Shown here: piece after piece, positions 1-52,133 of the stretch
Position numbering within the stretch: position 1 is the stretch's first letter
Layout: each line of letters opens with the position of its first letter
Sequence record: OZ470597.1
DNA from: a phage
Length of the DNA: 52,133 bases
Direction: 5' to 3' (one strand)
Translations under genes and position numbers: made by a program
The notes under the pieces: generated by a model
Told to the model about the DNA's origin: nothing
What the model saw: the letters and a program-made list of their open reading frames with translations, nothing else
Database searches by the model: none

Positions 1-1
1 T

Positions 2-523
2 ATGGCTAAAAACGTTGAGCCAGCAGTAAAGGCTTGCAATTTTAAAAAGCTATACAATAAGCAATATGGCGATATTGCAAAAATGACAAAGGCGCACAAG
101 TACACGCCGGAACAGGTGTTTGATCTGGCTGTACGTTACTTTACGTGGGCCGAGGAAAACCATATACAGGCTGCGGAAACTGCATCCTTTCAGGGTAATG
201 TATACGAAAGCAAGATTCACAAGCCGCGCGTGTTCACCTTAAATGGATTCCGCTTATTCGCTGGCCTTTCTGCTTCCGTGCTTGAAAAATGGCGACGCGA
301 GCCAGGATTCAGCGATGTTATGGACTTTATCGACGGAGTTGTTTACGAGCAAAAATTCCAGCTTGCTGCAAACAATATTGTTAACGCTGGATTCATTGGT
401 AAAGAGATCGGCATTGAAAAGCCAGCCACCGTTACCATTGAGAATAACACAAGCGCCAGCGTTGACGCTGTAACGGCGGAGGAAGTCAAAGAGGCGGTAA
501 TTGACATTCTGGAGAAGATATAA
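2..523 (+). CDS. terminase small subunit (putative)
   Basis: ATG at 2; 173 aa ORF whose stop overlaps the start of the large terminase (TAATG at 521-525); assigned by position only. Confidence 0.5.
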   Translation: MAKNVEPAVKACNFKKLYNKQYGDIAKMTKAHKYTPEQVFDLAVRYFTWAEENHIQAAETASFQGNVYESKIHKPRVFTLNGFRLFAGLSASVLEKWRREPGFSDVMDFIDGVVYEQKFQLAANNIVNAGFIGKEIGIEKPATVTIENNTSASVDAVTAEEVKEAVIDILEKI

Positions 524-2091
524 TGCTGATTTGGGAAGACTTAACAGCGGCGCAAAAACGCGCCATTAAGGAAATGAGCGAATATTCATTCGAAAAGATG
601 ATCCGCATTTGGTTCCAACTTCTCCAGGGACAAAGGTTCTTAGGAAACTGGCATTTCAGTTACCTATGCAGCGAAGTTGAAAAAATCATCAAAGGCGAGT
701 CACAAAACGTAATTTTCAACATAACGCCAGGCAGCGGTAAAACAGAGATATTCTCGATCCATATGTCACCTTATGCGTCATTGAAAAGTAAGAAGGTGCG
801 AAATCTTAATCTTTCGTTTAGTGATGGCCTTGTCCAGCAGAATAGCAACCGAATTAAGGAGATTATCGGTTCTCCAGAATGGCAGGAGCTATGGCCTGGA
901 AAACTGGCAAAGGCGAGCGCAAAGGATCTGATCGTAACCGATGGCGGCAAGGTTAAATTGCAAGTTAACTCGCGATCTATAGGTGGTCAGGTTACTGGTC
1001 TGCGTGGCGGCTACATGGACGATGGATTTACTGGTATGCTGGTTCTTGATGATCCAGACAAACCGGATGACATGCTTTCTAAGGTAAAGCGCGAAGCCGG
1101 ACACATGCGCCTAAAGAACACGGTGCGATCGCGTCGAATGAAGGACACAACGCCCATCGTAATGGTCCAGCAACGGCTACACGTCAATGATTCAACATGG
1201 TTCATGACAAACGGAGGTATGGGCGGCATCCAGTTTAAGGTTGTTAGCATTCCGGCGCTCGTTACTAAGGAATATCGCGAAACGCTTCCTGATTGGTTAA
1301 GGCATGAGTTTGATCGCGATGTTTTGTCCAGCAAGCCAGTAATGATTGATGGAGTTGCTCATTATTCATTCTGGCCTGCTAAGGAAAGCGCGGAGGAATT
1401 ACTTGCACTTCGCAATGCTGATCCGTACACGTTCGCTAGTCAGTACCAGCAACAGCCTGTTGCGCTTGGCGGTAACGTGTTTAAAACAGAGTGGTTTCAG
1501 TATTACGGCAGCAGCGAGAAATGCACGCTACCAAAACCGGATCGCTTTGAATATACATTTATCACGGTTGATACCGCGCAGAAAACAGGTGAGCTTAACG
1601 ACTACTCCGTGATCTGTTATTGGGGGATGTATAAAGATCGCGTTTACTTCATTGATGGTGTTCGCGGAAAATGGGAAGCACCAGACCTTGAGACTAATTT
1701 TGTTGCGTTCGTTAATCAGTGCTGGAAGCGCAATAAAGAATGCGGAACGTTGAGAAGGATTCATGTTGAAGATAAGTCATCTGGTACTGGCTTGATTCAG
1801 AGCGCAGCGAAAAAAATCATGATCAAGATCAATCCCGTTCAGCGAGATAAAGATAAGGTTACGCGAGCAATGGACGCAGCACCAGTAATGCGCGCCGGAC
1901 GCGTGGCACTTCCAGAATCTCATCCTATGCTGGCTGAGATACTCGCTGAAGTTGCGGCGTTTACATTCGATGATAGCCATCCTCATGATGATATTGTTGA
2001 TAACATCATTGATGCGGTTAACATTGAAATGAACATGGCAGATGATCCGGTTGGAAGAATGAAAAAATTGGCAGGTTTGCGGAACAAATAG
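523..2091 (+). CDS. terminase large subunit
   Basis: 522 aa; P-loop-like TPGSGKTE, Walker B-like MLVLDDPD, C-terminal nuclease-type acidic motifs (ITVDTAQ, HVEDKSSGTG); followed by terminator. Confidence 0.8.
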   Translation: MLIWEDLTAAQKRAIKEMSEYSFEKMIRIWFQLLQGQRFLGNWHFSYLCSEVEKIIKGESQNVIFNITPGSGKTEIFSIHMSPYASLKSKKVRNLNLSFSDGLVQQNSNRIKEIIGSPEWQELWPGKLAKASAKDLIVTDGGKVKLQVNSRSIGGQVTGLRGGYMDDGFTGMLVLDDPDKPDDMLSKVKREAGHMRLKNTVRSRRMKDTTPIVMVQQRLHVNDSTWFMTNGGMGGIQFKVVSIPALVTKEYRETLPDWLRHEFDRDVLSSKPVMIDGVAHYSFWPAKESAEELLALRNADPYTFASQYQQQPVALGGNVFKTEWFQYYGSSEKCTLPKPDRFEYTFITVDTAQKTGELNDYSVICYWGMYKDRVYFIDGVRGKWEAPDLETNFVAFVNQCWKRNKECGTLRRIHVEDKSSGTGLIQSAAKKIMIKINPVQRDKDKVTRAMDAAPVMRAGRVALPESHPMLAEILAEVAAFTFDDSHPHDDIVDNIIDAVNIEMNMADDPVGRMKKLAGLRNK

Positions 2092-2118
2092 ACGAATCGA
2101 CAAACCAATATATAATCA

Positions 2119-2146
2119 AAGGCTGGTAAATCCAGCCTTTTTTATT
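2119..2146 (+). terminator. intrinsic terminator after large terminase gene
   Basis: hairpin AGGCTGG...CCAGCCT followed by TTTTTT, then RBS GGAGG. Confidence 0.6.
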
Positions 2147-2158
2147 GGAGGAAAGATA

Positions 2159-3439
2159 ATGAGTAAATCACGAATCGTTAAGGCTGATGGCTATAACGAG
2201 ATCTTTAAAGGCGAGAATTGCAAATCGCGAGTAGAGCAACCATTCTACATGCAATCAATGCCATACAAGACACTTGCTGACTTTTACGAAAAAGACGGCT
2301 TGGCAAAAAGGATTATTGACGTAGTACCAGAGGAAATGGTTTCCCCTGGCTTTACTGTTGACGGCGTGGCAGACGAGGCAGCATTCCGTTCTTTGTGGGA
2401 TGAGAAGCGATTGAATGCAAAAATCATTGATGCGCTTTGCTGGTCGCGTTTGTTTGGCGGATCTGCAATCATTGCTCTTGTTCAGGATGGGCGAGCGCTC
2501 AAATCACCTGTAAAGCATGGAGCTATTCTGGAAGATGTGCGCGTTTACGATCGCTATCAGATTCGCGTTGAAGCGCGCGAAACTAATCCCCGCAAAGTTC
2601 GCTATGGTGAGCCAGTGCTTTACACTGTAACACCAGGCGGAGATTTGCCGGAATACCAGGTACACTACACGCGCGTTTGCATTATCGACGGTGAGCGGAT
2701 ACCTAACGCAAAGCGACGCAGCAATGATGGATGGGGTGAGTCAGTTCTTAACAAGCGACTTGTTGAGGCTATTGTTGATTATAACTATTGTGAAACATTA
2801 GCCACGCAATTATTGCGCAGGAAACAACAGGCGGTATGGAAGGCTAAAGGACTCGCTGACTTGTGCGATGATGAAGAAGGTGTTAGCGCGGCACGTCTGA
2901 GGCTTGCGCAGGTTGACGATGAGGGCGGCGTAGGCAAGGCCATTGGTATTGATGCTGAGGATGAGGAATATGATGTTCTTAACTCTGACATTAGCGGCGT
3001 TGATTCTTTTCTGGAAAAGAAAATGGATCGCATCGTTTCCCTTTCAGGTATTCATGAAATCATCCTGAAAAATAAAAACGTTGGCGGCGTTAGCGCAAGC
3101 CAAAACACGGCGCTTGAAACATTCTATAAACTTATTGAGCGAAAACGCGTTGAGGATTACAAGCCAATCCTTGAATTTCTATTGCCGTTCATCATTAGTG
3201 AGCAGGAGTGGAGCATTGAGTTTTCACCTTTGAGCGTACCTAGCGATAAAGATCAGGCTGAAATTCTGAATAAGAATATCGACTCAATCAGCAAGGCTAT
3301 TGATGGTCAGTTCCTTGATGTTGAAGAAGCGCGAGACACGTTGCGAGCAATCGCCCCAAGCGTTAAACTAAAGGACACTAATAAAATCAAGCTGCCGGAG
3401 CCAGTGGAGCCGGAGCCAGGCACACAGGGGAATGAGTAA
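2159..3439 (+). CDS. portal protein
   Basis: 426 aa ORF directly after terminase with GGAGG RBS; position and size typical of portal. Confidence 0.65.
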   Translation: MSKSRIVKADGYNEIFKGENCKSRVEQPFYMQSMPYKTLADFYEKDGLAKRIIDVVPEEMVSPGFTVDGVADEAAFRSLWDEKRLNAKIIDALCWSRLFGGSAIIALVQDGRALKSPVKHGAILEDVRVYDRYQIRVEARETNPRKVRYGEPVLYTVTPGGDLPEYQVHYTRVCIIDGERIPNAKRRSNDGWGESVLNKRLVEAIVDYNYCETLATQLLRRKQQAVWKAKGLADLCDDEEGVSAARLRLAQVDDEGGVGKAIGIDAEDEEYDVLNSDISGVDSFLEKKMDRIVSLSGIHEIILKNKNVGGVSASQNTALETFYKLIERKRVEDYKPILEFLLPFIISEQEWSIEFSPLSVPSDKDQAEILNKNIDSISKAIDGQFLDVEEARDTLRAIAPSVKLKDTNKIKLPEPVEPEPGTQGNE

Positions 3440-4203
3440 TGAAAGTGAAGGGCGTCGTTAAACAATGGCGCTTTCCTGAAGCAAGCGAGCGGCAACTTAG
3501 CCGCTCAATTCAGGAGGCAATTAGAGATCTTGTAATTCTCATGCGCAAGCGAACAAAAGCGATGAAGTTTGACGCAACAGATAATGAGATCAACAGCGCA
3601 GAAGATGAGATTAACAGCCTGGCAACTGACCTTATAGCTGGCATTGTTTCCACCCTTCCTGCAATCGCGTTAACCATCTATAAATTCAATGCGAAGCAGT
3701 TCATAAATGTTGCCAAGTCAACTGGAGGAAAGGATAACACGGCGGTAATTGTTTTGATCGCGGTTGGAGCTAACGCTAGCGAGGAATGGTATCAGACGCT
3801 TTACGGGCAATGGCACGGACTCACAGAATCATCGCTAAGGAAGTTGTTCACAAATATTGTGTCTGACTGGTCAACAAAAATTCGCAATGCAAACTTTCGC
3901 GGAAGCAATGATAAACAGGTTAATGATCTTGCAGAAAAGAGATTTGCTGTTTATAGCTCATGGGGCAAAACAAGATCAGAAAACATTATCGGCGCGTGGA
4001 ATAGTCGCCTGATGCGCCAGCGCCTTTATGATGCTAAGGTGACTCATTATTTCTGGCATGGAATGTTAGATGATAGAGAGCGCTTGCAGCATGTGTTATG
4101 GGAAGGTAAAAGAATAGCGCTTGATGCAATTCATGATTTCCCTGGTGAGCCGTGGGGTTGCCGTTGCTGGGCGATTCCAGATTGGAATAATAAAGGAGAG
4201 TAA
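3439..4203 (+). CDS. head morphogenesis protein (Mu F / SPP1 gp7-like minor capsid protein)
   Basis: 254 aa, start overlaps portal stop; position after portal and conserved C-terminal region typical of MuF-like proteins. Confidence 0.55.
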   Translation: MKVKGVVKQWRFPEASERQLSRSIQEAIRDLVILMRKRTKAMKFDATDNEINSAEDEINSLATDLIAGIVSTLPAIALTIYKFNAKQFINVAKSTGGKDNTAVIVLIAVGANASEEWYQTLYGQWHGLTESSLRKLFTNIVSDWSTKIRNANFRGSNDKQVNDLAEKRFAVYSSWGKTRSENIIGAWNSRLMRQRLYDAKVTHYFWHGMLDDRERLQHVLWEGKRIALDAIHDFPGEPWGCRCWAIPDWNNKGE

Positions 4204-4206
4204 TTA

Positions 4207-5319
4207 ATGAAGGCAAAACAAAGATTTGATAGCGTCCAGGTTAAGGCGCATTTTGATGATAATGGATTTTTAGTGGATCGCCCAATTGTGGCGCGAATTG
4301 GTTTGCAGGAGTACCGCACACCGTATGGAATCAGACGAGAGTTCCGACCAGCGTCAGAGGTGTTTAAGGCTGATTCGCTTGCTACGTTCGCAGGCAAGCC
4401 GATCACTATCGGTCACGTCACAGTGACGCCAGATAATGCGGATCAGGTTGTTGTTGGTTCATGCGCTGGCGCTGGTGTTCCTAATGGGATTGGCGTTGAA
4501 GTTCCGTTAAGCATTTACTCAAAGCGAGCAATTGAGAGCGCAAAAAAGAAAGACACGGCGGAAATTTCAGTTGGTTACACATCGGTTGATATTGACAAGC
4601 CAGGCTGGGGTAATAATAAAACTGGTGATTACTTATTTGATGAAGACCTTAAAGAAGACTGGAAGCCTGATTCTCCTGATTGGGTCAAATTTGACGCCAT
4701 TCAGACGAATATCCGTGTTAATCACATTGCGCTTGTCTTTCGTGGTCGTGCTGGCATTGCCAAATTAAATCTTGATAGTGAACAAGATTTTCCGTATAGT
4801 GACGAGGTTCTAAATGACAAAGGAGATGAGGAAATGACAGTAAAAATTAAACTTGATGGCGCGGTAGAATTTGATGTTCCAAAGGCCGTTGCTGATCATA
4901 TTGAGGCGTTAAAGGCAGATGCAAAAGCTGCAACCGAAAAAGCTGATGGCCTTGAGGCCGAGCGCGACGCCCTGAAAACTAAAGTCGATGGCATTCCGGC
5001 GCAGATTGCAGAAGCTGTTAAGAAGGCAAAGACTGACGCAGAAGAACATGCCAAGCTGGTTGCAGATGCAACTGAAATTGGCATCAAGTGTGACGGCTTG
5101 GACGCTAAAGCGATCAAGGTTGCTTACGTCAAAGAAGTCACTGGCGCTGATATTTCAGAAAAAGCCGATGCATATATTGAAACAGCTTTTGACCTTGCGA
5201 AGCAGTCTGATAAAATGGCGGCGCAGCGTAAATCTGTTAAGGGCGATTCTTTCGAATCTGGCAAGAGTGAAAAAACCGACTCCCTTGATCCTACTGCGCG
5301 TTTGAAAAAACTTAAATAA
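4207..5319 (+). CDS. capsid scaffolding protein (DUF2213-like)
   Basis: 370 aa between MuF-like and capsid genes; C-terminal half Ala/Lys/Glu-rich coiled-coil (KADAKAATEKADGLEAERDALKTKVDG); AAGGAG RBS. Confidence 0.5.
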   Translation: MKAKQRFDSVQVKAHFDDNGFLVDRPIVARIGLQEYRTPYGIRREFRPASEVFKADSLATFAGKPITIGHVTVTPDNADQVVVGSCAGAGVPNGIGVEVPLSIYSKRAIESAKKKDTAEISVGYTSVDIDKPGWGNNKTGDYLFDEDLKEDWKPDSPDWVKFDAIQTNIRVNHIALVFRGRAGIAKLNLDSEQDFPYSDEVLNDKGDEEMTVKIKLDGAVEFDVPKAVADHIEALKADAKAATEKADGLEAERDALKTKVDGIPAQIAEAVKKAKTDAEEHAKLVADATEIGIKCDGLDAKAIKVAYVKEVTGADISEKADAYIETAFDLAKQSDKMAAQRKSVKGDSFESGKSEKTDSLDPTARLKKLK

Positions 5320-5331
5320 GGAGAAATAAAC

Positions 5332-5844
5332 ATGGCTACAATTGGAGCAAGCTACTTTGCTGTAATGTCTCGTGCGTTACCTGGTCAAGTTTCTGACACT
5401 TCAGCTTATAATATTGATGGCGCTTGTGTTCTTGAGAATGCGGCAGGCAATCAGAATCAGTCTGTTTTTGTTGGTGTGGCGGTCCAGCATGGCGGCGTTG
5501 ACGCTATGGGCAATAAGCTAATTAAGCCGATGGCGGCAAGCGGCAAGGCTTACGGCGTTGCAATTCGATCTCACTTTCAGACAACTTCGTCTGACGGTCG
5601 AATGATTTATGAATCTGGCGGCGGAATCAACGTAATGACTGAAGGGCGTGTTTGGATGTTGGCTAAAGACGCTTCCGCGCCAGCTTTCGGCACTGCAATC
5701 AAACTGTCTGATGATGGTCAGGTCGATACCACGTCTGGCACTATCGAAACAAACTGGATCGCGACTGGTGATTTCACCAAGTTTCAAGACTTGAAGCTGG
5801 TAGAGGTTCAGGTGCAAAAAGTTCCGGCAGTTTCAGCAGGTTAA
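5332..5844 (+). CDS. putative head decoration/auxiliary capsid protein (DUF2190-like), paralog 1
   Basis: 170 aa, strong RBS, followed by strong terminator; shares GVAV...G..VW.L...P..G pattern with the next ORF. Confidence 0.35.
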   Translation: MATIGASYFAVMSRALPGQVSDTSAYNIDGACVLENAAGNQNQSVFVGVAVQHGGVDAMGNKLIKPMAASGKAYGVAIRSHFQTTSSDGRMIYESGGGINVMTEGRVWMLAKDASAPAFGTAIKLSDDGQVDTTSGTIETNWIATGDFTKFQDLKLVEVQVQKVPAVSAG

Positions 5845-5851
5845 TAAATAT

Positions 5852-5875
5852 GGCGCTCACTGAGCGCCTTTTTTA
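5852..5875 (+). terminator. intrinsic terminator
   Basis: GGCGCTCA-C-TGAGCGCC hairpin followed by TTTTTT. Confidence 0.7.
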
Positions 5876-5889
5876 TATTTGGAGTTCTC

Positions 5890-6324
5890 ATGAGTGATTA
5901 TTCAGTCATTGTTGGCGCTGAGTCGCCAGGGTGCATGGTCGATTCTTCAATAATGGTGATTAACGGATCTTTCGTGTGCGGAGATGAATTTATTGCGCCA
6001 GGTAAGATTGTGCGACTATCACATATAACAAATGGATACAAAATAGCAAGTGTTAATGGGGATCTCGTTATTGGCGTGGCAGTAAGGCCGCCGGACTCGT
6101 GCATATATGAAGAGGGCGATCCAGTTAATGTGGTTAGTCGAGGTAATGTTTGGTGCTTAACTTCTGAGAGCGAAGCGCCAGAATATGGAGATAAAGTATT
6201 TGTAACGCAAGATGGAGATGTGGCATACAGTGAAGGCGACTTGCTGATTGGTTGGATCTTTACTGGCGAACATGTAAAGGTTGATCATGATTCATATATT
6301 GTCGGGGTAAGCATTAGCGCATAA
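5890..6324 (+). CDS. putative head decoration/auxiliary capsid protein (DUF2190-like), paralog 2
   Basis: 144 aa; paralogous to 5332..5844 (IGVAVRP...SRGNVWCL...APEYGDKV). Confidence 0.35.
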   Translation: MSDYSVIVGAESPGCMVDSSIMVINGSFVCGDEFIAPGKIVRLSHITNGYKIASVNGDLVIGVAVRPPDSCIYEEGDPVNVVSRGNVWCLTSESEAPEYGDKVFVTQDGDVAYSEGDLLIGWIFTGEHVKVDHDSYIVGVSISA

Positions 6325-6336
6325 CACAAAATTATG

Positions 6337-6364
6337 TTGCACGTTTAACAAAAAATGCTATCAT
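6337..6364 (+). promoter_or_regulatory. sigma70-like promoter upstream of major capsid gene (TTGCAC-16-TATCAT), overlapping a reversed copy of the conserved element
   Basis: -35 at 6337-6342, -10 at 6359-6364; conserved element gtttaacaaaaaatgctat at 6343-6361. Confidence 0.4.
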
Positions 6365-6407
6365 TGTGGCGTTACATACTAACAGCCTTTATATATGGAG
6401 GAAGAAA

Positions 6408-7382
6408 ATGGAAAAAGAAAAATTTGATCAGCTAGATGCGGATATTGTTTCTAGCTATCTGGCTACTCGCGGCGTTAAGGGTGATGCTTCTGATATGGGT
6501 ATCTGGACGGCGCAAGAGCTTCACAAGATCCGCTCAACTGCTTACGAGAAAGAATATCCGGCAGGTTCAGCGCTTCGTGTATTCCCTGTAACTAATGAGC
6601 TTTCTGATACTGATAAGACTTTTGAATATCAGATGTTTGACAAGGTTGGTTACGCAAAAATTATCGCTGATTACACCGACGATCTGCCGACCGTTGACGC
6701 GCTGATGTCCAGCGAATTTGGTAAAGTGTTCCGCTTGGGTAACGCGTTCTTGATCTCCATTGACGAAATCAAGGCTGGTCAGCGCACTGGTAAGAGCCTT
6801 TCCACTCGCAAGGCAAACGCAGCGCAAAACGCTCATGATCAGGAAGTTAACCGCCTGGTGTTTAAGGGTTCAAAGCCGCATAAGATTCTTTCGGTGTTTG
6901 AACATCCTAACCTGACAAAGATCGTGTCAACTGGCTGGTTAAGTGCTGATGAAAACACTAAGTTCCCGCAGGCAGCATCTGATGAACTGGAAAAGGCTAT
7001 TGAAACCATTCAGACCATCACCAATGGTCAGCACCGCGCAACCAATATCCTGATTCCGCCGTCTATGCGCAAGGTTCTTTCCGTTCGAATGGAAAACACC
7101 ACTGAAAGTTATCTGGAATACTTCCAGAAACAAAACAGCGGAATCACCATCGATTCAATCGCAGAGCTTGAGGATATTGATGGCGCTGGAACGAAAGGTT
7201 GCCTGGTATATGAGAAAGACCCAATGAACATGTCGATCGAAATTCCAGAAGCATTTAACATGCTTCCGGCGCAACCAAAAGATCTGCATTTCAAAGTTCC
7301 GTGCACTTCAAAATGTACTGGCCTGACTATTTACCGTCCATTTACGCTGGTGCTTATTACTGGCTTGAAAAAATCCGGTTAA
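6408..7382 (+). CDS. major capsid protein
   Basis: 324 aa from ATG 6408 with GGAGG RBS (the listed ORF start 6366 is a GTG upstream); own promoter TTGCAC-16-TATCAT; strong terminator after stop; position after scaffold/decoration genes. Confidence 0.65.
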   Translation: MEKEKFDQLDADIVSSYLATRGVKGDASDMGIWTAQELHKIRSTAYEKEYPAGSALRVFPVTNELSDTDKTFEYQMFDKVGYAKIIADYTDDLPTVDALMSSEFGKVFRLGNAFLISIDEIKAGQRTGKSLSTRKANAAQNAHDQEVNRLVFKGSKPHKILSVFEHPNLTKIVSTGWLSADENTKFPQAASDELEKAIETIQTITNGQHRATNILIPPSMRKVLSVRMENTTESYLEYFQKQNSGITIDSIAELEDIDGAGTKGCLVYEKDPMNMSIEIPEAFNMLPAQPKDLHFKVPCTSKCTGLTIYRPFTLVLITGLKKSG

Positions 7383-7395
7383 TCGTATAACATTT

Positions 7396-7426
7396 GGGAA
7401 TCCTTAATTGGATTCCCTTTTTTATT
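7396..7426 (+). terminator. intrinsic terminator after major capsid gene
   Basis: GGGAATCC...GGATTCCC hairpin followed by TTTTTT. Confidence 0.7.
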
Positions 7427-7438
7427 GGAGGTTATAAA

Positions 7439-7711
7439 ATGGCTAAAGAAAAAACTGTAACGTTAAAGGTTTCCGGTGTGTGCCTTATCATTGTTGATGG
7501 CGAGCATTATCATCCAGGCAAAGAGTTTGACGTAGAAGAATCAAAATTGAAAACAAGCGCGTTTGAATATCTAATTGCAAAAGGCGATCTGGAGGTTAAA
7601 GACAACTCCGCATTGAACGAAGAAATCAAACAGAGCGCAGCAAGCAAGCGTAAAAAAGACCCGCGAGAGGGCAAGAGCAAAGCCGAACTTGAAGACGGCG
7701 GCATCTATTAA
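7439..7711 (+). CDS. hypothetical protein (head-tail region)
   Basis: ATG 7439 with GGAGG RBS immediately after terminator 7396-7426; 90 aa. Confidence 0.45.
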
Positions 7712-7758
7712 TAAAGAGGGCGCTTATAGCGCCCTTTGTCATATCTGGAGGAAACACA

Positions 7759-8175
7759 ATGGTTGATGAATTTTTCACTGACACAGAAATCACGCAGCAA
7801 ATCGTGAAATTAGCTCCACCGATGAAGCAGATTGATCCAGATTTAATGGTGGCATGGATTGAGCTTGCAAAGGAATTTGTTTGCAAGAAGCGGTTTAAAG
7901 AATCATATCCTAAAGCTGTTGCTCTTTATACGTTGCACCTTATGACGCTTGACGGAGCGATGAAACAGGAAGGTGAAAGCGTAGAGAGTTACTCACGGCG
8001 CGTGGCGTCATTTTCCCTGACTGGTGAATTTAGCCAGGCATTTGATCGTGTGTCCGGCGATTCAAGCGGAAAAGAGATCAGGCAAACTCCGTGGGGTAAA
8101 ATGTACGAAACGCTAAATCGCAAGAAAGGTGGTGGATTTGGCCTTGTTACTGGATTTCGGAGGCGCTGCAAATGA
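7759..8175 (+). CDS. putative head-tail connector protein
   Basis: 138 aa, GGAGG RBS, position between capsid and tail genes. Confidence 0.4.
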
Positions 8176-8543
8176 ACTATAACGAGATCGCAAGAATGGC
8201 AACCGAAGGAATTAACTTCTTTAGTGATGGCAACGGTGAGTTTAAGTGCATAACGCAGCGAGGAAGCGTTGAAATAATCGGAGGCGAAGAAGTAGAAAAG
8301 CCAGAGATTAGTGTAATGATTAAGGGTTTAATTCGATCCCCAAAAGTTCGAGAGGTTGACGGCGAGACAATACGAGTAACCGATAAGTTGGGAGTTTTTA
8401 ACAATAAAGTTGAAATTAAGAACGGGTATCATATTGATGTTGATGGTGAATTATATGTTGTAGTTGAAGCAAGACCAATCAGACAAACCAATGTCACTGT
8501 TGCTTATCGGCCTATTTTGAGAAGGATTTCTGTGCATGGCTAA
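8172..8543 (+). CDS. putative head closure/head-tail joining protein
   Basis: 123 aa, start overlaps upstream stop (ATGA); position. Confidence 0.4.
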
Positions 8544-8979
8544 AAACTACACGATAAGGGAATTTCACGGCAACATTGATGCGTGGATAAACGCCGTTGA
8601 TAATGGCCTGAAAGATTGCGTGGAGTTGTTCGCCGAAAAAGTGCATACAGATCTTGTTAAGCGTTCTCCGGTAGATACTGGTCGTTACCGTGGAAACTGG
8701 CAGGTAACAGCAAATAAGCCGCCATTGTATGCGCTTAACCAGTACGATAAGCACGGCGACAAAACGATCGCGGAAGGCAAGCGAGCCATATACGCAATAT
8801 TACGAGGCGGCGGCGCAGTAAGGGCCATTTATTTTTCTAACATGCTTATTTATGCTAACGCGCTTGAATACGGTCATTCAAAACAAGCGCCAGCGGGTGT
8901 GCTTGGTATTGTTGCCGTGAAGTTGCGTTCATATATGGCTGAAGCAATAAAAGAGTCGAGGGCTAAAAATGCACTATGA
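8536..8979 (+). CDS. neck/tail completion protein (HK97 gp10-like)
   Basis: 147 aa with VDTGRYRGNW motif typical of HK97 gp10-family head-tail proteins. Confidence 0.55.
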   Translation: MAKNYTIREFHGNIDAWINAVDNGLKDCVELFAEKVHTDLVKRSPVDTGRYRGNWQVTANKPPLYALNQYDKHGDKTIAEGKRAIYAILRGGGAVRAIYFSNMLIYANALEYGHSKQAPAGVLGIVAVKLRSYMAEAIKESRAKNAL

Positions 8980-9367
8980 ATTAATGCTATCGGCGCGTAA
9001 GGCGCTGGCGACTGAATACGAGAGCAGATTCACGATCGCTTATGAAAACGTAGAGTTTACGCCACCTGGTGACGGTTCGCCGTGGTTGAAGTTTGACTAT
9101 GCCGAAGTTGACACAGAATACTTGTCATTGGATCGAAAATGCGTTTCATATATCGGAATGATTCAGGTTGGCATTGTTTTTCCACCAGGTTACGGAACTG
9201 ACAGGCCGCGCGTTCTAGCTAAAGAGATTGCGCAATTCTTTTACGATGGTAAAATGCTGGAGCATGGTTATATATATGAGGGTGCAAGAGTTCACAAGCC
9301 GCTCAAGAGTGAAAGCGGTTGGATTCTCCCAATAAGGTTTTATGTTCGAATTGAAACAAAGGAGTAA
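8969..9367 (+). CDS. putative tail terminator protein (lambda U-like by size and position)
   Basis: 132 aa immediately upstream of the major tail protein gene. Confidence 0.45.
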   Translation: MHYELMLSARKALATEYESRFTIAYENVEFTPPGDGSPWLKFDYAEVDTEYLSLDRKCVSYIGMIQVGIVFPPGYGTDRPRVLAKEIAQFFYDGKMLEHGYIYEGARVHKPLKSESGWILPIRFYVRIETKE

Positions 9368-9372
9368 AAATT

Positions 9373-10035
9373 ATGCATTTACCAAATGGATCGCAAATTT
9401 TCGTTGAGAGCAATCGCGGAAGCGCTATTGAGGCAACGGCAGTATCAAACGCTAAAGATCCTGTATTCACCGTTGCATCTGGCGGTACTGCGTACAAGAA
9501 AGGTGATTATGTTATCATCACTGCGTCCTCCTGGGGCAAGCTGATTAATCGTGTTATGCGTGTAAAGACTAACGGTGAAGATACAAGCGTAACTCTTGAA
9601 GGTGTAGATACTACTGATCAGAACGTGTTCCCGACTGGCGGCACTGCATCTTTTGCCAAGATTGATGCATGGACTGAGATCCCTTGCGTTCAGGATTTGT
9701 CGCAGGACGGCGGAGAACAGCAATATTACACTTATCAGTGTTTGGCTGACGACCAGGAGCAGCAGTTACCTACCTATAAGAGCGCGGTTTCTCTTACCTA
9801 CACTTTTGCGCACGAATACGATAACGCGATCTATCCGTTACTTCGTGCAGCAGACGAATCCGGTGAAGTAACGGCGCTTCGCATGTATGTACCAAAAGCA
9901 AAAGAGATGCGTTGCTGGGCTGGTGTCCTTTCGTTTAACGAGATCCCACAAACGACCGTTAACGAAATGGAAACTGTTTCCCTGTCTGTATCCCTGAAAG
10001 GTCGATTCACCTTCCTACCTTCTCAAGTAGCATAA
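9373..10035 (+). CDS. major tail (tube) protein
   Basis: 220 aa, AAAGGAG RBS, followed by strong terminator and then the chaperone/tape-measure genes. Confidence 0.6.
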   Translation: MHLPNGSQIFVESNRGSAIEATAVSNAKDPVFTVASGGTAYKKGDYVIITASSWGKLINRVMRVKTNGEDTSVTLEGVDTTDQNVFPTGGTASFAKIDAWTEIPCVQDLSQDGGEQQYYTYQCLADDQEQQLPTYKSAVSLTYTFAHEYDNAIYPLLRAADESGEVTALRMYVPKAKEMRCWAGVLSFNEIPQTTVNEMETVSLSVSLKGRFTFLPSQVA

Positions 10036-10040
10036 TCACA

Positions 10041-10063
10041 AGGGGCGTTGCGCCCCTTTTTTT
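10041..10063 (+). terminator. intrinsic terminator after major tail gene
   Basis: AGGGGCG...CGCCCCT hairpin followed by TTTTTTT. Confidence 0.7.
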
Positions 10064-10101
10064 GTTACTGTACAATCATGCTACACGATTCATAATCAAT
10101 T

Positions 10102-10121
10102 CTTTTAACAAAAAGTGCTAT
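10102..10121 (+). promoter_or_regulatory. conserved element copy (reverse orientation) upstream of tail chaperone gene
   Basis: cttttaacaaaaagtgctat between terminator 10041-10063 and RBS of gene 10135. Confidence 0.35.
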
Positions 10122-10134
10122 CAAGGAGAAAGAA

Positions 10135-10452
10135 ATGTCAAAAATGAAATTGACGATTGGGCCGCTTCCTGACTTTAAATTACCAGTGAAATTTGCAATG
10201 CCTAACGGAGAAGATCAAACAATTATCTTCACAGTTCGCCACCGCAAAACAAGTGAGATTCACGAGCGCTACACGTCAGATACTCCAATGAGCGATGTTG
10301 AAATGATTACCTTCCTTGCTTCCGGTTGGAATCTTGATGATGAATTTAACGAAGAAAATATTAAACAGCTTCTTGATTACTACCCAGCAACAGCAATCGG
10401 ATTAACTAGCGCATACATGAAAGCGCTTGCGGGGCAGCGAGTAAAAAACTAA
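10135..10452 (+). CDS. tail assembly chaperone (lambda G-like)
   Basis: 105 aa between major tail and tape measure genes; ends just after slippery heptamer A_AAA_AAC. Confidence 0.65.
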   Translation: MSKMKLTIGPLPDFKLPVKFAMPNGEDQTIIFTVRHRKTSEIHERYTSDTPMSDVEMITFLASGWNLDDEFNEENIKQLLDYYPATAIGLTSAYMKALAGQRVKN

Positions 10453-10763
10453 AAAGGGCGGTTTACCTGTTTTATCAGAAACCGCCGACAGATGCAGAGC
10501 TTGAGGCCGTTGGGCTTACAAGGGCAGACTATGAAGGAGAAGATCCGCCAGAGGTTATATTTGATGAAAGCATGATGCAATCATGGGATATATTTTGCGC
10601 AATGCAAACGCAATGGAGATGTTCTGGCGGTGGCGCTTACGGATTTGATTATAATGTCTTGCCTATGCTTTTTGAGATTTACAAGGTTGAGGATCGCGAG
10701 ATGGCGCTAAACGACTTGCGAATCATGGAGCAAAAAGCACTTGAAATGATGCATTCAAAATAA
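10135..10763 (+). CDS. tail assembly chaperone GT-like fusion made by programmed -1 frameshift (shift near 10443-10449)
   Basis: -1 frame is open from the slippery site to stop at 10761-10763; slippery AAAAAAC followed 7 nt later by an 8-bp stem (10457-10464/10479-10486). Confidence 0.5.
10443..10486 (+). promoter_or_regulatory. programmed -1 ribosomal frameshift site (slippery A_AAA_AAC plus downstream stem-loop)
   Basis: heptamer 10443-10449 in X_XXY_YYZ register of the G-like ORF; 8-bp stem GGCGGTTT/AAACCGCC at 10457-10464/10479-10486. Confidence 0.5.
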
Positions 10764-10785
10764 GCGCCTACGGGCGCTTTTTTAT
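10763..10785 (+). terminator. intrinsic terminator upstream of tape measure gene
   Basis: AGCGCC...GGCGCT hairpin followed by TTTTTT. Confidence 0.6.
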
Positions 10786-10802
10786 TACCTGGAGGATTAA
10801 TA

Positions 10803-13475
10803 ATGTCAGAACAATACGCAGGCTTGACGCTTGGGGTTGACGTTTCTCAACTCAACAATGCTGTAAAGTCTTTGCAGCAATTCAAGAAGGCAAACGACGA
10901 CGCAAAGGGAAGCATTGAGAGTTTTGTTGATTCAGAGGTTGTTGCAAGACAAAGAGCCAAACAACTGGCTGAGGAATTGGCAAAGCAGAAGCAAGAATTT
11001 AAAGCAATTCAGTCGGCAATAGATCCGACAGCAAGCAAAATGGATAAGTTGCGCCAGGCTGCAACACAGCTTGATGCGCTTTGGAAAAAAGGAATTGTGC
11101 CGGATGATACATTCTTTGAGTTAGGATCAATTCTTGAGACGCAGCAAAATAAACTGATCGCAACTAAAAAGGCGCTAACTGAAGAAGGCCGCGCGGCTCT
11201 TGAGGAAGCAAAAAATAAGGCAAGAGCAGAGGCTGAGGCAAGAAAGTTTATTGCGGCATTGCAGGCGCAAGCTGACGCAGCAGAAAAAACAAAGTCAGAG
11301 CTTGTCGAAATGAGAGCCGCACAACTTGGAGTTAGTGCAGAGGCCGCGCCATTTATTGCAAAAATGAAGGAGCAGGAAAAACAAGCCTCAAAACTTGGCG
11401 TTTCTATGGGGCAGTACAAGCAAGCAATGGCGCAATTGCCAATGCAGATCACTGACGTTGTTACTTCTCTTGCTTCAGGTATGCCAGTATGGATGATCGC
11501 AATCCAGCAGGGCGGGCAAATCAAGGACTCATTCGGCGGTGTTGCTAATACGTTTAAAGCGCTAATGACATTTGTCACGCCTTTAAGTGTAGGAATGACG
11601 GCGCTGACTGGTGCTCTTGGTTATGCTGCATATAATGCATACAAAGCAAATGCACAACTGAAGGAGATCACAAAAACCGTTCAGGAGGCAACTGGTCTTT
11701 CTGGTGATTTTGCGGAGCGGATTGCAACTGGAATCCAGGCGCTATCTGACAAGACAGGTGAGAGCGCCGATAATCTGGCAAAGGCATACATAAGCACTAA
11801 GGATGGAGCAACCGAGGCCATACAAAAACTCGTCGATGTTGGGTTTACCTATGACGAAGCAAAGGTAAAGGTAAACGAATACAAGAATGCGTCAAGTTTT
11901 GTAAGTCTCAACAATGAGATTGCTGATCACAAAAACAAGGTTCTTGAGCTTGGAGATTCGTGGTATGAAGTCTTAAAAGCGAAGAATGATTATGCTTCAC
12001 CGTCCGGCGGGCTGTTGGGGAAAGAGCTTGGTTATGTAAATCCTATGTTGCAATTTGCGAAGAACACCTATGAGGATATAGGGAAGATCGTAAAAGATGC
12101 GAATAAGGATATGGCGGAACGAGCAGCACGCATCGACAGAGAAAATCTTTCCTTAAACAGAGTTCGAGCGGCGCAAGAGGCTTTAAACAAAGCCATAGAG
12201 GATCAGAAAAATGTAGCAAGGACAGCAGACGAAGAGTTGAAAAAACGAGCAGCCGAGAACGTTGAGTTCAGGCGAAAAGAGCTTGAAGAGGCGAAGAAGG
12301 CACAGCAGCAAAAGGAGAAAGTTGGCGGAGTTGTAAAAGCACCAACAGAGCAGCTTGATAAGGAGCTATATGTTCTCAAGGCGCAACTTGAAACGCTGAA
12401 AGAGCACCGAACTGTAAATGATGTTATTTCACGCCAGAGGCAATCTTTGTGGAGTGTTGAAAAGCAGATCCAGATCCTGGAGGAAGCGCAAAGCAAGCGT
12501 AAGCTGACAAGAGCGGAACAAGCGTTACTTAACGAGCAAAAAGCTGTTCTTGCTATGGCAAAAGAAAAGGCAGAGATAGGCGATCAGATTGTTTTGCAAC
12601 AGAGAAAGAATAAGCAATACCAAGAAGGGCTTAAATTCATTCAGCAAACATCAGATGCTATTGACGCTATGAACTTGCGACAGTCTGGAGCTACAGATCT
12701 GCAAATCCAGCGAGAGCTTGAGTTGAAGAAGTTGCGAACTGATTATGTTGCTGGCGGCGGTAGTATCGACGATGAAATTTATCAGCAGATGGAAGCAAAG
12801 CTAAAGGAGTATTACGCAACTGAGGATCAACTTAGAAATAACTGGATTGCAGGAGCAAAAAACGCATGGGAGGTTTACGGACAAGATGCAATGGATATGT
12901 ACGGCAACGTGCAAGATATTGCAAGCGAGGCGCTCAACGGTCTAACCAACCAAATGGCTACATTCCTTGCAACAGGCAAGGCAAACTTTAAGAGCTTCGC
13001 AACGTCAATCATCCAAATGATTATCCAGATGATCACGAAGATGGTTATCTTTAATGCCATATCTGGTGCGATTGGAGGTGACACTTGGACGATTGGAAGC
13101 CTTCTTAAAAATGTTGGATTTGCAACTGGTGGATACACTGGCGACGGCGGGAAGTATGAGCCAGCAGGTGTTGTTCATAAAGGCGAGTTTGTCATGACGA
13201 AGGAGGCCACGAAGCGGATCGGAGTTGGAAACCTTTACAAAATGATGCGCGGTTATGCAAATGGCGGCGTTGTTGGCGGCACTTCATACACTGGCGGCGG
13301 CGTTTCATCAGGAGCAACAAACCTTAATATTGGTGGGATTAGCGTTGATATTAACAACGGAAACGATCCGAAGGGGTTAGAGACTGGCGTAAAAATGATT
13401 TTCACTGATATGATTAAGCGTTCCTGTACGCAGGGTGGGGAAGTTTACGAATTTGTTATGTCTAAGCGGGGGTGA
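10803..13475 (+). CDS. tail tape measure protein
   Basis: 890 aa, coiled-coil-rich N-terminal half, hydrophobic segment, Gly-rich C-terminus; position after G/GT. Confidence 0.85.
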
Positions 13476-13828
13476 TAGTGAAACTTGAGCAATTCAAATG
13501 GTGCACGCAAACGCAAGGAGGCGGCGGCACTATGACCACATCAAATAACGACAGGGAAATCTCATTTGGTAATGGTTACACGCAGGTTGCGTCAGGAGGG
13601 TTTAACACTGTACGCAGGGAGTTTTCCATTGTCTATGTGGGTAATGATTACCGAGATGTTGTTGACTTCCTGAATGGTCACAGGTTGAAGCCGTTTTTAT
13701 GGTTTATGCCTGACGGTCAACCTGGTCTATTCAGGGTAAAATCTGGTAGCGTTGGGTTAACTCCAATATCAGCAACCGTTCAGGAAGTGAAAGCAACATT
13801 TACTGAGCAATTTACATCAATGCAATAA
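13472..13828 (+). CDS. minor tail protein (lambda M-like)
   Basis: FKW...[14 protein letters not shown] matches lambda M FRW...FGDGYSQRAPAGLN; GTG start overlapping tape-measure stop (alternative ATG 13532). Confidence 0.65.
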
Positions 13829-13832
13829 TTCA

Positions 13833-13857
13833 AGCCGCCTTTGTGCGGCTTTTTTAT
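13833..13857 (+). terminator. intrinsic terminator
   Basis: AGCCGC...GCGGCT hairpin followed by TTTTTT. Confidence 0.6.
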
Positions 13858-13889
13858 TGATGATACAATGCACGAAAGGAGGTGCAATT

Positions 13890-14651
13890 ATGGCTAATGA
13901 AACAACAGGTCGAGCGGATCTTGAAAACTGTCTGCAAAGCCTTTACCCTGGCGAGATTATCACGCTAATTGAGATTGACGGTACAAAGTTTGGCGCAAAC
14001 ATTTACCGCATACACAATGAGAACATCTCATACACTGCGGAAGAATTATTGCAGGCGCGAGAAACTGGAGTTCTCCCGCCGAAAGATATTACATTCCGTG
14101 GTGAGGTTTACGGCGCGCGACCGTTCGGAATATCTGGAATCAACTTCACAAGCAACGGAAAGGCTGATAAGCCACAATTGATACTGTCAAACCTTGATAG
14201 CCAGGTGAGCGCGATGATTCGCAACTTTAACGGCATGATGCAAGCTAAGGTTACAATCTGGATCACGCCAGCAGAATTAATGGGTAAAGATGGCAGCATT
14301 AAAGATGGCGCTTCAAGAAAGCTGGTTTATTACATTGAGCGCCCAAGCCATTACAATAGAATGATGGCAAAGTTTGATCTGACATCGCCTTATGATATGG
14401 ATGGAATAATGATTCCTCCGCGAATAACTCAAAGCGTTTGTTATTGGGCGCAGCGTGGATGGTATCGAAGCGGAAAAGGTTGCGGATACAATGGATCGCG
14501 AATGTTTGACAAAGACAACAATCCTGTAACCGATCCATCTCAAGACTTTTGCGCAGGAACTGTAACAGCGTGCAAACTTCGTTTTGGTGCAGATCAGCAG
14601 CTTGATTTTGGCGGTGCGCCAGTAGCAAGCCTGTTAAGGAGAAATCAGTGA
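13890..14651 (+). CDS. minor tail protein (lambda L-like)
   Basis: ATG 13890 with AAAGGAGG RBS; C-terminal Cys cluster (CYWAQ...GKGCGYNG...FCAGTVTAC) like lambda L. Confidence 0.75.
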   Translation: MANETTGRADLENCLQSLYPGEIITLIEIDGTKFGANIYRIHNENISYTAEELLQARETGVLPPKDITFRGEVYGARPFGISGINFTSNGKADKPQLILSNLDSQVSAMIRNFNGMMQAKVTIWITPAELMGKDGSIKDGASRKLVYYIERPSHYNRMMAKFDLTSPYDMDGIMIPPRITQSVCYWAQRGWYRSGKGCGYNGSRMFDKDNNPVTDPSQDFCAGTVTACKLRFGADQQLDFGGAPVASLLRRNQ

Positions 14652-15382
14652 TGATTAGTGCAAAAATAAAACTTGAAATAATGCAGCACGTAAAAGATGA
14701 ATACCCGCGCGAGGCGTGCGGTGTTATCACTCAAAAATCACGCGTGCAAAAATACCGCCGCATAACCAACGTACATGATGATCCTGAAAATCATTTTGAG
14801 ATGGACGCAATTGAATACGTTGAAGCGTGCGAAAGTGGCGAGCTTATTGCTGTTGTGCATAGCCACACTGGAGACGGGGCAAGTACAATTCCAAGCGCCC
14901 ATGATACATGCATGTGTGATGAAATGGGTGTTTCATGGGTTATTGTGTCATGGCCAGAAGGTGATATGAGGATCATTGAGCCTGAATCTCGTCCTCTGAT
15001 TGGTCGCCCGTGGTCGCTTGGGGCGTATGATTGCTGGGGGCTTATTATGGCATGGCACAAGCAACATGGAGTTATCCTGAATGATTTCAGGAAACCATAT
15101 GAATGGTGGAAGCCTGAGCACGGTGAAAATCTTTATCAAGAAAATTATCTGAAAGAGGGTTTTATTGAAACAGGAGAGCCGCCAAAACCTGGTGATATGG
15201 TTATCTTTCAGCTTTCCGCGCCAGTGTGGAATCATGCAGGCATTTATCTTGGCAACAATCAGTTGCTTCATCATGCCTTTGGTAAATTGTCGAGGGTTGA
15301 TTTGTATTCTGGATGGTATCAGGAACATGCAAAAATGGTTTGTAGACATAAGGATCTGAAATATGACTTTGAAGGTAATTAA
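14651..15382 (+). CDS. tail tip assembly protein (lambda K-like; JAB/MPN + NlpC/P60 domains)
   Basis: AVVHSHTGDGASTIPSAHD (JAMM-like) and YDCWGL...H (NlpC/P60 Cys/His) motifs, collinear with lambda K. Confidence 0.85.
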   Translation: MISAKIKLEIMQHVKDEYPREACGVITQKSRVQKYRRITNVHDDPENHFEMDAIEYVEACESGELIAVVHSHTGDGASTIPSAHDTCMCDEMGVSWVIVSWPEGDMRIIEPESRPLIGRPWSLGAYDCWGLIMAWHKQHGVILNDFRKPYEWWKPEHGENLYQENYLKEGFIETGEPPKPGDMVIFQLSAPVWNHAGIYLGNNQLLHHAFGKLSRVDLYSGWYQEHAKMVCRHKDLKYDFEGN

Positions 15383-15959
15383 ATTATCTGGATCTTTAGG
15401 GCGAAGATTTGGTGTATTTCATAAGATGGCTGTTGACTCATACCCTGAAGCAATCCGTGCGCTATCCTCGCAGGTGGAAGGATTCAAGGACTACATGCAA
15501 AGCGAAGTAGGATCACGAATGCGTTATGCTGTATTTGTTGACGGTAATAATGTAGGGCAGCACGATGAAAAAGCGTGGCAATGCGCAAAGGAAGTGCGGA
15601 TTATTCCAATCCCAACAGGTTCAAAGTCTGGTGGGTTGTTTCAGGTTGTTCTTGGGGCGGTTATTATGGCGACTGCATTTTTCACTGGCGGCGCTTCACT
15701 TGCGTTGATGGGTGCTTTTGCATCGTCTGCTTTCATGATGGGTGGCGCTATGGTGCTGGGTGGTGTAATGCAGATGATTTCACCACAGCAAGGCGGGTCG
15801 CGGTTATCATCCCAATCAGCAGAGAATAAGCCGTCTTACGCTTTTGGCGGTGCAGTTAACACAACGGCGGCAGGATACCCAATACCATTACCATACGGTC
15901 AAAGGACCGTCGGCGGAGCTATCTGGTCGGCTGGGAGTTATGCAGAAGATAAGGCTTAA
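15363..15959 (+). CDS. tail tip assembly protein (lambda I-like)
   Basis: SKSGGLFQVVLGAVIMATAFFTGGASLA matches lambda I AKSGGVFQIVLGAAAIAGSFFTAGATLA. Confidence 0.85.
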   Translation: MTLKVIKLSGSLGRRFGVFHKMAVDSYPEAIRALSSQVEGFKDYMQSEVGSRMRYAVFVDGNNVGQHDEKAWQCAKEVRIIPIPTGSKSGGLFQVVLGAVIMATAFFTGGASLALMGAFASSAFMMGGAMVLGGVMQMISPQQGGSRLSSQSAENKPSYAFGGAVNTTAAGYPIPLPYGQRTVGGAIWSAGSYAEDKA

Positions 15960-15967
15960 TATAAAAG

Positions 15968-15994
15968 AGTCGCGCGTTGCGCGGCTTTTTTTTT
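15968..15994 (+). terminator. intrinsic terminator upstream of J-like gene
   Basis: GC-rich hairpin followed by nine Ts; TATAAT at 16000-16005 just downstream. Confidence 0.6.
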
Positions 15995-16039
15995 GCCCGT
16001 ATAATTCAACAAATCAAATAGCACAAAAGGTGAAAAAGC

Positions 16040-19000
16040 ATGGCTGAAAATATGATAACGGGCAGTAAGGGTGGATCATCAAAACCTTATGTGCCGAAAG
16101 AGATGGAAGATAACCTGATCTCAATCAACAAAATCAAAATCCTTCTTGCCGTTTCCGATGGCGAGTGCGATCCAGATTTTACACTTCGCGATCTGTATCT
16201 TGATGATGTTCCGGTAATTGCAGACGACGGAACTGTTAACTACCAGGGTGTGAAAGCTGAATTTAGACCTGGAACGCAGACGCAAGATTACATCCAGGGG
16301 TTTACTGACACATCAAGCGAAGTGACGCTGGCGCGTGACATTACTACATCAAATCCTTATGTAATTTCTGTAACCAACAAAACATTATCGGCTATCAGAA
16401 TTAAAATGCTAATGCCAACAGGCATTAAGCAAGAAGATAACGGGGATCTTGTAGGTGTTAATGTCACTTATGCTGTTGATATGGCTGTTGACGGAGACTC
16501 TTACAAAGAAGTATTGCGAGACACTATCGAAGGTAAAACGCGTTCCGGTTACGACAGAAGCCGAAGGATTGACCTTCCTGCATTTAATGATCGCGTATTA
16601 CTTAGGGTTAGAAGGGTTACGGCAGACAGCGCATCTTCTCGCGTTACTGATCTGATTAAGCTACAAAGTTACGCTGAGGTTATTGATGCAAAATTCCGTT
16701 ATCCTCTGACTGGTCTTGTATACGTTGAATTTGACAGTGAGTTGTTCCCTAACCAGATCCCTAACATTTCAATCAAGAAGAAATGGAAGTTAATTAATGT
16801 TCCGAGCAATTACGATCCGGTAATGCGAGAGTATCACGGTTCATGGGATGGTACTTTCAAGAAAGCGTGGTCGAACAATCCGGCGTGGGTTCTTTATGAC
16901 ATTATCACAAACCAGCGATACGGATTAGATCAGCGAGAACTTGGTGTGCAGGTTGACAAATGGAGTCTTTACGAAGCGGCGCAATACTGCGATCAGAAAG
17001 TGCCGGATGGAAAAGGCGGTACAGAGCCGCGTTATCTATGCGACGTTGTGATTCAAAGCCAGATTGAGGCTTATCAGCTTATTCGTGATATTTGCTCAAT
17101 CTTCCGAGGCATGAGCTTTTGGAATGGCGAGAGCTTGTCAATCGTCATTGATAAGCCGCGCGATCCGTCGTACATCTTCACCAATGACAACGTTGTTGAT
17201 GGTGATTTTCAGTACACAACAGCAAGCGAAAAGAGCATGTACACGCAGTGCAACGTGACGTTCGACGACGAACAAAACATGTATCAACAGGACGTAGAGG
17301 GCGTATTCGACACCGAGGCAGCATTGCGCTTTGGATACAATCCTACAAGCATAACCGCGATCGGATGTACACGCAGGAGTGAGGCTAATCGGCGCGGTCG
17401 ATGGATACTAAAAACCAATTTGCGCAGCACTACGGTAAACTTTGCTACTGGACTGGAAGGCATGATCCCATCAATAGGTGATGTGATTGCTATTGCTGAC
17501 AATTTTCACAGCAGCAACCTTAAGTTAAACCTATCAGGGCGCGTGATGGAAGTTTCCGGCTTGCAGGTGTTCGTTCCGTTTAAGATTGACGCGCGACCAG
17601 GTGATTTCATTATCATCAACAAGCCGGACGGAAAGCCAGTTAAGCGCACAATCTCAAAAGTAAGCGGTGACGGAAAAACCATTGAGCTAAACATTGGGTT
17701 TGGGTTTGAAGTTAAGCCGGATACAGTTTTTGCAATCGACCGCACTGACATTGCGTTGCAGCAATATGTTGTAACGAGTATCGGAAAAGGTGATGATGAT
17801 GATGAATTTACATACTCCATCACGGCTGTTGAATATGACCCTAACAAATACGACGAGATTGATTACGGAGTAAACATTGACGACAGACCAACTTCAATTG
17901 TCCAGCCTGACACAATGGCAGCGCCTGAAAATGTGCAAATATCCTCATACTCGCGAATTGTCCAGGGTGCAAGCGTTGAAACAATGGTTGTGTCGTGGGA
18001 TAAAGTACCTTACGCATCGCTGTATGAAATGCAATGGCGAAAAGGTGATGGCAACTGGCTGAATACACCACAGACTGCAAACAAAGAAATTGAGGTTGAA
18101 GGTATTTATTCAGGAAACTACCAGGTAAGGGTTAGATCTGTTTCTGCTTCCGGTTCTACGTCTCCTTGGTCCAGAATTGTGACAGCTTCACTGACTGGTA
18201 AGGTAGGAGAGCCAGGCGCGCCAATTAACTTAACAGCATCCGACAATGAGGTGTTTGGCATTCGTGTTAAGTGGGGGATGCCAGAAGGGAGCGGAGACAC
18301 GGCATACATTGAGCTTCATCAGTCGCCAGATGGAACAGCGGAAAACTCAAGCCTGTTAACGCTGATCCCATATCCACAATATGAATACTGGCACGGTACG
18401 CTTCCGGCTGGTCATGTTGTATGGTATAGAATCCGCAGCGTTGACAGAATCGGCAACGTTTCCGGCTGGACTGATTTTGTTAGAGGCATGGCTTCAGATG
18501 ATGTGGAGGCTGTTTTAGGCGATATTCTTGATAAGATTTTTGATACCGAAGCAGGAAAGGATCTGAAAGAGAATGCCATTGATAGCGCAAACAAAATCAA
18601 GGATCAGGCACAAAGCATCATTCAAAACGCATTGGCGAATGATGCAGACGTCAGGATTATGAGGAAGGAAAACGGAAAACGCAAAGCCGAATTCAGGCAA
18701 TCAATCCAATTGATCGCAAGTGAAACTGAGGCGCGCGTTACCGCAATGACGCAACTCAAGGCTGAATTTGACGAGGAAATAACTAGCGAAGTAACGAGGC
18801 TTGATCAGGCAATTGCAACAGAATCGGAAACGCGAGCAACAGCCATTGAGGAATTGAAATCACAGATTGGTGATGATATTCAGGGGCAATTAACGCGGGT
18901 TGAGGAAGCGATTGCAAACGAAACAGAGGCGCGCGTTTCGGCTGATACAGCATTAACAGCGAAGTTTGGAGATGTTGAATCGGCGCTGACTGAAAAACTT

Positions 19001-19465
19001 GATTCATGGGCTGGCGTTAATGGCGTTGGCGCACAGTACGCAATGAAACTTGGATTGACATACAACGGGCAGAAGTACAGCGCCGGAATGGTCATGCAGT
19101 TATCAAACAGCAATCAAGGGTTGATCTCACAAATCCTGTTTGATGCTGGCAGATTTGCGATCATGACGAGTTCTACTGGAGGATCGTATACATTGCCTTT
19201 TGTGGCAGAAAATAACCAAGTTTTCATTAACAGCCTGTTAGTAAAAGACGGATCAATCACAAACGCCATGATCGGTAACTTCATCCAATCAAACAATTAC
19301 GTTTGGAATCAAACAGGATGGAGGCTGGATAAAAACGGAACGTTTGAAAATTATGGTTCTACTCCTGGAGAGGGGGCCATGAAAATGACAAACGAAACGA
19401 TCAGCGTTAGGGATGCAAACGGCGTTTTGCGTGTTCAGATTGGTAGGCTTACTGGTACGTGGTAA
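16040..19465 (+). CDS. central tail fiber / host specificity protein (lambda J-like)
   Basis: 1141 aa; long collinear match to lambda J (VPSNYDPVMREYHGSWDGTFK...YCDQKVPDGKGGTEPRY vs VPSNYNPQTRQYSGIWDGTFK...YCDQSVPDGFGGTEPRI); FN3-like repeats. Confidence 0.95.
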   Translation: MAENMITGSKGGSSKPYVPKEMEDNLISINKIKILLAVSDGECDPDFTLRDLYLDDVPVIADDGTVNYQGVKAEFRPGTQTQDYIQGFTDTSSEVTLARDITTSNPYVISVTNKTLSAIRIKMLMPTGIKQEDNGDLVGVNVTYAVDMAVDGDSYKEVLRDTIEGKTRSGYDRSRRIDLPAFNDRVLLRVRRVTADSASSRVTDLIKLQSYAEVIDAKFRYPLTGLVYVEFDSELFPNQIPNISIKKKWKLINVPSNYDPVMREYHGSWDGTFKKAWSNNPAWVLYDIITNQRYGLDQRELGVQVDKWSLYEAAQYCDQKVPDGKGGTEPRYLCDVVIQSQIEAYQLIRDICSIFRGMSFWNGESLSIVIDKPRDPSYIFTNDNVVDGDFQYTTASEKSMYTQCNVTFDDEQNMYQQDVEGVFDTEAALRFGYNPTSITAIGCTRRSEANRRGRWILKTNLRSTTVNFATGLEGMIPSIGDVIAIADNFHSSNLKLNLSGRVMEVSGLQVFVPFKIDARPGDFIIINKPDGKPVKRTISKVSGDGKTIELNIGFGFEVKPDTVFAIDRTDIALQQYVVTSIGKGDDDDEFTYSITAVEYDPNKYDEIDYGVNIDDRPTSIVQPDTMAAPENVQISSYSRIVQGASVETMVVSWDKVPYASLYEMQWRKGDGNWLNTPQTANKEIEVEGIYSGNYQVRVRSVSASGSTSPWSRIVTASLTGKVGEPGAPINLTASDNEVFGIRVKWGMPEGSGDTAYIELHQSPDGTAENSSLLTLIPYPQYEYWHGTLPAGHVVWYRIRSVDRIGNVSGWTDFVRGMASDDVEAVLGDILDKIFDTEAGKDLKENAIDSANKIKDQAQSIIQNALANDADVRIMRKENGKRKAEFRQSIQLIASETEARVTAMTQLKAEFDEEITSEVTRLDQAIATESETRATAIEELKSQIGDDIQGQLTRVEEAIANETEARVSADTALTAKFGDVESALTEKLDSWAGVNGVGAQYAMKLGLTYNGQKYSAGMVMQLSNSNQGLISQILFDAGRFAIMTSSTGGSYTLPFVAENNQVFINSLLVKDGSITNAMIGNFIQSNNYVWNQTGWRLDKNGTFENYGSTPGEGAMKMTNETISVRDANGVLRVQIGRLTGTW

Positions 19466-19508
19466 AATCAAAGCGGGGCGTTTGCCCCGCATTTATGGAG
19501 GTTTAATA

Positions 19509-19814
19509 ATGGCTGAATATGGGATCTCAACTTGGGATGCAAACGGAAAATATAATAACTACGGTATTAAGCCGGTTTCCGTTGTTGGTGTTATCAGTCT
19601 TTCCGCTGGTCAGACAAGCGGATCGTGGAGTTTTAACATTCCAAGTGGTTTTAAGGTTGGGTATGTTGTTTCACTTGATGAAGGCGCTAGAGGAGTTGGA
19701 AGGGAAATAGTGGCATCTGGAAATACAATAAGAATTAGTCCTACATCGTCAGTTGGTCCAAATAGGTATTCTTCTTCAAAGTGCGAGTTAGTTGTTTTTC
19801 TTGAGAGGGTTTAA
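19509..19814 (+). CDS. hypothetical protein downstream of J (MAEYG family, short paralog)
   Basis: ATG 19509 with GGAGG RBS; N-terminus MAEYGISTWDANGK is shared with the next gene. Confidence 0.45.
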   Translation: MAEYGISTWDANGKYNNYGIKPVSVVGVISLSAGQTSGSWSFNIPSGFKVGYVVSLDEGARGVGREIVASGNTIRISPTSSVGPNRYSSSKCELVVFLERV

Positions 19815-19815
19815 A

Positions 19816-20454
19816 ATGGCTGAATATGGAGCAATGTTATCTTTATCAAATGGGAATCCATTTATCACACCAAAATCAACGCCATTTTGCTTGTATGGTA
19901 AGTACACTTATTCATCTTCTGGCACTTCAGCATATCATAGCGCAAGCGCAAATATACCATTAAATCAATCTTATCCATGCATGGTATTTATAAAAACAAC
20001 AAACACACAACAGCCAACCGCATTAATAGCTTACAGGAATGGTGGTAACATTTATGTAAACGGAGGCAATCCATACGGGCAATCATTTACAATGACTGTT
20101 TATATATTTGCTATATTCCCTCAAACTCTACCAAAATATGGTATGGCTATATGGGATGCAAGCGGAAAGTTGGTTTTAACTAATGAAAGCAGGGTGCTAA
20201 CAGACCTTGTGACAATTGGTACTCCTGGCTCTTCAGGTGGGACGAATATAGATCAGACATTATCTGGTTCTTATGCCGTTTGCCCATCAAGGCTTGGTGC
20301 GGTTATAGGTATGGGTGCGTCTGACATATATACATCATGCAGGTATGATGGTTCAAACACAAGGATAGGTGCGGCAAGGACAACTCCAGGGACGGGGTCT
20401 ATAACAAATAACGGAAATTCAATAATTGCAATAAAGACTGATATTTACGACTAA
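19816..20454 (+). CDS. putative receptor-binding protein (MAEYG family, long paralog)
   Basis: 213 aa directly after J-like gene; contains internal repeat of YGMAIWDASGK; followed by bidirectional terminator and convergent lipoprotein gene. Confidence 0.45.
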   Translation: MAEYGAMLSLSNGNPFITPKSTPFCLYGKYTYSSSGTSAYHSASANIPLNQSYPCMVFIKTTNTQQPTALIAYRNGGNIYVNGGNPYGQSFTMTVYIFAIFPQTLPKYGMAIWDASGKLVLTNESRVLTDLVTIGTPGSSGGTNIDQTLSGSYAVCPSRLGAVIGMGASDIYTSCRYDGSNTRIGAARTTPGTGSITNNGNSIIAIKTDIYD

Positions 20455-20460
20455 TTAAAA

Positions 20461-20485
20461 AGGGGCTTTGGCCCCTTTGTTTTTA
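20461..20485. terminator. bidirectional intrinsic terminator between RBP gene and convergent lipoprotein gene
   Basis: AGGGGC...GCCCCT hairpin flanked by A-run upstream and T-run downstream. Confidence 0.65.
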
Positions 20486-20486
20486 T

Positions 20487-20714
20487 TTACATGCTGCAAT
20501 CAGCGTTTTTAAAGTTATCAATGCTTACCCACTGAAAATTAAATGGATAGCCAGCCTTAACAAGAGTGCGGTCGCCAACTCGTTTTACTCCAAAGATAGC
20601 AACTGAATACTGCATTCCGCTATTTTCATAAATAGCGGTGCATTCACGTTTAGGCATATTTGCACAACCAGTCAGAGCAACGGCTGCAATCAAAACGGCG
20701 ATTAATTTTTTCAT
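20487..20714 (-). CDS. small outer-membrane lipoprotein, putative superinfection exclusion protein (Cor-like)
   Basis: 75 aa; signal peptide with lipobox LTGC (MKKLIAVLIAAVALTGCA); AAGGAG RBS; own promoter carrying the conserved motif; convergent to RBP gene. Confidence 0.55.
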   Translation of the reverse strand: MKKLIAVLIAAVALTGCANMPKRECTAIYENSGMQYSVAIFGVKRVGDRTLVKAGYPFNFQWVSIDNFKNADCSM

Positions 20715-20745
20715 CTTGGTATCTCCTTCGTTGTTGTTGGTTGCA

Positions 20746-20788
20746 ACTATACACGATCTTACAGCATGCGTTTAGCAAAAAGTGCTAT
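20746..20788 (-). promoter_or_regulatory. conserved-element promoter (ATAGCACTTTTTGCTAAAC + extended -10 TGTATAGT) for Cor-like lipoprotein gene
   Basis: element 20769-20788 on minus strand, -10 at 20746-20751. Confidence 0.5.
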
Positions 20789-20859
20789 TATGTTCTTTTT
20801 GTTCTCGCGTGTTCTCAAATCTGCGGAGTCTTAAATTTAGCTCAAAAAGTGAACAATAA

Positions 20860-21030
20860 TAGAGCACAATACATACAGATAAATATATATACATACATAT
20901 AAATCAATAAGTTAGTAGTATATATATTTATATTCGTTCTTTATTGTTATCTATGTTCTGTGTGATTTTGCGTGTCCGGTGATTTTTATTGTGATTATGC
21001 ATGTGTCAGTGGTTATGTGTGTCTATATAT
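20860..21030. repeat. AT-rich / GT-rich iteron-like noncoding region
   Basis: ATACATACA repeats (20870-20899) and GTGATT(T/A)T repeats at 20962, 20979, 20991 plus GGTTATGTGTG at 21011-21021. Confidence 0.5.
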
Positions 21031-21159
21031 CTATATCCGGCGCAAGTTGAGGAACAAGAGAACAAAAAGACAACAAAGATATTTATCAATCACTTACATG
21101 TAAGTTTTGTTATCTAAGTTGGTTATAACGTTGTTAGAACAGAAAAAACAAAATAACTA

Positions 21160-21187
21160 TTGACTAAACGCATCAAATAGCTACAAT
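21160..21187 (+). promoter_or_regulatory. sigma70-like promoter of recombination module (TTGACT-16-TACAAT)
   Basis: -35 TTGACT 21160-21165, 16-nt spacer, -10 TACAAT 21182-21187, about 30 nt upstream of exonuclease ATG. Confidence 0.5.
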
Positions 21188-21216
21188 GCAGACATACCAA
21201 CCAATGAGGGTAAATC

Positions 21217-22278
21217 ATGAATAAGTTTATGGCGTACACCAGCGAAGAAATGAGCAATGAGCTTTATCACGATCCAGAAGCGTGGACGGCTGATTATGTT
21301 AGTGGATCAAGCCTTGCAGAGATTTACAGCACATGCCCGGCGGCGTGGAAGTTCAAGCCGCGTGAAGATAAGAGCAAGGCGCTAGTTTTCGGTACGCAGT
21401 CGCATACCAACTTTGAAAGCAAGGAGCTTTTCGAAAAAACATATCGCCGTGCGCCAGCGCCAGAAGACTTTAAGGATCTGATAACTAGCCAAACGGCGCT
21501 TGCTGCAAAACTGAAATCATTTGGCCTGAAAGGTACAACCGGAAAGACTTATCCAGACCTTATCAAAATGATGGTGGATTGCGGAGAAGACCTTAACGTT
21601 ATGTGGTTGATTGAGATGATCGCAGAAAGCCAGGCCAGGGCTGACGGCGTACAGCTAATCGAATCTAAAGATTACGATGCGTGCGTTGCAATGCGCCAGG
21701 TTCTGGAATCAATACCGGAACATAACGCATGTATGAATAGCAAGACGGCACAACGTGAATTATCGTTGTTCGGTGAAATTAACGGCGTAAAAGTCAAAGT
21801 GCGATGCGATCACGTTGACGTAACAAAGAACGTCACCGCAACGCTGATTGATGGTTACGATGAAAAAGGTCAGCCGATTTGCCGAGATATTATTTATCCA
21901 GAGGCCATTGTGATCACAGACTACAAAACTACAATGAGCGCGAATCCGGCTGAGTTTATGCGCCTGGCTTACAATCACGGCTATTATTTGAAAATGGCGT
22001 TGCAATGTGATTTATTCAGAAAAGCGTATCCAGAAGAAAAGCGACCTATAGTTGTGCGACTGTTAGCGCAAGAGAAGAAAGAGCCTTATTTGCCGTTGGC
22101 TTTCCGCATGAATAGCGAGCAATTGAAGATCGGGCGCATTCAGTACATGAGCGTAATTAACCAGTTTGCCATGTGCCAGCAACATGACGTTTGGCCTTCG
22201 TATTCAAACGGTGAGCCTGAGGTTTGCCTTGATACTCCTGATTGGGTGCGCCGCCAGTTTAAGCAATATCTTATTTAA
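21217..22278 (+). CDS. recombination exonuclease (PD-(D/E)XK family)
   Basis: 353 aa; RCDHVD and ITDYKTT motifs consistent with PD-(D/E)XK nuclease; sigma70-like promoter TTGACT-16-TACAAT upstream; precedes ERF and SSB. Confidence 0.6.
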   Translation: MNKFMAYTSEEMSNELYHDPEAWTADYVSGSSLAEIYSTCPAAWKFKPREDKSKALVFGTQSHTNFESKELFEKTYRRAPAPEDFKDLITSQTALAAKLKSFGLKGTTGKTYPDLIKMMVDCGEDLNVMWLIEMIAESQARADGVQLIESKDYDACVAMRQVLESIPEHNACMNSKTAQRELSLFGEINGVKVKVRCDHVDVTKNVTATLIDGYDEKGQPICRDIIYPEAIVITDYKTTMSANPAEFMRLAYNHGYYLKMALQCDLFRKAYPEEKRPIVVRLLAQEKKEPYLPLAFRMNSEQLKIGRIQYMSVINQFAMCQQHDVWPSYSNGEPEVCLDTPDWVRRQFKQYLI

Positions 22279-22359
22279 ACAGCACAAATAGCTAAACAAA
22301 TGAAAAATACGGTGTTATAATTCAACGCATAAGTTAACAACAAGAGTAAGGAAATAAGC

Positions 22360-22638
22360 ATGGAAAACAAACAAGTGTCAGAGGTAGCAGTTCATATCAA
22401 TAATTTTGCAACTGGCATGGCTATGTTGCTTCGTGATTTTGTAGCGCCTCTTGATCCAACGGCAGGCGAAGAAGAAATGGAGTACATCAGAAAAGTAATG
22501 GATGCAGTCGATAACGTCGTACTTATTGCAACAATGAGCGAAGACAACGAGGAAGCAATCAAGGCGGTAAAAGAAAGTTCTGATCGCATGATGGAAAATC
22601 TGATTAAATTACACACCAAAGAAGAAACAAAGCATTAA
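22360..22638 (+). CDS. hypothetical protein
   Basis: 92 aa acidic protein between exonuclease and ERF; RBS AAGGAA. Confidence 0.45.
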   Translation: MENKQVSEVAVHINNFATGMAMLLRDFVAPLDPTAGEEEMEYIRKVMDAVDNVVLIATMSEDNEEAIKAVKESSDRMMENLIKLHTKEETKH

Positions 22639-22683
22639 TAGCAATAAGGCGGCGAAAGCCGCCATGAATTACGGGAATTAATC

Positions 22684-23340
22684 ATGAAACTATCAGAGCA
22701 ATTCGACAAAGTTTTACCAGCACTGCATAAGGCGCGCAGTTTGTTTGTAAAGGTTAAGAAGGATAAGCAAAATACACACTTAAAAAATCGTTACGCAACA
22801 CTTGATGCCGTACTTGATGCAATCACTCCAGCATTGAATGATAATGAGCTAATGTTGATGCAGGATATGATTGAAAGCGAACAACCTAACCGAATCAAGG
22901 TTGAAACTACAGTCCTGCATGTTTCCGGTCAGTGGGTTAAATTCTATGCTGAATTACCAATCGTTAAAAACGATCCTCAAGGTGTCGGATCTGCATTCAC
23001 ATACGCGCGTCGTTATGCAGCCGCCGCAGCATTTGGCTTAAGCCAGGCAGACGATGACGCACAGATTGCCGTTAAATCTGCAAACGACTGGAAGCGTGAC
23101 ATTGAGAAATGCGAAAGCGTAAACGAATTGCAAGAAGTGCTTAAATCAGCATGGAAGGCAAGCGATCCGGCAAGCAAGCAGGTAATTAAAGGGCATTACG
23201 AGAAGCGCAAGGCAGAGCTTGAGATCGGCAAAGCGCGAGGATTTAATCCAGCGCAACCAAAGCAAAATCTTGCATCGCCAGAAGTTGACACAAAAAACGA
23301 CGAGCAAGTAAAATCGCAAAGTATCACTGATTTTGAATGA
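22684..23340 (+). CDS. ERF-family single-strand annealing protein
   Basis: 218 aa; [17 protein letters not shown] and [15 protein letters not shown] motifs characteristic of ERF recombinases; terminator after. Confidence 0.75.
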
Positions 23341-23345
23341 TTGAC

Positions 23346-23368
23346 AGGGGCGATTGCGCCCCTTTTTT
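23346..23368 (+). terminator. intrinsic terminator after ERF gene
   Basis: AGGGGCG...CGCCCCT hairpin followed by TTTTTT. Confidence 0.65.
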
Positions 23369-23383
23369 ACAGGAGAATAAAAC

Positions 23384-23842
23384 ATGCATATTATTACTGG
23401 TGAGATCCGAAAAGAGCCGCGAGTAAAGCAAATGCCTAACGGCAGCACACTTTATGTGGTTGAGCTTTCAGAGCGATACAAAGATAAAGATGGAAACTGG
23501 CAATATACAAACTACAGTTTCTTTTTTAATGCTAAAACAGAAGGTCTTAAGGGTTGGTATGATGAGGCATTCCAGGTTGGCAAGGTTATTTCTGTATCTT
23601 GCGACACGCTGCGCATTGAAACGCGTGAATATAACGGAAAGATGTATTCAAGTTTAATGCCAGGAGGATTTGCAAATCTTATCTTCAGTCAGCGCGGGGA
23701 AAGCCAGCAACAATATCAGCAGCGAACGCAAGGAGGATGGGGCCAACCACAACAACAGAATCAACCGCAACAACAGCAACAGCAACAGCCAAGACAAAAC
23801 AATCAGCCTCCTATGGACTTTGACGACGACATCCCTTTCTGA
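23384..23842 (+). CDS. ssb: single-stranded DNA-binding protein
   Basis: 152 aa; Gln/Gly-rich linker and C-terminal tail PPMDFDDDIPF identical to the E. coli SSB tip. Confidence 0.9.
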   Translation: MHIITGEIRKEPRVKQMPNGSTLYVVELSERYKDKDGNWQYTNYSFFFNAKTEGLKGWYDEAFQVGKVISVSCDTLRIETREYNGKMYSSLMPGGFANLIFSQRGESQQQYQQRTQGGWGQPQQQNQPQQQQQQQPRQNNQPPMDFDDDIPF

Positions 23843-23847
23843 TCAAC

Positions 23848-23871
23848 AAAGGGGCATTACGCCCCTTTTTC
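23848..23871. terminator. bidirectional terminator after ssb
   Basis: AGGGGC...GCCCCT hairpin with A-run before and T-run after. Confidence 0.6.
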
Positions 23872-24114
23872 ACTTTCAGCCATACCAAGCACGGCAATAA
23901 CCTTAACAGCAATTCGCTTTGCAAGTTCAGTTTGATGAGCGTTCAGCTTTCCTGTTGTCATTATTGACAACATTCCGCTCATGCTTCCAAGCCCGTTAAA
24001 ATCTGACATTGCAGATTTCATTATTGATATTGGTGAATGACCATCATCAGCTATTGTGTGTGCTCTCTCTGACAGGTCTTTAACTACCTGATCTATTCCT
24101 TCACTTTTCGTCAT
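23857..24114 (-). CDS. hypothetical protein
   Basis: 85 aa ORF; 3' end overlaps bidirectional terminator hairpin. Confidence 0.35.
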   Translation of the reverse strand: MTKSEGIDQVVKDLSERAHTIADDGHSPISIMKSAMSDFNGLGSMSGMLSIMTTGKLNAHQTELAKRIAVKVIAVLGMAESEKGA

Positions 24115-24592
24115 TTGCTTTTCCTTCAGGAGTTGATTGTTGTTCTGGCATTACAGGCCATGGGCTAATTGACTCCCTTTCTGCGACTGGCTTTTCAGGT
24201 TCAATTCCTAAAAACTTTCCTACAAACTCACCAACAAAATTTGAGCTATCGCTTACATAAACATGCATCCTGTCCAGATCTGCAACAGTAACGCTATTTG
24301 GTGCAATCATAATCCTCTGTTGGTGAAAACCGATATACATCACATTAGCCGGACGCTCAAGAGTCCCCATATTTGGCGCAATTACGCCCATTATCCAACA
24401 ATAATGAATGTTGCCATCAAGCGGCTCACATCCAGCGTTAAGCCAGTTTACTTTCTGGTGAGGAAACGCCATTGATGAATCAGTAGCATCACGCCGTAAC
24501 GACCATTTAACGCCGCCAATCTCAATGATTTGTTTCGGCCTCATCCCGTTGAATTGAGTCACGCCAGCGCCATTTTGATTAATGTTTTGCAT
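24101..24592 (-). CDS. hypothetical protein
   Basis: 163 aa ORF with AAGG RBS. Confidence 0.45.
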   Translation of the reverse strand: MQNINQNGAGVTQFNGMRPKQIIEIGGVKWSLRRDATDSSMAFPHQKVNWLNAGCEPLDGNIHYCWIMGVIAPNMGTLERPANVMYIGFHQQRIMIAPNSVTVADLDRMHVYVSDSSNFVGEFVGKFLGIEPEKPVAERESISPWPVMPEQQSTPEGKANDEK

Positions 24593-24606
24593 ATCGGTTA
24601 ACCTTT

Positions 24607-24930
24607 TTACATTGATTTCATTTTACGCAATGCGCAGATACAAGCGGCAGCAAGATCGGTTAATTCTTTCTCAATGCCATGATGCGAGCCGTCTGCCTTT
24701 TCGGTCATTAGCTCTTTGTATTCCATTTCTACAATCGACATTAAGCCGCCTGGCTTGTCAATGTGCGCGTCCCAGGTTTTAGGATAGTGCTTAGTTCTTT
24801 CCATAACACTTCCCATAACTGAATCATGTTTGCTATCTCGCTCATAATCATCATCATGATCATCACTCCCGATTGAAACTCGCGGCAAATGAATGCGCGG
24901 TATTTTATAGCCAGCATAACGGATCTTCAT
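24607..24930 (-). CDS. hypothetical protein
   Basis: start set at ATG 24930 (GAGGG RBS); the listed ORF start 24987 is GTG. Confidence 0.4.
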   Translation of the reverse strand: MKIRYAGYKIPRIHLPRVSIGSDDHDDDYERDSKHDSVMGSVMERTKHYPKTWDAHIDKPGGLMSIVEMEYKELMTEKADGSHHGIEKELTDLAAACICALRKMKSM

Positions 24931-24976
24931 TATCTCGCCCTCTTGATGAAAAGCGCCCCGAAAGGCGCTTGATTTA

Positions 24977-25681
24977 TTAGCAACCACAGCAACCAGTCGG
25001 CGGAGTCGCCGGAGTTGGTAGCTTGAAGTTTACCAGTTGATTGACTTGGTTGATTTTGCAGTTGAGTTCCGAAGTCTGCTTCTCTTGAGAAAGAGCAAAG
25101 CGCGCTTCCTGCAACTGAGCTTTCATATCGCAAATCAAAACAGCCTGAGCATCAGCGAACTGTTGACGCATCAGATCTCGAGTTGCGTTACCTTGTCGCT
25201 CAATGTTCAGGTTAGTCTCGCAGCAACATCTTTCGGCTGCAATCTGTGCCTGATAGGAACGCTCAAGAGCATTAACATCAGCAGCATTAATCGCAGCAAC
25301 TGTCTGGTTAGTACCGCTAACAATCGCGGTATTCAGTCCGGCGAAACCTTGCACCGATGCAAGCAGGTTTTGCGTATTCTGGCTGGTAATGCCGTTAAAT
25401 GTTGATGCGGCGGAGCGCTCAACGGCAAGGTTTGTGGAGTTTTGGCCTTGCAGAGTTTGCAGTCCCAGGTTGTTTACGCCCGTCTGGATGTTATTAATAC
25501 CATCAAGAACAGCGTTAGCACCGACAGCAACAGCAGCACCATCACCACCATAACCACCACGACCATTAAAGCCGTTACCAAACCATGACCCAATCAGGCC
25601 GCCAACAGCACCACCAAGACCAGCCGCGCCAGCTTCGCCACCAAAACCACCACCAGTAGGGAGTAAAGTCATATCTGACAT
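24977..25681 (-). CDS. glycine-rich protein with Cys clusters (possible fiber-associated protein)
   Basis: start at ATG 25681 (MSDMTLLPTGGG) with RBS; Gly-rich N-terminus, coiled-coil middle, CCC and CCGC Cys clusters. Confidence 0.5.
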   Translation of the reverse strand: MSDMTLLPTGGGFGGEAGAAGLGGAVGGLIGSWFGNGFNGRGGYGGDGAAVAVGANAVLDGINNIQTGVNNLGLQTLQGQNSTNLAVERSAASTFNGITSQNTQNLLASVQGFAGLNTAIVSGTNQTVAAINAADVNALERSYQAQIAAERCCCETNLNIERQGNATRDLMRQQFADAQAVLICDMKAQLQEARFALSQEKQTSELNCKINQVNQLVNFKLPTPATPPTGCCGC

Positions 25682-25815
25682 AGTAAATTCCTCTTTGACG
25701 TTAAAAAAAACAAAAAAAGTTTGCAACATTTATGTTACGACAAAGAGTATGCGCCTAACTGTCAGGAATAGATATAAAACATTTGTCAACGATATGTAAG
25801 CAACTGGCATAAAGA

Positions 25816-25848
25816 CGAAAAAAGCGCAGCCGGAGCCGCGCTTGAGTT
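25816..25848 (-). terminator. putative terminator after lateral tail fiber gene
   Basis: imperfect GC-rich hairpin followed by T-run on minus strand. Confidence 0.4.
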
Positions 25849-25858
25849 AAAAAGATTG

Positions 25859-27976
25859 TTATTTATTGAGCAGTGCAGCAACAGCCGCCTTTAATTCGTC
25901 TATCTCCTTTTGCTGTTTTTCGATCATTCCTCCCATGTAAACCATAGCGCAAGCCATATCTGTTAGCATAACATTGCTATCTAGCGCCAATGTATCATCA
26001 TTTCTGTCAGTTTCAATCTGGCGATCAATGTATTCCTCGCCATTTTCATCAACCCCGATCACATCTTCAAATACTGGTGAGCCTGGGACAAGTTTCACGT
26101 ATTGCGGATCGATTTTTAACAGGTCTTGAGCTATCAGGCCAAAACGCTGGATGTCAGATCCATTGTATTTAAACATGGTTGGCAACCATTGCATCACGCG
26201 ATCATAGCTTTCCTTTCCGTCCGTGTACTGAATATCGTGCTTCAAATCACGATCAGATGTTGGGTTTTTTGCAAAGTCATAGTTTCCACCCCACGGATCA
26301 TTACCCCAAGAATAAATGTCACCAGACTTACTAAAATTATATGCGCGATGATAACGACCATCACCTAACATGTGAATAGCAACCTGAGGCCAATCAGTAG
26401 TGCCGCCTGAAATAATACCTAAAGACGTTCTCATATAGTAACCACCGTCAGACATAGACCCACCTGACACTATCGGAGACCAGCCGCTGTTATTTCTAGT
26501 AACGGTGTCAGCCCAAAACGGCGTTAACCTGTTATTTGCATCGGCGTCCCAGCCACCCATATAGCAACGACCCATAAAACCACGTGGCGACCTTACATAA
26601 CCGCTAGCCTGAACGTCATTCGGCTCAGGTATGAAGTTAAAATTTATGCCGGAGTATCCTGATTTATTTGGATTAATGTATAACTGTAAATTGTTTAGAT
26701 CCGTTCCTTCGCCCCTAACACCTCCTAACTGCCAGTATCCATCGTGCCAGTAGCCTTGCAGCAAGTTCACCCAGCCACCAGGAGATGAATCGCCAGTAAT
26801 ATTTAAAAGACTTATGTCTTTATTTCCACCGCTAGACGTCCCAACACCTACTCGATTTCCCTGCCCTGCGGTAACATTACCATTTGACTCAATGCCCCCA
26901 AATGCAACGACCTGACCAGTTCCAAGCCCAAAATTATTGCGAGCACCCTCAACAGTAGTTGCACCAGTACCGCCAGTGCTAATTTCAAACGGTTTGGTAT
27001 CATTTCCGTCGCCGGTCTGATATACAAGAAGCCCGTCATTTTTGATCACCAGCCTATATGATTTATTTGGCGAGTAAATAAACGAATGAACACCATCGGT
27101 ATCGTAAGGGGCAACTCGCATGTTCTCGCGAGCAATTTCAAGGTTAGACAGATCTGAAAGGTTCGCATTTTTTCTAAGCAGATTTTCAGCATTAAGGCTT
27201 TTAGCAAATTCTTCAGCCTCATTGCGCGCCATAACAGCGCCGTTTTTTGCAGTTTCAGCGGCGTTATTTGCAGATTGAGCGCCAGTCATGTATTGCTGGG
27301 CTGAATCCCTTGCTGAAATAGCTTCGTTTTTCAGATTAGAAACATCACCCTTTATCTGATTCATTTCTGAAACAGCCTGATCTTTAGTCTGGTTTACAGC
27401 TAAAACACCTTGATCGCGTGCGGAATTAACTTCCGTTATCGCAGAATCTTTAATCTGTTGCGTTTGCGCCTTGATTGCGTCAGTGTCTGCTTTAATCTGG
27501 TTTGTTTCAGCAACAGCAGAATCCTTTATCTGTTGAGTGTCGTTTTTCAGTTGTTCAGTAGCAGCACGATAATCTGCCGTTTTCTCTGCATCGCCTTTAA
27601 CCTGATTAGCCAGATCTTGCAATTGTTTCAGGTCAAAGTTTTTGAAAAATTCAATAGCTTCCTCGATCTGAGTTTCTTTGCTTTGATAGTAACGCAGCGT
27701 TTCAGCAACATCTTGCGCCAGGCCGTCAACAGTTATTGAGTCATGCAGCAAAATAATGTAGTTGCTTCTCCCAATTTCAGCGCCGCCAGTTGTGATTGCG
27801 CGGATTTGTGTATCGCTGATAACTTCACTAATCACAGCCGCTTGAAATGGTGCGTCAATAAAAAAGATTGTTGCGCCAGGACGAATGAGAGTTAGTTGCT
27901 CTCGCCATTTCGTGTCGTATCCAGTGATATAACCTTGAGCGTCCATTGACGCCTGTCCGGTTCTGTAAATTGCCAT
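25859..27976 (-). CDS. lateral tail fiber protein with C-terminal intramolecular chaperone (peptidase S74-like) domain
   Basis: start at ATG 27976 with GGGAG RBS (ORF extends to 28075 in frame); coiled-coil stalk, Gly-rich beta region, C-terminal DRDLKHDIQY...FGLIAQDL chaperone-type domain. Confidence 0.8.
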   Translation of the reverse strand: MAIYRTGQASMDAQGYITGYDTKWREQLTLIRPGATIFFIDAPFQAAVISEVISDTQIRAITTGGAEIGRSNYIILLHDSITVDGLAQDVAETLRYYQSKETQIEEAIEFFKNFDLKQLQDLANQVKGDAEKTADYRAATEQLKNDTQQIKDSAVAETNQIKADTDAIKAQTQQIKDSAITEVNSARDQGVLAVNQTKDQAVSEMNQIKGDVSNLKNEAISARDSAQQYMTGAQSANNAAETAKNGAVMARNEAEEFAKSLNAENLLRKNANLSDLSNLEIARENMRVAPYDTDGVHSFIYSPNKSYRLVIKNDGLLVYQTGDGNDTKPFEISTGGTGATTVEGARNNFGLGTGQVVAFGGIESNGNVTAGQGNRVGVGTSSGGNKDISLLNITGDSSPGGWVNLLQGYWHDGYWQLGGVRGEGTDLNNLQLYINPNKSGYSGINFNFIPEPNDVQASGYVRSPRGFMGRCYMGGWDADANNRLTPFWADTVTRNNSGWSPIVSGGSMSDGGYYMRTSLGIISGGTTDWPQVAIHMLGDGRYHRAYNFSKSGDIYSWGNDPWGGNYDFAKNPTSDRDLKHDIQYTDGKESYDRVMQWLPTMFKYNGSDIQRFGLIAQDLLKIDPQYVKLVPGSPVFEDVIGVDENGEEYIDRQIETDRNDDTLALDSNVMLTDMACAMVYMGGMIEKQQKEIDELKAAVAALLNK

Positions 27977-28075
27977 GCGTTTTCTCCCATGTTGCATGTT
28001 AATGTCAATGCAGATAATAGCATTTGATAAGGCAAAAAAAAACCCCGCAATGCAGGGTAAAAGTAGCAGTGACAT

Positions 28076-29008
28076 TTAGAGAAGAGATTCAGGTTTGTAA
28101 ACCTTCCTCTCTATCCCTTGCCTGTAATTATCATTAATCGGCATCATAATTTCAAGACCTCTTTCCTCTGCGGCAATGATAGCGTCACGATCTGTGCTCT
28201 TACAGACAACTCGCATTCTTCTGTTGCCTTTATACCTGTAAGCCACAATCTCAATGTTAGTTGCATCAAAACAGGCCCAAACCTCTTGACCAGTTGCAAG
28301 GTGAATATGTTGCGCATCAATCCAGTCAACGCAAAGATAGATTGTCTTATCTGTGCTTCCGGTTCTAACAATCGACCCTCGCGTGTAGTCCTTTGCGATA
28401 AAAGACTGTTTACCCTCCTCATCAATGAAAAGCACATTGCACATTTCATCATCAATATCATCTGAGTGTACCAGGTGACAAGGTAGCGCGTGAATGTATC
28501 TACCATCTTTTACGCCGCAATCATAATGACCATCTTCAGGCGGGTATATTCCTTCATATGTGCTTAACGGCGTGCGATCAAATTTTAGTGTTTTTGACAT
28601 AACGCGCTCGCAGCATTCATGGCTTGCCTGTTTCCCAAACGAATAACCAGAATCACGAGATACTCGCTTATTTGCCTTGATCCTATAGTCCTGCGGAACT
28701 TTTCCAAGAAAACGGCCCAAAATATTGATCACTTCGCTGTAAGGTTCTCCGGTTAGCTTCATGATCCAACCAATTCCGGTGTCATTACCGCACACGTTGC
28801 AGATCGCACCGCCATCGCCTTTTTTATCGCCAAGTTTATCCGTCCATCTGAAGCGATCCTTTCCGCCGCAGTGTGGGCAAGATTGATGCTTGCCGTTAAA
28901 AACTTCATTTGGAAGACCGCAAATACTTTGTAGCGCCTCACGCCATAGTCCCTGCATATATGGGAGAACATCTTCCTTTTGATAAACCATAAAGTTTTCG
29001 TTGTTCAT
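28076..29008 (-). CDS. DNA primase (CHC2 zinc-finger type)
   Basis: ATG 29008 with GAGG RBS; zinc-binding CPHCGGKDRFRW...CNVCGN motif. Confidence 0.7.
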   Translation of the reverse strand: MNNENFMVYQKEDVLPYMQGLWREALQSICGLPNEVFNGKHQSCPHCGGKDRFRWTDKLGDKKGDGGAICNVCGNDTGIGWIMKLTGEPYSEVINILGRFLGKVPQDYRIKANKRVSRDSGYSFGKQASHECCERVMSKTLKFDRTPLSTYEGIYPPEDGHYDCGVKDGRYIHALPCHLVHSDDIDDEMCNVLFIDEEGKQSFIAKDYTRGSIVRTGSTDKTIYLCVDWIDAQHIHLATGQEVWACFDATNIEIVAYRYKGNRRMRVVCKSTDRDAIIAAEERGLEIMMPINDNYRQGIERKVYKPESLL

Positions 29009-29062
29009 ATGCACCTCAAACAAAAAGCCTGACAGATGATAACATCATGCCAGGCATTGTTT

Positions 29063-29536
29063 TTAGCAATTAGTGCTTTCAGGTTTATACAGGAATCCGC
29101 CAGGTTCATAATCTGACATTCTTACCACTCGCAACATTTCACGCTTATCACATCTCTTTGTGAGCGGTTTGCCATTGGAATCAAATCGCAGATCTGGACG
29201 GCAGAATGAAGCTCGATAGCCTTGACAGCCATACTTTTTGTAATCGTTATGCACCTTTTGAGCGCCAGCGGCTGAAATCATACCGCGAACACGCCACTGA
29301 TTTACGGTTTGCTGGCTAACGTTAAGACGTTTTGCCATTGCTGACACGCTTCCGTAATACTCAATAAGGATGTCAAGTCGCGCTTTTAGTCCGGCGCGCA
29401 CTTCATCTTTTAAAACATAGTATCCTGTAGGGCGCTTGCGCTTTTTCTTATCTTTACCCCGTCGAGTTCCGTTATTGCCATTAATTGTGCGCTTGTCAAT
29501 CTTGCCTGTTGATACTGCGATTCGCTGTTCTTTCAT
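29063..29536 (-). CDS. HTH-domain DNA-binding protein (putative transcriptional regulator)
   Basis: 157 aa; basic N-terminus and helix-turn-helix SVSAMAKRLNVSQQTVNQW; divergent from helicase gene. Confidence 0.55.
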   Translation of the reverse strand: MKEQRIAVSTGKIDKRTINGNNGTRRGKDKKKRKRPTGYYVLKDEVRAGLKARLDILIEYYGSVSAMAKRLNVSQQTVNQWRVRGMISAAGAQKVHNDYKKYGCQGYRASFCRPDLRFDSNGKPLTKRCDKREMLRVVRMSDYEPGGFLYKPESTNC

Positions 29537-29549
29537 TATTCATTCTCCA

Positions 29550-29592
29550 ATAGCATTTTTTGTTAAACGATGATTTAATGATTGTGTATTAT
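29550..29592 (+). promoter_or_regulatory. conserved-element promoter upstream of helicase gene
   Basis: ATAGCATTTTTTGTTAAAC 29550-29568, 18-nt spacer, -10 TATTAT 29587-29592. Confidence 0.5.
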
Positions 29593-29625
29593 ACACGCCA
29601 AATGGCATTACTCAAAGGTTTTAGA

Positions 29626-31665
29626 ATGATTCCAAACATTGAAAAGCAAATATCAGCACTTGGTGAAGCGGTAATTAAATCCATTCAGGAGCGTTTCACT
29701 GTTGGCGAGATTGTGCCTTACCCTTACCAGTGCGTTGCATACGCTGAGATCGCAAAGCGTATGAAAAATTATGAGCATCCATTCTTTGTTAAAGCGTCCG
29801 TATCGGCTGGCAAAACATTGATGTTTGCAATGGTTGCTCACCAGTGCCGGAAAATGGGCTTAAAAATGATGGTTCTTGCTCGCCAAGCTGAGATTGTGGA
29901 TCAAGATTCTGAAGAGATAACAAATCTTGGCGTGCCGAACTCAATCTATTGCGCAGGGCTGAAGACAAAGAGCGCATACTTTCCGATCGTTGTTGGTTCT
30001 GAGGGAACTGTAGTTAATGGACTCTTTAAAGCGCTTAGCGACTATGTTCCTCACGTTATCGGGATTGACGAGTGTCACCAGGTGGATTGGGAAGACCTTG
30101 CCGACGCAATAGAGAAAGACGAGTCATTTTTACAAATGACGACAAAGAAAGGCGAAAAAGTACCAAATCCAGATTATGACGTAGCGAGCGATAACGAATG
30201 CGAAGAGTTCCTGATTGGTGAGGATGGCTTGCCAATGGAGGGAACAGGCCGCACACAATACACTGTCATTATTATGGAAATGATGCGCCGTTGCCGGAAA
30301 ACATATGGTCATGAACTACGCATATTTGGCATGACTGGATCAGAGTTTCGCGGTGTAGTCCCAATACTGGTAGAAGATAAAAAGCAAAAAGGATTCTGGC
30401 GTGAGCAGGTTACTAATATTGACACCAACTACCTGATCAAGTTCGGATCTGTTGTTCCGACTAATTTTGGCGACGTTGGCGATCTCGGGTATGACCTTTC
30501 AGAGTTTGAGGCATCAAGCGAGGATGGCGTTGCAGACTTTGACGCTAAAACGCTTCGCAGGATGGAACAAAAAATTCATGAAGAAGCGACCATGACAAAG
30601 CGCATCATGGCGAAAGTGCACGAGATATGTAAAAACCGTAACGGCGTACTTGTGACATGTGCAGGCGAAAGGCACTGTAAAGAGGCAGCGGCAGCATTGC
30701 CACCTGGAACGACTTACAGGATCATTACTGGTAAGACTGGCGATAACCAGCGCAAGGAGTGGTTGAAGGAGGCATACGAAGGGAAGGTAAAATACATCTT
30801 CCAGGTTCAGGCGCTAACAACTGGCGTTAACGTGCCTTTTTGGGATACGTCGGTTATATTGCGCAAGATTGGATCTCTTACGTTGCTGATTCAGCTTTTA
30901 GGGCGCGGAATGCGACTACTTAAGAAGTGGCATAAGGAGCAAGGATTCCAGAAAGATGATCATCTCGTCATGGATTTTTCAGGAACGATGGACGAGTTAG
31001 GGGAACTTTATTTTGATCCGATACTTGAACAGGCGCAACACAAGAAGCGATTCAGGAACGGTAAAGATCCGAAGCCTTGTCCTATTTGTGGAACTCTTAA
31101 CAGCTATTATGCTCGTCGTTGTATGCACGTAGACGAAAACGACAACAGATGCGAGTGGTTCTTTAAATTCAGGACATGTGATGATCAGATTGACCCGCGC
31201 ACTAAAAAGATTATTCATCGCGGTTGCGGCACGAAGAATGATATTGCGGCCAGGGTATGCAGACATTGCGACATGTCATTAATTGACCCTAACGAGAAGT
31301 TAAGCGGAAAGCACTACACAAAAAACGACTGGTTCAAGGTGCAATCTTTCTCGGTTGACATGACGAAAAACCAGAAAGGGATAATATTTAATTATGAGCT
31401 TTCCGATGGCATAGACACTTTCAGGGCGAGAGAGATATTTTTCCCTGAATCTGAAAGCCAAATTTGCCGCGCAAAATGGCGAAGCGTTGCCCTTAAGCAC
31501 ATACCAGATCGCCGCATCGCTGGTATGGTGGCGAGCTATCGCAATGCGCGTAAAATCATGCAATATGTGAATCACATCATGCCGCCATCGCGCGTGACTC
31601 ACCGCAAGACTAGCAAGGGCGAAGATAATTTGTACAAAAAGGAATTTAATTATGGCAATGACTGA
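29626..31665 (+). CDS. SF2 DEAD/DEAH-box ATP-dependent helicase
   Basis: Walker A SAGKT and DECH box; start set at ATG 29626, downstream of the conserved promoter at 29550-29592. Confidence 0.8.
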   Translation: MIPNIEKQISALGEAVIKSIQERFTVGEIVPYPYQCVAYAEIAKRMKNYEHPFFVKASVSAGKTLMFAMVAHQCRKMGLKMMVLARQAEIVDQDSEEITNLGVPNSIYCAGLKTKSAYFPIVVGSEGTVVNGLFKALSDYVPHVIGIDECHQVDWEDLADAIEKDESFLQMTTKKGEKVPNPDYDVASDNECEEFLIGEDGLPMEGTGRTQYTVIIMEMMRRCRKTYGHELRIFGMTGSEFRGVVPILVEDKKQKGFWREQVTNIDTNYLIKFGSVVPTNFGDVGDLGYDLSEFEASSEDGVADFDAKTLRRMEQKIHEEATMTKRIMAKVHEICKNRNGVLVTCAGERHCKEAAAALPPGTTYRIITGKTGDNQRKEWLKEAYEGKVKYIFQVQALTTGVNVPFWDTSVILRKIGSLTLLIQLLGRGMRLLKKWHKEQGFQKDDHLVMDFSGTMDELGELYFDPILEQAQHKKRFRNGKDPKPCPICGTLNSYYARRCMHVDENDNRCEWFFKFRTCDDQIDPRTKKIIHRGCGTKNDIAARVCRHCDMSLIDPNEKLSGKHYTKNDWFKVQSFSVDMTKNQKGIIFNYELSDGIDTFRAREIFFPESESQICRAKWRSVALKHIPDRRIAGMVASYRNARKIMQYVNHIMPPSRVTHRKTSKGEDNLYKKEFNYGND

Positions 31666-32071
31666 TAAAGGCGATTATCTGGAGTTTTACGAAAGAGATC
31701 CGACAGATACGCTAAAAGAGGAATCGCACCAGATCGGGGCGTTTCAATGGTTGACTTATGCTCATCCTGAATTACTGGCATGGCATACGAAAAACGAGGG
31801 CGACAAGGGGATCGCCACCGCAATGATGGATCAGCAAGCTGGGCTTGTTAAGGGCGTAAGTGATTTTATCATCCTGATTGGATTAAAAGGTCGTTACCCG
31901 TTCGCGGCAATTGAGATGAAGCGCGTCAATAAGTCCGGCAAGGGTAAGGCTTCACCAGTCAGCAAGGACCAAAAAGCCTTCTTGCGTCGTGTGCGTGAGC
32001 TTGGCGGATTCGCTGCCGTAACATACGGATATAAGCAATTCATGATCGCTGTAGAATACATGATGAAATAG
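31652..32071 (+). CDS. VRR-NUC domain nuclease
   Basis: 139 aa; PD-(D/E)XK-type SDFIILI...AAIEMKR motif typical of VRR-NUC. Confidence 0.6.
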   Translation: MAMTDKGDYLEFYERDPTDTLKEESHQIGAFQWLTYAHPELLAWHTKNEGDKGIATAMMDQQAGLVKGVSDFIILIGLKGRYPFAAIEMKRVNKSGKGKASPVSKDQKAFLRRVRELGGFAAVTYGYKQFMIAVEYMMK

Positions 32072-32111
32072 CACTTTTTGTTAAAACAGGCGCGAAGGAT
32101 TGCGCCATAAT
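32068..32111 (+). promoter_or_regulatory. conserved-element promoter upstream of dam
   Basis: ATAGCACTTTTTGTTAAAAC 32068-32087 overlapping upstream stop TAG; GC-rich inverted repeat spacer; -10 CATAAT 32106-32111. Confidence 0.55.
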
Positions 32112-32145
32112 AACGCCAGTTCAACAAGCAACAGGTAATTAAGAA

Positions 32146-32847
32146 ATGAGTAAAGAAACTGAAGTGACATTTGAACAAATAGAACGCGAAACATTCATTG
32201 GCAATGCTCTTGCTACTGGTGGTCATTACCAGGCTGTTAAACCAAATCAATATTTCAAAGTGACTGGCAACCGCTATAACGGCAGCAATACGCCGGACAT
32301 TGTGCGCGATTTGTGGTCTACTCCGCATGAGCTTGTCGCATGGATGGAAAGTGAATACGGTGATTATGACATCGACGCGGCTGCAAGCAAAGAAAATGCT
32401 GTATGTGAAAAATTCTACAGCAAGGAAACAAATTGCTTAAAGCGTTGGTGGGGTAGTAACAAGCATATATGGCTTAATCCACCGTACAGCAATATTACGC
32501 CATTTGTTAAGAAGGCGATTGAGCAAATGGAGCACAACAACCAGATCGACATGCTGTTACCTTGCGACACATCAACAGGATGGTTTTATGAAGCGCAGCA
32601 GCGCGCAGCGGAAATCATCTGGATCACTGGCGAAGTTTACCAGGAGGACGGAACAGAATATTCCCGCACAGGACGCCTTGCGTTTACCTCTGCTCTTACA
32701 GGTAAACCAGTTCAGGGAAACAACAAAGGCAGCGTTATTTTCATCATGCGCGAACTGAAGGAAGGTGAGCAGCAGAAAACTCGATACGTTAAAATCAGCG
32801 ACATTTGCCCTTCGGTGGCAGACCGTCGCGCACGGAAACGGAGCTAA
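32146..32847 (+). CDS. dam: DNA N6-adenine methyltransferase (phage T1 Dam type)
   Basis: 233 aa; catalytic NPPY motif (WLNPPYSNI); conserved promoter element upstream. Confidence 0.85.
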   Translation: MSKETEVTFEQIERETFIGNALATGGHYQAVKPNQYFKVTGNRYNGSNTPDIVRDLWSTPHELVAWMESEYGDYDIDAAASKENAVCEKFYSKETNCLKRWWGSNKHIWLNPPYSNITPFVKKAIEQMEHNNQIDMLLPCDTSTGWFYEAQQRAAEIIWITGEVYQEDGTEYSRTGRLAFTSALTGKPVQGNNKGSVIFIMRELKEGEQQKTRYVKISDICPSVADRRARKRS

Positions 32848-32851
32848 AACA

Positions 32852-33091
32852 ATGCAGAAAGAAAGAAGCGTTTATTTAAATGAAACTGGAGAGTGGTTGT
32901 TATTTCGCGCTATGGTTTGCGAGGCGCTTGATAAAAACGATTTCATAAAACCGCTATTAGGTTGCGATCCGTGGGAATTTACAAGCGCGCTTGACATGAG
33001 CTTCGAGGAAACAAGAAAACTACCGCTTGAAAAATGGCATGAGCAGATCGGTAAAGACTTGCAAGAGTTTTACGAATCAGCATCAAAATAG
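32852..33091 (+). CDS. hypothetical protein
   Basis: ATG 32852 (the listed ORF start 32765 overlaps dam); 79 aa; stop TAG lies inside the next conserved promoter element. Confidence 0.45.
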   Translation: MQKERSVYLNETGEWLLFRAMVCEALDKNDFIKPLLGCDPWEFTSALDMSFEETRKLPLEKWHEQIGKDLQEFYESASK

Positions 33092-33131
33092 CACTTTTTG
33101 TTAAAACGCCCGGCCTTGTGTCGGGCATAAT
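33088..33131 (+). promoter_or_regulatory. conserved-element promoter
   Basis: ATAGCACTTTTTGTTAAAAC 33088-33107 overlapping stop TAG; spacer hairpin GCCCGGCCTTGTGTCGGGC; -10 CATAAT 33126-33131. Confidence 0.55.
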
Positions 33132-33163
33132 TATTTCATCAAAACGAACAAGAGGAAAACAAA

Positions 33164-33343
33164 ATGGTTGTTTACGATCCACGCGCTTTTAAAATTGCTC
33201 AAGAAGTTTCACGCGAATCTGTTGCTGGCGGTTCGGTTAACGGCTATCAGTTTGATTGGTCGGCAGCAATGACCTTGCTTAAGGTTGCATATGGTCACGC
33301 GCCAATTGAAACAGCGGAGGAATATTATAAGCATGAAGGTTGA
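33164..33343 (+). CDS. hypothetical small protein
   Basis: 59 aa ORF with AGAGGA RBS downstream of promoter 33088-33131. Confidence 0.3.
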   Translation: MVVYDPRAFKIAQEVSRESVAGGSVNGYQFDWSAAMTLLKVAYGHAPIETAEEYYKHEG

Positions 33344-33575
33344 GCAAGGTAGGCAGGCTGTATGGGATCACGCAAAGGAATGCGGGATCGCAGAAGACAT
33401 ATCCAGGATAGCGAAATATTTTGATATTGCTGACATAAGCATTATCAGCGGCGACAAAATGACATTTCTCAATGAACGCCCGCGCAAGATGCATCGCGTC
33501 CCAGCAATACCAACAAAGATTGATTTCAAAGAGGCTATGGCGAAAATTCGCGAGCCGCGCAAATACTACAAATGA
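33333..33575 (+). CDS. hypothetical protein
   Basis: ATG 33333 with GGAGG RBS; 80 aa. Confidence 0.4.
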   Translation: MKVEQGRQAVWDHAKECGIAEDISRIAKYFDIADISIISGDKMTFLNERPRKMHRVPAIPTKIDFKEAMAKIREPRKYYK

Positions 33576-33674
33576 GGATTATTATCATGTGGCGTTTGTT
33601 ACTTTTGCCCTTACCTGTTATGATGGCGATCTCTATTGTATACGTTGTCATAATGAGATAAGGAGAATTTTTTG

Positions 33675-34790
33675 ATGAAGCAAATCAAAATCACAGATGA
33701 ACAATTTATCAATGAGCGCAAGCAGGGAAAGACATATAAGCAGATCGCTAATGAGTATGGCATGAACGTTCGAAGCATTGAGCGACGCGCGGCACGATTA
33801 GCAAAGCAGGGTAAAGTTACAACCATCGGATCACCTGGTTTTGGTGTTACTGGAGAATCAAAGCTAATTGATAAAGATGGCAATGTGGTTATGACATGGA
33901 TTAAGACAAGCAAAGACCGCGAACAGTTAGAAGCATTAATGCATGCCGCTATGGATGCATTTAGCGAAGAAGTTCCGCGACTTGATCCGCAGCCAGAATC
34001 ACAAAAGGATTATAGCGAGACGTTATCACTGTATCCGATCTTTGACATGCACTTGGGCGCAATGGCGCATAAGCATGAATGCGGCGAGAATTGGGATACA
34101 GCAACAGCAGAGCGCGTAATGAATAATTTCATTGATTATTCCATCCAGTGCGCACCTGATAGTGAGAATGCTGTTTTGCTGATTGGCGGTGATATGCTTC
34201 ACAGTGACGGACTGGAAGCGGTAACACCTGCAAGCGGTCACGTATTGGATCAAGATAGTCGATACGCAAAACTTGTTTATGTTGCCATCCGGTCAGTGCG
34301 TCGAGCAATTACAAAGCTGTTATCAAAACACAAAAACGTCGAGATTCAGATCATTGAAGGCAACCACGACCAAAGCGGCATGATCTGGTTGCGCGCAGCA
34401 ATGGCGGCAGCATATGAGAATGAGCCGCGAGTGCATGTTGATGTGTCTCCGCGAGTAGTTCATCACACACAATATGGCAAAACGTTCCTGGCATACCATC
34501 ACGGGCATACTATCCGCAAACCTGAAACATTGCTAATGATGTGCGCGGCAGACTGGCGCGAAGACTTCGGCAATTCAAAAATGATGTATGCTCACGTAGG
34601 GCACTGGCATCATCAAACAGTAACTGAAACAAGCCTGGGCATTGTTGAAGTGCATAGCACTATGGCGGCAAAAGATGCATATGCGGCGCGCGGTGGATGG
34701 CGTTCTCGTCGCCGTGCGGCTGTTATTGTTTATGATAAAGAATACGGAGAAGTAGGGCGATTTATGCATTATCCAGAAATGTCTGGTTGA
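33675..34790 (+). CDS. metallophosphoesterase (calcineurin-like) with N-terminal HTH region
   Basis: phosphoesterase motifs GDMLH, GNHD, GHWHH; N-terminal TYKQIANEYGMNVRSIERRAARL helix-turn-helix. Confidence 0.65.
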   Translation: MKQIKITDEQFINERKQGKTYKQIANEYGMNVRSIERRAARLAKQGKVTTIGSPGFGVTGESKLIDKDGNVVMTWIKTSKDREQLEALMHAAMDAFSEEVPRLDPQPESQKDYSETLSLYPIFDMHLGAMAHKHECGENWDTATAERVMNNFIDYSIQCAPDSENAVLLIGGDMLHSDGLEAVTPASGHVLDQDSRYAKLVYVAIRSVRRAITKLLSKHKNVEIQIIEGNHDQSGMIWLRAAMAAAYENEPRVHVDVSPRVVHHTQYGKTFLAYHHGHTIRKPETLLMMCAADWREDFGNSKMMYAHVGHWHHQTVTETSLGIVEVHSTMAAKDAYAARGGWRSRRRAAVIVYDKEYGEVGRFMHYPEMSG

Positions 34791-34833
34791 ACTTTTAATC
34801 ATTAAAATATAAATATAAATCATCAATTTAATT

Positions 34834-34864
34834 GGGCGTGGCATTTTGCTTCGCCCTTTTTTTA
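34834..34864 (+). terminator. intrinsic terminator upstream of lysis cassette
   Basis: GGGCG...CGCCC hairpin followed by TTTTTTT. Confidence 0.6.
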
Positions 34865-34936
34865 TTCCTTTTTATTCGTTCAATGGTTAGGATACAGTCA
34901 ATTAATTGTTGACTTTTATCTACAGGAGATCTAATC

Positions 34937-35152
34937 ATGAAAGATTTTTTAAACGCTGCAACTTCCGGCACTGGCGGCGCGTCAATCACTGGCGCGGTAA
35001 CTGGTCAAACAACTATTGCAATAGCCAGCTTCGTTTTGATGGCTGCATTTGGTATGTGGGGCGCTTATCTTCGCTGGCGTGATAGTAAGGCGCTACGTGA
35101 CGCGCTTGAATGCGGTGATATTAAGAAAGCTATTGAGATCAGAGGTAAATAA
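34937..35152 (+). CDS. holin (pinholin-like, two predicted TMDs)
   Basis: 71 aa, weak Gly/Ala-rich TMD1 and hydrophobic TMD2, charged C-terminus; directly upstream of SAR endolysin with TAATG overlap. Confidence 0.6.
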
Positions 35153-35640
35153 TGAGTATAAAACAAAGAGTGACAGCTGCGGCTTTTGGCGTTGCTCTTG
35201 CCCTTACTTCTCCGCTACTGGAGGAAATAGAAGGAGTAAAACATAAGCCGTACAAAGATATTGCTGGGATATGGACGGTTTGCGCCGGAATAACTGGACC
35301 TGACGTAATACCAGGCAAAACGTACACACAGAGAGAGTGCGATGCGCTACTGGCAAAGCATATCAAGATCGCAAAGGATGAAGTTGATAAACGTGTGAAG
35401 GTTGATATTCCTGATACAATGCGCGCAGCGATGTATTCATTCACATACAATGCTGGCACTGGTGCTTTTAGAAATTCAACCATGCTTAAGCTGATTAATA
35501 ACGGTCGTTATATGGAAGCGTGCAATCAGTTATGGCGATGGACAAAATACACCAACCCAAAAACAGGAAATAAAGAAACGTCTAAAGGACTGCGCAACCG
35601 CCGCGCCGTGGAATTTAAATATTGCATTAAGGATCTGTAA
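35152..35640 (+). CDS. SAR endolysin (T4-lysozyme fold, phage 21 R-like)
   Basis: N-terminal SAR domain [17 protein letters not shown] then [25 protein letters not shown], matching R21 [24 protein letters not shown] catalytic region. Confidence 0.85.
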
Positions 35641-35642
35641 TT

Positions 35643-36041
35643 ATGAGAAAGTTATCGGCAATCGCGATCGCTGTTATCTTGTCTGGATGTTCAAGCGTTA
35701 TGCCACTGACCGGATTAATCGGCAGTAAGCCGGAAATCACAGCACAGGCTGGCGCGGAGAACGTTAAGCAGACAGTTGGCGTTACCGCAAAGCAGGACGC
35801 CAGCACAAAACAGGAAACCACAATAAAGGAATCTGCGGTTGATAAGGTGGACACTTCCAGCAAGAAGGATTTCACTACGTCAACCATTCAGGCTAACACC
35901 ATCAAGGCTGATAAAATCCAGGTTGTGCAGGGTGGGCAAAGGAAGTGGTACGATCCTATAATCTATTGCGCTGCAATTTTTAGTGGTCTTTTGTTAATGA
36001 CTTACTTTTCCTACCGCAAAGGCAACAAAAAGGAGGCTTAA
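35643..36041 (+). CDS. unimolecular spanin (lipoprotein with C-terminal TMD)
   Basis: lipobox ILSGCSS at N-terminus and C-terminal TMD IIYCAAIFSGLLLMTYF; last gene of lysis cassette; terminator after. Confidence 0.7.
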   Translation: MRKLSAIAIAVILSGCSSVMPLTGLIGSKPEITAQAGAENVKQTVGVTAKQDASTKQETTIKESAVDKVDTSSKKDFTTSTIQANTIKADKIQVVQGGQRKWYDPIIYCAAIFSGLLLMTYFSYRKGNKKEA

Positions 36042-36055
36042 CGCCTCCTTTGTTA
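36027..36055. terminator. bidirectional terminator after spanin gene
   Basis: GGAGGC...GCCTCC hairpin flanked by A-run and T-run. Confidence 0.6.
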
Positions 36056-36247
36056 TTCAATTCTCTTTACAGTAACCAACAAAACGCCGTCATCATCACA
36101 CAAATTATGCTCTGATATGTTAAACGCTCGCATGTCAGAATGAATTAGCGTTAACATTGCGTGCATGAAGTCTTCATGTGAGATTGAACTTACGGCGCAG
36201 AACTTCAATATTTTGTCTATTAGCATTTGACGCAAACAATTCTTCAT
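36053..36247 (-). CDS. hypothetical protein
   Basis: 64 aa ORF with GGAG RBS; overlaps 3' end of 36174..36572 by 74 nt, so uncertain. Confidence 0.25.
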   Translation of the reverse strand: MKNCLRQMLIDKILKFCAVSSISHEDFMHAMLTLIHSDMRAFNISEHNLCDDDGVLLVTVKRIE

Positions 36248-36572
36248 CGCTCATTTCTCCGATCCTTAAAACATCCCTTACCCATTCGTTTTGCATACCT
36301 TCCAGGCTGTAAAGTTCAAACGAGAAAGGGCGATTTGCGGATCCTTTCTTACACCAGAACTTTCCACCAACTCCATCAAGATAACCAGCGGTCATCATTC
36401 TTGCGCAAAACTCTTTTGAAACGGCAGTCGCAAACATTCTCGGCGTAAATCCTGCGGCCCTTGCGAGCCGCTCACATTCTCTATGCTGAAATATAAATTT
36501 CGCTATATGTTGACGTGTAAACCATTCGAATGACTCACACCAGCGATACAGATCCAGAAGAAACATAATCAC
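36174..36572 (-). CDS. hypothetical protein
   Basis: 132 aa; start overlaps stop of upstream large gene (ATGA). Confidence 0.45.
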   Translation of the reverse strand: MIMFLLDLYRWCESFEWFTRQHIAKFIFQHRECERLARAAGFTPRMFATAVSKEFCARMMTAGYLDGVGGKFWCKKGSANRPFSFELYSLEGMQNEWVRDVLRIGEMSDEELFASNANRQNIEVLRRKFNLT

Positions 36573-38152
36573 CCCAGCAATGTTGGATTTACAAAAACAA
36601 CGCCATTAATCACACAAATATAATTTCTTTCTTCAAGCATCGGCAGCAGTTGCGTTTCCATACGCTTCATTACGCCAGCCTGACCAACAAAAGGCTTAAC
36701 TTTTCGTGCAGCCTCATATATGGCGCGCACATTCAAGATCCCCTTGTTAGCCTTACCGTGTCGAGTGATAATCTCGATTAGTTTACCCATTTCAGCATCA
36801 TCACCAGCATAGCCAGAAGCGTTGGCGGCGCTAATGTATGTTTTGCTCAACTCGCTAAACATCAGCAGTGCTTCTTGAACGGTTTCAACTTCAATCTCTT
36901 TCGACTTCTGAGGGTATCCACCAGGATTAAACCAGTTGCGGATAGTGTGCAAAACTGAAGCAATCCTGATCACCTGCTTATCCATTTTGCCAAGCGCGCC
37001 GCGCAGCATTGTATGCGAATACTTTCCGCCATCAGCAAGGTGCGGTTCCATCTCCTGACGAGCCATGTTAAGGACTCGCATTGCTGATTTGCTGATCTTA
37101 AGCTGTATGTTTGATTCACTCATGATGTTATGGATCAGCTTAAAATATTGGCTTTTCAGTTCTCCATCAACAGGCTCATAAGTAGAATCACCGTTATCAT
37201 CAACAAATTTTCGACGACCTAAAAATGATTCTTCACGCACAAGCAAATAACGCTCACTCACACCGATACCGCGCGATCCTGCATCCATGATGGCATTAAT
37301 TGTTTCATCCTGGGCAATTACTGCCATACAGCCAAGAGCTTTAAAACTCATGTTATTGTCTGCGTTTGCGCGAGCTATAGAAACATGACCGTGATCCCAT
37401 GCTTTCAGCACAAGTTCGCTGTTGGTTTTACGTTCGCTATTGGCATATGTCAGACCTAAAAGGCTGTTAATACTCGTTGCCTCGTCTGAAATCACAGCAA
37501 AGTTACCCTGGCGATTGTTGATTCTTGCAAGTCCTTCCGGCGTGGTGTCTGACACAGGGAAAACGATGTCACACATCTTTTCCAGTTTTTCTTCCAGATC
37601 TTCTTTCTCCTGGTATAGCGATTCCATATCAGCACCAGATCGCTCGCTCTTCATCTCTTTTGCAAGACCTGCCAACTTTGCCTGAATCTTTTTCCGCTCC
37701 TTCTTTCGCTGATCATTAATTCTTTCCACTTCAGCAACCATAGGAGCAAGAGCCAGGCTGTTAACGGCAGATTTACCAGTTGAAGGAGGCTGGCTTGTGA
37801 CAACGTAAAGAGCGGTTGGCTGATCCGTTCCGTGATACTCAACCGTGAAGCGTCCAAGCATTGCAGCAGACACGCAGCCGATAAAATGCATATAGGCCGA
37901 TGATTCAGGGAATTGAACAGAGCGAGCAATGTTTCGCGCCAACTTACCAACAACATCAACATCATTGCCAAGAGAAATTACAGGGTAGCGATCGTTTCCG
38001 TTATTAACATCATTAACCTCACCCCAAAAGCTGGACGATTGACGGTATCCGTTAGCCTGAATGGACACGCGCACCGGAGACAATCCTTGTGCATCAGCTA
38101 ATTCGATAATTTGTTTTGGTGTTAGTTTATTGGTTTCAAACGAAAAATTCAT
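36569..38152 (-). CDS. large hypothetical protein (possible DUF3987-like replication-associated protein)
   Basis: 527 aa from ATG 38152 (AAAGGAG RBS; ORF extends to 38212); conserved promoter element immediately upstream; P-loop-like PPSTGKS is non-canonical. Confidence 0.5.
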   Translation of the reverse strand: MNFSFETNKLTPKQIIELADAQGLSPVRVSIQANGYRQSSSFWGEVNDVNNGNDRYPVISLGNDVDVVGKLARNIARSVQFPESSAYMHFIGCVSAAMLGRFTVEYHGTDQPTALYVVTSQPPSTGKSAVNSLALAPMVAEVERINDQRKKERKKIQAKLAGLAKEMKSERSGADMESLYQEKEDLEEKLEKMCDIVFPVSDTTPEGLARINNRQGNFAVISDEATSINSLLGLTYANSERKTNSELVLKAWDHGHVSIARANADNNMSFKALGCMAVIAQDETINAIMDAGSRGIGVSERYLLVREESFLGRRKFVDDNGDSTYEPVDGELKSQYFKLIHNIMSESNIQLKISKSAMRVLNMARQEMEPHLADGGKYSHTMLRGALGKMDKQVIRIASVLHTIRNWFNPGGYPQKSKEIEVETVQEALLMFSELSKTYISAANASGYAGDDAEMGKLIEIITRHGKANKGILNVRAIYEAARKVKPFVGQAGVMKRMETQLLPMLEERNYICVINGVVFVNPTLLG

Positions 38153-38177
38153 TGATGATAACTCCTTTTGATGCGGC

Positions 38178-38221
38178 AATAATACCGCACCAATGCTACC
38201 CGCATTTAACAAAAAATGCTA
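38178..38221 (-). promoter_or_regulatory. conserved-element promoter for 36569..38152 gene
   Basis: minus-strand ATAGCATTTTTTGTTAAAT (38204-38221) and -10 TATTAT (38178-38183). Confidence 0.5.
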
Positions 38222-38440
38222 TTTTATCCGCTCTATGCTAACTAGGATTTTTTCTGGTTCCCTTGCGCTATGGCAATGCGCGGTTACGGAATCAACAAAA
38301 TCAAAATAAAGTGATTTGTGGTAAGAAAGACCAATCAGCCATCCAACCATCGTTTTCTTTATTGGCCTGACTATATCGCCAGGCTTGAAGGTTTTTGTTG
38401 CTGAATGAGTCACCTTATAGCGATATTCAGTCTTGATCAT
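38219..38440 (-). CDS. hypothetical protein
   Basis: start tentatively at ATG 38440 just downstream of the HNH stop. Confidence 0.3.
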   Translation of the reverse strand: MIKTEYRYKVTHSATKTFKPGDIVRPIKKTMVGWLIGLSYHKSLYFDFVDSVTAHCHSAREPEKILVSIERIK

Positions 38441-38447
38441 AATGCTT

Positions 38448-38945
38448 CTATTTCCCGTGGTTTTCATGGAATCCATAATCAATCAACAATCTATCTCTTT
38501 CTGATATAGCCGACTCCAAGCATGTGTGCCACCCGCCATAAATCAATCTACCATCAACCCTCACATTAACCTTGTATTTACCCCTATTTTCGTACCAGAT
38601 AATACCTATATGACCGCTTGTATTGTTAGACCGCATGGATAAATTTCGTCCGTTTATCGACCTTGTAACCAGCCTCAAGTTTTCTATCCTGTTATCAGTT
38701 CTGTCATGGTTTAAGTGATCAACCTCCATGTTTGGCGGAATATCTCCGTTATGCATAATCCAAACAACCCTGTGAGCATAAATCTGCACACCTTCTATAG
38801 TTAGCTTTACATACCCTTTGCTGTTTACGGTTCCAGCCTCAAGACTACGTTTTCTACCCTTTCTCCATTCCTTCCAGTAAAGAATCCCGTCGTCGTATCT
38901 TAGTTGACTTAGAAGTATTTCGCTTGAAATTTTGCAGTTGCACAT
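38448..38945 (-). CDS. HNH homing endonuclease
   Basis: 165 aa; MEVDHLNHDRTDNRIENLRL HNH motif, C-terminal DYGFHENHGK; GGAGG RBS; 5' end overlaps upstream gene by 37 nt. Confidence 0.8.
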   Translation of the reverse strand: MCNCKISSEILLSQLRYDDGILYWKEWRKGRKRSLEAGTVNSKGYVKLTIEGVQIYAHRVVWIMHNGDIPPNMEVDHLNHDRTDNRIENLRLVTRSINGRNLSMRSNNTSGHIGIIWYENRGKYKVNVRVDGRLIYGGWHTCLESAISERDRLLIDYGFHENHGK

Positions 38946-39292
38946 TCGAAACCCTCCTCGCAGCGATATAGAGTAAAACGATCACCTTGTTCGTCGTAAA
39001 CATACCCAGCAACAGCGCCAAGAACTCTACCACTTTCCACTTGATATCTCTTTCCTTTCTTGAAAGTTTTCTTAACGCTAAGAGAATGGTCAACGCAAGT
39101 GCAAAGTATTGTTTTTGTCTTGATATGACGATAGTCAGACTCAACAGCGTTTTGCCACTTGCTACCCTTTGTAATGCTCTTTACCTGGAATTGTTCCAAC
39201 TCGATCACATCATCGCTACCAGCAATTTTTTCGTATACAGCTTTATAACGACCGTTCATCAAAACGTTGGTTTTATTGCAGATAACTTTCAT
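38909..39292 (-). CDS. hypothetical protein
   Basis: 127 aa, AAGGAG RBS, conserved promoter element upstream. Confidence 0.5.
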   Translation of the reverse strand: MKVICNKTNVLMNGRYKAVYEKIAGSDDVIELEQFQVKSITKGSKWQNAVESDYRHIKTKTILCTCVDHSLSVKKTFKKGKRYQVESGRVLGAVAGYVYDEQGDRFTLYRCEEGFECATAKFQAKYF

Positions 39293-39323
39293 CGTTTATT
39301 TCTCCTTTCGTTTCGGTGAAGTG

Positions 39324-39367
39324 ATTATGCCAGGCTTTTACACCTGGCTTTTAACAAAAAGTGCTAT
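39324..39367 (-). promoter_or_regulatory. conserved-element promoter for 38909..39292 gene
   Basis: minus-strand ATAGCACTTTTTGTTAAAAG (39348-39367), spacer hairpin GCCAGGTGTAAAAGCCTGGC, -10 CATAAT (39324-39329). Confidence 0.55.
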
Positions 39368-40050
39368 TTTGCGTTAGCTTCAAAGACGGCGCGAGCAAAA
39401 CCGCGCGGTGTGAGGGAGCGGAGTTGCTTTGTTCTGGCAGACTTACCGCCTAAAAACTTCCAACCCCAAAAGAACATTACGCCCTCATCATTGCATAACG
39501 GCTTGCGTTCCGGTTCGGTAAATCCGTTGCCGCACCAGATAGCCGTCCTTTTTGTGTAGCCATCCTTTAGCGGCATCTTGGGGTGAAAAGATCCATCGGA
39601 TTCGTCCAGGTAGTTACCAAAATCGCGCGGATTGAAATAAAAATCAGGCTTGCGCCATAGCGTTGATAGTCGGCCTACAGGATTCTCAGCCATCCAGGGA
39701 ACACCGAAATGATTCCCGACAGTTTCAACCATGATTGCATTTTTGAGCGCGACCTGAACATCATCATCGCTTCGCGCGTGCTTGATTCCTGATTGGGCAA
39801 ACATGGTGCAGTCTGGAAATCCAAATACAATATCTGGTTTTGGAATATCCATCTTACTGATTCTTTCAATGAAATTTTCATCAATCCACATATTCACATA
39901 ATGCAGATTTTCATGCTTCATCTTGATGAAATATTCGCCGTGATTTCCTTCATCAGCGTTAAAGCAATAGCATTGATAGCCAGCCTTAGCATATTCAAGC
40001 AGCATGATTCCAGATCCATCAAACATTGAGTAAGCAACTTTATTTCCCAT
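39364..40050 (-). CDS. C5-cytosine methyltransferase-like protein (divergent, compact)
   Basis: FDGSG (motif I-like), GFPDC (motif IV PC-like), ENP (ENV-like) at spacing typical of C5-MTases; start uncertain (ORF extends to 40110, overlapping the HNH gene). Confidence 0.4.
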   Translation of the reverse strand: MGNKVAYSMFDGSGIMLLEYAKAGYQCYCFNADEGNHGEYFIKMKHENLHYVNMWIDENFIERISKMDIPKPDIVFGFPDCTMFAQSGIKHARSDDDVQVALKNAIMVETVGNHFGVPWMAENPVGRLSTLWRKPDFYFNPRDFGNYLDESDGSFHPKMPLKDGYTKRTAIWCGNGFTEPERKPLCNDEGVMFFWGWKFLGGKSARTKQLRSLTPRGFARAVFEANAK

Positions 40051-40567
40051 GATTTTTATGATACCCCAATTCATTCTCGGCTTTACGTTTTGCGGCAACA
40101 GCATCTCCAAAACTGGAGAAACAACCTATATAAATCCTACATCCTCGCTTTCCGCTTCCAACCCTTACAACCCATTTTCCATGTTTATTTTTATGCACAC
40201 CTGGTATGCCACTTGTATTGTTTTTCTGCTTTGATGTGTTTCGCATATTTCCTTTGTGATCTTTTAATTCAAAGTTTATTGCTCTGTTATCAGTAGTAAT
40301 GTGATTTACGTGATCAACCTCCATTCCTTCCGGTATAGGCCCATAGTGCATTTCATAGCATATTCTATGAACTTTCAGATTATAACGCTTTCCATTTACA
40401 GTAAGTGCGGTTTCTAAATATCGACCACCACTACCCAAAGAGCCAACCTCATTACCAGCATTGCAAGCATTCCATTGTTTAACTCTTGATTGGTGAATAT
40501 CTTTTCTTTCTTTCCAGAACAGCTTTCCAGTTTCTGGATTGTATGTAAAGTAATCGTGCCAATTCAT
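40040..40567 (-). CDS. HNH homing endonuclease (paralog)
   Basis: 175 aa; MEVDHVNHITTDNRAINFEL HNH motif, C-terminal ELGYHKNHGK; GAGGTGA RBS. Confidence 0.8.
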   Translation of the reverse strand: MNWHDYFTYNPETGKLFWKERKDIHQSRVKQWNACNAGNEVGSLGSGGRYLETALTVNGKRYNLKVHRICYEMHYGPIPEGMEVDHVNHITTDNRAINFELKDHKGNMRNTSKQKNNTSGIPGVHKNKHGKWVVRVGSGKRGCRIYIGCFSSFGDAVAAKRKAENELGYHKNHGK

Positions 40568-40575
40568 TCATCACC

Positions 40576-40800
40576 TCAAAACGGAAAGCATCGCGCACAG
40601 TTAGGATCAAAATTGCAGCCGCAATCATTGACAATCATCGTTGGATCTGCAAATGCAGCGCCGCATTCATGATCCATATCCATATCACCTAACGCATCAT
40701 CAAGCGTCCTGATCTTATATGCAACTTCAAGCGCTGCCTCTTTATTTAATCCGGCATCTTCAGCCATTTGCAGGCGCTCAAAAAATCCGTCCTGACTCAT
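40576..40800 (-). CDS. hypothetical Cys-rich protein
   Basis: start at ATG 40800 with AAGGAG RBS; C-terminal Cys/His cluster (HECG...CGCNFDPNCARC). Confidence 0.45.
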   Translation of the reverse strand: MSQDGFFERLQMAEDAGLNKEAALEVAYKIRTLDDALGDMDMDHECGAAFADPTMIVNDCGCNFDPNCARCFPF

Positions 40801-40910
40801 TTCATAAACTCCTTGATAGCAACCAGAACAATAGCAAGACCAGCAGTGACAACCCAAAGACCCATAAGGCCAATCATCACTCCCAATAAAATATCAAGAA
40901 ATTTCATCAT
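40797..40910 (-). CDS. hypothetical small membrane peptide
   Basis: 37 aa hydrophobic ORF (MMKFLDILLGVMIGLMGLWVVTAGLAIVLVAIKEFMK), AAGGTGA RBS, stop overlaps next start (ATGA). Confidence 0.3.
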   Translation of the reverse strand: MMKFLDILLGVMIGLMGLWVVTAGLAIVLVAIKEFMK

Positions 40911-40957
40911 TATTATCACCTTTATTTAAAGGGAGGCGAAAACCTCCCATTGATTAA

Positions 40958-41185
40958 TCAGACAGCCTTCCAGCTTTCAATAAACATGCTGTTTTCTTCC
41001 AGCAGTTTAATCAATTCTTCGCGTGTATATTTTCGGATTTTACTACCAGGATGCGAGCCAACAACAAACACACCTTTACCGCTTGTGATTGTTAACTGGT
41101 TGATTCCACAAGATTTATCCATTTTCACAGCGACGCGGTGATGTGCATCAATAGTGTGCATGATGTTAGTGACTTTAGCTTTCAT
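40958..41185 (-). CDS. hypothetical protein
   Basis: start at ATG 41185 with GAGG RBS. Confidence 0.45.
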   Translation of the reverse strand: MKAKVTNIMHTIDAHHRVAVKMDKSCGINQLTITSGKGVFVVGSHPGSKIRKYTREELIKLLEENSMFIESWKAV

Positions 41186-41359
41186 TATGCAATCCTCATT
41201 ATATTTGGTGTGGTAACTATACCAGGTTTGAGAAATATTGTTTATCAATTATTGCTATCAGTTGAAATAGCTATGGCGCTTTGCTCGCTTTCCGCCTCCG
41301 CCATAATGATCATTTGCAACAGCTACCATCCAGGAATTATGGAATATTATTAGCTTCAT

Positions 41360-41641
41360 CTAATTAATGCCAACAACGTTAAAACTTACAGCTTTTGTTG
41401 CGCTAAACACATACGCTTCAACAGCCTCACCAAATACACGAATTTTTCCATAGCCGTACTGCGCATTCATATTGCGCCAAACCGTCCTGTTAGAGCAGAA
41501 CGCGCTACCAGTCTTGATGAGATTATCCATCTCTTTTCTTATGTCATGATAATCAAGCCAGAATCTATAAGCGCGTTGTTTAATGAGTTTCGCCTTGATT
41601 GTTTCGGCTGAGTTTTTAAAATCGCTGTTTTTGTAGGCCAT
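41360..41641 (-). CDS. hypothetical protein
   Basis: 93 aa, GGAGG RBS, start overlaps upstream stop (TAATG). Confidence 0.5.
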   Translation of the reverse strand: MAYKNSDFKNSAETIKAKLIKQRAYRFWLDYHDIRKEMDNLIKTGSAFCSNRTVWRNMNAQYGYGKIRVFGEAVEAYVFSATKAVSFNVVGIN

Positions 41642-41835
41642 TACACAACCTCCATAAAAGTATTGAATCCACGCAGTTTGAAAGCGTTGCCATGTTTAAC
41701 AACGTTCCATGTCAGGCCGGAGTGATACGCAACCATATCATCAAGATCAATGGTGATGATAGCGCCTTTCTTAAAGATTCCTTTCTCGTGAGTGGTGTCA
41801 CGCTGTGCAACTTTAACATCAACCTGTGTTTCCAT
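41641..41835 (-). CDS. hypothetical protein
   Basis: 64 aa; conserved promoter element and conserved leader upstream. Confidence 0.5.
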   Translation of the reverse strand: METQVDVKVAQRDTTHEKGIFKKGAIITIDLDDMVAYHSGLTWNVVKHGNAFKLRGFNTFMEVV

Positions 41836-41866
41836 TTTTAAATCCTAGTTCGTTGTCGATGCGCTT

Positions 41867-41910
41867 AATATACCAATCAGAGGCGCATCGGTTTTAACAA
41901 AAAGTGCTAT
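41867..41910 (-). promoter_or_regulatory. conserved-element promoter for 41641..41835 gene
   Basis: minus-strand ATAGCACTTTTTGTTAAAAC (41891-41910), -10 TATATT (41867-41872). Confidence 0.5.
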
Positions 41911-42197
41911 TCAACAACAGATCCAGTTAAAGAGATAAGCTGCCTTGTGCTCTTGTGTCTGCGATACTGACGCGCAACAACCGGAAGATTTTCACCGCTC
42001 TGATGACCAAAACAGATCGGCAACTCACCCTCAAGAGAGCGGAAGCCGCCAAATTCAAGATCCCGAACTGGCTTCGTGCGCCAGGCTTCAATAAATCCGC
42101 GCTCGTCACGAGTGATATAGCGGTATATGTTCGGGAGTGGCAATTGTATCCCCTCAAAATCCACGGTATCGGTATAGCTGTAAAACTTAGAACTCAT
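41907..42197 (-). CDS. hypothetical protein
   Basis: start at ATG 42197 with GGAG RBS (the listed ORF start 42212 lies further upstream). Confidence 0.45.
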   Translation of the reverse strand: MSSKFYSYTDTVDFEGIQLPLPNIYRYITRDERGFIEAWRTKPVRDLEFGGFRSLEGELPICFGHQSGENLPVVARQYRRHKSTRQLISLTGSVVE

Positions 42198-42339
42198 AGT
42201 CAACAACTCCAAATTCGTTTACGATTTGCGCCTTGTAGAAGCCGCCATTTTTCGCAAGGTTGTAGCATGCCGCCACAGTTTCAAATTCGCGCACTTCCGG
42301 CTGGCTGTTTTCGTGTTCCCAGGTAATCAGAGTAACCAT
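42187..42339 (-). CDS. hypothetical small protein
   Basis: 50 aa ORF (MVTLITWEHENSQ...) behind a duplicated promoter-leader module. Confidence 0.35.
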   Translation of the reverse strand: MVTLITWEHENSQPEVREFETVAACYNLAKNGGFYKAQIVNEFGVVDYEF

Positions 42340-42372
42340 TTTCAAATCCTCGCATTCGTTGTCGATGTGTGT

Positions 42373-42416
42373 AATGTACAGTAATACGATGATTGAGTTT
42401 TAACAAAAAGTGCTAT
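42373..42416 (-). promoter_or_regulatory. conserved-element promoter for 42187..42339 gene
   Basis: minus-strand ATAGCACTTTTTGTTAAAAC (42397-42416), -10-like TACATT (42373-42378); leader conserved with the 41867-41910 copy. Confidence 0.45.
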
Positions 42417-42683
42417 TTAGTCCAGGAATTCGATTTCGCGCTCGCCAGTTAACGGATCTTTAATCCAGAATCCAAGCGCCTCACCGTAAATACCGCCATA
42501 GAATCCAAGCGCCGACAGATCCTCACCGTTAACAAATACCAGATCCCCGCTACGGCTTACGTGAGACACGTTAACGATAACCGGAAATGTACGATCCTTA
42601 AATGCAGGCCGCAGGGCGTAACACCCGTTATTGAGCAAACGTGCTTTGCGCTTAACTGGAATAGGTGCATTGATTCGCGCCAT
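42417..42683 (-). CDS. hypothetical protein
   Basis: start at ATG 42683 with AAGGAG RBS. Confidence 0.5.
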   Translation of the reverse strand: MARINAPIPVKRKARLLNNGCYALRPAFKDRTFPVIVNVSHVSRSGDLVFVNGEDLSALGFYGGIYGEALGFWIKDPLTGEREIEFLD

Positions 42684-42696
42684 CTTTATTTCTCCT

Positions 42697-42942
42697 TCAT
42701 TGTTGATCGTGTTTAACCGCACTCAGAACATCACATGATTCGTTAATAAATTTTGCCATGCGCTTATCATCACCAACAGGGATTAGCGCGTTAAACTCGC
42801 GTTTGCTACTGAATACCGTCACTTTATGAAACGATGCGAACGGCATCGACGGGAACTCGACTGTTTGCCTCAAGATCCGCAATCCCATCTTTTTGGCCCT
42901 TACCTGGGCCTCTGCAAGTTCAAAATCCACTTCATTAATCAT
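42697..42942 (-). CDS. hypothetical protein
   Basis: 81 aa, GAGGAG RBS. Confidence 0.5.
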   Translation of the reverse strand: MINEVDFELAEAQVRAKKMGLRILRQTVEFPSMPFASFHKVTVFSSKREFNALIPVGDDKRMAKFINESCDVLSAVKHDQQ

Positions 42943-43210
42943 TTCTTGATCTCCTCGGAAATAAACTTCAGGACTTTGCGCAAAAACACTTCGTTATTGA
43001 TGGTCGCTGGCAATTCCTCTTTCACCTCTTGCGGCAGGTAAACGTTGTTATGCCAGGTTAAGCAATCGTAGTTGATACGATAAGAGCAAAGCCACTCGCA
43101 ATCGTTATCTGCTTCCCAAATGCAGAGTTGCAGAACATCACCGAAATCCTCAACAGTCAGATCCAGACCGTGACGCTTTGCAAAGTTGAAAGTGGTTTTG
43201 CTGATGTTCA
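42939..43210 (-). CDS. hypothetical protein (first gene of leftward early arm)
   Basis: start at ATG 43210 with AGGAG RBS, downstream of conserved promoter 43249-43292. Confidence 0.5.
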
Positions 43211-43248
43211 TTGCTATCTCCTGATGGGTATCTCGTTTCGATGTGTGC

Positions 43249-43292
43249 ATTATGCCAAATCCAGTCAGGCACGTTTTAACAAAAAGTGCCAT
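43249..43292 (-). promoter_or_regulatory. conserved-element promoter for 42939..43210 gene
   Basis: minus-strand ATGGCACTTTTTGTTAAAAC (43273-43292), -10 CATAAT (43249-43254). Confidence 0.55.
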
Positions 43293-43611
43293 TTGCTGAC
43301 TGGTCATTATTCCATCTATTCCATTAATCAGGAATAACAGGAATAACTCATTCTCGATCACCTGGATTGTGAGACTTTGAGTTTGATCAATTTTAATCAG
43401 TTGATTAACTTTTTGTGTGGAGGGGATAGAGAAACGCGATCCTCTCGCATCCTTTCCGGCAATCCTGGTGAGCGCAACTGTTGTCTTCTGTTATCGCTGT
43501 TGTGCGTGTTATTCCGGCGTGGAATCGCATAACAAAAAATAACAAGAAAAATCCATATAACATACTAAAAAATAAGGATTATTTATTTATATGTATCTAT
43601 AAATTATTATC

Positions 43612-43690
43612 TGTTATGTGTGTTATGTGGTTATATTGATACCTGGTGTATTTTTGGTGGTTGTGTGTGGTTGTGTGTTGGTTGGTGTGT
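43612..43690. repeat. GT-rich tandem repeats in divergent early control region
   Basis: TGTTATGTG x2 (43612-43629) and GGTTGTGTG x2 (43659-43677); shares GGTTATGTG-type motif with 20860-21030. Confidence 0.5.
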
Positions 43691-43890
43691 ATATATGGGG
43701 TGTGGGGCGTATCCGCGCATTTTTAGATAACACGCAAAAACAACATTGATTTATAAGAAAAAAAAACGCGAATCTTGTTATGTTATGAAAAGATAACATC
43801 GGAAAACCGCCGGTAACAATAAAAAACAGTTGACACACCAGGTGGCGGTAAATGATGATGCAGTCACTGAGTCACGAGGAGGTATAAAGC

Positions 43891-44361
43891 ATGAGTGAAT
43901 CTGTATTTACAAATGAGCTTCGCAAGGTTGCGATTGCGCTCGCATCTGGATTGCACGAATCGATCCAGATACCTGAAAGATGGGTAAGGCAGCACCTGGA
44001 GGGTAAGAAGTCAGCCAGCAATGCTGGATCATATATCCGTCAGATTATGGGGCGCGTTCCAGAAGTGGCGGAGAAGGGGAGAGTTTCAGTCTCAAAGAAA
44101 CCTTACGGCCCTGATAGCGAATATTTCGGAGAAAATTACTTTGATGTGGCGATTGTTAGTGCGCCGAATCGCAGGGTGTACAACAAGGCCGCGCTTGAGA
44201 AGGCTGTAGCGAAAGCAAAACGCCAGGTTGCTGAGTCGATGCTTAAAGTCTCACCAAACCTAGCGAACTACTCGCCAGATGAATATGAAACACTTGCTAA
44301 GGCGATCGCAGACTTTCACGCGATCATTAAAGAAACATATCTTAACGATGAGGAACAATAA
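43891..44361 (+). CDS. hypothetical protein (first gene of rightward early arm)
   Basis: 156 aa, GAGGAGG RBS. Confidence 0.5.
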   Translation: MSESVFTNELRKVAIALASGLHESIQIPERWVRQHLEGKKSASNAGSYIRQIMGRVPEVAEKGRVSVSKKPYGPDSEYFGENYFDVAIVSAPNRRVYNKAALEKAVAKAKRQVAESMLKVSPNLANYSPDEYETLAKAIADFHAIIKETYLNDEEQ

Positions 44362-44362
44362 A

Positions 44363-44611
44363 ATGAGCAAACTTACTCTTGATGAACTGATGGAAAAAAT
44401 TGATGAAGTTGGCTTTAACAAACTGGTTGATTTCCACTTGACCGCATGTGAAATCACCGCGCAGGAGTTTAGCGACATGCTATCTGATGCGAGCGAGATT
44501 TACACAAGCCTATGCGGAAGAGAAATCAAAGTCATTGAAATTGAAATGCCTGGAGATCCGGTATTTGCAAGGCTTGTGGCTGCATTCGATGAGGAGAATG
44601 TTGGACTCTGA
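44363..44611 (+). CDS. hypothetical protein
   Basis: ATG 44363 with GAGGAA RBS; 82 aa acidic. Confidence 0.45.
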   Translation: MSKLTLDELMEKIDEVGFNKLVDFHLTACEITAQEFSDMLSDASEIYTSLCGREIKVIEIEMPGDPVFARLVAAFDEENVGL

Positions 44612-44617
44612 GCGGAA

Positions 44618-44661
44618 ATAGCACTTTTTGTTAAAACGCCAGGCGCAAAACCTGGCATAAT
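44618..44661 (+). promoter_or_regulatory. conserved-element promoter
   Basis: ATAGCACTTTTTGTTAAAAC 44618-44637 overlapping stop; spacer hairpin GCCAGGCGCAAAACCTGGC; -10 CATAAT 44656-44661. Confidence 0.55.
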
Positions 44662-44694
44662 AGCCTCATCGAAACGAGATTGAGGAAAACAAAA

Positions 44695-44880
44695 ATGGCA
44701 CGTCGCATCACTAAAGACCTTAAAGTCCTGAACAAAGAAAACGTAGTTAAAATTCTGGTTATCTGGGGCTACAACGAAGAAACAGCAAAGCAGAAGGTAG
44801 ATGCAGGTTATGACCTGGCTGTAAAAGCAATGCCAAACGACGACGCCAAAGGCATTGCAAACTATGTAGCTTTCTTTTAA
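44695..44880 (+). CDS. hypothetical protein
   Basis: 61 aa; downstream of conserved promoter 44618-44661. Confidence 0.45.
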   Translation: MARRITKDLKVLNKENVVKILVIWGYNEETAKQKVDAGYDLAVKAMPNDDAKGIANYVAFF

Positions 44881-44895
44881 TTAGCAGGTGAATAA

Positions 44896-45081
44896 ATGAA
44901 AACGAAATTAGTCCATAAATCAGAAATCAAGATCGGCGATACTGTGATTCACAACGGAGAGCTTAGAACTGTTGGCAAAGAGTCAATAAGCCACGATGAA
45001 TTTATGGGGATCTTGTTGTTCGGTGACTCTTATCGTCTTGGTTATAAAATGGTTGAGCTTGTGGAAGAGGTAAAATTCTAA
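44896..45081 (+). CDS. hypothetical protein
   Basis: 61 aa; AGGTG RBS. Confidence 0.45.
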   Translation: MKTKLVHKSEIKIGDTVIHNGELRTVGKESISHDEFMGILLFGDSYRLGYKMVELVEEVKF

Positions 45082-45125
45082 ATAGCACTTTTTGTTAAAA
45101 CTCAAAAACGATAACCAGGCATAAT
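45082..45125 (+). promoter_or_regulatory. conserved-element promoter
   Basis: ATAGCACTTTTTGTTAAAAC 45082-45101; -10 CATAAT 45120-45125. Confidence 0.55.
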
Positions 45126-45180
45126 GCATCATATAGGGCGGCACGGCGTCGCCCACTAAAACCAATCAGGAGAAAGCACC

Positions 45181-46068
45181 ATGTTAAAACTTGCTGACAT
45201 TAAATTCCCGATCACCTTCGAATCTCGCGGCGTTGGTCATTTCATGTTTACCGACGAGAAGACATGCACTAAGTTTAACGAATACGGAAGTCCAAACGCT
45301 TCAACAATGGAGATTGAATACTTCATTGAAGCGCACAATAAACACTACAACTCACTCAGAGACTACGGTTACGCAATGCCAGGCTACACATGTTTGCACT
45401 ATGAGCCATATAAGGGCCAGGTGTTACCAGTGCGCTCACCGGAACGCGCAGAGATTCATACGGTCGATATGAAAACCTGCGACTACAAAAAATTGTGGTG
45501 CTTAAGCGTGGATAACATCAAGTATCCGATTGTTTTTCATTGTGGCGGTTCAACAATCAGGTTCACATCACGCGACAATGGCGTTTATAGCGATGGTACG
45601 AAATCAGAGTTGAAAGTTGATTTATTTGTTAATGGTCACAACAAATTCAATCCACACAATGAAGAGGATAAGGTGTACTACGTGGAAGATGTTACAAAAC
45701 ACTTGTTTGGAGAAACACCATTCGGCGGCGGAAAGACGTCAATTCAGAAAATCATTGGCGAGGAGATCCACAAAGCTGCTACCGAAATGAAAGCGCCTGG
45801 ACGCTGGCGTATTGATAAGAGCGCCTTTGCAAATCAAGAAATCGTAACGCAGGGCGCTATTGAAGACATGCCAGTTGCCGCCACGCTAAAAGGAGTTCAG
45901 CTTGATGATGGTATGTGGTTTGAAGTAACGGCAAAACCAAAGACGATCGAGATTCATGATGATGTTGTTATTCTTCTACTTCATTACGGTAGCGCAAAAA
46001 ACCGTACCGTTGCGGGTGAGATTAGCATCAAGCGCGGAACGATGGTTAAGTGGAAGGTGAAAGTGTAA
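45181..46068 (+). CDS. hypothetical protein with internal duplication
   Basis: 295 aa; repeated segments IKFPITFESRGVGHFMFTDEKT and IKYPIVFHCGGSTIRFTSRDNG; CAGGAG RBS. Confidence 0.55.
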   Translation: MLKLADIKFPITFESRGVGHFMFTDEKTCTKFNEYGSPNASTMEIEYFIEAHNKHYNSLRDYGYAMPGYTCLHYEPYKGQVLPVRSPERAEIHTVDMKTCDYKKLWCLSVDNIKYPIVFHCGGSTIRFTSRDNGVYSDGTKSELKVDLFVNGHNKFNPHNEEDKVYYVEDVTKHLFGETPFGGGKTSIQKIIGEEIHKAATEMKAPGRWRIDKSAFANQEIVTQGAIEDMPVAATLKGVQLDDGMWFEVTAKPKTIEIHDDVVILLLHYGSAKNRTVAGEISIKRGTMVKWKVKV

Positions 46069-46111
46069 ATAGCACGAATTGTTAAAACTCAAATGTGGGG
46101 CCAAGTATAAT
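46069..46111 (+). promoter_or_regulatory. conserved-element promoter (variant)
   Basis: ATAGCACGAATTGTTAAAAC 46069-46088; -10 TATAAT 46106-46111. Confidence 0.5.
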
Positions 46112-46141
46112 GGCCTCACTTTCAACGAAGGAGATAAAACG

Positions 46142-46372
46142 ATGTACATTAACAAGAAGATGAAATGCATTTCCGTTAACTATGGTTGCTCTGTCATGTT
46201 CAAGCCTGGCGAAATCTATATGGCGCAAAAGTTGAAATCATCAACCGGATCTTTTTACGTGAGCAATAGTAAGGGGCATCGCATGTTCCTGAACGGTGGT
46301 GAAGGCACTAAGGTTATGGCACACGCTATGGTAATTGCTGAATTTGAAGAGGTGAAAGATGGAAACAAATAA
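46142..46372 (+). CDS. hypothetical protein
   Basis: ATG 46142 with GAAGGAG RBS downstream of promoter 46069-46111. Confidence 0.45.
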   Translation: MYINKKMKCISVNYGCSVMFKPGEIYMAQKLKSSTGSFYVSNSKGHRMFLNGGEGTKVMAHAMVIAEFEEVKDGNK

Positions 46373-46580
46373 GCGCGTTAAGCACAAGTTTATTGATAAT
46401 TATGGAGATGCACTTGAAGTATATAAGTTCGGCGATAGAGTTTTTATTGATGGCACGTTTGAAGGTGGTCGCAGGCCGGATTTTAGGTCGATACTCACCA
46501 TTGACCAGGTGCGCAAGCTGGCGGATAAGTTAAATGATCTGGCAGATGAAATCGAATGCAAGCAAATTCATTTTAATTGA
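46359..46580 (+). CDS. hypothetical protein
   Basis: 73 aa; GAGGTG RBS; overlaps upstream stop. Confidence 0.45.
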   Translation: METNKRVKHKFIDNYGDALEVYKFGDRVFIDGTFEGGRRPDFRSILTIDQVRKLADKLNDLADEIECKQIHFN

Positions 46581-46591
46581 TAGGTTTGATA

Positions 46592-47131
46592 ATGAAAAAA
46601 TACGAATTTGAACTTTGGGGCAGCAAATACCATTTTTCCACGAGCAAGCCGATTGTTATCGTTGACCTGGACGGAACGTTATCAGACGGAACGCATCGCT
46701 TGCACCTGCTTCCGACAGAAGATTTGCACCTTACAGAAAGCTGGTCTGAGTTCAACAAAGCGGCTGTTGGCGATTCTCCGATTAAGAGCACGGTTTCAGT
46801 GGTTAACGGATTGTGGATGTCAGGATTTGCCGTGGTTATCCTGACCGGACGTAGCGATGAAGTGATGGAGGACACCTGCAAATGGCTTAACGAAAACGGC
46901 ATCAAGTACGATGCGTTAATCATGCGCCGCAAGGAAGACAACCGCAAAGACACAATCATCAAAGAAGAAGTCTTGCGCGCTATCGGACTGGAAAACATTG
47001 TGTGCGCTTTTGATGATTCGCCGAACGTGGTTAAGCACTTCCGCAGCCTGGGAATCACAACCTATCAGGTCACGGAATACGACAATCCACATAATCATAT
47101 CCAATCGCATGGCGTGGAGGAATTGAAATGA
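46592..47131 (+). CDS. HAD-superfamily phosphatase (polynucleotide 3'-phosphatase-like)
   Basis: HAD motif I VIVDLDGTL, motif II ILTGRS, motif IV AFDDSPN. Confidence 0.6.
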   Translation: MKKYEFELWGSKYHFSTSKPIVIVDLDGTLSDGTHRLHLLPTEDLHLTESWSEFNKAAVGDSPIKSTVSVVNGLWMSGFAVVILTGRSDEVMEDTCKWLNENGIKYDALIMRRKEDNRKDTIIKEEVLRAIGLENIVCAFDDSPNVVKHFRSLGITTYQVTEYDNPHNHIQSHGVEELK

Positions 47132-47289
47132 CCTGGTTACTTTTAATCTTTGTCACAAGTTACAATTCCGCCGCTATTGAATCGCAAGAGTTCCACGGCG
47201 AATCAAGATGCCAGGAAGCACGAAAACAAGTTGTTCTCCACATGTCAGATAGTGGGAAAGATGTAACAGCGCTATGCGTTCGTAAATAG
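47128..47289 (+). CDS. hypothetical small protein with signal-peptide-like N-terminus
   Basis: 53 aa ORF, start overlaps upstream stop (ATGA); stop TAG inside conserved promoter element. Confidence 0.3.
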   Translation: MTWLLLIFVTSYNSAAIESQEFHGESRCQEARKQVVLHMSDSGKDVTALCVRK

Positions 47290-47329
47290 CACTTTTTGCA
47301 AAAACACATTATCGGGCTTGCGGTATAGT
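47286..47329 (+). promoter_or_regulatory. conserved-element promoter (variant)
   Basis: ATAGCACTTTTTGCAAAAAC 47286-47305; -10 TATAGT 47324-47329. Confidence 0.5.
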
Positions 47330-47360
47330 AAGCCAATCGACAACAAGCGAGGATTAAATC

Positions 47361-47624
47361 ATGGTTAATAAAGTTGAGTTTTTCAAAGCGGTAGACAAGA
47401 TTGACGGCGCGCCAAGTTTCTTTGCTATCCATTCCATTGACGGCGAAGACGTTGCATACAACGTGATTAGTCGAGACGGTATATCAAAACTTAGTGATCT
47501 GGTGGGTTATATTGTGGCAAACGGGAAATGTGCATGGCCAGATTCGCCACGAGAGCCGCGCCGCCGCGACATGCAAAATCCAGTCCTGCTTTACACGCTG
47601 GTAATTGAAGGAGTCAACAAATGA
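47361..47624 (+). CDS. hypothetical protein
   Basis: 87 aa; GAGGA RBS; downstream of promoter 47286-47329. Confidence 0.45.
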   Translation: MVNKVEFFKAVDKIDGAPSFFAIHSIDGEDVAYNVISRDGISKLSDLVGYIVANGKCAWPDSPREPRRRDMQNPVLLYTLVIEGVNK

Positions 47625-47806
47625 TTTGGTTACTTGTATTTTTGGTTGTTTTCTTTTATATTTCAGGCTTATTCATCTTCCGTGCGCTGGTGAAAACATG
47701 CGATTGCACGGATAAAGATCAGCCTCTTGTTCTGATGTTCTGGTTTGTGTGGTTTTGGGTTGCGCTTTATCAGATTGTACGGGATAAAAGCGGATTCAAG
47801 TGGTGA
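47621..47806 (+). CDS. hypothetical membrane protein (two predicted TMDs)
   Basis: 61 aa, GAAGGAG RBS, two hydrophobic helices (IWLLVFLVVFFYISGLFIF; LVLMFWFVWFWVALYQI). Confidence 0.45.
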   Translation: MIWLLVFLVVFFYISGLFIFRALVKTCDCTDKDQPLVLMFWFVWFWVALYQIVRDKSGFKW

Positions 47807-48000
47807 TTCTTACTATAGCGCATTCACGCAGTGCGCTATGTTGAGATAACAACATGAGATCATGAAGATGCGAAACTTCGAAAAAATCGTATCCAAAAAG
47901 AAGCGATACAGCTACCACGAGCACCAAGAGATGAATCAACGCTATCGCAATAAGCGCCAGCGCAAAGGTAAACATTCCGGTAAACATGGAGAAAATCAAT

Positions 48001-48591
48001 ATGAAACGAGACATTATCATCCTTAACGGACCGCCAGGAGTTGGCAAAGATACGCTTGCGGCATACTTAACGGGCCATCGTTACGCAGCGGTTAAAGCGT
48101 CATTTAAACAGCCTATGTTCGATATTGCATTCTCCATGCTTGGCGTTTACCGATATGACGAGTTCATTGATCTGTATAACGACCGTGAGCAGAAAGAAAA
48201 GCCTCAAGCAATCTTGCAAGGCAAGTCTCCGCGACAATTCATGATCTGGATTAGCGAAGAAGTCATGAAGCCAGCTTTTGGCGAGCAATATTTTGGGAAT
48301 CGCATGGTTGAGCAAGTACACGAGATGTACAGAGATTTAGCTGTTGTAATTAGTGATGGAGGATTCCCTGAAGAAATCAAGCCGCTCGTTAAGGCAGGCC
48401 ATGAAGTTCACATTTGCCGACTGCATCGCGAAGGCTTCACGTTTGATGGCGATTCACGAAACTATATTGACCTGAGCGGATACCATCACCGAGTAAAACA
48501 TTACGACTTCACAATGATTGATGGCGATCCAGAAAAGACTGTTGACGAGATCATCAAAACTGTCAAGTGGAAACACATTAAGATCAAATAG
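48001..48591 (+). CDS. P-loop kinase (polynucleotide kinase / dNMP kinase-like)
   Basis: Walker A GPPGVGKDT at N-terminus; start at ATG 48001 with GGAG RBS (ORF extends to 47986). Confidence 0.6.
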   Translation: MKRDIIILNGPPGVGKDTLAAYLTGHRYAAVKASFKQPMFDIAFSMLGVYRYDEFIDLYNDREQKEKPQAILQGKSPRQFMIWISEEVMKPAFGEQYFGNRMVEQVHEMYRDLAVVISDGGFPEEIKPLVKAGHEVHICRLHREGFTFDGDSRNYIDLSGYHHRVKHYDFTMIDGDPEKTVDEIIKTVKWKHIKIK

Positions 48592-48631
48592 CACGAATTG
48601 CTAAAAGCGGGGCGCAATGCCTCGCTATAAT
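48588..48631 (+). promoter_or_regulatory. conserved-element promoter (variant)
   Basis: ATAGCACGAATTGCTAAAAG 48588-48607; -10 TATAAT 48626-48631. Confidence 0.5.
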
Positions 48632-48661
48632 GCAAAAACCAATCAACGAAAGGACTTGGAT

Positions 48662-49066
48662 ATGTTAGATCTTCACAAAATCCGCGTAGGCACAAAATTT
48701 GTTGTAACCTGGGTATATGATGAGCGATGCGGCATTCGTAAAGGTGAGATTGTAACGGCTTCCGATCGCTATATCGGATCGTTAAAAGAGTTTAACCGAC
48801 CGCGCATTAAGAATGGCTATATCATTACTCGACGACTTGGCTTTGATCATTATTGCGTAGTGGCAACTCAAGGCTTTTTGATTGAGCTTAAGCGAATCAG
48901 AGATCATCGCGGCTGCCATGTTAAGACAATGAAGATACCATTTCAGCAAGCGCGATACGATGCGCGACGTATGCGCCGACTTGCGCGAAATGCGATCAAG
49001 TTCAAAAAGCCTGATAATGTTTTTTACGGCATGTACAAGGGGATTGCGCGAAATGCTGGGAAATAA
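48662..49066 (+). CDS. hypothetical protein
   Basis: ATG 48662 with AAGGA RBS downstream of promoter 48588-48631. Confidence 0.45.
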   Translation: MLDLHKIRVGTKFVVTWVYDERCGIRKGEIVTASDRYIGSLKEFNRPRIKNGYIITRRLGFDHYCVVATQGFLIELKRIRDHRGCHVKTMKIPFQQARYDARRMRRLARNAIKFKKPDNVFYGMYKGIARNAGK

Positions 49067-49165
49067 CAACAACGCAACAAATCCAAAGCCGCCATTTAAT
49101 TTTCATGAAATCATGATTGTGTTATTCTTGATTCTCTTAGTTGTTTATTCAGTGAGGGCCGCAAT

Positions 49166-49429
49166 ATGGTTTTTAATGCACTAAAACGAATCTTTAAACC
49201 TGAATACCGGATCGTTGCTTGCACAGAATGCAAGATTTATTACCTGCAACGCCGCCGCGTTATTAGTGGCGATTGGGAATACCTAACGGATGATGCTTTC
49301 GGCTTTTGGGTTATGGAGTTCAATAGCTACAGTGAAGCGCGTGAGTACGCTAAAAAGTTGCACAAGTTCCGACCTTACAAACTGCGTTTACTGGTTGTTA
49401 AAAAATGCGATGTGTGGGATCACGAATGA
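49166..49429 (+). CDS. hypothetical protein
   Basis: 87 aa; GAGGG RBS. Confidence 0.45.
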   Translation: MVFNALKRIFKPEYRIVACTECKIYYLQRRRVISGDWEYLTDDAFGFWVMEFNSYSEAREYAKKLHKFRPYKLRLLVVKKCDVWDHE

Positions 49430-49554
49430 AAAGAGTAATTATCATTTTTATTGCCGTTATCGCTGGTTGCTACCTGGCTTATAATTATCCGTTATTGCTG
49501 GTTGCTACCTGGCTTATAATTATAGCGGCATTGTTGAGTCAATCGGCGGGTTGA
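49426..49554 (+). CDS. hypothetical small membrane peptide containing a 35-bp tandem repeat
   Basis: 42 aa hydrophobic ORF overlapping upstream stop (ATGA); coding status uncertain. Confidence 0.25.
   Translation: MKRVIIIFIAVIAGCYLAYNYPLLLVATWLIIIAALLSQSAG
49454..49523 (+). repeat. tandem direct repeat, 2 x 35 bp
   Basis: CCGTTAT(C/T)GCTGGTTGCTACCTGGCTTATAATTAT at 49454-49488 and 49489-49523, one mismatch. Confidence 0.85.
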
Positions 49555-49683
49555 TTATCTTCATGGCTGGCGGGTATGCTGGCTATTGTGATGGATTCGA
49601 AAACGGTAAGCGTTACATGCTGACCGAAAAAAAAGAAGTAATGTTAACCGCGCCGCTTCGGTGGCGCTAAAAGGAGGAAGCAA

Positions 49684-49971
49684 ATGGCTAAAAGCTATCG
49701 TAAAATGTTGATTAACGCATTCGAAAAGGCAGCGCTTGAGCGTGGTTGGAATGACTCATTTCACACAGCAAACTGTATCCGCCGTTACGGATTCAAGAAT
49801 TGCCGCTCATGGGCGCGTCAAATGGCTTCATGGTATGATCTTGATGCGCATTACCTTGATATGGATTGCGCGCTGGTTGAAATGATTGAGCAGGCAGCGC
49901 TAGAGGATCGACCATTGACGCAATCTGATTTTGACGATTTTGTTCGCGATGAAATCTATTACATGAGCTAA
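49684..49971 (+). CDS. hypothetical protein
   Basis: 95 aa; AAAGGAGG RBS. Confidence 0.5.
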   Translation: MAKSYRKMLINAFEKAALERGWNDSFHTANCIRRYGFKNCRSWARQMASWYDLDAHYLDMDCALVEMIEQAALEDRPLTQSDFDDFVRDEIYYMS

Positions 49972-50013
49972 TAGCACTTTTTGTTAAAACTTCCGCGAGG
50001 GCATTTGTTAAAG
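49971..50013 (+). promoter_or_regulatory. conserved-element promoter
   Basis: ATAGCACTTTTTGTTAAAAC 49971-49990; extended -10-like TGTTAAAGT 50005-50013. Confidence 0.45.
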
Positions 50014-50046
50014 TGTCCTCATTGAAGCGAAACAGAGGAAAGAGCA

Positions 50047-50304
50047 ATGTCAACCTTAAAAGATAAAAATTTTATCGGTCATGTTAGAGTTAAGTTAATC
50101 AATGTTGACTACAGACCAGATCCAGAATCGCCAACATTGCGCGAGTGGGCCGGATTCGAAAACGTAAAGGAAATGGTTGTAGAGCTTTACAAAGATGGTG
50201 AGATGTGGGCGATGGCTGGCATTAATCACAACGGCGAATTTGGCGAAGTAAAAGAAACAGATTGGTTTAGTCTTACAGATAATGAAGCGGAGATTATCGA
50301 ATGA
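50047..50304 (+). CDS. hypothetical protein
   Basis: 85 aa; AGAGGAA RBS; first of three translationally coupled genes. Confidence 0.45.
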   Translation: MSTLKDKNFIGHVRVKLINVDYRPDPESPTLREWAGFENVKEMVVELYKDGEMWAMAGINHNGEFGEVKETDWFSLTDNEAEIIE

Positions 50305-50564
50305 TCACGATTAACCTGTCAGAGCAGCAAGCGCGCATTATGTTAGCGGCCTTCGGTTGGCGAGATGATAACGGTATTCAGTCAACGGTTAAAATTCCTG
50401 AGCCAGTGGCGCGTGAAGTTTTCAGCCAGCTAGAACACGCATTTGATCCGGCTGGGGCTGAGCAAGCGGAAACTGCCGCATGGTTCGGTGAGAACGGATA
50501 CCGCGATCATCAGATTGAAGAATGGAAGCGCAAAAACGAAACGGCGGAGGATGCTGGATTATGA
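50301..50564 (+). CDS. hypothetical protein
   Basis: 87 aa; start overlaps upstream stop (ATGA). Confidence 0.45.
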   Translation: MITINLSEQQARIMLAAFGWRDDNGIQSTVKIPEPVAREVFSQLEHAFDPAGAEQAETAAWFGENGYRDHQIEEWKRKNETAEDAGL

Positions 50565-50875
50565 TTTACATTCACTACTACCAGATCGGGACAAACGAAA
50601 ACAAGCAGGAGCGCAGAGCAATTTGTGACACGCTCGACGATGCGAAAGCACAGCAACGCGTTTTGGGTGGTGTAATTCAGGCTTTTGAGCCAGTGGAAGA
50701 TATAGAGCACCGAGAGCATTTGAAAGAGATTGTTGTTGATGAAATTTCATCACTAATCGACGACATGACAAATCACGGACCTGGTTCTCCGTGGGAAGAA
50801 GATGGATCGACGGAGTGGGATTGCGCTAAAGTTGCAACACTTAACAACTTTCGTGAGTTGCTCGACGATTTTTAA
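50561..50875 (+). CDS. hypothetical protein
   Basis: 104 aa; start overlaps upstream stop (ATGA). Confidence 0.45.
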   Translation: MIYIHYYQIGTNENKQERRAICDTLDDAKAQQRVLGGVIQAFEPVEDIEHREHLKEIVVDEISSLIDDMTNHGPGSPWEEDGSTEWDCAKVATLNNFRELLDDF

Positions 50876-50945
50876 TTAAAATTGAATGCCTCATACAGCG
50901 AACAGGACGCATTTTGACGAGGAATTTTTTAGGTAAGGTGATTCA

Positions 50946-51074
50946 ATGGATAACTACATAAAACCGTCGCAGTGGTGCGCACAGAAGCAAGAGGAAGCAT
51001 TAGAACGCGGCGACACTGAAACGGCAATGCACTATTTCGAAATGTACAACTTGTGGAAGGGCAGAGGTCTGTAA
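50946..51074 (+). CDS. hypothetical small protein
   Basis: 42 aa ORF with AGGTAAGGTG RBS. Confidence 0.3.
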   Translation: MDNYIKPSQWCAQKQEEALERGDTETAMHYFEMYNLWKGRGL

Positions 51075-51304
51075 TGTTTGGAATGAACGAGGCACAATTC
51101 AACGCTGCAAAACGCCAGGCTAAGAAGTGCGGCGAGGCAATGAAGGCGGATGTTGAAAAGCGCGGGAAGTATGTTGATGAAGTTATGAAGGGCATTATTG
51201 CCGAACATTATCAGCCAGTTGCGCCAATGCTGACAATCACTCAATTCATCTGGTTGTGTGGTTATCTTCGTGGGAGATGGGGAAACGCATTTGACCGCGA
51301 ATGA
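51074..51304 (+). CDS. hypothetical protein
   Basis: 76 aa; start overlaps upstream stop (TAATG). Confidence 0.4.
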   Translation: MFGMNEAQFNAAKRQAKKCGEAMKADVEKRGKYVDEVMKGIIAEHYQPVAPMLTITQFIWLCGYLRGRWGNAFDRE

Positions 51305-51448
51305 TTGACAACGATTTCCTGATTGGATAGCATATCAATCGTTTACATAAGAGCGGCTAAGGCCGAACGGGTGGCGCGGTTGCCACGCAACAACGGCGAT
51401 ATGCAGGTTTTTACCGTAAGACGTATCGCCTTCTTTATAGGTGAATAT

Positions 51449-51682
51449 ATGGAAAAATACAAATTAACTTTCATGTTTGACAGTATGGTGATGAATCCAT
51501 TAAATGGTTACGCTTGCAATAGCTTTTCTGTTACCGTTAATGAGGATGAAATTGATGATGATGGTAAATTTATTCGAATAGGTGATTACATTTATCCTAT
51601 TCACAATATCAATTGCATCAAGCGCGAGATTGTTAAGGATGAAGTACAAAGTAAAGCTGACAATCAGACGAATGGGGCGTAA
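51449..51682 (+). CDS. hypothetical protein
   Basis: ATG 51449 with AGGTGA RBS. Confidence 0.4.
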   Translation: MEKYKLTFMFDSMVMNPLNGYACNSFSVTVNEDEIDDDGKFIRIGDYIYPIHNINCIKREIVKDEVQSKADNQTNGA

Positions 51683-51827
51683 TTGCCAGTCATGTAGGCA
51701 GGATTTTGAATGCGAGATTTCAGCGCAAAATCCTGTTGACGCGATTCAATGCGCTAAAGTTATATCAGGTGCAGATCCAGAGACGCATCAATTTTCAATC
51801 AACTTTGTAAGGGAAGTATCATGTTAA
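51639..51827 (+). CDS. hypothetical Cys-rich small protein
   Basis: overlapping ORF with CQSCRQDFEC motif; start uncertain. Confidence 0.25.
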   Translation: MKYKVKLTIRRMGRNCQSCRQDFECEISAQNPVDAIQCAKVISGADPETHQFSINFVREVSC

Positions 51828-52054
51828 ACTTAATTTCTGCTTTTGTTATTGGTTTTGTTTTTGCTGTAATTATTCTGCTTATCGCGTCGGAAAAGATTTG
51901 CAAATTTCTTGCTAAGAACGGGAAGTTTGCAAGCGCGACATGGAATAACAAGAAGCAGCGATGGGATGTGCGCGGTCACTACCTGACGATTGGTAGCAAA
52001 ATCCATCAACATCTGAAGAATCAAGAAGATGAAAAAGTAAAATACAAGTGTTGA
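51821..52054 (+). CDS. hypothetical membrane protein
   Basis: 77 aa; N-terminal TMD LISAFVIGFVFAVIILLIA; terminator after. Confidence 0.45.
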   Translation: MLNLISAFVIGFVFAVIILLIASEKICKFLAKNGKFASATWNNKKQRWDVRGHYLTIGSKIHQHLKNQEDEKVKYKC

Positions 52055-52060
52055 ACAACT

Positions 52061-52085
52061 ACCCGCCAAATGGCGGGTTTTTTAT
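52061..52085 (+). terminator. intrinsic terminator at end of rightward early arm
   Basis: CCCGCC...GGCGGG hairpin followed by TTTTTT; TATAAT at 52101-52106 downstream. Confidence 0.65.
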
Positions 52086-52133
52086 TGTCTGCAATTTGTC
52101 TATAATGAGGCTTTGTTATAAAGGAGGGCGCAT

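Follow-up and report, generated by a model that had tools for sequence, protein, structure and literature searches.

What is the purpose of the 502-bp stretch (20715-21216), noncoding, structured and conserved, that separates the genes cor and recE in a T1-like phage? The phage is a Hanrivervirus of the family Drexlerviridae, and the whole of its record OZ470597.1 (52,133 nt), here called the window, was analysed; T1 itself belongs to the seven classic T phages, is notorious as a laboratory contaminant and is a frequent candidate for therapy. A sequence-only reading had given the gap as roughly 450 bp, which is too short, and had proposed that repeats within it point to a common DNA-binding factor or structural element, possibly an origin or packaging-related site. 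The factor or structural element fits the relation, described below, to a second region at ~43.5 kb, and an origin is a reasonable reading. The region holds a module (about 20770-21190) whose left edge lies ~90 bp to the left of the coordinates of the sequence-only reading, and this and its paralogue, termed modules 1 and 2, both noncoding and ~400 bases long, are the best candidates yet for unmapped origins or early control regions. We lean, tentatively and at somewhat under even probability, towards module 1 being a cis-acting replication origin, one of two paralogous ones, joined to an immediate-early σ70 promoter. Leaving aside the genome papers on T1 (Roberts et al. 2004) and Rtp, we found no earlier description of the modules in the literature, and a 2024 paper on phage TLS reported no origin-type repeats in that genome.

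On its left the module neighbours a cor-like gene (20487-20714, minus strand), an ORF of 75 aa with a lipoprotein-type N-terminus annotated in relatives as the Cor superinfection exclusion protein. On its right lies recE, for exonuclease VIII (21206-22278, plus strand, including the ribosome-binding site GAGGG at 21206-21210; assigned from the ORF and relatives' annotations), the first gene of a recE-erf-ssb operon. The parts of the module are phased boxes in both orientations, a TA core, two IHF-consensus sites, a near-invariant CCGGCGCAA and a σ70 promoter. The boxes, TGTTCT or TGTTAT and their complements, are the repeats under selection and had been overlooked in the sequence-only reading; they form enriched and conserved arrays of 2-3 at 8-11 bp spacing, TGTTCT occurring six times in the region against 0.26 expected. 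The first forward array, F1 (20790-20815, plus strand), has TGTTCT at 20791, 20800 and 20810, in 9-10 bp phase, with TTTTGTT and GTGTTC near-invariant among 15 non-redundant Tempevirinae sequences, and is followed by the partly conserved CTGCGGAGTCTTAAATTT (20821-20838), counterpart of the CCGGCGTAAAAT found after F1 in TLS-like relatives. The left reverse boxes (20847-20876, minus strand; GAACAA at 20851-20856 and GCACAA at 20864-20869), identified by alignment and read as AGAACAGAAAAAACAA or ATAACAAAAAGAACAA in relatives, pair, in inverted orientation and across the TA core, with the second forward array, F2 (20935-20959, plus strand; CGTTCT at 20935, TGTTAT at 20945, TGTTCT at 20954), in which ATTGTT and ATGTT are invariant islands across relatives. 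Farther right, the R array (21049-21075, minus strand; GGAACA at 21051, AGAACA at 21059, ACAACA at 21070) holds complements of the forward boxes and makes with F1 a perfect 13-nt inverted repeat (20794-20806 and 21058-21070), and there follow a single forward box, TTTTGTTATC (21104-21113, plus strand; conservation 0.79), and promoter-proximal reverse boxes, AGAACAGAAAAAACAAAATAAC (21135-21158, minus strand; 0.74). The inverted placement of the arrays on either side of the TA core is seen both in these inverted repeats and in a reverse-strand self-match of the module profile (E = 3e-5).

The TA-rich, alternating purine/pyrimidine core itself (20869-20935) is a candidate DNA-unwinding element. 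It contains ATACATACA at 20869 and 20889, the sole two copies in the window, together with a perfect 14-nt inverted repeat (20879-20892 and 20918-20931) and the window's longest alternating purine/pyrimidine run (20883-20901), and no other duplex in the 52-kb genome is less stable, in windows of 60 bp and of 100 bp alike (z = 5.2). Each of three genomes, the window's, T1's and that of phage 1513, has its two least stable 60-100-bp duplexes in its two modules (z = 4.8-5.9, the next reaching at most 3.7). Two IHF sites are predicted from consensus matches: AATCAATAAGTTA (WATCAANNNNTTR; 20902-20914, plus strand), which several genera, and many copies of module 2, retain as AAATCAATAGTTTA, and TATCAATCACTTA (21084-21096, plus strand), whose core ATCAnnnnCTTA is family-wide (0.75 across genera). 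Perfect IHF consensus matches number eight on both strands of the window, and two of these fall inside the 502-bp region. To the right of F2 comes a variable tract of G and T only (20960-21020, plus strand), with GTGATTWT at 20962, 20979 and 20991 and GGTTATGTG at 21011, all of them, like every string listed in the sequence-only reading, present where that reading had placed them. It is the genome's second most G+T-rich 70-mer (0.79), the richest (0.90) lying at the equivalent position in module 2, and its equivalents in module 2 and in other genera differ in sequence and agree in composition. Next are a second TATATA block, CTATATATCTATAT (21021-21036), with matching blocks in module 2 (43691-43697) and T1, and CCGGCGCAAGT (21037-21047, plus strand), which outside the promoter is the module's best conserved motif (0.82), with counterparts CGCGCATTT in module 2 (at 43714), GCGCATAAAAAT in T1 and GCGCAAAATTT in Klebsiella phage 1513. 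Conservation peaks at the boxes, CCGGCGCAA, ATCAnnnnCTTA and the promoter, whereas the spacers and the G/T tract stressed by the sequence-only reading are background; across genera the boxes stand at 0.70-0.82 and the tract, where conservation in the region is lowest, at 0.54, the level of spacers.

The promoter, P_recE (21160-21187, plus strand), is a predicted σ70-type sequence (TTGACT, 16 nt, TACAAT; 10 of 12 consensus matches) whose TLS equivalent is the predicted P51. A promoter scan, with four promoter-like sites against 4.3 expected in shuffles, is not significant alone; we accept P_recE because its -35 (0.97) and -10 (0.91) are conserved, which bears out the call first made from the letters. 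The leftward P_cor (20746-20788, minus strand) is of another type, consisting of ATAGCACTTTTTGCTAAA (20788 to 20771), a 19-nt spacer and TATAGT (20751 to 20746). Here one copy of the 21-nt direct repeat of TLS- and T1-like phages (aaATAGCACnnnTTGnTAAAA), already reported in TLS without an assigned function, makes up the left end of the cor-recE gap and drives cor. Its form ATAGCACNNNTTGNTAAA has 20 copies in the window against 0.66 expected, all at a fixed distance to a downstream (C/T)ATAAT or TATAGT. The P_cor copy (20771-20788, minus strand) precedes the cor start codon (20714) by 57 nt, or by 74 nt counted from its 5' end, and in this region it alone fits the ATAGCACnnnTTGnTAAAA type of repeat, which is oriented with transcription ~76 nt before a start; within 20860-21216 the 21-nt repeat is absent. 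The repeat is a separate element, its 20 copies dispersed and oriented with transcription, and explains neither the box arrays nor the TA core. A sequence common to the divergent promoters, TTGnCTAAACGCAT, was considered and set aside: it is present, with one mismatch, but the pattern is not enriched genome-wide, and P_cor is of the 21-nt-repeat type.

Does the module stand alone? The sequence-only reading had noticed a motif shared with an early control region (43612-43690), and the kinship proves much stronger than one motif, being co-linear over ~360 nt, with 16 8-mers common to both regions, where random segments share 3.3 on average and 13 at most. The motif itself held up in part: related sequence occurs in both regions, but the exact 9-mer GGTTATGTG is confined to that of module 1, the second region carrying instead GTTATGTG twice (43613, 43622) and GTGGTTAT, and the GTTATGTG match arises at the junction of a TGTTAT box with the G/T tract. 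The sole other match of the module-1 profile in the window is 43470-43830, and the paralogue, module 2 (43470-43859, plus strand), is co-linear with it over HMM positions 74-438 (E = 3.4e-22). Its parts come in the same order as those of module 1: four TGTTGT/TGTTAT boxes in 9-bp phase (43480-43512), CCGGCGTGGAAT, three ATAACA (43529, 43539, 43557), a TA core (43560-43611), TGTTAT at 43612 and 43621, a G/T-only tract, TATATA, CGCGCATTT, ATAACA/AACAACA, TGTTATGTTAT (43776), ATAACA (43793), TAACAATAAAAAACA and a predicted promoter, TTGACA-18-GATGAT (43830-43859). TGTTAT occurs 11 times in module 2 against 0.52 expected, and this module both ranks second in the genome for duplex instability (z = 4.8-4.9) and is the window's major point of divergent transcription.

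Both modules extend through the T1-like phages. About 430 bp of module 1 aligns throughout 28 Tempevirinae loci, where the recE protein is 62-99% identical to that of the window. TLS-like phages, in which cor is absent, keep the full module to ~400 bp upstream of the -35, so the module is independent of its left neighbour, and such a distance is unusually far for a simple promoter-upstream site. The module-1 profile matches an equivalent second site in ~30 other genomes (E = 1e-7 to 4e-41), a Tunavirinae profile matches T1 positions 186-515 (E = 1.2e-9), and the same layout of two modules is seen in some 30 Tempevirinae genomes as well as in T1 and Klebsiella phage 1513. In the last of these the module before recE-erf-ssb lies between that operon and one encoding a helix-turn-helix (HTH) protein and primase, inside the replication/recombination cluster. 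In two recE phages that are more distant, SandraMuster_Bas78 and Vibrio K187, recE is not preceded by an intergenic module; hence the module travels with T1-like phages and not with recE. What changes from lineage to lineage is the box, which is TGTTCY/TGTTAT in Tempevirinae, TGTAAC/GTTACA in T1, Rtp-like phages and AugustePiccard, and GTAAGAT in Klebsiella phage 1513 (13 of its 18 genomic copies inside the two modules), and within one genome both modules carry the same box or one that differs by one base. An architecture that is kept while its box is swapped by lineage argues for a co-evolving phage-encoded binding protein, and these natural swaps of TGTTCY, TGTAAC and GTAAGAT in an unchanged scaffold are a ready test set for that protein and for the study of protein-DNA specificity co-evolution. 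A duplicated, family-wide module with defined parts narrows the question of the T1 origin or early control to a short list of experiments, and offers candidate parts for phage engineering, such as conditional replication or early expression cassettes.

Module 1 would be a place of assembly for a nucleoprotein complex and, as an origin, might work as follows. A lineage-specific phage-encoded DNA-binding protein would occupy the phased box arrays flanking the TA core, IHF would bend the DNA at both of its consensus sites, and divergent transcription, leftward from P_cor and rightward from P_recE, would add negative supercoiling; the TA core, where the genome's duplex is least stable, would then open, and the phage helicase(s) (about 29629-31665 and 36569-38212) and a P4-α-type primase (28076-29023) could be loaded there. 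Module 2, beside the pac end and the early operon, may work likewise with the same protein. What the sequences show is the anatomy, its duplication, its conservation through the family, the exchange of boxes between lineages and the instability of the duplex; protein binding, unwinding and initiation are steps that we infer. Some observations count against an origin: in the window and T1, 5-8 kb separate module 1 from the replication genes, and boxes at about -40 to -65 are equally typical of an activator or repressor site. No predicted promoter reads into the TA core, leaving initiation from an RNA primer unsupported. The module contains no DnaA boxes (TTATNCACA occurs in the window only at 40191) and no clustering of GATC, Rfam covariance models gave no match at gathering score within 20400-21400, and a plasmid collection held no DNA similar to the module. 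GC skew in the window tracks gene orientation and is therefore uninformative on replication.

Several known systems bear comparison. In the iteron-plus-DUE origins (DUE, DNA-unwinding element) of lambdoid phages, SaPI/PICI elements and plasmids, repeated initiator sites lie beside, or on both sides of, an AT-rich unwinding element and their specificity co-varies with the element's own initiator, and in archaea inverted sites surround ORB-flanked DUEs. Judged by its letters, module 1 appears to have two of the marks of such iteron origins, repeated short sites and an adjacent AT-rich element. These origins are, however, normally single and inside or beside the initiator gene, whereas a T1-like genome has the module twice, and each copy contains two nested convergent array pairs as well as a G/T-only tract and a fixed promoter. 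In satellite phage P4, type 1 iterons are bound by the α primase-helicase; its record shows these 8-bp TGTTCACC sequences, at ~10-bp spacing and in both orientations, at ori and crr, and the T1-type primase and the primase domain of P4 α are homologues (E = 9e-14). Both systems have short boxes (6-8 bp) in two orientations at ~9-11 bp spacing and two separated cis regions per genome (the modules at 20.8-21.2 kb and 43.5-43.9 kb), and the box cores are similar, with TGTTCAC in TLS-like modules and TGTTCT in the window. The P4 type 1 octamer TGTTCACC is nevertheless not matched in the window, which has TGTTCT/TGTTAT, TGTTCAC being found only in the TLS-like relatives; P4 α has a PF03288 origin-binding domain for which no counterpart was detected in the window's primase or helicase; and, unlike those of P4, the modules' boxes flank a long TA core and G/T tract, end in a promoter and vary by lineage. 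A two-origin layout is known from SPP1, a virulent pac siphovirus whose oriL and oriR are bound by one phage initiator, G38P, and whose exonuclease/annealase/SSB set drives the switch to concatemeric replication (PMC5615212). SPP1 is an analogy only: its proteins are unrelated, its host is Gram-positive, its oriL lies inside the initiator gene and its repeat sequence is another.

Which protein might read the boxes? The sole recognisable sequence-specific DNA binder, and thus a candidate reader, is a Cro-like HTH protein (29063-29536, minus strand; Pfam and PHROG matches) that is co-transcribed with the primase from an operon 8 kb from module 1 in the window and directly adjacent to it in phage 1513. 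It is a homologue of the 'transcriptional regulator' gp23 of T1, its AlphaFold model (pLDDT 86) has a Cro fold, and the contact positions of its recognition helix are hypervariable. Over 21 genomes, however, the correlation between helix and box type is only coarse, and a simple link between the two is contradicted by the Webervirus case, phage 1513, which is ~2 helix residues apart from L071-type phages with quite different boxes. An in-frame fusion of HTH protein and primase in the genome L089 was ruled out by the presence of a stop codon. Matches to Pox_D5 or the P4-type origin-binding domain were sought in the window's primase, its DUF3987 helicase and 20 early proteins, with none found, and the Pfam scan of those 20 early proteins returned no DNA-binding domain. 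A co-variation screen based on an Rtp-like phage with the T1 box type (L029/L079) brought out no clear protein closer to T1 than to the window. BLASTP of the DUF3987 helicase against P4 α was negative, as were an hhalign comparison of a 13-sequence alignment of the helicase C-terminus with that of α and a PDB profile search. By eye, the C-terminus of this helicase looks winged-helix-like.

The Cro-like protein, the only obvious candidate, does not track the box changes. In a stronger version of the origin reading, both modules are genuine origins read by one lineage-specific protein so far unrecognised as a DNA binder. We consider this doubtful, and it would have consequences. At the genome end, module 2 would bring together within ~0.5 kb an origin, an immediate-early promoter and the neighbouring pac site; module 1 would act for the replication/recombination cluster, for instance in a switch to recombination-driven concatemer synthesis, a role proposed for SPP1 oriR; and the family Drexlerviridae would have its first defined origin, with TGTTCY, TGTAAC and GTAAGAT belonging to new initiator-iteron specificity pairs.

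A rival that we regard as possible, if rather less probable than not, is that the modules are operators or enhancers of immediate-early promoters, where a phage protein made early, bound to the arrays of both modules, would with IHF loop the DNA and time P_recE and the early rightward promoter, shutting them off or boosting them, with the TA core as flexible or bent DNA only. The two modules adjoin two of the genome's only three canonical σ70 promoters, the other operons having the 21-nt-repeat type; the third σ70 promoter drives the Cro-like HTH protein, a natural candidate for the regulator; and in both modules the -35 has reverse boxes immediately next to it. The arrangement of boxes, facing both ways about an IHF site, also recalls, by analogy, the early operator of phage Mu (O1-IHF-O2-O3), where short sites in both orientations surround an IHF site and overlap the early promoters, although Mu is temperate, has a known repressor and is without an extreme melting element or a duplication at a second locus. 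Against such a role, the conserved region reaches about -400 and persists where the leftward gene is missing, and repression needs neither so extreme a melting minimum nor a strand-asymmetric G/T tract, nor arrays inverted about the TA core. In phage 1513, moreover, the recE promoter is of the 21-nt-repeat type and the module is still kept, which shows that it is not tied to a σ70 promoter.

That the module is a supercoil-responsive structural element with no dedicated phage protein, in which the TA and GT tracts melt or form a cruciform or Z-DNA, and IHF shifts this transition so that the promoter is activated in the manner of the ilvPG UAS, seems to us unlikely. The lowest duplex stability of the genome, the long alternating purine/pyrimidine runs, the perfect 14-bp palindrome and the IHF consensus sites inside or beside unstable DNA all agree with it, but the cruciform fold of the TA core is only modestly better in energy than those of shuffles (z = -2), and it leaves unexplained both why the short boxes are the most conserved positions and why they were replaced wholesale from one lineage to another, in both modules together, with positions and orientations kept.

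Less probable again is a pac or recombination-initiation site, its boxes, placed around a cut site, read by the terminase small subunit or a nuclease, as the sequence-only reading had in part suggested. Hexamer arrays with an IHF site resemble P1 pac, SPP1 pacL/pacR being a further parallel; module 1 precedes the recombination operon, and the record start (the pac end) of T1, TLS and haarsle is no more than about 50-500 bp from module 2. Since those three records begin beside module 2, a packaging role for module 1, far from any known genome end, is unlikely. T1 and TLS, besides, package from a single site near the left end (a submolar fragment series; T1 terminal repeat 1-2800), and from an equally constructed site 22 kb away one would expect a packaging series of its own, of which the TLS restriction analysis reports none.

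Most improbable of all is the proposal that the GTGATT(T/A)T repeats and GGTTATGTG are iterons bound by a common factor, for they are not the conserved repeats but lie in a tract at the 0.54 identity of spacers, and, since some 6-mer occurs three times in 14% of the shuffles made from the local G+T-rich segment of 71 nt, they are indistinguishable from low-complexity composition. Three copies within 37 nt are unusual against the genome background, GTGATTWT never occurring three times within 40 nt in 300 Markov-simulated genomes. Copies 1 and 2 alone persist within the genus, where copy 3 and GGTTATGTG vary; GGTGATTT in the tract is kept in a few other genera, and the GenBank record of phage haarsle marks the same spot, uncommented, as a repeat_region.

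The window comprises all or nearly all of the genome of a T1-like phage. In it, a 502-bp gap (20715-21216) separates a cor-like gene on the minus strand (20487-20714) from recE/exonuclease VIII (21217-22278), which opens a recE-erf-ssb operon. The element in this gap, module 1, lies in a region 92-96% identical to its counterparts in the Hanrivervirus phages damhaus, haarsle and pSf-1 (Drexlerviridae, Tempevirinae). When 28 recE-upstream regions from Tempevirinae were aligned (recE proteins 62-99% identical to that of the window), about 430 bp proved alignable throughout, including in phages with another left neighbour and without cor. Read from the left, the conservation footprint opens with a promoter directed leftward (20746-20788, minus strand), of the type built on the family's 21-nt repeat. 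It is followed by three TGTTCT boxes in a forward array (20791, 20800, 20810), reverse boxes (~20851-20869), a TA-rich core of alternating purines and pyrimidines (20869-20935), which contains a perfect 14-nt palindrome and, at 20902, a match to the IHF consensus, and a second forward array (20935, 20945, 20954). Then come a variable G/T-only tract, a TATATA block, the near-invariant CCGGCGCAA (21037), a reverse array (21051, 21059, 21070), a second IHF-type site (21084), a forward box (21104-21113), two reverse boxes abutting the -35 hexamer, and the recE promoter, TTGACT-16-TACAAT (21160-21187). This promoter, already noticed in the sequence-only reading, has hexamers conserved at 0.97 and 0.91 across Tempevirinae, and its TLS equivalent is the predicted promoter P51. 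The region has six copies of TGTTCT where 0.26 would be expected, and the forward and reverse arrays pair as long imperfect inverted repeats, one 13-nt stretch being perfect.

Every string reported in the sequence-only reading is present, including ATACATACA, whose only two copies in the window are at 20869 and 20889, GGTTATGTG at 21011 and the GTGATT[TA]T motifs at 20962, 20979 and 20991, which lie in the variable tract and had been taken for iterons. Three GTGATTWT within 40 nt occur in none of 300 Markov-simulated genomes, but these sit in a 71-nt stretch of 79% G+T, 14% of whose shuffles contain some 6-mer three times, and across genera the tract is conserved at 0.54, not above spacer DNA. 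The strings are genuine but not convincing as a repeat family, and the reading of them as iterons is not supported.

A motif had also been proposed as common to this region and the divergent gap separating leftward from rightward early gene blocks (~43.4-43.9 kb). As an exact 9-mer this motif is confined to the module-1 region, and the second region carries GTTATGTG twice; the kinship itself holds at the scale of the whole module. A profile HMM made from the module-1 alignment and run against the whole window gave a single other co-linear match, at 43470-43830 (HMM 74-438, E = 3.4e-22). Read side by side, this module 2 has an identical order of parts, with TGTTAT (11 observed, 0.52 expected) replacing TGTTCT, CGCGCATTT as the counterpart of CCGGCGCAA, and TTGACA-18-GATGAT as promoter. 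About 30 other Tempevirinae genomes also give a module-2 match to this profile, where it would be predicted to lie and on the predicted strand (E = 1e-7 to 4e-41). A T1-lineage module-1 profile picks out T1 positions 186-515 (E = 1.2e-9), noncoding DNA immediately within the left (pac) end of the T1 sequence record. In the T1 modules, the profile from Tempevirinae matches nothing but the promoter, so low complexity alone does not account for these matches. At 43698-43727, a terminator-like hairpin (GTGTGGGGCGTATCCGCGC then ATTTTT) overlies the conserved CGCGCATTT; no such hairpin is present at CCGGCGCAA in module 1.

Duplex stability over 60- and 100-bp windows is lowest, across the 52-kb genome, at the two TA cores, one in each module (z = 5.2 and 4.8-4.9; next weakest site, 3.6), and the two weakest duplexes likewise fall in the modules of T1 (z = 5.8 and 5.5) and of Klebsiella phage 1513 (z = 5.8 and 5.6). 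The plus strand's two most G+T-rich 70-mers are the variable tracts (0.90 and 0.79; mean 0.50, sd 0.07). The scaffold is kept and the boxes differ by lineage: TGTTCY/TGTTAT in Tempevirinae, TGTAAC/GTTACA in T1 and relatives, an Rtp-like phage and AugustePiccard, and GTAAGAT/ATCTTAC in phage 1513, where 13 of 18 genomic copies of GTAAGAT lie inside the two modules. In any one genome the boxes of the two modules are identical or one base apart. Such wholesale replacement at fixed positions and at two loci at once would be a signature of co-evolution with a phage-encoded protein, and we infer that it speaks against both a host factor and a role that is structural alone.

Phased inverted arrays around the weakest duplex, IHF-type sites, flanking divergent promoters, two copies and lineage-specific sites are as expected for iteron-type origins, and module 1 is a candidate replication origin, a reading that we prefer tentatively and at slightly less than an even chance; the origin suggested from sequence alone is thereby kept, stripped of GTGATTWT as its repeats. 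The two modules have parallels in P4, whose ori and crr carry TGTTCACC iterons at ~10-bp spacing at two sites and whose α primase domain is homologous to the T1-type primase, and in SPP1, where oriL and oriR share one initiator (PMC5615212). The main rival, which we hold to be rather unlikely, makes the module an operator or enhancer of immediate-early promoters: each module does end at one of the genome's only three canonical σ70 promoters, with boxes directly adjoining the -35, yet conservation extends to about -400, the module is kept in phages without the leftward gene, and phage 1513 retains it though its recE promoter is of the 21-nt-repeat type. The two roles are not mutually exclusive. 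A packaging role, also raised in the sequence-only reading, is unlikely for module 1 because the known genome ends map beside module 2.

The protein that binds the boxes might be the sole one with a recognisable sequence-specific DNA-binding domain, a 157-aa Cro/YdaS-type HTH protein (29063-29536; T1 gp23 homologue) co-transcribed with primase from the third canonical σ70 promoter; no such domain was found in 20 other early proteins, nor was a P4-type origin-binding domain in the primase or the DUF3987 helicase. The HTH protein's AlphaFold model is confident (pLDDT 86), with a core matching Cro proteins. No part of the domain varies more than the base-contacting positions of the recognition helix, where up to 14 residue types occur, as suits a protein with lineage-specific targets. 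Correspondence between helix and box type is only coarse: phage 1513 and another group (L071-type phages) are about two helix residues apart and have quite different boxes. A screen for proteins tracking box type gave no candidate, and an apparent HTH-primase fusion was an artefact. Outside the Cro fold, the protein has a nearly invariant N-terminal arm, IDKRTINGNNGTRRGKDKK (residues 1-35), and a conserved Cys-containing C-terminal domain, GC.G[YF]RASFCRPDL.FD.NGK......C (residues 100-135); the only homologues found come from T1-like phage contigs of ~45-53 kb. The third promoter, TTGAGT-16-TATAAT (29584-29612, minus strand; TLS P57), upstream of the HTH gene and primase, falls inside the 5' end of a mechanically called helicase ORF (29560-31665), whose true start is probably an ATG near 29629.

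The HTH-primase operon and recE-erf-ssb immediately flank module 1 in phage 1513, where helicase is adjacent; in the window, T1 and Tempevirinae the HTH and primase genes lie 5-8 kb past recE-erf-ssb and are encoded on the other strand. The Webervirus arrangement (phage 1513, 39675-43867) is a compact replication/recombination cluster, running helicase (minus strand), HTH, primase, a ~495-bp module, recE, erf and ssb on one strand. Such an intergenic module was not found in more distant phages with a recE homologue, so it is a trait of T1-like phages, not of recE. Left of the module, in place of cor, AugustePiccard has an annotated 225-aa "putative DNA-binding protein" (28-705, minus strand), and an Rtp-like phage apparently has the same annotation.

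In the searchable literature, which does not extend to the genome papers on T1 (2004) and Rtp (2006), we found no description of these modules, and the 2024 TLS paper reports no origin-type repeats inside the helicase gene or elsewhere in that genome. The kind of element, iteron/DUE origin or complex operator, is already known; what is new as a variant is the nested arrangement, present twice per genome, whose boxes are exchanged between lineages, and the functions we infer for it are read from sequence.

The TLS-type 21-nt direct repeat ATAGCACTTTTTGTTAAA has 20 copies in the window against 0.66 expected, for example at 32068-32085 (+), 33088-33105 (+), 39350-39367 (-), 44618-44635 (+) and 20771-20788 (-). 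Downstream of every copy, at a constant ~19-20 nt, stands (C/T)ATAAT or TATAGT, and the spacer of most is a GC-rich inverted repeat that varies in sequence and keeps its self-complementarity. Since the TTGTTA-to-hexamer distance (21-22 nt) exceeds that of a normal σ70 -35/-10 pair, the repeats look like a phage-specific, activator-dependent promoter class; the 2024 TLS paper posed their function as an open question. Immediately left of module 2, a GTGnGGAGGGGAT(A/C)TAG motif (43415-43432) also occurs within the T1 record's opening ~70 bases (~45-70), and the haarsle record begins at window position 43420; the motif, ~50 bp from module 2's first box array, may mark the pac or first-cut region. 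Phage-collection matches to 20700-21300 and 43400-43900 include some 18 unannotated "Campylobacter phage" records (host C. jejuni) 90-94% identical to this E. coli/Shigella phage type, which suggests contaminating coliphages or mislabelled hosts.

Follow-up and report, generated by a model that had tools for sequence, protein, structure and literature searches.

A T1-like phage's single-stranded DNA-binding protein joins a divergent OB-fold domain to the C-terminal tip of Escherichia coli SSB

What does a C-terminal tip identical to that of host SSB do on a phage SSB whose OB-fold domain is divergent? Host-type SSB tails on the SSBs of phages and plasmids are textbook knowledge, and the idea that such a tail docks onto host proteins is reasonable and already standard. 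The locus considered here lies in the window, by which is meant the whole stretch of DNA that was analysed (52,133 nucleotides), and the window is the complete genome of a T1-like phage (Drexlerviridae, Tempevirinae, Hanrivervirus) from a group of virulent siphoviruses. It is a circularly permuted pSf-1-like genome, ~96% identical to Shigella phage pSf-1, with 89% collinear and covered at 92-96.5% identity and every gap at most 1.4 kb. The ssb region shares 93-97% DNA identity with pSf-1 and with a number of Escherichia phages such as vojen, grams, egaa and KarlJaspers; at the protein level, database entries match the OB domain at 97-100%. In pSf-1, vojen, grams, egaa and other relatives the gene already bears the annotation "single strand DNA binding protein". 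The gene is already annotated as an SSB in dozens of T1-like phages, and the finding as stated matters little. It does offer a clean and well-sampled example of a short linear motif that is kept by purifying selection and joined to an OB core that evolves fast. In addition, the pair of Erf and its cognate SSB is a lead for recombineering that should suit enterobacterial hosts.

The reading frame reported in the earlier note is real. It is intact, with an ATG start preceded by a Shine-Dalgarno sequence, a TGA stop read directly in the sequence, and 152 codons between (Table 1). It comes last in a collinear module of the SPP1 type, made up of a 5'-3' exonuclease, a single-strand annealing protein (SSAP) and an SSB. 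The Erf gene lies directly upstream of ssb in the same orientation, with a spacer of 43 nt, in 77 of 80 related loci; 73 of the 80 have the nuclease, whose pSf-1 counterpart is annotated "exonuclease VIII". In Drexlerviridae phage AAS23, the SSB, Erf and ExoVIII are likewise encoded by adjacent genes, gp25-gp27 (PMC8004638). A small reading frame between the exonuclease and erf matches a family named "tail length tape measure protein", a name that RefSeq has copied, and was detected in 31 of the 80 related loci. This name is doubtful because of the small size of the product and its place in a recombination module. Two Vibrio-phage members of the OB family (L088 and L089), whose tips read ..DFDDSQIPF and ..GMADEDIPF, have no adjacent Erf, and their ssb genes sit near lysis and dUTPase genes or near a repair exonuclease.

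Table 1. Positions of the features discussed; those with an L prefix lie in loci other than the window
Feature	Position	Strand	Remarks
RecE/exonuclease VIII-like PDDEXK nuclease	21217..22278	+	Pfam DUF3799, 61 bits; first gene of exo-erf-ssb module
92-aa ORF	22360-22638		phrog_11265
Erf-family single-strand annealing protein	22684..23340	+	Pfam ERF 88.3 bits, E=6.5e-25; PHROG 155, E=3e-47
Terminator-like hairpin AGGGGCGATTGCGCCCCT + TTTTT	23346..23363	+	consensus scan and sequence; inside erf-ssb spacer
Shine-Dalgarno AGGAG of ssb	23371-23375
ssb, T1-like (Hanrivervirus) phage	23384..23842	+	152 aa plus TGA (23840-23842); ORF and translation, PHROG 44, annotated relatives
OB-fold domain, divergent SSB/PriB-type	23384..23698	+	aa 1-105
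Intrinsically disordered Gln/Pro-rich linker	23699..23806	+	aa 106-141
QGGWGQPQQ block in linker	23729..23755	+	aa 116-124; 9/9 with E. coli SSB linker block
Gln run	23756-23800		CAA/CAG repeats
Tip PPMDFDDDIPF, SSB-Ct docking motif	23807..23839	+	aa 142-152; 11/11 with E. coli SSB
GC-rich hairpin then T run, terminator-like	23848..23868		consensus scan and sequence; directly past ssb stop
Convergent gene downstream of ssb	23857-24114	-
Primase	28076-29023
SF2 helicase	29560-31665
DUF3987 helicase-like protein	36569-38212
Reference ssb, E. coli K-12 NC_000913.3	L002:3126-3662
Vibrio-phage ssb genes of the OB family	L088:2495-2983; L089:2495-2983
Post-tip extension with insertion at the end of ssb	L006:3451-3910
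Post-tip extension	L078:3442-3486; L060:3493-3537; L084:1552-1596; L085:1543-1587; L086:1543-1587; L087:2534-2578
Free-standing endonuclease genes (phrog_2340 / phrog_1035, "endonuclease VII")	L006:3470-3910; L086:1559-2182; L087:2568-3065; L084:1655-2062

The OB-fold part of the protein had been called divergent, and this description holds. BLASTP aligns the phage SSB with E. coli SSB at 25% identity overall, with the tail contributing much of the score. The Pfam SSB model (PF00436) gives 16.5 bits, below its cut-off of 26, and covers residues 3-47 only, which leaves the protein outside Pfam SSB membership by gathering score. Foldseek matches the OB model to solved SSBs at 15-22% identity. 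AlphaFold2, run with a 41-sequence family alignment, predicts a confident OB barrel (pLDDT ~95) for the domain, and this predicted fold is of the SSB/PriB type, resembling solved SSB and PriB structures. The profile of phage SSBs (PHROG 44) matches at E=1.3e-21 over residues 1-152, the whole protein. A search with the OB domain as a single sequence against 1.84 billion representative proteins gave 45 matches, among them no canonical bacterial SSB; at the level of sequence this confirms the divergence of the domain and adds no functional information. HMM alignments place Y32 and Y44 of the phage SSB opposite W40 and W54 of E. coli SSB, which is suggestive only. Taken with the predicted model, the phage protein counts as a distant OB protein of the SSB type, with the full SSB architecture despite a score below the Pfam threshold.

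The linker and tip alone also match the longer phage families phrog_2544, phrog_4477 and phrog_3284, which have SSB-like tails and no assigned function, as well as engineered Dictyostelium myosin constructs (PDB 2xel, 2jhr and others) that end in ..NEPPMDFDDDIPF. Because of such tail-only matches, whole-protein E-values against SSBs are inflated by the tail.

The phage SSB does not have the gp2.5-like fold of T7 gp2.5-type phage SSBs, which are the triggers of retron-Eco8 and DARNA. A link to defence triggering (retron Eco8, DARNA, Hachiman) is not claimed; the literature on it deals with SSBs of the gp2.5, T4 and T5 types from phages with their own polymerases and not with the present family.

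The tail peptide of the phage SSB is QNNQPPMDFDDDIPF. Its last 11 residues had been described as exactly those of E. coli SSB, and they do equal the C-terminus of E. coli K-12 SSB at every position; at residue -12 the phage has Q where E. coli has E. The same tip is present in PDB entries 1eqq and 4mz9 (E. coli SSB) and in the Klebsiella entry 7f2n. By simple arithmetic on the sequences, chance cannot account for a full 11-residue match that is anchored at the C-terminus. The layout is that of a disordered linker followed by an acidic D-D-D-I-P-F tip at a free C-terminus, and AlphaFold2 predicts the tip to be slightly more ordered than the linker. The phage tip has the acidic run and the IPF-COOH end on which the SSB-Ct hub depends.

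How strongly the tip is held was examined in 64 distinct nucleotide versions, obtained from 80 related IMG/VR loci together with the window and E. coli. At the last seven positions, F is found in 64 of 64, D in 59, D in 61, D in 63, I in 63, P in 64 and F in 64, while two to four codons are in use at each. Because the residues are near-invariant while their codons vary freely, FDDDIPF is, on the sequence record, under strong purifying selection. The selected residues are those that SSB-Ct pockets use, namely the acidic run, Ile, Pro and the terminal Phe with its carboxylate; PMC3561973 and PMC3632105 give summaries of these requirements.

Variation is seen among relatives at positions -11 to -8 (PPMD, PPID, PGMD, QQNF and others), and 58 of 120 close homologues have the exact 11-mer. 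Variant tips in E. coli-infecting relatives read ..QQNFEDDIPF and ..QQQFDSDIPF, and those in Klebsiella-type relatives read ..GMDFDDDIPF. Tips of the ..IPF type still close the proteins of more distant members of the family, such as DFDDEIPF, WDDDIPF and FEDDIPF, and in the Vibrio phage members DFDDSQIPF and ADEDIPF. To judge from these sequences, the exact 11-mer is not required. The label of an exact E. coli SSB tip is thus right as to identity but overstates specificity, since the tip is common to unrelated phage SSBs. It ends the SSBs of P1, P7 and Vibrio phages, and a host-tracking comparison with no Vibrio host SSB on its host side found it shared among phages of Enterobacterales and a large number of SSBs from Vibrio phages. 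The last seven residues are common to Pseudomonas aeruginosa SSB too (10.1101/2020.04.14.041095).

The phage has a primase, helicases and Dam of its own. No DNA polymerase is encoded in the window, where each of the six ORFs of at least 500 aa is accounted for as a terminase, a tape measure or tail protein or a helicase, and none is found among the 94 annotated genes of pSf-1. The gaps in the window unmatched to pSf-1 are too small for a DNA polymerase gene. Since the phage lacks a DNA polymerase, host Pol III must run on DNA coated with phage SSB. For AAS23, its authors likewise infer the use of host polymerase, with helicases and SSB as recruiters (PMC8004638).

It is therefore probable that the protein is the phage's own SSB, with a tip that serves host partners and the phage partner Erf together. 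In this model, in which the binding of ssDNA, the oligomeric state and all contacts between proteins are inferred, the divergent OB domain would coat the phage ssDNA that arises at replication forks and from resection by the RecE-like exonuclease. The Gln/Pro-rich disordered linker would present the host-type SSB-Ct tip, and the tip would dock into pockets normally taken by host SSB. Of these, the pocket of Pol III chi would matter most, since it is host Pol III that has to copy phage templates; PriA, RecQ, ExoI and others are further plausible partners. The tip probably also brings the phage Erf annealase onto SSB-coated DNA. The proposal that the phage SSB taps the host SSB interactome is plausible and has partial support of an indirect kind, in that the sequence fits a docking tail, but Erf may be an equal or additional target. 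Because host SSB is also present, the phage SSB may be partly redundant. Such a tail is real but ordinary, a familiar route for polymerase-less phages into host replication and repair proteins.

Phage annealases are known to read SSB tails. The Sak4 annealase of HK620 depends on the six C-terminal residues of its partner SSB (PMC5928155), and the specificity of Red-beta and RecT maps to the last 7 SSB residues (bioRxiv 10.1101/2020.04.14.041095). These precedents, together with the close and co-oriented position of ssb downstream of erf, favour a narrower reading, in which the main role of the tip is to bring Erf, and perhaps also the RecE-like exonuclease or the primase/helicase, onto SSB-coated DNA, and host binding is incidental. 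Identity with the host would then arise only because phage proteins must also work on DNA coated with host SSB. However, the Vibrio-phage members, and also L060, have retained a tip of the ..IPF type in loci with no Erf beside ssb, and in a phage without a polymerase host Pol III must still work on the phage SSB, which leaves this narrower reading unlikely. The phage-partner and host-partner roles of the tip are not mutually exclusive, and the model with both kinds of partner is preferred.

The tip could also act against the host, with abundant phage SSB titrating the partners of host SSB or poisoning host forks. The SSB of Bacillus phage SPP1, G36P, inhibits reconstituted B. subtilis replication despite saturating SsbA, for which its authors propose a takeover (PMC3561973), and an identical tip on a divergent OB core would suit a decoy. 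However, the sequence fits competition and productive recruitment alike, and the phage itself needs the host enzymes, so that such a decoy is quite improbable. Very improbable is a tail that works within the molecule, the acidic tip folding onto the OB domain and tuning its ssDNA affinity and cooperativity, with partner recruitment minor. A passage in PMC5928155 cites the self-interaction of the acidic tail with the core of E. coli SSB, and tip sites have been predicted on that core (PMC12143593), but this role would select for acidity and not for a near-invariant F-x-x-D-I-P-F with a terminal Phe.

The weakest alternative, a recent chimera whose 3' end was captured by recombination from a host, plasmid or prophage ssb, would explain an OB domain ~20% identical beside a tip and linker block that are 100% identical, but is scarcely credible and was rejected, given synonymous sites that are saturated between phage and E. 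coli in both blocks, the lack of similar DNA in any E. coli replicon (megablast, blastn), the lack of a plasmid-borne SSB with this tail when the full-length protein was compared with 72,556 plasmids, and the same architecture throughout a deep family that reaches Vibrio phages. Synonymous third-position differences from E. coli ssb occur at 6 of the 10 degenerate codons among the 11 tip codons compared, and 8 of 9 codons of the linker block are synonymously different; these differences, with the lack of an E. coli DNA match, mark the tip as no recent capture. Megablast with ssb as the query found zero matches in 5,426 complete E. coli genomes, and sensitive blastn gave only two marginal matches of 42-72 nt, in annotated SSB genes. 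The one plasmid record found by tblastn, from Paraclostridium, matched via the OB domain. An ancient capture of the tail would be compatible with the sequences.

Comparison with known systems places the phage SSB among tailed SSBs of several kinds. With E. coli SSB it shares the OB fold, the disordered linker, the acidic tip, the identical last 11 residues and 9-residue linker block, and a linker with two aromatic and two Arg residues (R116, W136, F148 and R155 in E. coli; PMC12143593). Unlike in E. coli SSB, the OB domain is only ~15-25% identical to it and scores below the Pfam cut-off, the protein has 152 residues instead of 178, and the linker is dominated by Gln where that of E. coli is Gly-rich.

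The closest parallel in genomic setting is SPP1, in which G36P ends an operon of G34.1P exonuclease, G35P recombinase and G36P, the phage uses host polymerases, the SSB has a host-like C-terminal tail, and a tail is required in the replication reaction (PMC3561973). G36P is, however, 48% identical to host SSB, and the present OB domain is far more divergent; the SPP1 recombinase is G35P instead of Erf, and its host is Gram-positive. HK620 also has a "distant homolog of SSB" beside a phage annealase, and the last six residues of that SSB are needed for stimulating annealing and recombineering (PMC5928155). Unlike the present tip, that of HK620 SSB is a non-host NDYPPF, and its annealase is the RecA-like Sak4, not Erf. 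For phage modules of this kind, dependence of the annealase or the replisome on the SSB tail is known from SPP1 and HK620 only.

Among the Drexlerviridae, the SSBs of pSf-1 (gp88), vojen, egaa, herni and KarlJaspers are the same gene at 93-100% identity, and gp25 of Pantoea phage AAS23 belongs to the same family and module (PMC8004638). The reports on the SSBs of these six phages contain no analysis of the tail. A ..PPMDFDDDIPF-like tip is shared with the SSBs of P1, P7, ES18, Skarpretter and many Vibrio and Yersinia phages. P1 Ssb has a canonical SSB OB domain, unlike the OB family described here, and Lehnherr et al. are said to have found in 1999 that it can replace E. coli SSB.

The only unusual elements here are side observations, namely a block in the linker and a peptide that follows the tip in relatives. 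The linker is predicted to be disordered (AlphaFold2 pLDDT <50 at aa 107-135 and 137-141). Gln makes up 20 of its 36 residues, and Y110, R113, W119 and R137 are embedded among them. Linker length differs among relatives via indels in CAA/CAG runs: near-identical relatives have proteins of 142-153 aa, and that of pSf-1 is 2 residues shorter. This variation in the length of the Gln run is consistent with slippage.

The QGGWGQPQQ block of the linker is a second host-identical block, absent from the earlier note, and its E. coli counterpart GGWGQPQQ begins at residue 134 with Met counted. GWGxP occurs, with synonymous variation, in 74 of 214 distinct family proteins, including one from a Vibrio phage with ~40% OB identity. 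The Trp of the block is equivalent to W136 of E. coli, which belongs to a set of aromatic and Arg residues in the linker at which changes alter SSB condensation (PMC12143593). A literature search for the string GWGQPQQ returned only prion octarepeats and one preprint listing the SSB linker, and no description of the block as a motif.

The second side observation concerns relatives only; the ssb gene of the window itself has no such feature. In L006 and L008, whose ssb is ~95% identical, an insertion of ~454 bp lies exactly at the last ssb codon and removes the stop, and the SSB reads ..DFDDDIPF-ASVGLQYGKHRIYAL. Within the insertion is a gene for a 146-aa endonuclease (phrog_2340, E=3e-37), and the ATG of this gene falls within the extension. 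The consensus of the extension, 14-15 residues long and followed by a stop, is A-P/S-I/V-G-L-Q/P-Y-x-x-H/N/S-x-I/L-Y/H-x-L/I/F. Within the family it is also carried by the distant members L078, L060 and P0133. Outside the family it is found on the canonical Pfam SSB of a Proteus phage (V3, which at 71 bits is above the Pfam cut-off, unlike the present SSB), on phrog_4477 proteins of Vequintavirus and Phapecoctavirus, and at the end of the DnaB-type primase/helicase of Cronobacter phage GAP31. At least 80% of a tail-plus-extension query is covered in 153 phage records. The peptide itself appears to be selected, because its codons are synonymously different between examples. AlphaFold2 predicts it to be disordered (pLDDT <50) in the extension-bearing relative P0020, and a literature search for extension strings found nothing relevant.

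Related free-standing endonuclease genes lie at, or just past, the ends of genes that finish in an SSB-like tip, and in L006, L086 and L087 the endonuclease start is inside the post-tip extension. This arrangement suggests homing of endonucleases into the conserved tip-coding DNA. The extension was found without the phrog_2340 endonuclease at 3 of 7 loci examined. In GAP31 the endonuclease gene is mis-annotated "baseplate wedge protein gp25".

An extension beyond the terminal Phe may mask the tip and block docking into the pockets; the analogy is with E. coli SSB that has GFP fused to its C-terminus, which loses ExoI binding (PMC7293020). By the same analogy, the extension is mild evidence that a free tip may be dispensable in some lineages.

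These two observations invite a broader proposal, that the phage copies the whole C-terminal logic of host SSB beyond the tip, and that in relatives the tip-coding DNA is a landing site for endonuclease cassettes. The first part is drawn from the shared Trp-containing GWGQPQQ and from equal numbers of aromatic and Arg "stickers" in the two linkers. We regard the proposal as distinctly unlikely. If it were true, the phage SSB might enter assemblies or condensates together with host SSB and use the pool of partners stored there, and the cassette peptide (A-P/S-I/V-G-L-Q-Y...) after the terminal Phe, in SSBs as well as in other replication proteins, would possibly mask or re-target the tip. If the observations hold, a Trp block in otherwise fast-evolving linkers bears on what SSB linkers do, and a peptide past the supposedly obligatory Phe in unrelated replication proteins questions the need for a free tip.

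Two minor observations concern the distribution and the setting of the gene. In each search, 12-19 records titled "Campylobacter phage" (host C. jejuni) carry a T1-type SSB, as does a 49.6-kb Paraclostridium bifermentans "plasmid", CP124687.1. Campylobacter and Paraclostridium are odd hosts for such an SSB, and these records may reflect mis-assignment or contamination. In the window, ssb is flanked on both sides by a GC-rich hairpin with a T run. The upstream hairpin precedes the ssb ribosome-binding site in the spacer and may serve transcription attenuation or RNA stabilisation. The downstream hairpin sits between convergent genes, is shared with the gene on the opposite strand, and is kept in relatives L004, L006 and L008.

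Follow-up and report, generated by a model that had tools for sequence, protein, structure and literature searches.

A helix-turn-helix metallophosphoesterase gene persistent in T1-like phages and its predicted action on DNA

Introduction

The sequence motifs of the metallophosphoesterase (MPE) Mre11 include D-x-H-L-G, G-D-x-x-H and G-N-H-D, and the same five motifs are found in the phage protein described here. A second point of reference is PdeM, represented by the P. putida "Nuclease MPE" (TIGR04123; PDB 6nvo), a small MPE nuclease that works on its own, without a Rad50 partner, and whose gene lies beside a helicase gene in a DNA-repair cluster. Closer relatives are catalogued in phages themselves. 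PHROG 704, named "DNA repair exonuclease", includes the T1 counterpart ORF16 (ST16, YP_003929.1) and also takes in the "putative phosphoesterase" of phages damhaus, vojen, egaa and NBD2; the gene described here has the same position as these, upstream of the holin, endolysin and spanin genes and with a terminator after it. In a published survey, 508 of 522 Drexlerviridae carried the gene, adjoining the lysis cassette (PMC13164509). It is thus already catalogued, and persistent in T1-like phages, rather than a new observation.

The name given to PHROG 704 is an annotation drawn from remote similarity. A very large phage protein family bears this inferred name, for which no experimental backing was found: full-text literature searches returned genome descriptions only, with no biochemical or genetic study of the gene, and the paper on the mEp021 group does not mention it. 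No Pfam model reaches its curated threshold on this helix-turn-helix (HTH)-MPE protein, most relatives among the matches listed lack a precomputed Pfam domain, and none of the solved structures is related in sequence. Study of a single member, such as T1 ORF16 or the homologue in BASEL phage JakobBernoulli, would give a function to a persistent gene of model phages and would replace the inferred name across thousands of records. Here we describe a copy from a T1-like phage and establish its domain architecture and MPE fold, the integrity and invariance of its active site, purifying selection on the gene, and the very wide distribution of its family.

The gene and its setting in a Hanrivervirus genome

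The window (the whole stretch of DNA analysed, 52,133 nucleotides, record OZ470597.1) is a nearly complete Hanrivervirus genome (Drexlerviridae, Tempevirinae; T1-like), and the region in question shares 97% DNA identity with Escherichia phage damhaus and with further members of Hanrivervirus. Genes for a primase and a Cro/YdaS-like regulator lie on the minus strand before the gene block. On the plus strand the order is then ResIII/Helicase_C helicase, VRR-NUC nuclease, Dam methylase, three small ORFs, HTH-MPE, terminator, holin, endolysin and spanin. The HTH-MPE gene is therefore the last of a rightward DNA-metabolism block, ahead of the terminator and the lysis cassette. Other genes of the window encode a RecE-like exonuclease VIII, Erf, SSB, a second helicase, a second methylase and a dNMP kinase. 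As for possible partners, the window ORFs and the annotations of damhaus and T1 include no Rad50/SbcC-like ATPase. The identified DNA-metabolism genes of the window, and the T1 annotation, contain no DNA polymerase, and no ligase gene lies near this gene, whose neighbours encode the ResIII/Helicase_C helicase, VRR-NUC and Dam proteins. The gene and its surrounding signals are as follows.

33675..34790, plus strand: HTH-MPE coding sequence, 371 aa, ATG at 33675 and TGA at 34788-34790 (ORF list)
33660..33665, plus strand: Shine-Dalgarno sequence AAGGAG, 9 nt 5' of the ATG (sequence inspection)
33596..33624, plus strand: weak sigma-70-like site TTGTTA-17-TATGAT with an extended -10 TG, 5' of the gene (consensus scan; no function is claimed)
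34834..34863, plus strand: probable intrinsic terminator 3' of the gene, a hairpin GGGCGUGGCA-UUU-UGCUUCGCCC followed by U7

An in-frame TTG at 33672 lies one codon 5' of the ATG, and the annotated start in damhaus (L001 9676) is the ATG equivalent to 33675. This copy encodes 371 residues against 376 in damhaus, where the codon corresponding to its TGA stop is CGA; otherwise nothing substantial differs between the two. The protein has 99% identity with its counterparts in phages Fulano1, damhaus, aaroes and egaa, which carry the label "putative phosphoesterase / DNA repair exonuclease", and it matches PHROG 704 with E=8e-151, residues 5-370 aligning with profile positions 3-389 of 390. Comparison with two close relatives gives 28 synonymous against 4 non-synonymous codon changes in one case and 29 against 3 in the other, a pattern that indicates purifying selection on the gene.

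The hairpin and U-run at 34834..34863 probably act as an intrinsic terminator. The RNA fold centroid is -14.6 kcal/mol (z = -2.4 against shuffles), the sequence is kept in damhaus and phiE31-2, and the T1 annotation has a rho-independent terminator in the corresponding position after ORF16, where the terminator scan also detects it. At the 5' end, we claim no promoter. The consensus scan found 12 sigma-70-like sites in the region against 14.6 expected from shuffles, which is chance level, and the upstream region of T1 ORF16 has no counterpart of the single site at 33596..33624. A search for operators among the repeats and inverted repeats around the gene gave just short, chance-level matches.

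An N-terminal HTH of the sigma region 4/LuxR type

The first-pass annotation had proposed an N-terminal HTH resembling sigma region 4, fused to a calcineurin-like phosphoesterase. Profile matches, the predicted helices and a scan of the N-termini of 126 diverse family members all bear out the HTH, and its fusion to an MPE holds across those members. Structure prediction, suggested at the time as a check, was done with AlphaFold2 and gave a three-helix HTH, a beta-hairpin, a helix and an MPE beta-sandwich, the first three of which are placed as follows.

33696..33806, plus strand: three-helix HTH domain, helices at aa 8-16, 21-28 and 32-44 (AlphaFold2)
33837..33968, plus strand: family-specific beta-hairpin (aa 56-65 and 71-80) and helix (aa 82-97) joining the HTH to the catalytic domain (AlphaFold2)

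The first 50 residues are basic (pI 10.3). In Pfam they match HTH_28 with E=0.0026 (aa 10-46), Sigma70_r4_2 with E=0.077 and Sigma70_r4 with E=0.11, and the NCBIfam sigma70-ECF model TIGR02937 aligns its positions 131-159 of 165 with aa 16-44 (E=0.0084). Among the N-termini of the 126 diverse members, matches were to HTH_1 (27 members), HTH_8 (18), HTH_50 (16), HTH_23 (12), HTH_28 (11), Sigma70_r4_2 (12, best 1.5e-9) and GerE (6, best 2.4e-8). The model is a three-helix bundle with a recognition helix, like the solved DNA-binding HTH domains. From the profiles and the model, the N-terminal domain is an HTH of the sigma-r4/LuxR type and is predicted to bind DNA. It is also the least conserved part of the protein, with a mean column conservation of ~0.3-0.4 against ~0.6 in the core. 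The protein is not a sigma factor: only region-4-like HTH matches are present, without region 2, and the remainder is MPE. Nor could a link to defence or anti-defence be made, as a PADLOC scan of the 126 members returned weak HTH matches to CARF/Csa3/CasR-type regulators and none to the MPE.

The beta-hairpin and helix that follow the HTH yielded no match to a named fold when taken alone. G60, S62, W75, K77 and R102 are invariant in the family alignment (A1).

A divergent MPE domain with a complete active site

The catalytic domain occupies most of the remaining sequence, all of it on the plus strand.

34014..34769, plus strand: MPE catalytic domain, aa 114-365, MPE beta-sandwich
34044-34052, plus strand: motif I, DMH (D124-x-H126), aa 124-126
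34188-34202, plus strand: motif II, GDMLH at aa 172-176 (G172-D173-x-x-H176-x-D178)
34359-34370, plus strand: motif III, GNHD (G229-N230-H231-D232), aa 229-232
34497-34508, plus strand: motif IV, HHGH at aa 275-278 (H276-G277-H278)
34599-34613, plus strand: motif V, GHWHH at aa 309-313 (G309-H310-x-H312)

GDMLH, GNHD and GHWHH, the calcineurin-like motifs picked out by the first reading of the sequence, are all present, and DMH and HHGH bring the set to the five of an MPE. These motifs are invariant or nearly so in alignments of 42, 126 and 143 sequences, and D124, H126, D173, N230, H231, H276 and H312 show no variation among 143 representatives (30-57% identity). Nearly invariant positions specific to the family are W75, E135, T184, D192, D194, R196, R252 and D334, the last in at least 90% of sequences. 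The AlphaFold2 model, built from 42 homologues, has a pLDDT of 81 and a pTM of 0.70 and shows the beta-sandwich of the MPE fold. Most representatives have about 170-200 residues before motif II, as this protein does, and HTH plus MPE is the usual architecture of the family.

The family is too divergent for the curated Pfam HMM. PF00149 (Metallophos) scores 15.4 bits and does not reach its gathering threshold of 21.5 (E=0.026), and only 29 of 126 members match it at E<=0.01, so that MPE membership rests on motifs and fold. Because the Pfam matches of this one protein, like its NCBIfam sigma70-ECF match, fall below the curated cut-offs, the domain calls in general rest on motifs, predicted fold and family-wide scans. 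On these grounds the protein is a member of the calcineurin-like metallophosphoesterase superfamily with a complete active site, and is predicted to be a metal-dependent hydrolase.

Which kind of MPE is it? The PPP phosphatases are marked by the signatures GDxHG and GDxVDRG. Both are absent from the sequence, and a PPP-type Ser/Thr phosphatase like lambda NinI was rejected. When the model was compared with the PDB using Foldseek, M. jannaschii Mre11-DNA complexes ranked first (E=8.5e-9, TM ~0.4). The fold comparison with individual families gave the following values.

SbcD: 13.6
MJ0936 phosphodiesterase: 13.5
PolD DP1: 13.1
Pol delta B-subunit: 13.0
Mre11: 12.6
LpxH: 12.5

The predicted fold is clearly that of an MPE, and nucleases rank first by a margin over small-molecule phosphodiesterases that is too small to decide between them. 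In sequence comparisons, PdeM, the only recurring curated MPE-type NCBIfam family among the matches listed, matches 26 of 126 members (best 1.6e-5); on this protein TIGR04123 scores 19.9 bits against a cut-off of 150, and the match is limited to the region around motif III. No SbcD/Mre11 NCBIfam model appears among the matches listed for the 126 members. A single-protein sequence search of the PDB gave nothing relevant. With the family profiles (alignments A1 and A4), PDB matches were to HTH domains at E 0.01-1 and to nucleases at E 0.9-2, and the only MPE chains picked out were T. maritima Mre11/SbcD and the P. putida "Nuclease MPE", both sub-significant (E ~1). Alignment of the family with E. 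coli SbcD, CpdA, YfcE and LpxH by hhalign, in which the targets were single sequences, gave short alignments with probabilities of 0.2-23% and did not separate the subfamilies; for SbcD, again as a single-sequence target, the value was 2.8%.

In a different reading the protein is a small-molecule phosphodiesterase or phosphatase, or a nucleotide-salvage enzyme, and the HTH only localises or autoregulates it. Substrates could then be cyclic or linear nucleotides, nucleotide-sugar diphosphates or 2',3'-cyclic phosphates, and the role nucleotide supply or the destruction of a host signalling molecule. The conserved acidic residues specific to the family would fit such an enzyme, as would the way the gene shifts between genome modules in the fashion of an accessory gene. 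In Webervirus and Sauletekiovirus the next genes encode a 3'-phosphatase/5'-polynucleotide kinase and a dNMP kinase, and authors have filed all three genes under nucleotide metabolism (PMC8004638, PMC8994998, PMC13164509). Against this, a predicted DNA-binding HTH retained across thousands of clusters is hard to explain for a soluble enzyme, the only MPE families recovered by sequence (among the matches listed) are DNA nucleases, and the MPE part has no match among PADLOC or defence-related models. In Drexlerviridae, moreover, the gene is persistent and not sporadic (508 of 522 genomes; PMC13164509). We consider a small-molecule substrate possible, though unlikely.

A very large phage family

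Homologues were found by tblastn in 2,038 phage records, of which 1,954 cover at least 80% of the protein, and an exhaustive HMMER search recovered 4,603 clusters at 50% identity with E<=1e-3 (1,033 of these with E<=1e-30). They are distributed over sipho-, podo- and myovirus-type genomes as well as prophages. The PHROG 704 match, the 2,038 records, the 4,603 clusters and purifying selection together argue that the HTH-MPE is not a chance match. A homing endonuclease was rejected, as synteny, persistence (508 of 522 genomes) and purifying selection set the gene apart from a sporadic one. Hundreds of genomes already annotate the protein as a phosphoesterase or DNA repair exonuclease; some depositors name homologues "transcriptional regulator" or "Rrf2 family transcriptional regulator", and one public record has "DNA polymerase II small subunit".

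Neighbourhoods in other phages

In T1-like Drexlerviridae the gene comes after those for primase, helicase, VRR-NUC and Dam. In mEp013/mEp021-type temperate coliphages and E. coli prophages, a homologue of 66% identity lies between the genes for replication protein O and the DnaB helicase, near NinB. In Webervirus the homologue is followed by a polynucleotide kinase and then a nucleotide kinase (PMC8994998). Other lineages place the gene elsewhere. It closes the late operon, behind the lysis genes, in Rhodobacter phage RcPutin and in two temperate-phage contigs. A Vibrio phage has it flanked by endolysin genes, with an HNH gene and the head genes following, and in one contig it is the first gene of an operon that runs to a terminase gene. 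In Jerseyvirus SETP3 the homologue and an anti-repressor form a small opposite-strand islet within the tail genes, and in SU10-adaptor-type contigs it is co-oriented within the tail block, with a tail assembly chaperone or tail fibre gene on one side and tail-tip genes on the other. A viral-contig scan with alignment A1 returned mostly close relatives and was left out of the neighbourhood statistics. The varied neighbourhoods across phage lineages indicate that the gene is a self-contained module, shifting between replication regions and late ones. This mobility weakens a strict reading as a replication protein and leaves room for late DNA processing, regulation or virion association.

Regulation would apply if the protein served mainly to control transcription, for instance by activating late or lysis genes or setting their timing, with the HTH bound to phage promoters and the MPE serving as a sensory or enzymatic effector. 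The HTH has similarities to sigma region 4 and to the LuxR/GerE, LysR and Fis-type regulator domains, and is the most variable part of the protein, as expected if it reads phage-specific sites. The gene adjoins lysis or late structural operons in T1-like phages, RcPutin, the Vibrio phage and temperate myo-/siphovirus-type contigs, one homologue lies upstream of a terminase operon, and the regulator names used by some depositors point the same way. The fully invariant two-metal active site, however, argues that catalysis is the selected function. No repeated operator-like motif surrounds the gene, and T1-like phages already have a separate Cro/YdaS-like regulator beside the primase gene. We know of no precedent for an MPE-fused transcription activator, and judge a primarily regulatory role decidedly improbable.

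Virion association is suggested by Pantoea phage AAS23, in which the homologue gp38 was detected in purified virions by LC-MS/MS (PMC8004638), and by the homologues inside the tail block of SU10-adaptor-type contigs and within the tail region of Jerseyvirus SETP3. A packaged or ejected protein could act on DNA at entry or exit, which would be compatible with nuclease chemistry. This remains a single proteomic detection by a very sensitive method, however, and the authors list the protein as non-structural (PMC8004638). The SETP3 homologue is on the strand opposite to the tail genes, with the anti-repressor, and in T1-like and mEp021-like phages the gene is in replication blocks. A virion protein is the reading to which we give least credence.

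A predicted HTH-tethered DNA phosphodiesterase

The functions first offered for this gene were a DNA-binding nuclease or phosphatase acting in replication or recombination, or a regulator with phosphoesterase activity. Among them, from sequence and model, a DNA-binding nuclease in replication or recombination would fit best, because SbcD, PolD DP1 and Mre11 are the top folds, PdeM recurs, and the T1-like and mEp021-like phages have replication and recombination neighbourhoods. Those neighbourhoods support the proposed involvement in replication or recombination, and the lysis and tail placements in other lineages count against it; overall, the first-pass interpretation is borne out in part, being correct in the architecture, with a nuclease the most plausible function. 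Three observations speak against a nuclease. The sequence links to nuclease families are sub-threshold (PdeM 19.9/150 bits; PDB E ~1), homologues in several other lineages are among lysis or tail genes and not replication genes, and the conserved family-specific acidic residues E135, D192, D194 and D334 are atypical of a DNA-binding surface.

What, then, would the protein do? We regard the chances as about even that it works alone as a metal-dependent DNA phosphodiesterase, tethered by its HTH and directed at phage or host DNA; the DNA substrate, the metal dependence and the biological role are what we infer. The small basic N-terminal HTH would tether the enzyme to double-stranded DNA, and the family-specific beta-hairpin and helix would link it to an Mre11/SbcD/PdeM-like catalytic core with a two-metal site, probably occupied by Mn2+. 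With no need for a Rad50/SbcC ATPase, this core would cleave or trim the ends of DNA, single-stranded stretches or secondary structures. Its most likely role would be the processing of replicating or recombining phage DNA, or host DNA breakdown, in preparation for packaging. Older T1 genetics describes a classical host-DNA-degradation function, which we keep only as a possible role of this gene.

A bolder proposal, which we hold to be quite unlikely, is that the family forms an unrecognised class of sequence-targeted, Rad50-independent, Mre11-like nuclease needed late in infection by thousands of tailed-phage lineages. If so, such a nuclease could trim branched or hairpinned replication products or destroy host DNA before packaging. 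The variable HTH would steer it to phage-specific DNA sites, and the enzyme might even travel in the virion.

Comparison with known MPE systems

How does a DNA phosphodiesterase of this kind compare with those already described? Mre11/SbcD structures (PDB 4tug, 7dog, 3av0, 6s6v) are the best fold matches to the phage protein, and on model and motifs DNA phosphodiesterase chemistry is the most plausible activity that the two would have in common. Mre11/SbcD have a capping domain, whereas the phage protein ends with the MPE sandwich and has no cap, and 186 of 319 SbcD residues align. Mre11/SbcD partner Rad50/SbcC, and no such gene is present in the window or in T1. The phage protein has an N-terminal HTH and a beta-hairpin module, both absent from Mre11/SbcD. 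With no capping domain, no Rad50/SbcC partner and no significant profile match, membership of the Mre11/SbcD family was rejected.

PdeM ("ligase-associated DNA-damage endonuclease") is matched weakly by profile in the PDB (E 1.3). It has ~215 aa and no HTH, in contrast to the 371 aa and HTH of the phage protein, and its neighbourhood contains an ATP-dependent ligase or an Lhr-type helicase, neither of which is beside the phage gene. A score of 19.9 bits, far under the cut-off of 150, and the lack of a ligase/Lhr neighbourhood led us to reject membership here too. Even so, the phage protein may still work like Mre11/SbcD or like a stand-alone PdeM/MPE nuclease.

The archaeal PolD small subunit DP1 and the eukaryotic polymerase B-subunits are also multi-domain proteins with an N-terminal module before the MPE core. 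No OB fold is predicted in the phage protein, which has just the beta-hairpin and helix. In the eukaryotic B-subunits the catalytic residues have been lost, whereas in the phage family they are invariant.

Extent of the window and genes upstream of the phosphoesterase

Of complete genomes, the closest to the window (52,133 bp) is that of Escherichia phage damhaus, which at 51,154 bp is ~1 kb shorter. Given its length and the position of the terminase genes at its start, the window (1-52133) is apparently a complete phage genome, which may include some terminal repetition. The features considered here are as follows:

2-523, small terminase gene
523-2091, large terminase gene
29063-29536, minus strand, 157-aa protein with a Cro/YdaS-type helix-turn-helix
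31652-32071, plus strand, VRR-NUC nuclease gene
32852-33091, plus strand, first small conserved ORF, function unassigned
33108-33126, terminator-like hairpin
33164-33343, plus strand, second small conserved ORF, function unassigned
33333-33575, plus strand, third small conserved ORF, function unassigned

The VRR-NUC gene lies directly 3' of the 701-aa helicase gene, whose end it overlaps by 14 nt, and its product is likely a junction-resolving nuclease encoded in the same operon as the phosphoesterase. Between the Dam methylase and phosphoesterase genes are the three small ORFs, the first of which is followed by the hairpin. PHROG matches were obtained for two of the ORFs (PHROG 2676 and PHROG 2817); in phage phiE31-2 the third bears the annotation “HNH endonuclease motif protein,” a name for which no family model gave support in the window copy. 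The gene for the 157-aa helix-turn-helix protein adjoins and partly overlaps the primase gene and is divergent from the helicase operon, and its product is a candidate for early regulation of the region holding the phosphoesterase gene.

Two lengths of the phosphoesterase and its homologs

The phosphoesterase gene ends with a TGA stop codon (34788-34790, plus strand). In damhaus (positions 10789-10806 of its locus) and most close relatives this codon is CGA, and the reading frame is therefore five codons longer, giving a protein of 376 rather than 371 aa. Both forms are present in public data, the shorter represented for example by a cluster of 136 members (P0011).

Around 60 records labeled “Campylobacter phage” contain a typical T1-like coliphage phosphoesterase gene (e.g., A134, MG065663, 91% protein identity), as does “Streptococcus phage MBBL140” (78% protein identity). 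These host labels look doubtful, and contamination or misassignment is a possible source of them.

Homologs in tail gene blocks and in a virion preparation

In SU10-adaptor-type phages the homolog is placed among tail genes, in the same orientation, in three independent metagenomic contigs:

L008, 8001-9191, phosphoesterase homolog
L010, 1776-2942, phosphoesterase homolog
L017, 7001-8191, phosphoesterase homolog

Downstream there is always a conserved ~540-aa protein and a tail-tip protein. Within the Drexlerviridae, LC-MS/MS analysis of purified virions of Pantoea phage AAS23 identified the homologous phosphoesterase, gp38 (PMC8004638), a detection that could reflect either carry-over or true virion association.

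Follow-up and report, generated by a model that had tools for sequence, protein, structure and literature searches.

Three close-packed open reading frames (ORFs) on the plus strand of a phage genome (sequence record OZ470597.1) raise the question of whether they form a lysis cassette and, if so, which types of lysis protein they encode. The ORFs lie at positions 34937–36041 of the window, i.e. of the whole stretch of 52,133 nt that was analysed. An initial annotation had read this interval as a lysis cassette of a pinholin-like holin, a SAR endolysin and a unimolecular spanin. The ORFs, with boundaries exactly as it gave them, the profile matches and the orthology to phage T1 genes all agree with a cassette of holin, SAR endolysin and unimolecular spanin. 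Judged by sequence comparison, the matches of the cassette genes are beyond chance. The cassette as such is already known, and it is already annotated in near-identical genomes.

The source of the window is a T1-like coliphage of the Drexlerviridae, near Hanrivervirus. The cassette DNA (1.3 kb) is 94–97% identical to that of phages vB_EcoP_06, SFP17, Fulano1, vojen and JakobBernoulli; of these, vojen and JakobBernoulli are assigned to Hanrivervirus (Drexlerviridae, Tempevirinae). Gene boundaries in these five Hanrivervirus/Tempevirinae phages are identical to those in the window, which differs from their cassettes by point changes only. In the records of Hanrivervirus-type relatives the same genes already bear the names holin, endolysin and u-spanin or RzlA. 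Phages haarsle and G29-2 encode a holin with 100% identity to the one in the window.

Coordinates of the genes, protein segments and flanking signals are collected in Table 1; gene order and translational coupling can be read directly from this layout. The 372-aa product encoded upstream is 57% identical to T1 gp16 (‘DNA repair exonuclease’). According to PMC13164509, 508 of 522 Drexlerviridae genomes contain a core of exonuclease, holin, endolysin and spanin genes; with an exonuclease gene upstream of three lysis genes, the locus therefore shows this core.

Table 1. Positions in the window (OZ470597.1) of the cassette genes, of segments of their products and of flanking signals
Feature	Position	Strand	Remarks
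Exonuclease gene	33672–34790		372 aa; upstream of the cassette
Intrinsic-terminator hairpin with seven T	34834–34863	+	Closes the exonuclease gene, just ahead of the cassette
Conserved intergenic block TGGTTAGGATA	34884–34894	+	Holds −10-like hexamer TAGGAT (34888–34893)
Holin gene	34937–35152	+	71 aa; AGGAG 8 nt 5′ of ATG
Holin residues 4–23	34946–35005	+	Gly/Ala/Ser/Thr-rich, weakly hydrophobic segment
Holin residues 25–45	35009–35071	+	Strongly hydrophobic transmembrane segment
Endolysin gene	35152–35640	+	162 aa; start overlaps holin stop as TAATG
Endolysin SAR segment, residues 7–23	35170–35220	+	17 uncharged residues, 53% Gly/Ala/Ser/Thr, Cys-free
Endolysin catalytic E27	35230–35232	+	From alignment to R21
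Endolysin catalytic D36	35257–35259	+	From alignment to R21
Endolysin catalytic T42	35275–35277	+	From alignment to R21
Spanin gene	35643–36041	+	132 aa; begins 2 nt past endolysin stop
Spanin lipobox L13-S14-G15-C16	35679–35690	+	Motif reading
Spanin periplasmic domain, residues 17–104		+	88 residues
Spanin C-terminal transmembrane segment, residues 105–124	35955–36014	+	Uncharged 20-mer
Hairpin, possible bidirectional terminator	36024–36054		Shared with convergent minus-strand genes

Genes 13, 12 and 11 of T1 have the same order as the cassette genes, and their products (71, 162 and 133 aa) compare with products of 71, 162 and 132 aa here. In both T1 and the window the spanin has the LSGC motif, a terminator hairpin spans the spanin stop codon, and the cassette has an exonuclease gene upstream and convergent helicase genes downstream. 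In T1, a gene for an HNH endonuclease (gene 15) and a small SH3-like gene (gene 14, DUF7244) are situated between the exonuclease and holin genes, whereas in the window the exonuclease gene is followed by a terminator and then directly by the holin gene. Both the HNH gene and gene 14 are missing from the window; for gp14, the best tblastn match there, with E = 0.55, is noise. The absence of gene 14 fits the status of the SH3 gene as a ‘shell’ component, which 188 of 522 Drexlerviridae carry, most of them Tunavirinae, Braunvirinae and Rogunavirinae (PMC13164509). The cassette of phage 21/DLP12, with the order S21 (EssD), R21 (RrrD) and Rz/Rz1 (RzpD/RzoD), differs in having an embedded two-gene spanin, while the spanin of the window is one polypeptide.

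The initial annotation stated that its holin call relied on topology only. The caveat is correct and can be refined. For the holin itself there is evidence beyond topology: the protein matches phrog_2877 ‘holin’ end to end (E = 1.2e-35 in profile search), it is 59% identical to its T1 orthologue gp13 (E = 1e-29, BLASTP), and its gene has the expected position in the cassette. For the qualifier ‘pinholin’ the remark was apt, the evidence here being hydropathy and the SAR partner.

The holin belongs to a narrow family of its own (phrog_2877; precomputed PF27028), which two large protein collections resolve into 26 clusters at 90% identity and into 8 at 50%. When 1.84 billion representatives were searched with the holin profile, 8 clusters (50% identity), all of the 70–80-aa type, were returned, and other holin families were not linked to them. 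The family occurs in 826 phage records, nearly all of them from T1-like phages. For the proteins of the cassette NCBIfam offered no useful names. A small membrane protein is also encoded near the SAR endolysin gene of phage Mu (gp22): the ‘releasin’ gp25, which is needed for release of this endolysin (PMC9239132). Mu releasins are membrane-tethered cytoplasmic proteins of the DUF2730 family, whereas the 71-aa protein of the window falls in a family annotated as holin and has no Pfam match to DUF2730.

Residues 4–45 of the holin are 42 consecutive uncharged residues, which include both hydrophobic segments listed in Table 1; residues 46–71 make up a highly charged C-terminal tail. In the family alignment the N-terminal segment is conserved to the same degree as the main helix. 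Divergent relatives carry Asp or Glu at position 23–24, between the two hydrophobic segments, and the boundary between the segments is therefore placed there. Both observations, like the endolysin neighbours described below, support a functional and separate N-terminal segment. Conservation of a helical face in the main helix is marginal (4–6% of shuffles reach the observed value). Overall, the holin shows a pattern of small proteins with a weak, SAR-like first segment, a strong transmembrane second segment and a charged C-terminus.

This pattern invites comparison with EssD, which is the K-12 copy of pinholin S21 and has in TMD1 a proven SAR-type helix. S21/EssD has 71 aa, as the window holin does, and almost the same hydropathy pattern. 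Rough insertion energies, calculated with Hessa scale values and suitable as comparators only, amount to +7.0 to +7.4 for the holin’s N-terminal segment and to +0.3 to +0.4 for its residues 27–45; the corresponding values for EssD/S21 are +6.5 for the first segment and +0.2 to +1.0 for the second. The N-termini, MKD in the window holin and MDK in S21-68, have one basic and one acidic residue each. Unlike S21, the window holin has an uncharged link between the hydrophobic segments, and no dual-start (antiholin) motif, such as S21 has and as has been proposed for TLS, was found in it. In sequence the two proteins are unrelated. The holin has no match at E ≤ 1 to PF04971, the S21 family, where EssD scores 2e-35; BLASTP of the holin against EssD gave no alignment, and hhalign against S21/EssD gave a probability of 0.9%. 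With all three comparisons negative, homology of the holin to S21/EssD was rejected.

A pinholin is defined by nanometre-scale holes, which allow lysis with a SAR endolysin and not with a soluble one. Lysis with SAR versus soluble endolysin was the assay used for N4 gp63 (bioRxiv 10.1101/2025.11.12.688109). The literature searched contained no paper with an experimental test, of hole size or otherwise, of T1 gp13 or its relatives. T1-like cassettes have been described as consisting of pinholin, SAR endolysin and u-spanin (PMC6139136, PMC11447400, PMC13164509).

The main rival reading is that the 71-aa holin is not a pinholin. It would then have a single transmembrane helix (N-out, C-in) and make holes of ordinary size, and depolarisation alone would release the SAR endolysin; of the lysis route proposed below, only the second step would change. 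The GenBank record of T1 annotates gp13 with a single transmembrane domain, and the AlphaFold2 model of the holin has one continuous helix (residues 15–58), no hairpin and an unstructured N-terminus. However, the confidence of the model is modest (mean pLDDT 69, ∼50 over residues 1–20), and with a single long helix at such confidence the model leaves the topology undecided. The absence of S21 homology also speaks for this reading, as does the finding that SAR endolysins function with large-hole holins and pinholins alike (N4 gp61, bioRxiv 10.1101/2025.11.12.688109), any holin that depolarises the membrane being able to release them. Against it stand the hydropathy, close to that of S21/EssD even in the very weak N-terminal segment, and the strong conservation of that segment. 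The partner of the holin is a further argument. In all five cassettes checked (a small sample from four Drexlerviridae subfamilies: the window, T1, two Braunvirinae phages and one Rogunavirinae phage) the neighbour of the holin is an endolysin whose N-terminus holds a hydrophobic segment, and the partner is a SAR-type endolysin in 26 of 28 gp11-family phages (PMC6139136); if these holins could release a soluble enzyme, soluble endolysins would be expected in some lineages. On balance, we regard a holin with ordinary-size holes as unlikely in this cassette. Given that the holin has no relationship to S21 and is modelled as a single helix, ‘pinholin’ therefore stays a term that we infer from topology and from the constant pairing with SAR endolysins.

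A related proposal concerns the family as a whole. T1-type holins (phrog_2877/PF27028), confined to T1-like phages and with no detectable relatives, might be a separate lineage and not two-helix pinholins of the S21 style; they would combine one long helix with a conserved flexible N-terminal arm rich in Gly/Ser/Thr. We put this forward as a doubtful proposal.

The second gene encodes an endolysin with an N-terminal SAR domain and a catalytic region matching phage 21 R, and here the initial annotation is borne out by the alignment to 3HDE, by the catalytic triad and by residues 7–23. The protein is a GH24 (T4-lysozyme-like) muramidase: in profile searches it matched phrog_7 (E = 2e-55) and PF00959 Phage_lysozyme (E = 9e-38), and BLASTP identified T1 gp12 as its orthologue (65% identity, E = 1e-82). 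The structures matched are 3HDE, the SAR endolysin of phage 21 (E = 1.8e-40), and 4ZPU, i.e. RrrD, the DLP12 copy (E = 1.6e-39). Both alignments start at residue 3 and therefore include the N-terminal SAR region. RrrD, with 49% identity, is a true homologue of the window endolysin; its SAR region is aligned and the triad is common to both. When viral contigs were scanned for the endolysin, only close relatives were returned.

Residues E27, D36 and T42 align with E35, D44 and T50 of R21, so that the E-8x-D-5x-T triad is kept; E27 and T42 are invariant in the endolysin alignment. The SAR segment is preceded by K4 and R6 and ends four residues before Glu27. Its rough insertion energy, +2.3 kcal/mol, is marginal; on the same rough scale T1 gp12 has +2.7 and RrrD, with a stronger segment, +0.2. 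The first Cys of the protein is C44. P1 Lyz likewise has a GH24 fold and an N-terminal SAR segment, and its match to the window endolysin is weak but significant (1XJU, E = 3e-06). Activation of P1 Lyz, by disulfide isomerisation, reportedly requires a Cys within the SAR segment. Since the segment in the window has no Cys, the endolysin is of the R21 type and not of the P1 Lyz type.

The same N-terminus could be taken for a cleavable Sec signal peptide, in which case the enzyme would be soluble in the periplasm and under some other control. It does have a basic n-region (K4 and R6) and a short hydrophobic core of 17 residues, and A15-L16-A17 fits the −3/−1 rule. Yet a polar c-region is absent, the catalytic Glu27 follows too soon after the hydrophobic stretch, and the A-x-A motif is not conserved (A-L-T in T1, other residues in Braunvirinae and Rogunavirinae relatives). 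Moreover, the whole N-terminus aligns with the R21 SAR region, a region still present in the crystallised full-length 3HDE, and a freely secreted active muramidase would lyse cells before assembly ends. We consider a signal peptide very improbable; the segment would rather behave as a SAR domain, i.e. as an uncleaved, releasable tether.

The third gene product had been described as a single polypeptide with both a lipobox and a C-terminal transmembrane domain, of the T1 gp11 type. The LSGC motif with Cys16, the hydrophobic residues 105–124 and 49% identity to the orthologue T1 gp11 (E = 6e-38 over residues 7–132, BLASTP) are in accord with this description, and the protein matches phrog_1804 ‘Rz-like spanin’ (E = 2.3e-48, residues 1–130). 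T1 gp11 is the experimentally validated prototype of u-spanins; it has an LSGC lipobox and complements lambda Rz/Rz1 (PMC6139136). That the 132-aa lipoprotein is instead a Cor-like superinfection-exclusion lipoprotein, as might be suggested by weak similarity of residues 1–78 to phrog_1119 ‘Cor superinfection exclusion protein’ (E = 5e-05), is hardly credible against a phrog_1804 match better by ∼43 orders of magnitude, the identity to T1 gp11, the C-terminal transmembrane segment, the last place of the gene in the cassette and the location of T1 Cor elsewhere (gene 30).

In the spanin, Cys16 is followed by Ser17-Ser18, with no Asp for inner-membrane retention at +2. The transmembrane segment scores about −0.6 to +0.9 kcal/mol on the rough insertion scale and is followed by the basic tail RKGNKKEA. 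Besides the lipobox Cys16, C109 (inside the transmembrane segment) is the only Cys of the protein. Among 36 aligned homologues, Cys16 and ∼20 periplasmic positions are invariant, while the sequence varies freely in the signal peptide and in the C-terminal helix; none of the 36 sequences has a periplasmic Cys. All 58 u-spanins surveyed earlier likewise have no periplasmic Cys and keep the lipobox Cys (PMC6139136). The periplasmic domain of the gp11 family is described in the literature as beta-rich. The AlphaFold2 model of the window spanin (36 sequences) has confident helices at its two ends only, the C-terminal one covering residues 105–128; residues 17–104 are modelled with no strands, at low confidence (pLDDT 40–50). 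The 88-residue domain would bridge the periplasm only if largely extended.

Signals flank the cassette on both sides. The hairpin at the end of the exonuclease gene (−14.6 kcal/mol, z = −4.0) was not equalled in stability by any of 200 shuffled sequences, and the aligned relatives have kept both the hairpin and its T run. In this alignment, the columns of the intergenic block further downstream are invariant or near-invariant across five Tempevirinae-type loci and T1; T1 has TAAAAT where the window has TAGGAT. This block is our only candidate for a promoter element of the cassette, and a tentative one, suggested by conservation and by the hexamer. A consensus scan upstream of the holin gene found no convincing sigma-70 promoter: the sole match, TTGACT-18-AATCAT at 34909–34938, overlaps the holin start codon and therefore cannot serve the holin gene. 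Alternatively, the cassette may be expressed by read-through of the upstream terminator. At the other end, the hairpin that the cassette shares with the convergent genes has −14.9 kcal/mol on the plus strand (z = −5.1) and −17.0 kcal/mol on the minus strand (z = −5.0). The loop of this hairpin contains the spanin stop codon, and the last spanin residues, KKEA, are encoded by the 5′ arm. T1 has an annotated terminator at the equivalent place (43966–43988).

Taken together, the cassette is very probably the lysis module of a T1-like (Drexlerviridae) coliphage that follows a three-step route, as in phage 21 and T1. The genes and their orthology, the triad, the lipobox and the hydrophobic segments are directly visible in the window, and the SAR behaviour of R21 comes from experiments on homologues. 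In the first step, the 162-aa lysozyme would be exported by Sec and held inactive at the inner membrane by its SAR segment. In the second, the 71-aa holin would build up in the inner membrane, trigger at a set time and collapse the membrane potential. Its hole size and topology are presumed: most likely, the strongly hydrophobic helix would form small holes once the weak N-terminal segment leaves the bilayer. Depolarisation would then free all the tethered lysozyme together, and the enzyme would refold and cleave peptidoglycan. In the third step, the 132-aa spanin would be anchored in the outer membrane by the lipid on Cys16 and in the inner membrane by its C-terminal helix. As long as the wall is intact, it would be held within the peptidoglycan mesh; with the wall gone, it would disrupt the outer membrane, presumably by membrane fusion.

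Past correct annotation, the importance of the locus is small: the window represents a virulent T1-like coliphage with the standard lysis core of the Drexlerviridae. It touches on two family-wide questions, namely how u-spanins disrupt the outer membrane and whether the T1-type holin is truly a pinholin, and its sequence gives no special handle on either the u-spanin mechanism or the class of the T1-type holin. If, however, T1-type holins were indeed a separate lineage, either their resemblance to S21 would be convergent or their hole size and triggering would be unlike those of S21.

Conservation is strong across the periplasmic domain of the spanin (residues 17-104): some 20 columns do not vary in an alignment of 36 sequences, and close to the end of the domain a five-residue periodicity is visible (TIQAN / TIKAD / KIQVV). 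Despite this conservation, AlphaFold2 gave no confident structure for residues 17-104. Folding may require oligomerisation, or stretching of the domain between the two membranes.

Beyond the periplasmic domain, the 3' end of the spanin gene overlaps a terminator hairpin, whose 5' arm, AAAAAGGAGGC, supplies the codons for the C-terminal Lys-Lys-Glu-Ala and whose loop holds the spanin stop codon. KKEA is the consensus ending of the family; the homologue alignment shows that the transmembrane segment preceding it is free to vary. A constraint on the RNA structure may be a partial cause of the conserved protein tail.

In viral contig L011 (IMGVR_UViG_2974632794_000001), the endolysin gene at 2001-2578 is internally duplicated or rearranged: a segment from the middle of the protein precedes the N-terminal SAR region, while downstream some of the N-terminal sequence is repeated. 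This is probably an assembly artefact. A single variant of the holin, the homologue P0023, has a cytoplasmic tail in which ~8 residues are duplicated, approximately as DSKVLRE/DSKALRE; this tail is the part that sets lysis timing in other holins.

The coliphage lysis cassette is also present in ~20 GenBank records of 'Campylobacter phage' (MG065636-MG065685; H7-H13, H26 and H28 among the DNA matches to the cassette), with 94-96% DNA identity to the copy in the window. The stated host is Campylobacter jejuni and the genome sizes are T1-like; these entries are apparently T1-like E. coli phages, either contaminants of the preparations or mislabelled.

The SH3-like accessory gene (T1 gp14, DUF7244) was recently proposed as a component of Drexlerviridae lysis modules (PMC13164509). 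The Braunvirinae and Rogunavirinae cassettes examined have a gp14-type gene, whereas nothing similar was found anywhere in the window, including the gap ahead of the holin, from which an HNH gene is likewise missing.

The 146 bp that precede the holin contain no copy of the 20-nt motif ATAGCACTTTTTGTTAAAAC; the whole window has 16 copies at ≤3 mismatches, with 0.01 expected. In the structural-gene region, three copies sit on the other strand from the large ORFs found there. Among the copies whose flanking sequence was listed, a hairpin of variable sequence follows and is itself followed, in most, by CATAAT.

Positions of features in the window
Feature	Position	Strand
Gap ahead of holin	34791-34936	
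Spanin periplasmic domain	35691-35954	+
Terminator hairpin	36024-36054	
ATAGCACTTTTTGTTAAAAC copies	6342, 10102, 20769, 38203, 39348, 41891, 42397, 43273	-
ATAGCACTTTTTGTTAAAAC copies	29550, 32068, 33088, 44618, 45082, 46069, 47286, 49971	+

In T1 there are nine copies of the 20-nt motif, two of them adjoining annotated terminators. The motif is the known repeat aaATAGCACnnnTTGnTAAAA of TLS, T1 and Rtp, for which putative roles as a 'stoperator', enhancer or UP element have been put forward (PMC11447400).

Follow-up and report, generated by a model that had tools for sequence, protein, structure and literature searches.

Known homing endonucleases and related systems

Several described systems resemble a pair of HNH nuclease genes, here called HNH1 and HNH2, that sit among the early genes of a T1-like coliphage, a Hanrivervirus-like member of the Drexlerviridae whose sequence (record OZ470597.1, 52,133 nucleotides) is referred to below as the window. 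The first of them is I-HmuI (PDB 1u3e), the sole PDB sequence match for HNH1, which is likewise phage-encoded and whose D-H...N...N residues align without gaps. Nevertheless, its sequence identity to the window proteins is only about 21%, and it resides in a group I intron and ends in a helix-turn-helix, whereas the window genes are free-standing and their products have an AP2-like C-terminus. The HNH-AP2 homing endonucleases (Magnani et al. [quoted passage not shown]

The Seg and Mob homing endonuclease genes (HEGs) of T-even phages, such as SegG and MobE, are similar to the window genes in their intergenic insertion, presence/absence polymorphism, co-conversion of flanking markers, and expression from the host operon. 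They belong, however, to other nuclease families (Seg enzymes are GIY-YIG) and to another phage family, and for Seg/Mob enzymes cleavage and marker exclusion are established by experiment, whereas for the window HEGs cleavage is predicted. "HEG islands" and nuclease genes at the boundaries of genetic exchange were described by Barth, Dunham & Seed 2023 (PMC10448857), and the window shares with these islands two HEGs flanking a short gene block and abrupt shifts of identity that coincide with HEG positions. Also comparable are EndY/EndZ of phage Tls and "EndY" of JK16, SP-126 and mar001J1, which are members of the same HNH gene family, occupy the site of HNH1 (site 1) in T1-like phages and show the same 37-nt overlap with the upstream gene; they are nevertheless distinct lineages, about 70% identical in nucleotide sequence along part of the gene and encoding 173 aa compared with 165 aa for HNH1, and EndY/EndZ are annotation names only. 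The copies in relatives are already annotated as homing endonucleases, and the locus represents a known kind of system, not a new one. A literature search for cleavage or inheritance work on HNH1, HNH2, EndY/EndZ or close homologues returned genome descriptions only.

Organization of the locus

The two genes and their neighbors are arranged as follows.

38219..38440, minus strand: 73-aa gene 3' of HNH1, with its true start at ATG 38440 (phrog_12725, junction comparison)
38448..38945, minus strand: HNH1, free-standing HNH_3 homing endonuclease gene, 165 aa (ORF with ATG start, Pfam HNH_3, phrog_99)
38909..39292, minus strand: 127-aa gene of unknown function (ORF, match to phrog_2684, protein alignment)
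38952..38959, minus strand: Shine-Dalgarno sequence for HNH1, GAGGAGGG, inside the 127-aa coding sequence (read from the sequence)
39364..40050, minus strand: C5-cytosine-methyltransferase-like gene, B allele, 228 aa from its likely start ATG 40050 (phrog_757, E 4.9e-79)
40040..40567, minus strand: HNH2, free-standing homing endonuclease gene with HNH_3 and AP2-like domains, 175 aa (ORF with ATG start, Pfam HNH_3, structure model)
40571..40577, minus strand: Shine-Dalgarno sequence GAGGTGA, used by HNH2 in the window and by the methyltransferase gene where the site is empty
40576..40800, minus strand: 74-aa gene 5' of HNH2 (phrog_9323), with its stop 8 nt ahead of the HNH2 ATG

The original prediction had placed two paralogous HNH homing endonuclease genes, each overlapping a neighbor, at these coordinates, and both ORFs are present there, on the minus strand, together with the motif strings quoted for them (MEVDHLNHDRTDNR in HNH1 and MEVDHVNHITTDNR in HNH2). 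A tblastn search of the window returned no third HNH_3 gene. The HGK tail proposed as common to both is real inasmuch as both proteins end in NHGK, but it is partly coincidental, since the closest HNH1 homologues continue ...HGKEKSHDQD.

The overlap of HNH1 with the 127-aa gene, also part of that prediction, spans 37 nt in a different frame and is annotated in the same way in BEK7, BEK12A and JK16; the HNH1 ATG (38945) is preceded by a GAGGAGG Shine-Dalgarno sequence. An apparent overlap of HNH1 with a downstream 87-aa ORF was rejected as an artefact, as this gene begins at ATG 38440, 7 nt past the HNH1 stop. For HNH2 and the methyltransferase-like gene, an overlap survives but the 71 nt first called are mostly an artefact of choosing the longest ORF, from TTG 40110. 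Judging by the homologous B allele of BEK7, which lacks HNH2 (MKQKIAYSMFDG), the methyltransferase-like gene is likely to start at ATG 40050 (MGNKVAYSMFDG), and the overlap is probably 11 nt; at the junction compared with BEK7, the start codon and first 5 codons of this gene lie inside the 3' end of HNH2. The alignment of the site-2 junction pairs TGAGGTGATGAAATG(TAT) of the empty allele with TGAGGTGATGAATG(AAT) of the window, and in empty site-1 alleles the GTG start of the 73-aa gene overlaps the stop of a 128-aa gene (GTGA). The methyltransferase-like protein matches motifs I-IV of M.HaeIII weakly and scores 13.8 bits against Pfam PF00145, below the threshold of 22.

Each HNH gene forms an ORF of its own, complete with start and stop codon, outside any intron or intein, and an Rfam scan around them found no group I/II intron or other RNA at E up to 0.1. 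In a scan for promoters and terminators, hits were not enriched relative to shuffled sequence, and neither HNH1 nor HNH2 had a promoter to itself.

Nuclease family and fold

HNH1 and HNH2 score 79.2 bits (E 1.7e-22) and 54.4 bits (E 9.4e-15), respectively, against Pfam HNH_3 (PF13392), both exceeding the gathering cutoff of 24.8 bits, and give full-length matches to phrog_99, "HNH endonuclease" (E 5.8e-59 and 2.9e-51). Residues D76/H77/N89/N98 of HNH1, putatively catalytic, correspond to D74/H75/N87/N96 of I-HmuI in an ungapped alignment, and the putative catalytic residues of HNH2 are D85/H86...N98...N107, where D85 and N107 do not vary among 62 homologues and H86 and N98 hardly do. The roles assigned to the matched I-HmuI residues are those of its published structure.

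The AlphaFold2 model of HNH2 (pLDDT 89.4) contains the elements of a beta-beta-alpha metal fold (E82-86, E99-103, H104-109), and the best PDB match of its N-terminal ~107 residues is I-HmuI 1u3e (Foldseek E 5.6e-5, probability 1.00), with a further match to I-PpoI (Foldseek probability 0.99). The C-terminal part of the model forms a three-stranded sheet plus a helix (E124-126, E132-136, E145-150, H153-167) and resembles the AP2 domains of TEM1 (7et5) and AtERF1 (1gcc), with a Foldseek probability of 1.00 and target-normalised TM-scores of 0.42-0.59, while hhalign against an AtERF1 sequence gave a probability of 83.8%. Because the Pfam AP2 profile (PF00847) matched neither HNH1 nor HNH2 even at E up to 10, the assignment rests on structure and on homologues, about 20 of which, full-length, carry PF00847; in many homologues this domain occurs together with PF13392. 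The two proteins are I-HmuI-like nuclease modules followed by a C-terminal AP2-like DNA-binding domain. To our knowledge, biochemical characterisation of the large family of HNH_3-AP2 enzymes is almost nil, and JakobBernoulli and PeterMerian, two relatives that differ in their occupancy as described below, are ready material for mapping the target sites of such enzymes.

Occupied and empty sites

The genes were originally read as selfish insertions, and a comparison with relatives in search of insertion-free alleles returned many of them: site 1 is uninterrupted in 37 phage records and site 2, that of HNH2, in 137, and herni, JakobBernoulli and aaroes carry clean empty alleles. At an identity of at least 90%, HNH2 was found in only 13 of 326 related records and HNH1 in only 6. 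In JakobBernoulli (BASEL Bas07) neither site is occupied, and HNH2 is present in PeterMerian (Bas05). The backbone of the window occurs in all four occupancy states, namely with neither gene, with HNH1 only, with HNH2 only, and with both, as in the window. Junction comparison places both insertions exactly at gene boundaries. The selfish-insertion reading is strongly supported by the abundance of empty alleles, by the insertion at boundaries, and by the fact that each HNH gene resembles its copies in distantly related phages much more closely than its flanks do.

The HNH2 copies of the 13 phage records are 90-98% identical and come from 3-4 genera, with 96-98% identity between HNH2 and the Warwickvirus and Tlsvirus copies. 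BEK7-group phages, A16a and A15a hold HNH1 copies of 92-96% identity at site 1, which is occupied by three different HNH lineages among relatives. The term paralogous is misleading: HNH1 and HNH2 are members of a single family (35% identical over 166 columns, E 1e-22), but as each gene has its own close copies elsewhere and the two assort independently on the same backbone, they were acquired separately and are not duplicates made within a genome. The exact HNH2 sequence is present in 8 contigs of public assemblies, where the exact HNH1 sequence is not on record; a second genome with the exact pair was not found, and none of the HNH2 contigs listed carries HNH1 at site 1.

Exchanged blocks and methyltransferase alleles

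The sequence that accompanies each gene forms a block, and a conserved segment separates the two.

38441..39120, minus strand: HNH1 cassette, made up of HNH1 and the 127-aa gene's re-coded 3' half (the block differing from HNH-free relatives)
39121..39363, minus strand: conserved hinge, made up of the 127-aa gene's 5' half and a 71-nt intergenic region with a promoter-like motif
about 39380..40575, minus strand: HNH2 cassette, HNH2 plus the whole B-allele methyltransferase-like gene (high identity in other genera)

Compared with herni, JakobBernoulli and aaroes, identity is 67-68% in 38946-39120, and it is 96-97% to the left of 38440 and 98-100% in 39121-39363, the hinge keeping the latter value in Hanrivervirus relatives with or without an HNH gene. 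At the protein level, the N-terminal half of the 127-aa product is identical to that of HNH-free relatives and the C-terminal half has diverged. The allele at 38909-39120 was found, at an identity of at least 90%, in 9 records, all 9 of which have an HNH gene at site 1.

The HNH2 cassette is 93-98% identical to Poky, PeterMerian, BEK12A and EC167, with both flanks at 74-80%, a contrast seen with phages of Warwickvirus and Tlsvirus; its right edge is constant at about 40570-40580 and its left edge ranges from 39289 to 39420. Wherever a methyltransferase gene is present, HNH2 is invariably tied to the B allele, while Tunavirus S2_02 has HNH2 without this gene and GS71 has it with a truncated one. 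Conversely, about 23 records have the B allele but no HNH2, so the allele on its own does not argue for homing. The entire B-allele gene would have been dragged along with HNH2 because the A and B alleles are apparently too diverged for a crossover within the gene.

By genome comparison, then, two fixed sites, insertion at gene boundaries, independent assortment, and transfer across genera with a flanking block are demonstrated at the level of sequence. The locus offers a compact, well-resolved instance from nature of mosaicism generated in T1-like phages by free-standing homing endonucleases, with two fixed sites, four occupancy states on one backbone and sharply bounded blocks, and 38441-39120 and about 39380-40575 should be left out of the phylogeny and taxonomy of these phages. 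A transposable insertion sequence was rejected as the source of the blocks, as the cassette ends have no terminal inverted repeats or target-site duplication; a repeat search at the cassettes turned up only the homology between HNH1 and HNH2.

Proposed homing and alternative explanations

With good confidence, HNH1 and HNH2 can be regarded as free-standing I-HmuI-like HNH_3 HEGs with an AP2-like domain, acquired independently by a Hanrivervirus-like T1-type phage. Each gene brought a re-coded piece of the adjoining gene, and as an instance of phage homing endonucleases the locus is clear but unremarkable. When a carrier infects the same cell as a relative lacking HNH genes, each enzyme would nick or cut that relative's DNA near the empty site, and repair on the HEG-carrying template would copy the HEG and adjacent donor sequence into the recipient; as I-HmuI-type enzymes nick one strand only, the repair pathway is uncertain. 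For their expression both genes rely on signals of the host operon: HNH1 is preceded by the strong Shine-Dalgarno sequence inside the upstream gene, and HNH2 takes over the ribosome-binding site of the methyltransferase gene, the latter probably restarting at the ATG within the last codons of HNH2.

The gene between the two HNH genes had been suggested as their homing target. In outline this is plausible; however, there are two intervening genes, and the pattern of divergence suggests a separate target for each enzyme. For HNH1 the candidate target in empty alleles is the 128-aa gene, either in its 3' half or where it meets the 73-aa gene, and the re-coded 3' half moving with HNH1 would make the carrier immune. 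The target of HNH2 may extend across the start of the methyltransferase-like gene, a region disrupted by the insertion.

A different account would treat the HNH genes as passengers or inactive relics, perhaps persisting as DNA-binding proteins, and would ascribe the mosaic blocks to ordinary homologous recombination among T1-like phages infecting the same cell. The region is indeed mosaic in general, with identity varying also at 40800-41700, where there is no HNH gene, and phages with the B methyltransferase allele but no HNH2 are in circulation. In A16a, HNH1 is interrupted by two in-frame stop codons, in a record marked UNVERIFIED, which implies that at least some copies are decaying. Nevertheless, dN/dS values of 0.14-0.19 for HNH1 and 0.02-0.14 for HNH2 indicate purifying selection on the proteins, and the catalytic residues are intact and (nearly) invariant. 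Moreover, the 96-98% identity of HNH2 across three genera, within blocks whose edges coincide with the start of the gene itself, argues for recent, repeated, HEG-centred transfer, and the three HNH lineages at site 1 represent the turnover typical of active HEGs, which together make the passenger account improbable.

Somewhat less probable still is that the nucleases mainly serve the phage, by excluding competitors, by attacking host or satellite DNA, or as a packaging accessory as in HK97-type phages. HEG-driven marker exclusion is itself a competitive benefit, according to the work on SegG and related enzymes as cited in PMC10448857. Packaging roles are known for HNH proteins in some siphoviruses. 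However, most close relatives are viable isolates without either gene, which leaves no core function for the pair, and the domains are arranged as in sequence-specific homing enzymes. An HNH of the terminase-associated HK97 gp74 type was rejected, since the genes are missing from most relatives and their neighbors are a helicase, the methyltransferase-like gene and small early genes, with no terminase among them.

That HNH2 and the methyltransferase-like gene move as a restriction-modification-like addiction pair is very improbable, for although the 11-nt overlap links their translation and the two move between genera as one block of 93-98% identity, the linkage required of a Type II pair is not obligatory (S2_02, GS71, and the genomes in which the B allele is frequent without HNH2), each phage of the group has some allele of the methyltransferase-like gene whether or not an HNH gene is present, and the fold, I-HmuI plus AP2, is that of no known restriction enzyme.

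Independent homing of the two HEGs could have a further dimension, which we consider possible but doubtful: the cassettes may form a cooperative "HEG island", in which each re-coded neighbor (the C-terminal half of the 127-aa protein, and the methyltransferase allele with its new start) doubles as self-immunity, and homing may drive the replacement of methyltransferase alleles across Hanrivervirus, Warwickvirus and Tlsvirus. If so, the DNA-methylation specificity and the sensitivity to host restriction of these phages could change. The BASEL paper describes PeterMerian and FritzSarasin as restriction-resistant, with no simple pattern seen by its authors; a tie between this resistance of PeterMerian and the B allele or HNH2 was dropped, the resistant FritzSarasin being absent among the B-allele carriers listed. 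The published islands (PMC10448857) bracket essential genes, whereas the 127-aa and methyltransferase-like genes of the window appear dispensable, and both are truncated or deleted in several relatives.

Two HNH genes of one family

HNH1 and HNH2 lie in a co-directional gene run that comprises a DUF3987 helicase gene, the 73-aa gene (38219-38440), the 127-aa gene (38909-39292), the methyltransferase-like gene (39364-40050) and the 74-aa gene (40576-40800).

38448-38945, minus strand: HNH1, called ORF of 165 aa
40040-40567, minus strand: HNH2, called ORF of 175 aa

Both ORFs, as originally predicted, are real HNH genes, each matching Pfam HNH_3 well over threshold and phrog_99 'HNH endonuclease' over its full length. 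Their description as paralogous is misleading: they belong to one family (35% identity, E 1e-22), but they were acquired separately and are not duplicates arisen in the window genome. No further HNH_3 gene is found in the window by tblastn. The JakobBernoulli homologue (bas07_0059) of a 93-aa ORF (41360-41641, minus strand) is annotated 'putative homing endonuclease'; Pfam gives this ORF no endonuclease support, its top match being TIR_2 (E 0.17).

Both proteins combine an I-HmuI-like HNH nuclease with a C-terminal AP2-like DNA-binding domain, as indicated by motif alignment, model matches, domain co-occurrence in homologues and profile comparison. In a gap-free alignment of the HNH motif, D76, H77, N89 and N98 of HNH1 correspond to D74, H75, N87 and N96 of I-HmuI, and across 62 aligned homologues D85 and N107 of HNH2 are invariant and H86 and N98 nearly so. 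The top PDB match of the HNH2 AlphaFold2 model (mean pLDDT 89.4) is I-HmuI, over 107 N-terminal residues (E 5.6e-5), and the C-terminal sheet-plus-helix resembles the plant AP2 domains 7et5 and 1gcc (probability 1.0). Pfam calls no AP2 domain in HNH1 or HNH2; PF00847 and PF13392 occur together in about twenty full-length homologues, and hhalign against the AtERF1 AP2 sequence gives 83.8% probability. HNH nuclease plus AP2 is a layout already known among homing endonucleases (PMC10448857). The window HNH1 is slightly truncated at its C-terminus relative to the site-1 HNH proteins of BEK7, JK16 and BEK12A, which continue for 7 residues past this end (EKSHDQD or EKPYDQD) and overlap the start of the downstream gene; where the window has a TAG stop (38448-38450), the BEK7 locus (3339-3359) has GAG.

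Empty alleles and insertion points

The 6.3-kb neighbourhood is matched by 326 phage records, none with the exact window arrangement, and the nearest relatives are Drexlerviridae of the Tempevirinae, genus Hanrivervirus (herni, aaroes, JakobBernoulli and BEK7; 92-97% identity). The comparison with HNH-lacking relatives that the original prediction proposed defines the insertion points at both sites, since herni, JakobBernoulli and aaroes carry neither gene. In their empty site 1, the 73-aa gene has a GTG start that overlaps the stop of a 128-aa gene (AAGTGATC), and window homology restarts exactly at that start codon, which in the window is ATG 38440. The site-2 junction is TGAGGTGATGAA-ATG(methyltransferase) in the empty allele and TGAGGTGATGA-ATG(HNH2) in the window, which indicates that HNH2 has taken the ribosome-binding site and start position of the methyltransferase gene. 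BEK7 has the same methyltransferase allele as the window (the B allele) without HNH2, and because homology with it restarts 3' of HNH2 at GCTTACTCAATG, the likely methyltransferase start in the window (ATG 40050, MGNKV...) comes from the final codons of HNH2. The predicted overlaps with neighbouring genes stand for HNH1, whose ATG, preceded by GAGGAGG, lies 37 nt inside the 127-aa gene, an overlap kept in BEK7, BEK12A and JK16; for HNH2 the overlap is probably only 11 nt, the longer TTG-initiated methyltransferase ORF being unlikely to be real.

Clean empty alleles are common, in agreement with the predicted selfish insertion: 101-nt probes with the empty junction at their midpoint show site 1 to be uninterrupted in 37 records and site 2 in 137, and where only half-probes match, annotated records carry HNH, EndY or homing-endonuclease genes. 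Copies at >=90% identity occur in 13 records for HNH2 and in 6 for HNH1.

BEK7 (locus 625-1109) has an additional HNH gene adjoining a YdbL-like gene, at a site empty in the window (~36200-36223), and in Fulano1 (locus 1-876) the HNH genes gp49 and gp51 flank the YdbL-like gene, again at a site empty in the window; the early region thus has at least three or four recurrent landing sites for homing endonuclease genes (HEGs). About 20 MG0656xx records ('Campylobacter phage A16a, A123, A121 ...') are 89-97% identical to the window region, which is that of an E. coli T1-like phage; they are labelled Campylobacter jejuni phages yet classified as Drexlerviridae, all are UNVERIFIED, and their host label looks doubtful.

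Cassettes of discordant history

Identity of the window to other genomes by segment (Warwickvirus: Poky, PeterMerian, BEK12A and EC167)
HNH-free Hanrivervirus, up to 38440: 96-97%
HNH-free Hanrivervirus, 38946-39120 (3' half of the 127-aa gene): 67-68%
HNH-free Hanrivervirus, 39121-39363: 98-100%
HNH-free Hanrivervirus, methyltransferase-like gene: about 78%, only half alignable
HNH-free Hanrivervirus, from 40568: 90-94%
Warwickvirus, left flank: 79-80%
Warwickvirus, methyltransferase-like gene: 93-97%
Warwickvirus, HNH2: 96-98%
Warwickvirus, right flank: 74%

The Warwickvirus block has a constant right edge at the HNH2 start, and its left edge ranges from 39289 to about 39420. GS71 (Tlsvirus) is 95-99% identical over 39121-41200, except for a deletion in the methyltransferase gene, and only 74% identical to the left of this block. 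The Hanrivervirus backbone occurs in all four occupancy states: herni has neither gene, BEK7 and A16a have HNH1 alone, a Logan assembly from SRR32868946 has HNH2 alone, and the window has both. Nine records share the window-type 3' half of the 127-aa gene at >=90% identity, and every one has an HNH gene at site 1: HNH1, a 173-aa variant resembling EndY (A123, A118) or, in Fulano1, a hybrid. HNH2 is always accompanied by the B allele wherever a methyltransferase gene is present; Tunavirus S2_02 has HNH2 and wholly lacks that gene, and about 23 records have the B allele without HNH2.

HNH1 and HNH2 are best interpreted as free-standing HEGs, because fixed sites with clean empty alleles are sporadically occupied, because HEG and adjoining DNA block move between diverged genomes, and because different HNH lineages replace one another at one site. 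A less probable reading, in which the HNH genes are passive or inactive and recombination is of the ordinary kind, fits poorly with the intact active sites, the HEG-centred block edges and the purifying selection on both genes (dN/dS 0.02-0.19). A phage-beneficial core function is unlikely, both genes being absent from most relatives. S2_02 and GS71, together with the many genomes that have the B allele but not HNH2, contradict the idea that HNH2 and the methyltransferase-like gene form a restriction-modification-like pair. Neither an intron around the two genes nor terminal inverted repeats or a target duplication at the cassettes is found. The closest copy of HNH1 (96% nucleotide identity), in A16a (locus 4501-4998), has two in-frame stop codons, which may reflect a decaying HEG or, the record being UNVERIFIED, a sequencing error.

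As free-standing HEGs, HNH1 and HNH2 would, in a mixed infection, nick or cut the HEG-less allele near the empty site, and repair would then copy the HEG out of the carrier genome. Enzymes of the I-HmuI type are nickases, so that the initiating lesion may be a nick instead of a double-strand break. Because it always occurs with a site-1 HNH gene, the diverged 3' half of the 127-aa gene offers itself as the obvious candidate immune version of the HNH1 target. For HNH2, the right edge fixed at its start and the left edge variable beyond the methyltransferase gene suggest a break near the methyltransferase start; the event would be resolved only where homology restarts, because the B allele and the HNH-free A allele of herni and JakobBernoulli are too unlike for internal recombination. 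HNH2 most likely has its natural recipients among genomes that, like BEK7, carry the B allele and an empty site.

In Warwickvirus phages whose site 1 is occupied by an EndY-like HNH gene, namely BEK12A (locus 2526-2753) and JK16 (locus 2801-3028), the 127-aa homologue has only 75 aa and lacks the N-terminal half. The break coincides with the window cassette edge (about 39120), a hint that the 127-aa product is a two-module protein.

Relation to known systems

The known systems that come closest are HNH enzymes of the I-HmuI type, HEGs with the HNH-AP2 layout, the free-standing Seg and Mob genes of T-even phages, and, from Barth et al. (PMC10448857), both the 'HEG islands' and the recombination boundaries marked by nuclease genes. 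HNH-type HEGs are already known in such phages, where the literature records them as variable genes, and copies of HNH1 and HNH2 in BEK7, Poky, GS71 and others already carry HNH or homing-endonuclease annotations; the BASEL authors describe homing-endonuclease infestation, and the gene conversion that comes with it, as a general difficulty in aligning phage genomes. Specific here are the pairing of HNH1 with HNH2, found in no other searched record, the precise cassette boundaries, and the re-coding by each HEG of part of its neighbour gene.

The methyltransferase-like gene and the adjoining intergenic region

The 228-aa methyltransferase-like product is short and, by its matches, only weakly C5-methyltransferase-like (PF00145 at 13.8 bits against a cutoff of 22; M.HaeIII match confined to motifs I-IV). 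The gene appears dispensable, because GS71 has lost about 260 nt from within it, A123 keeps a 60-aa chimeric remnant and S2_02 lacks it. It is separated from the 127-aa gene by a conserved region.

39293-39363, minus strand: intergenic region of 71 nt, 98-100% conserved

This region contains a motif, CACTTTTTGTTAAAA...GGCATAAT, and a hairpin, GCCAGG-TGTAAAAG-CCTGGC, with a CCWGG (Dcm-type) site as each of its two arms. It probably acts as a promoter or operator of the phage, and a generic promoter scan makes no call on it. The motif also turns up between other genes in relatives, with extra short matches in BEK12A, EC167 and JK16, and in S2_02 it immediately follows HNH2.
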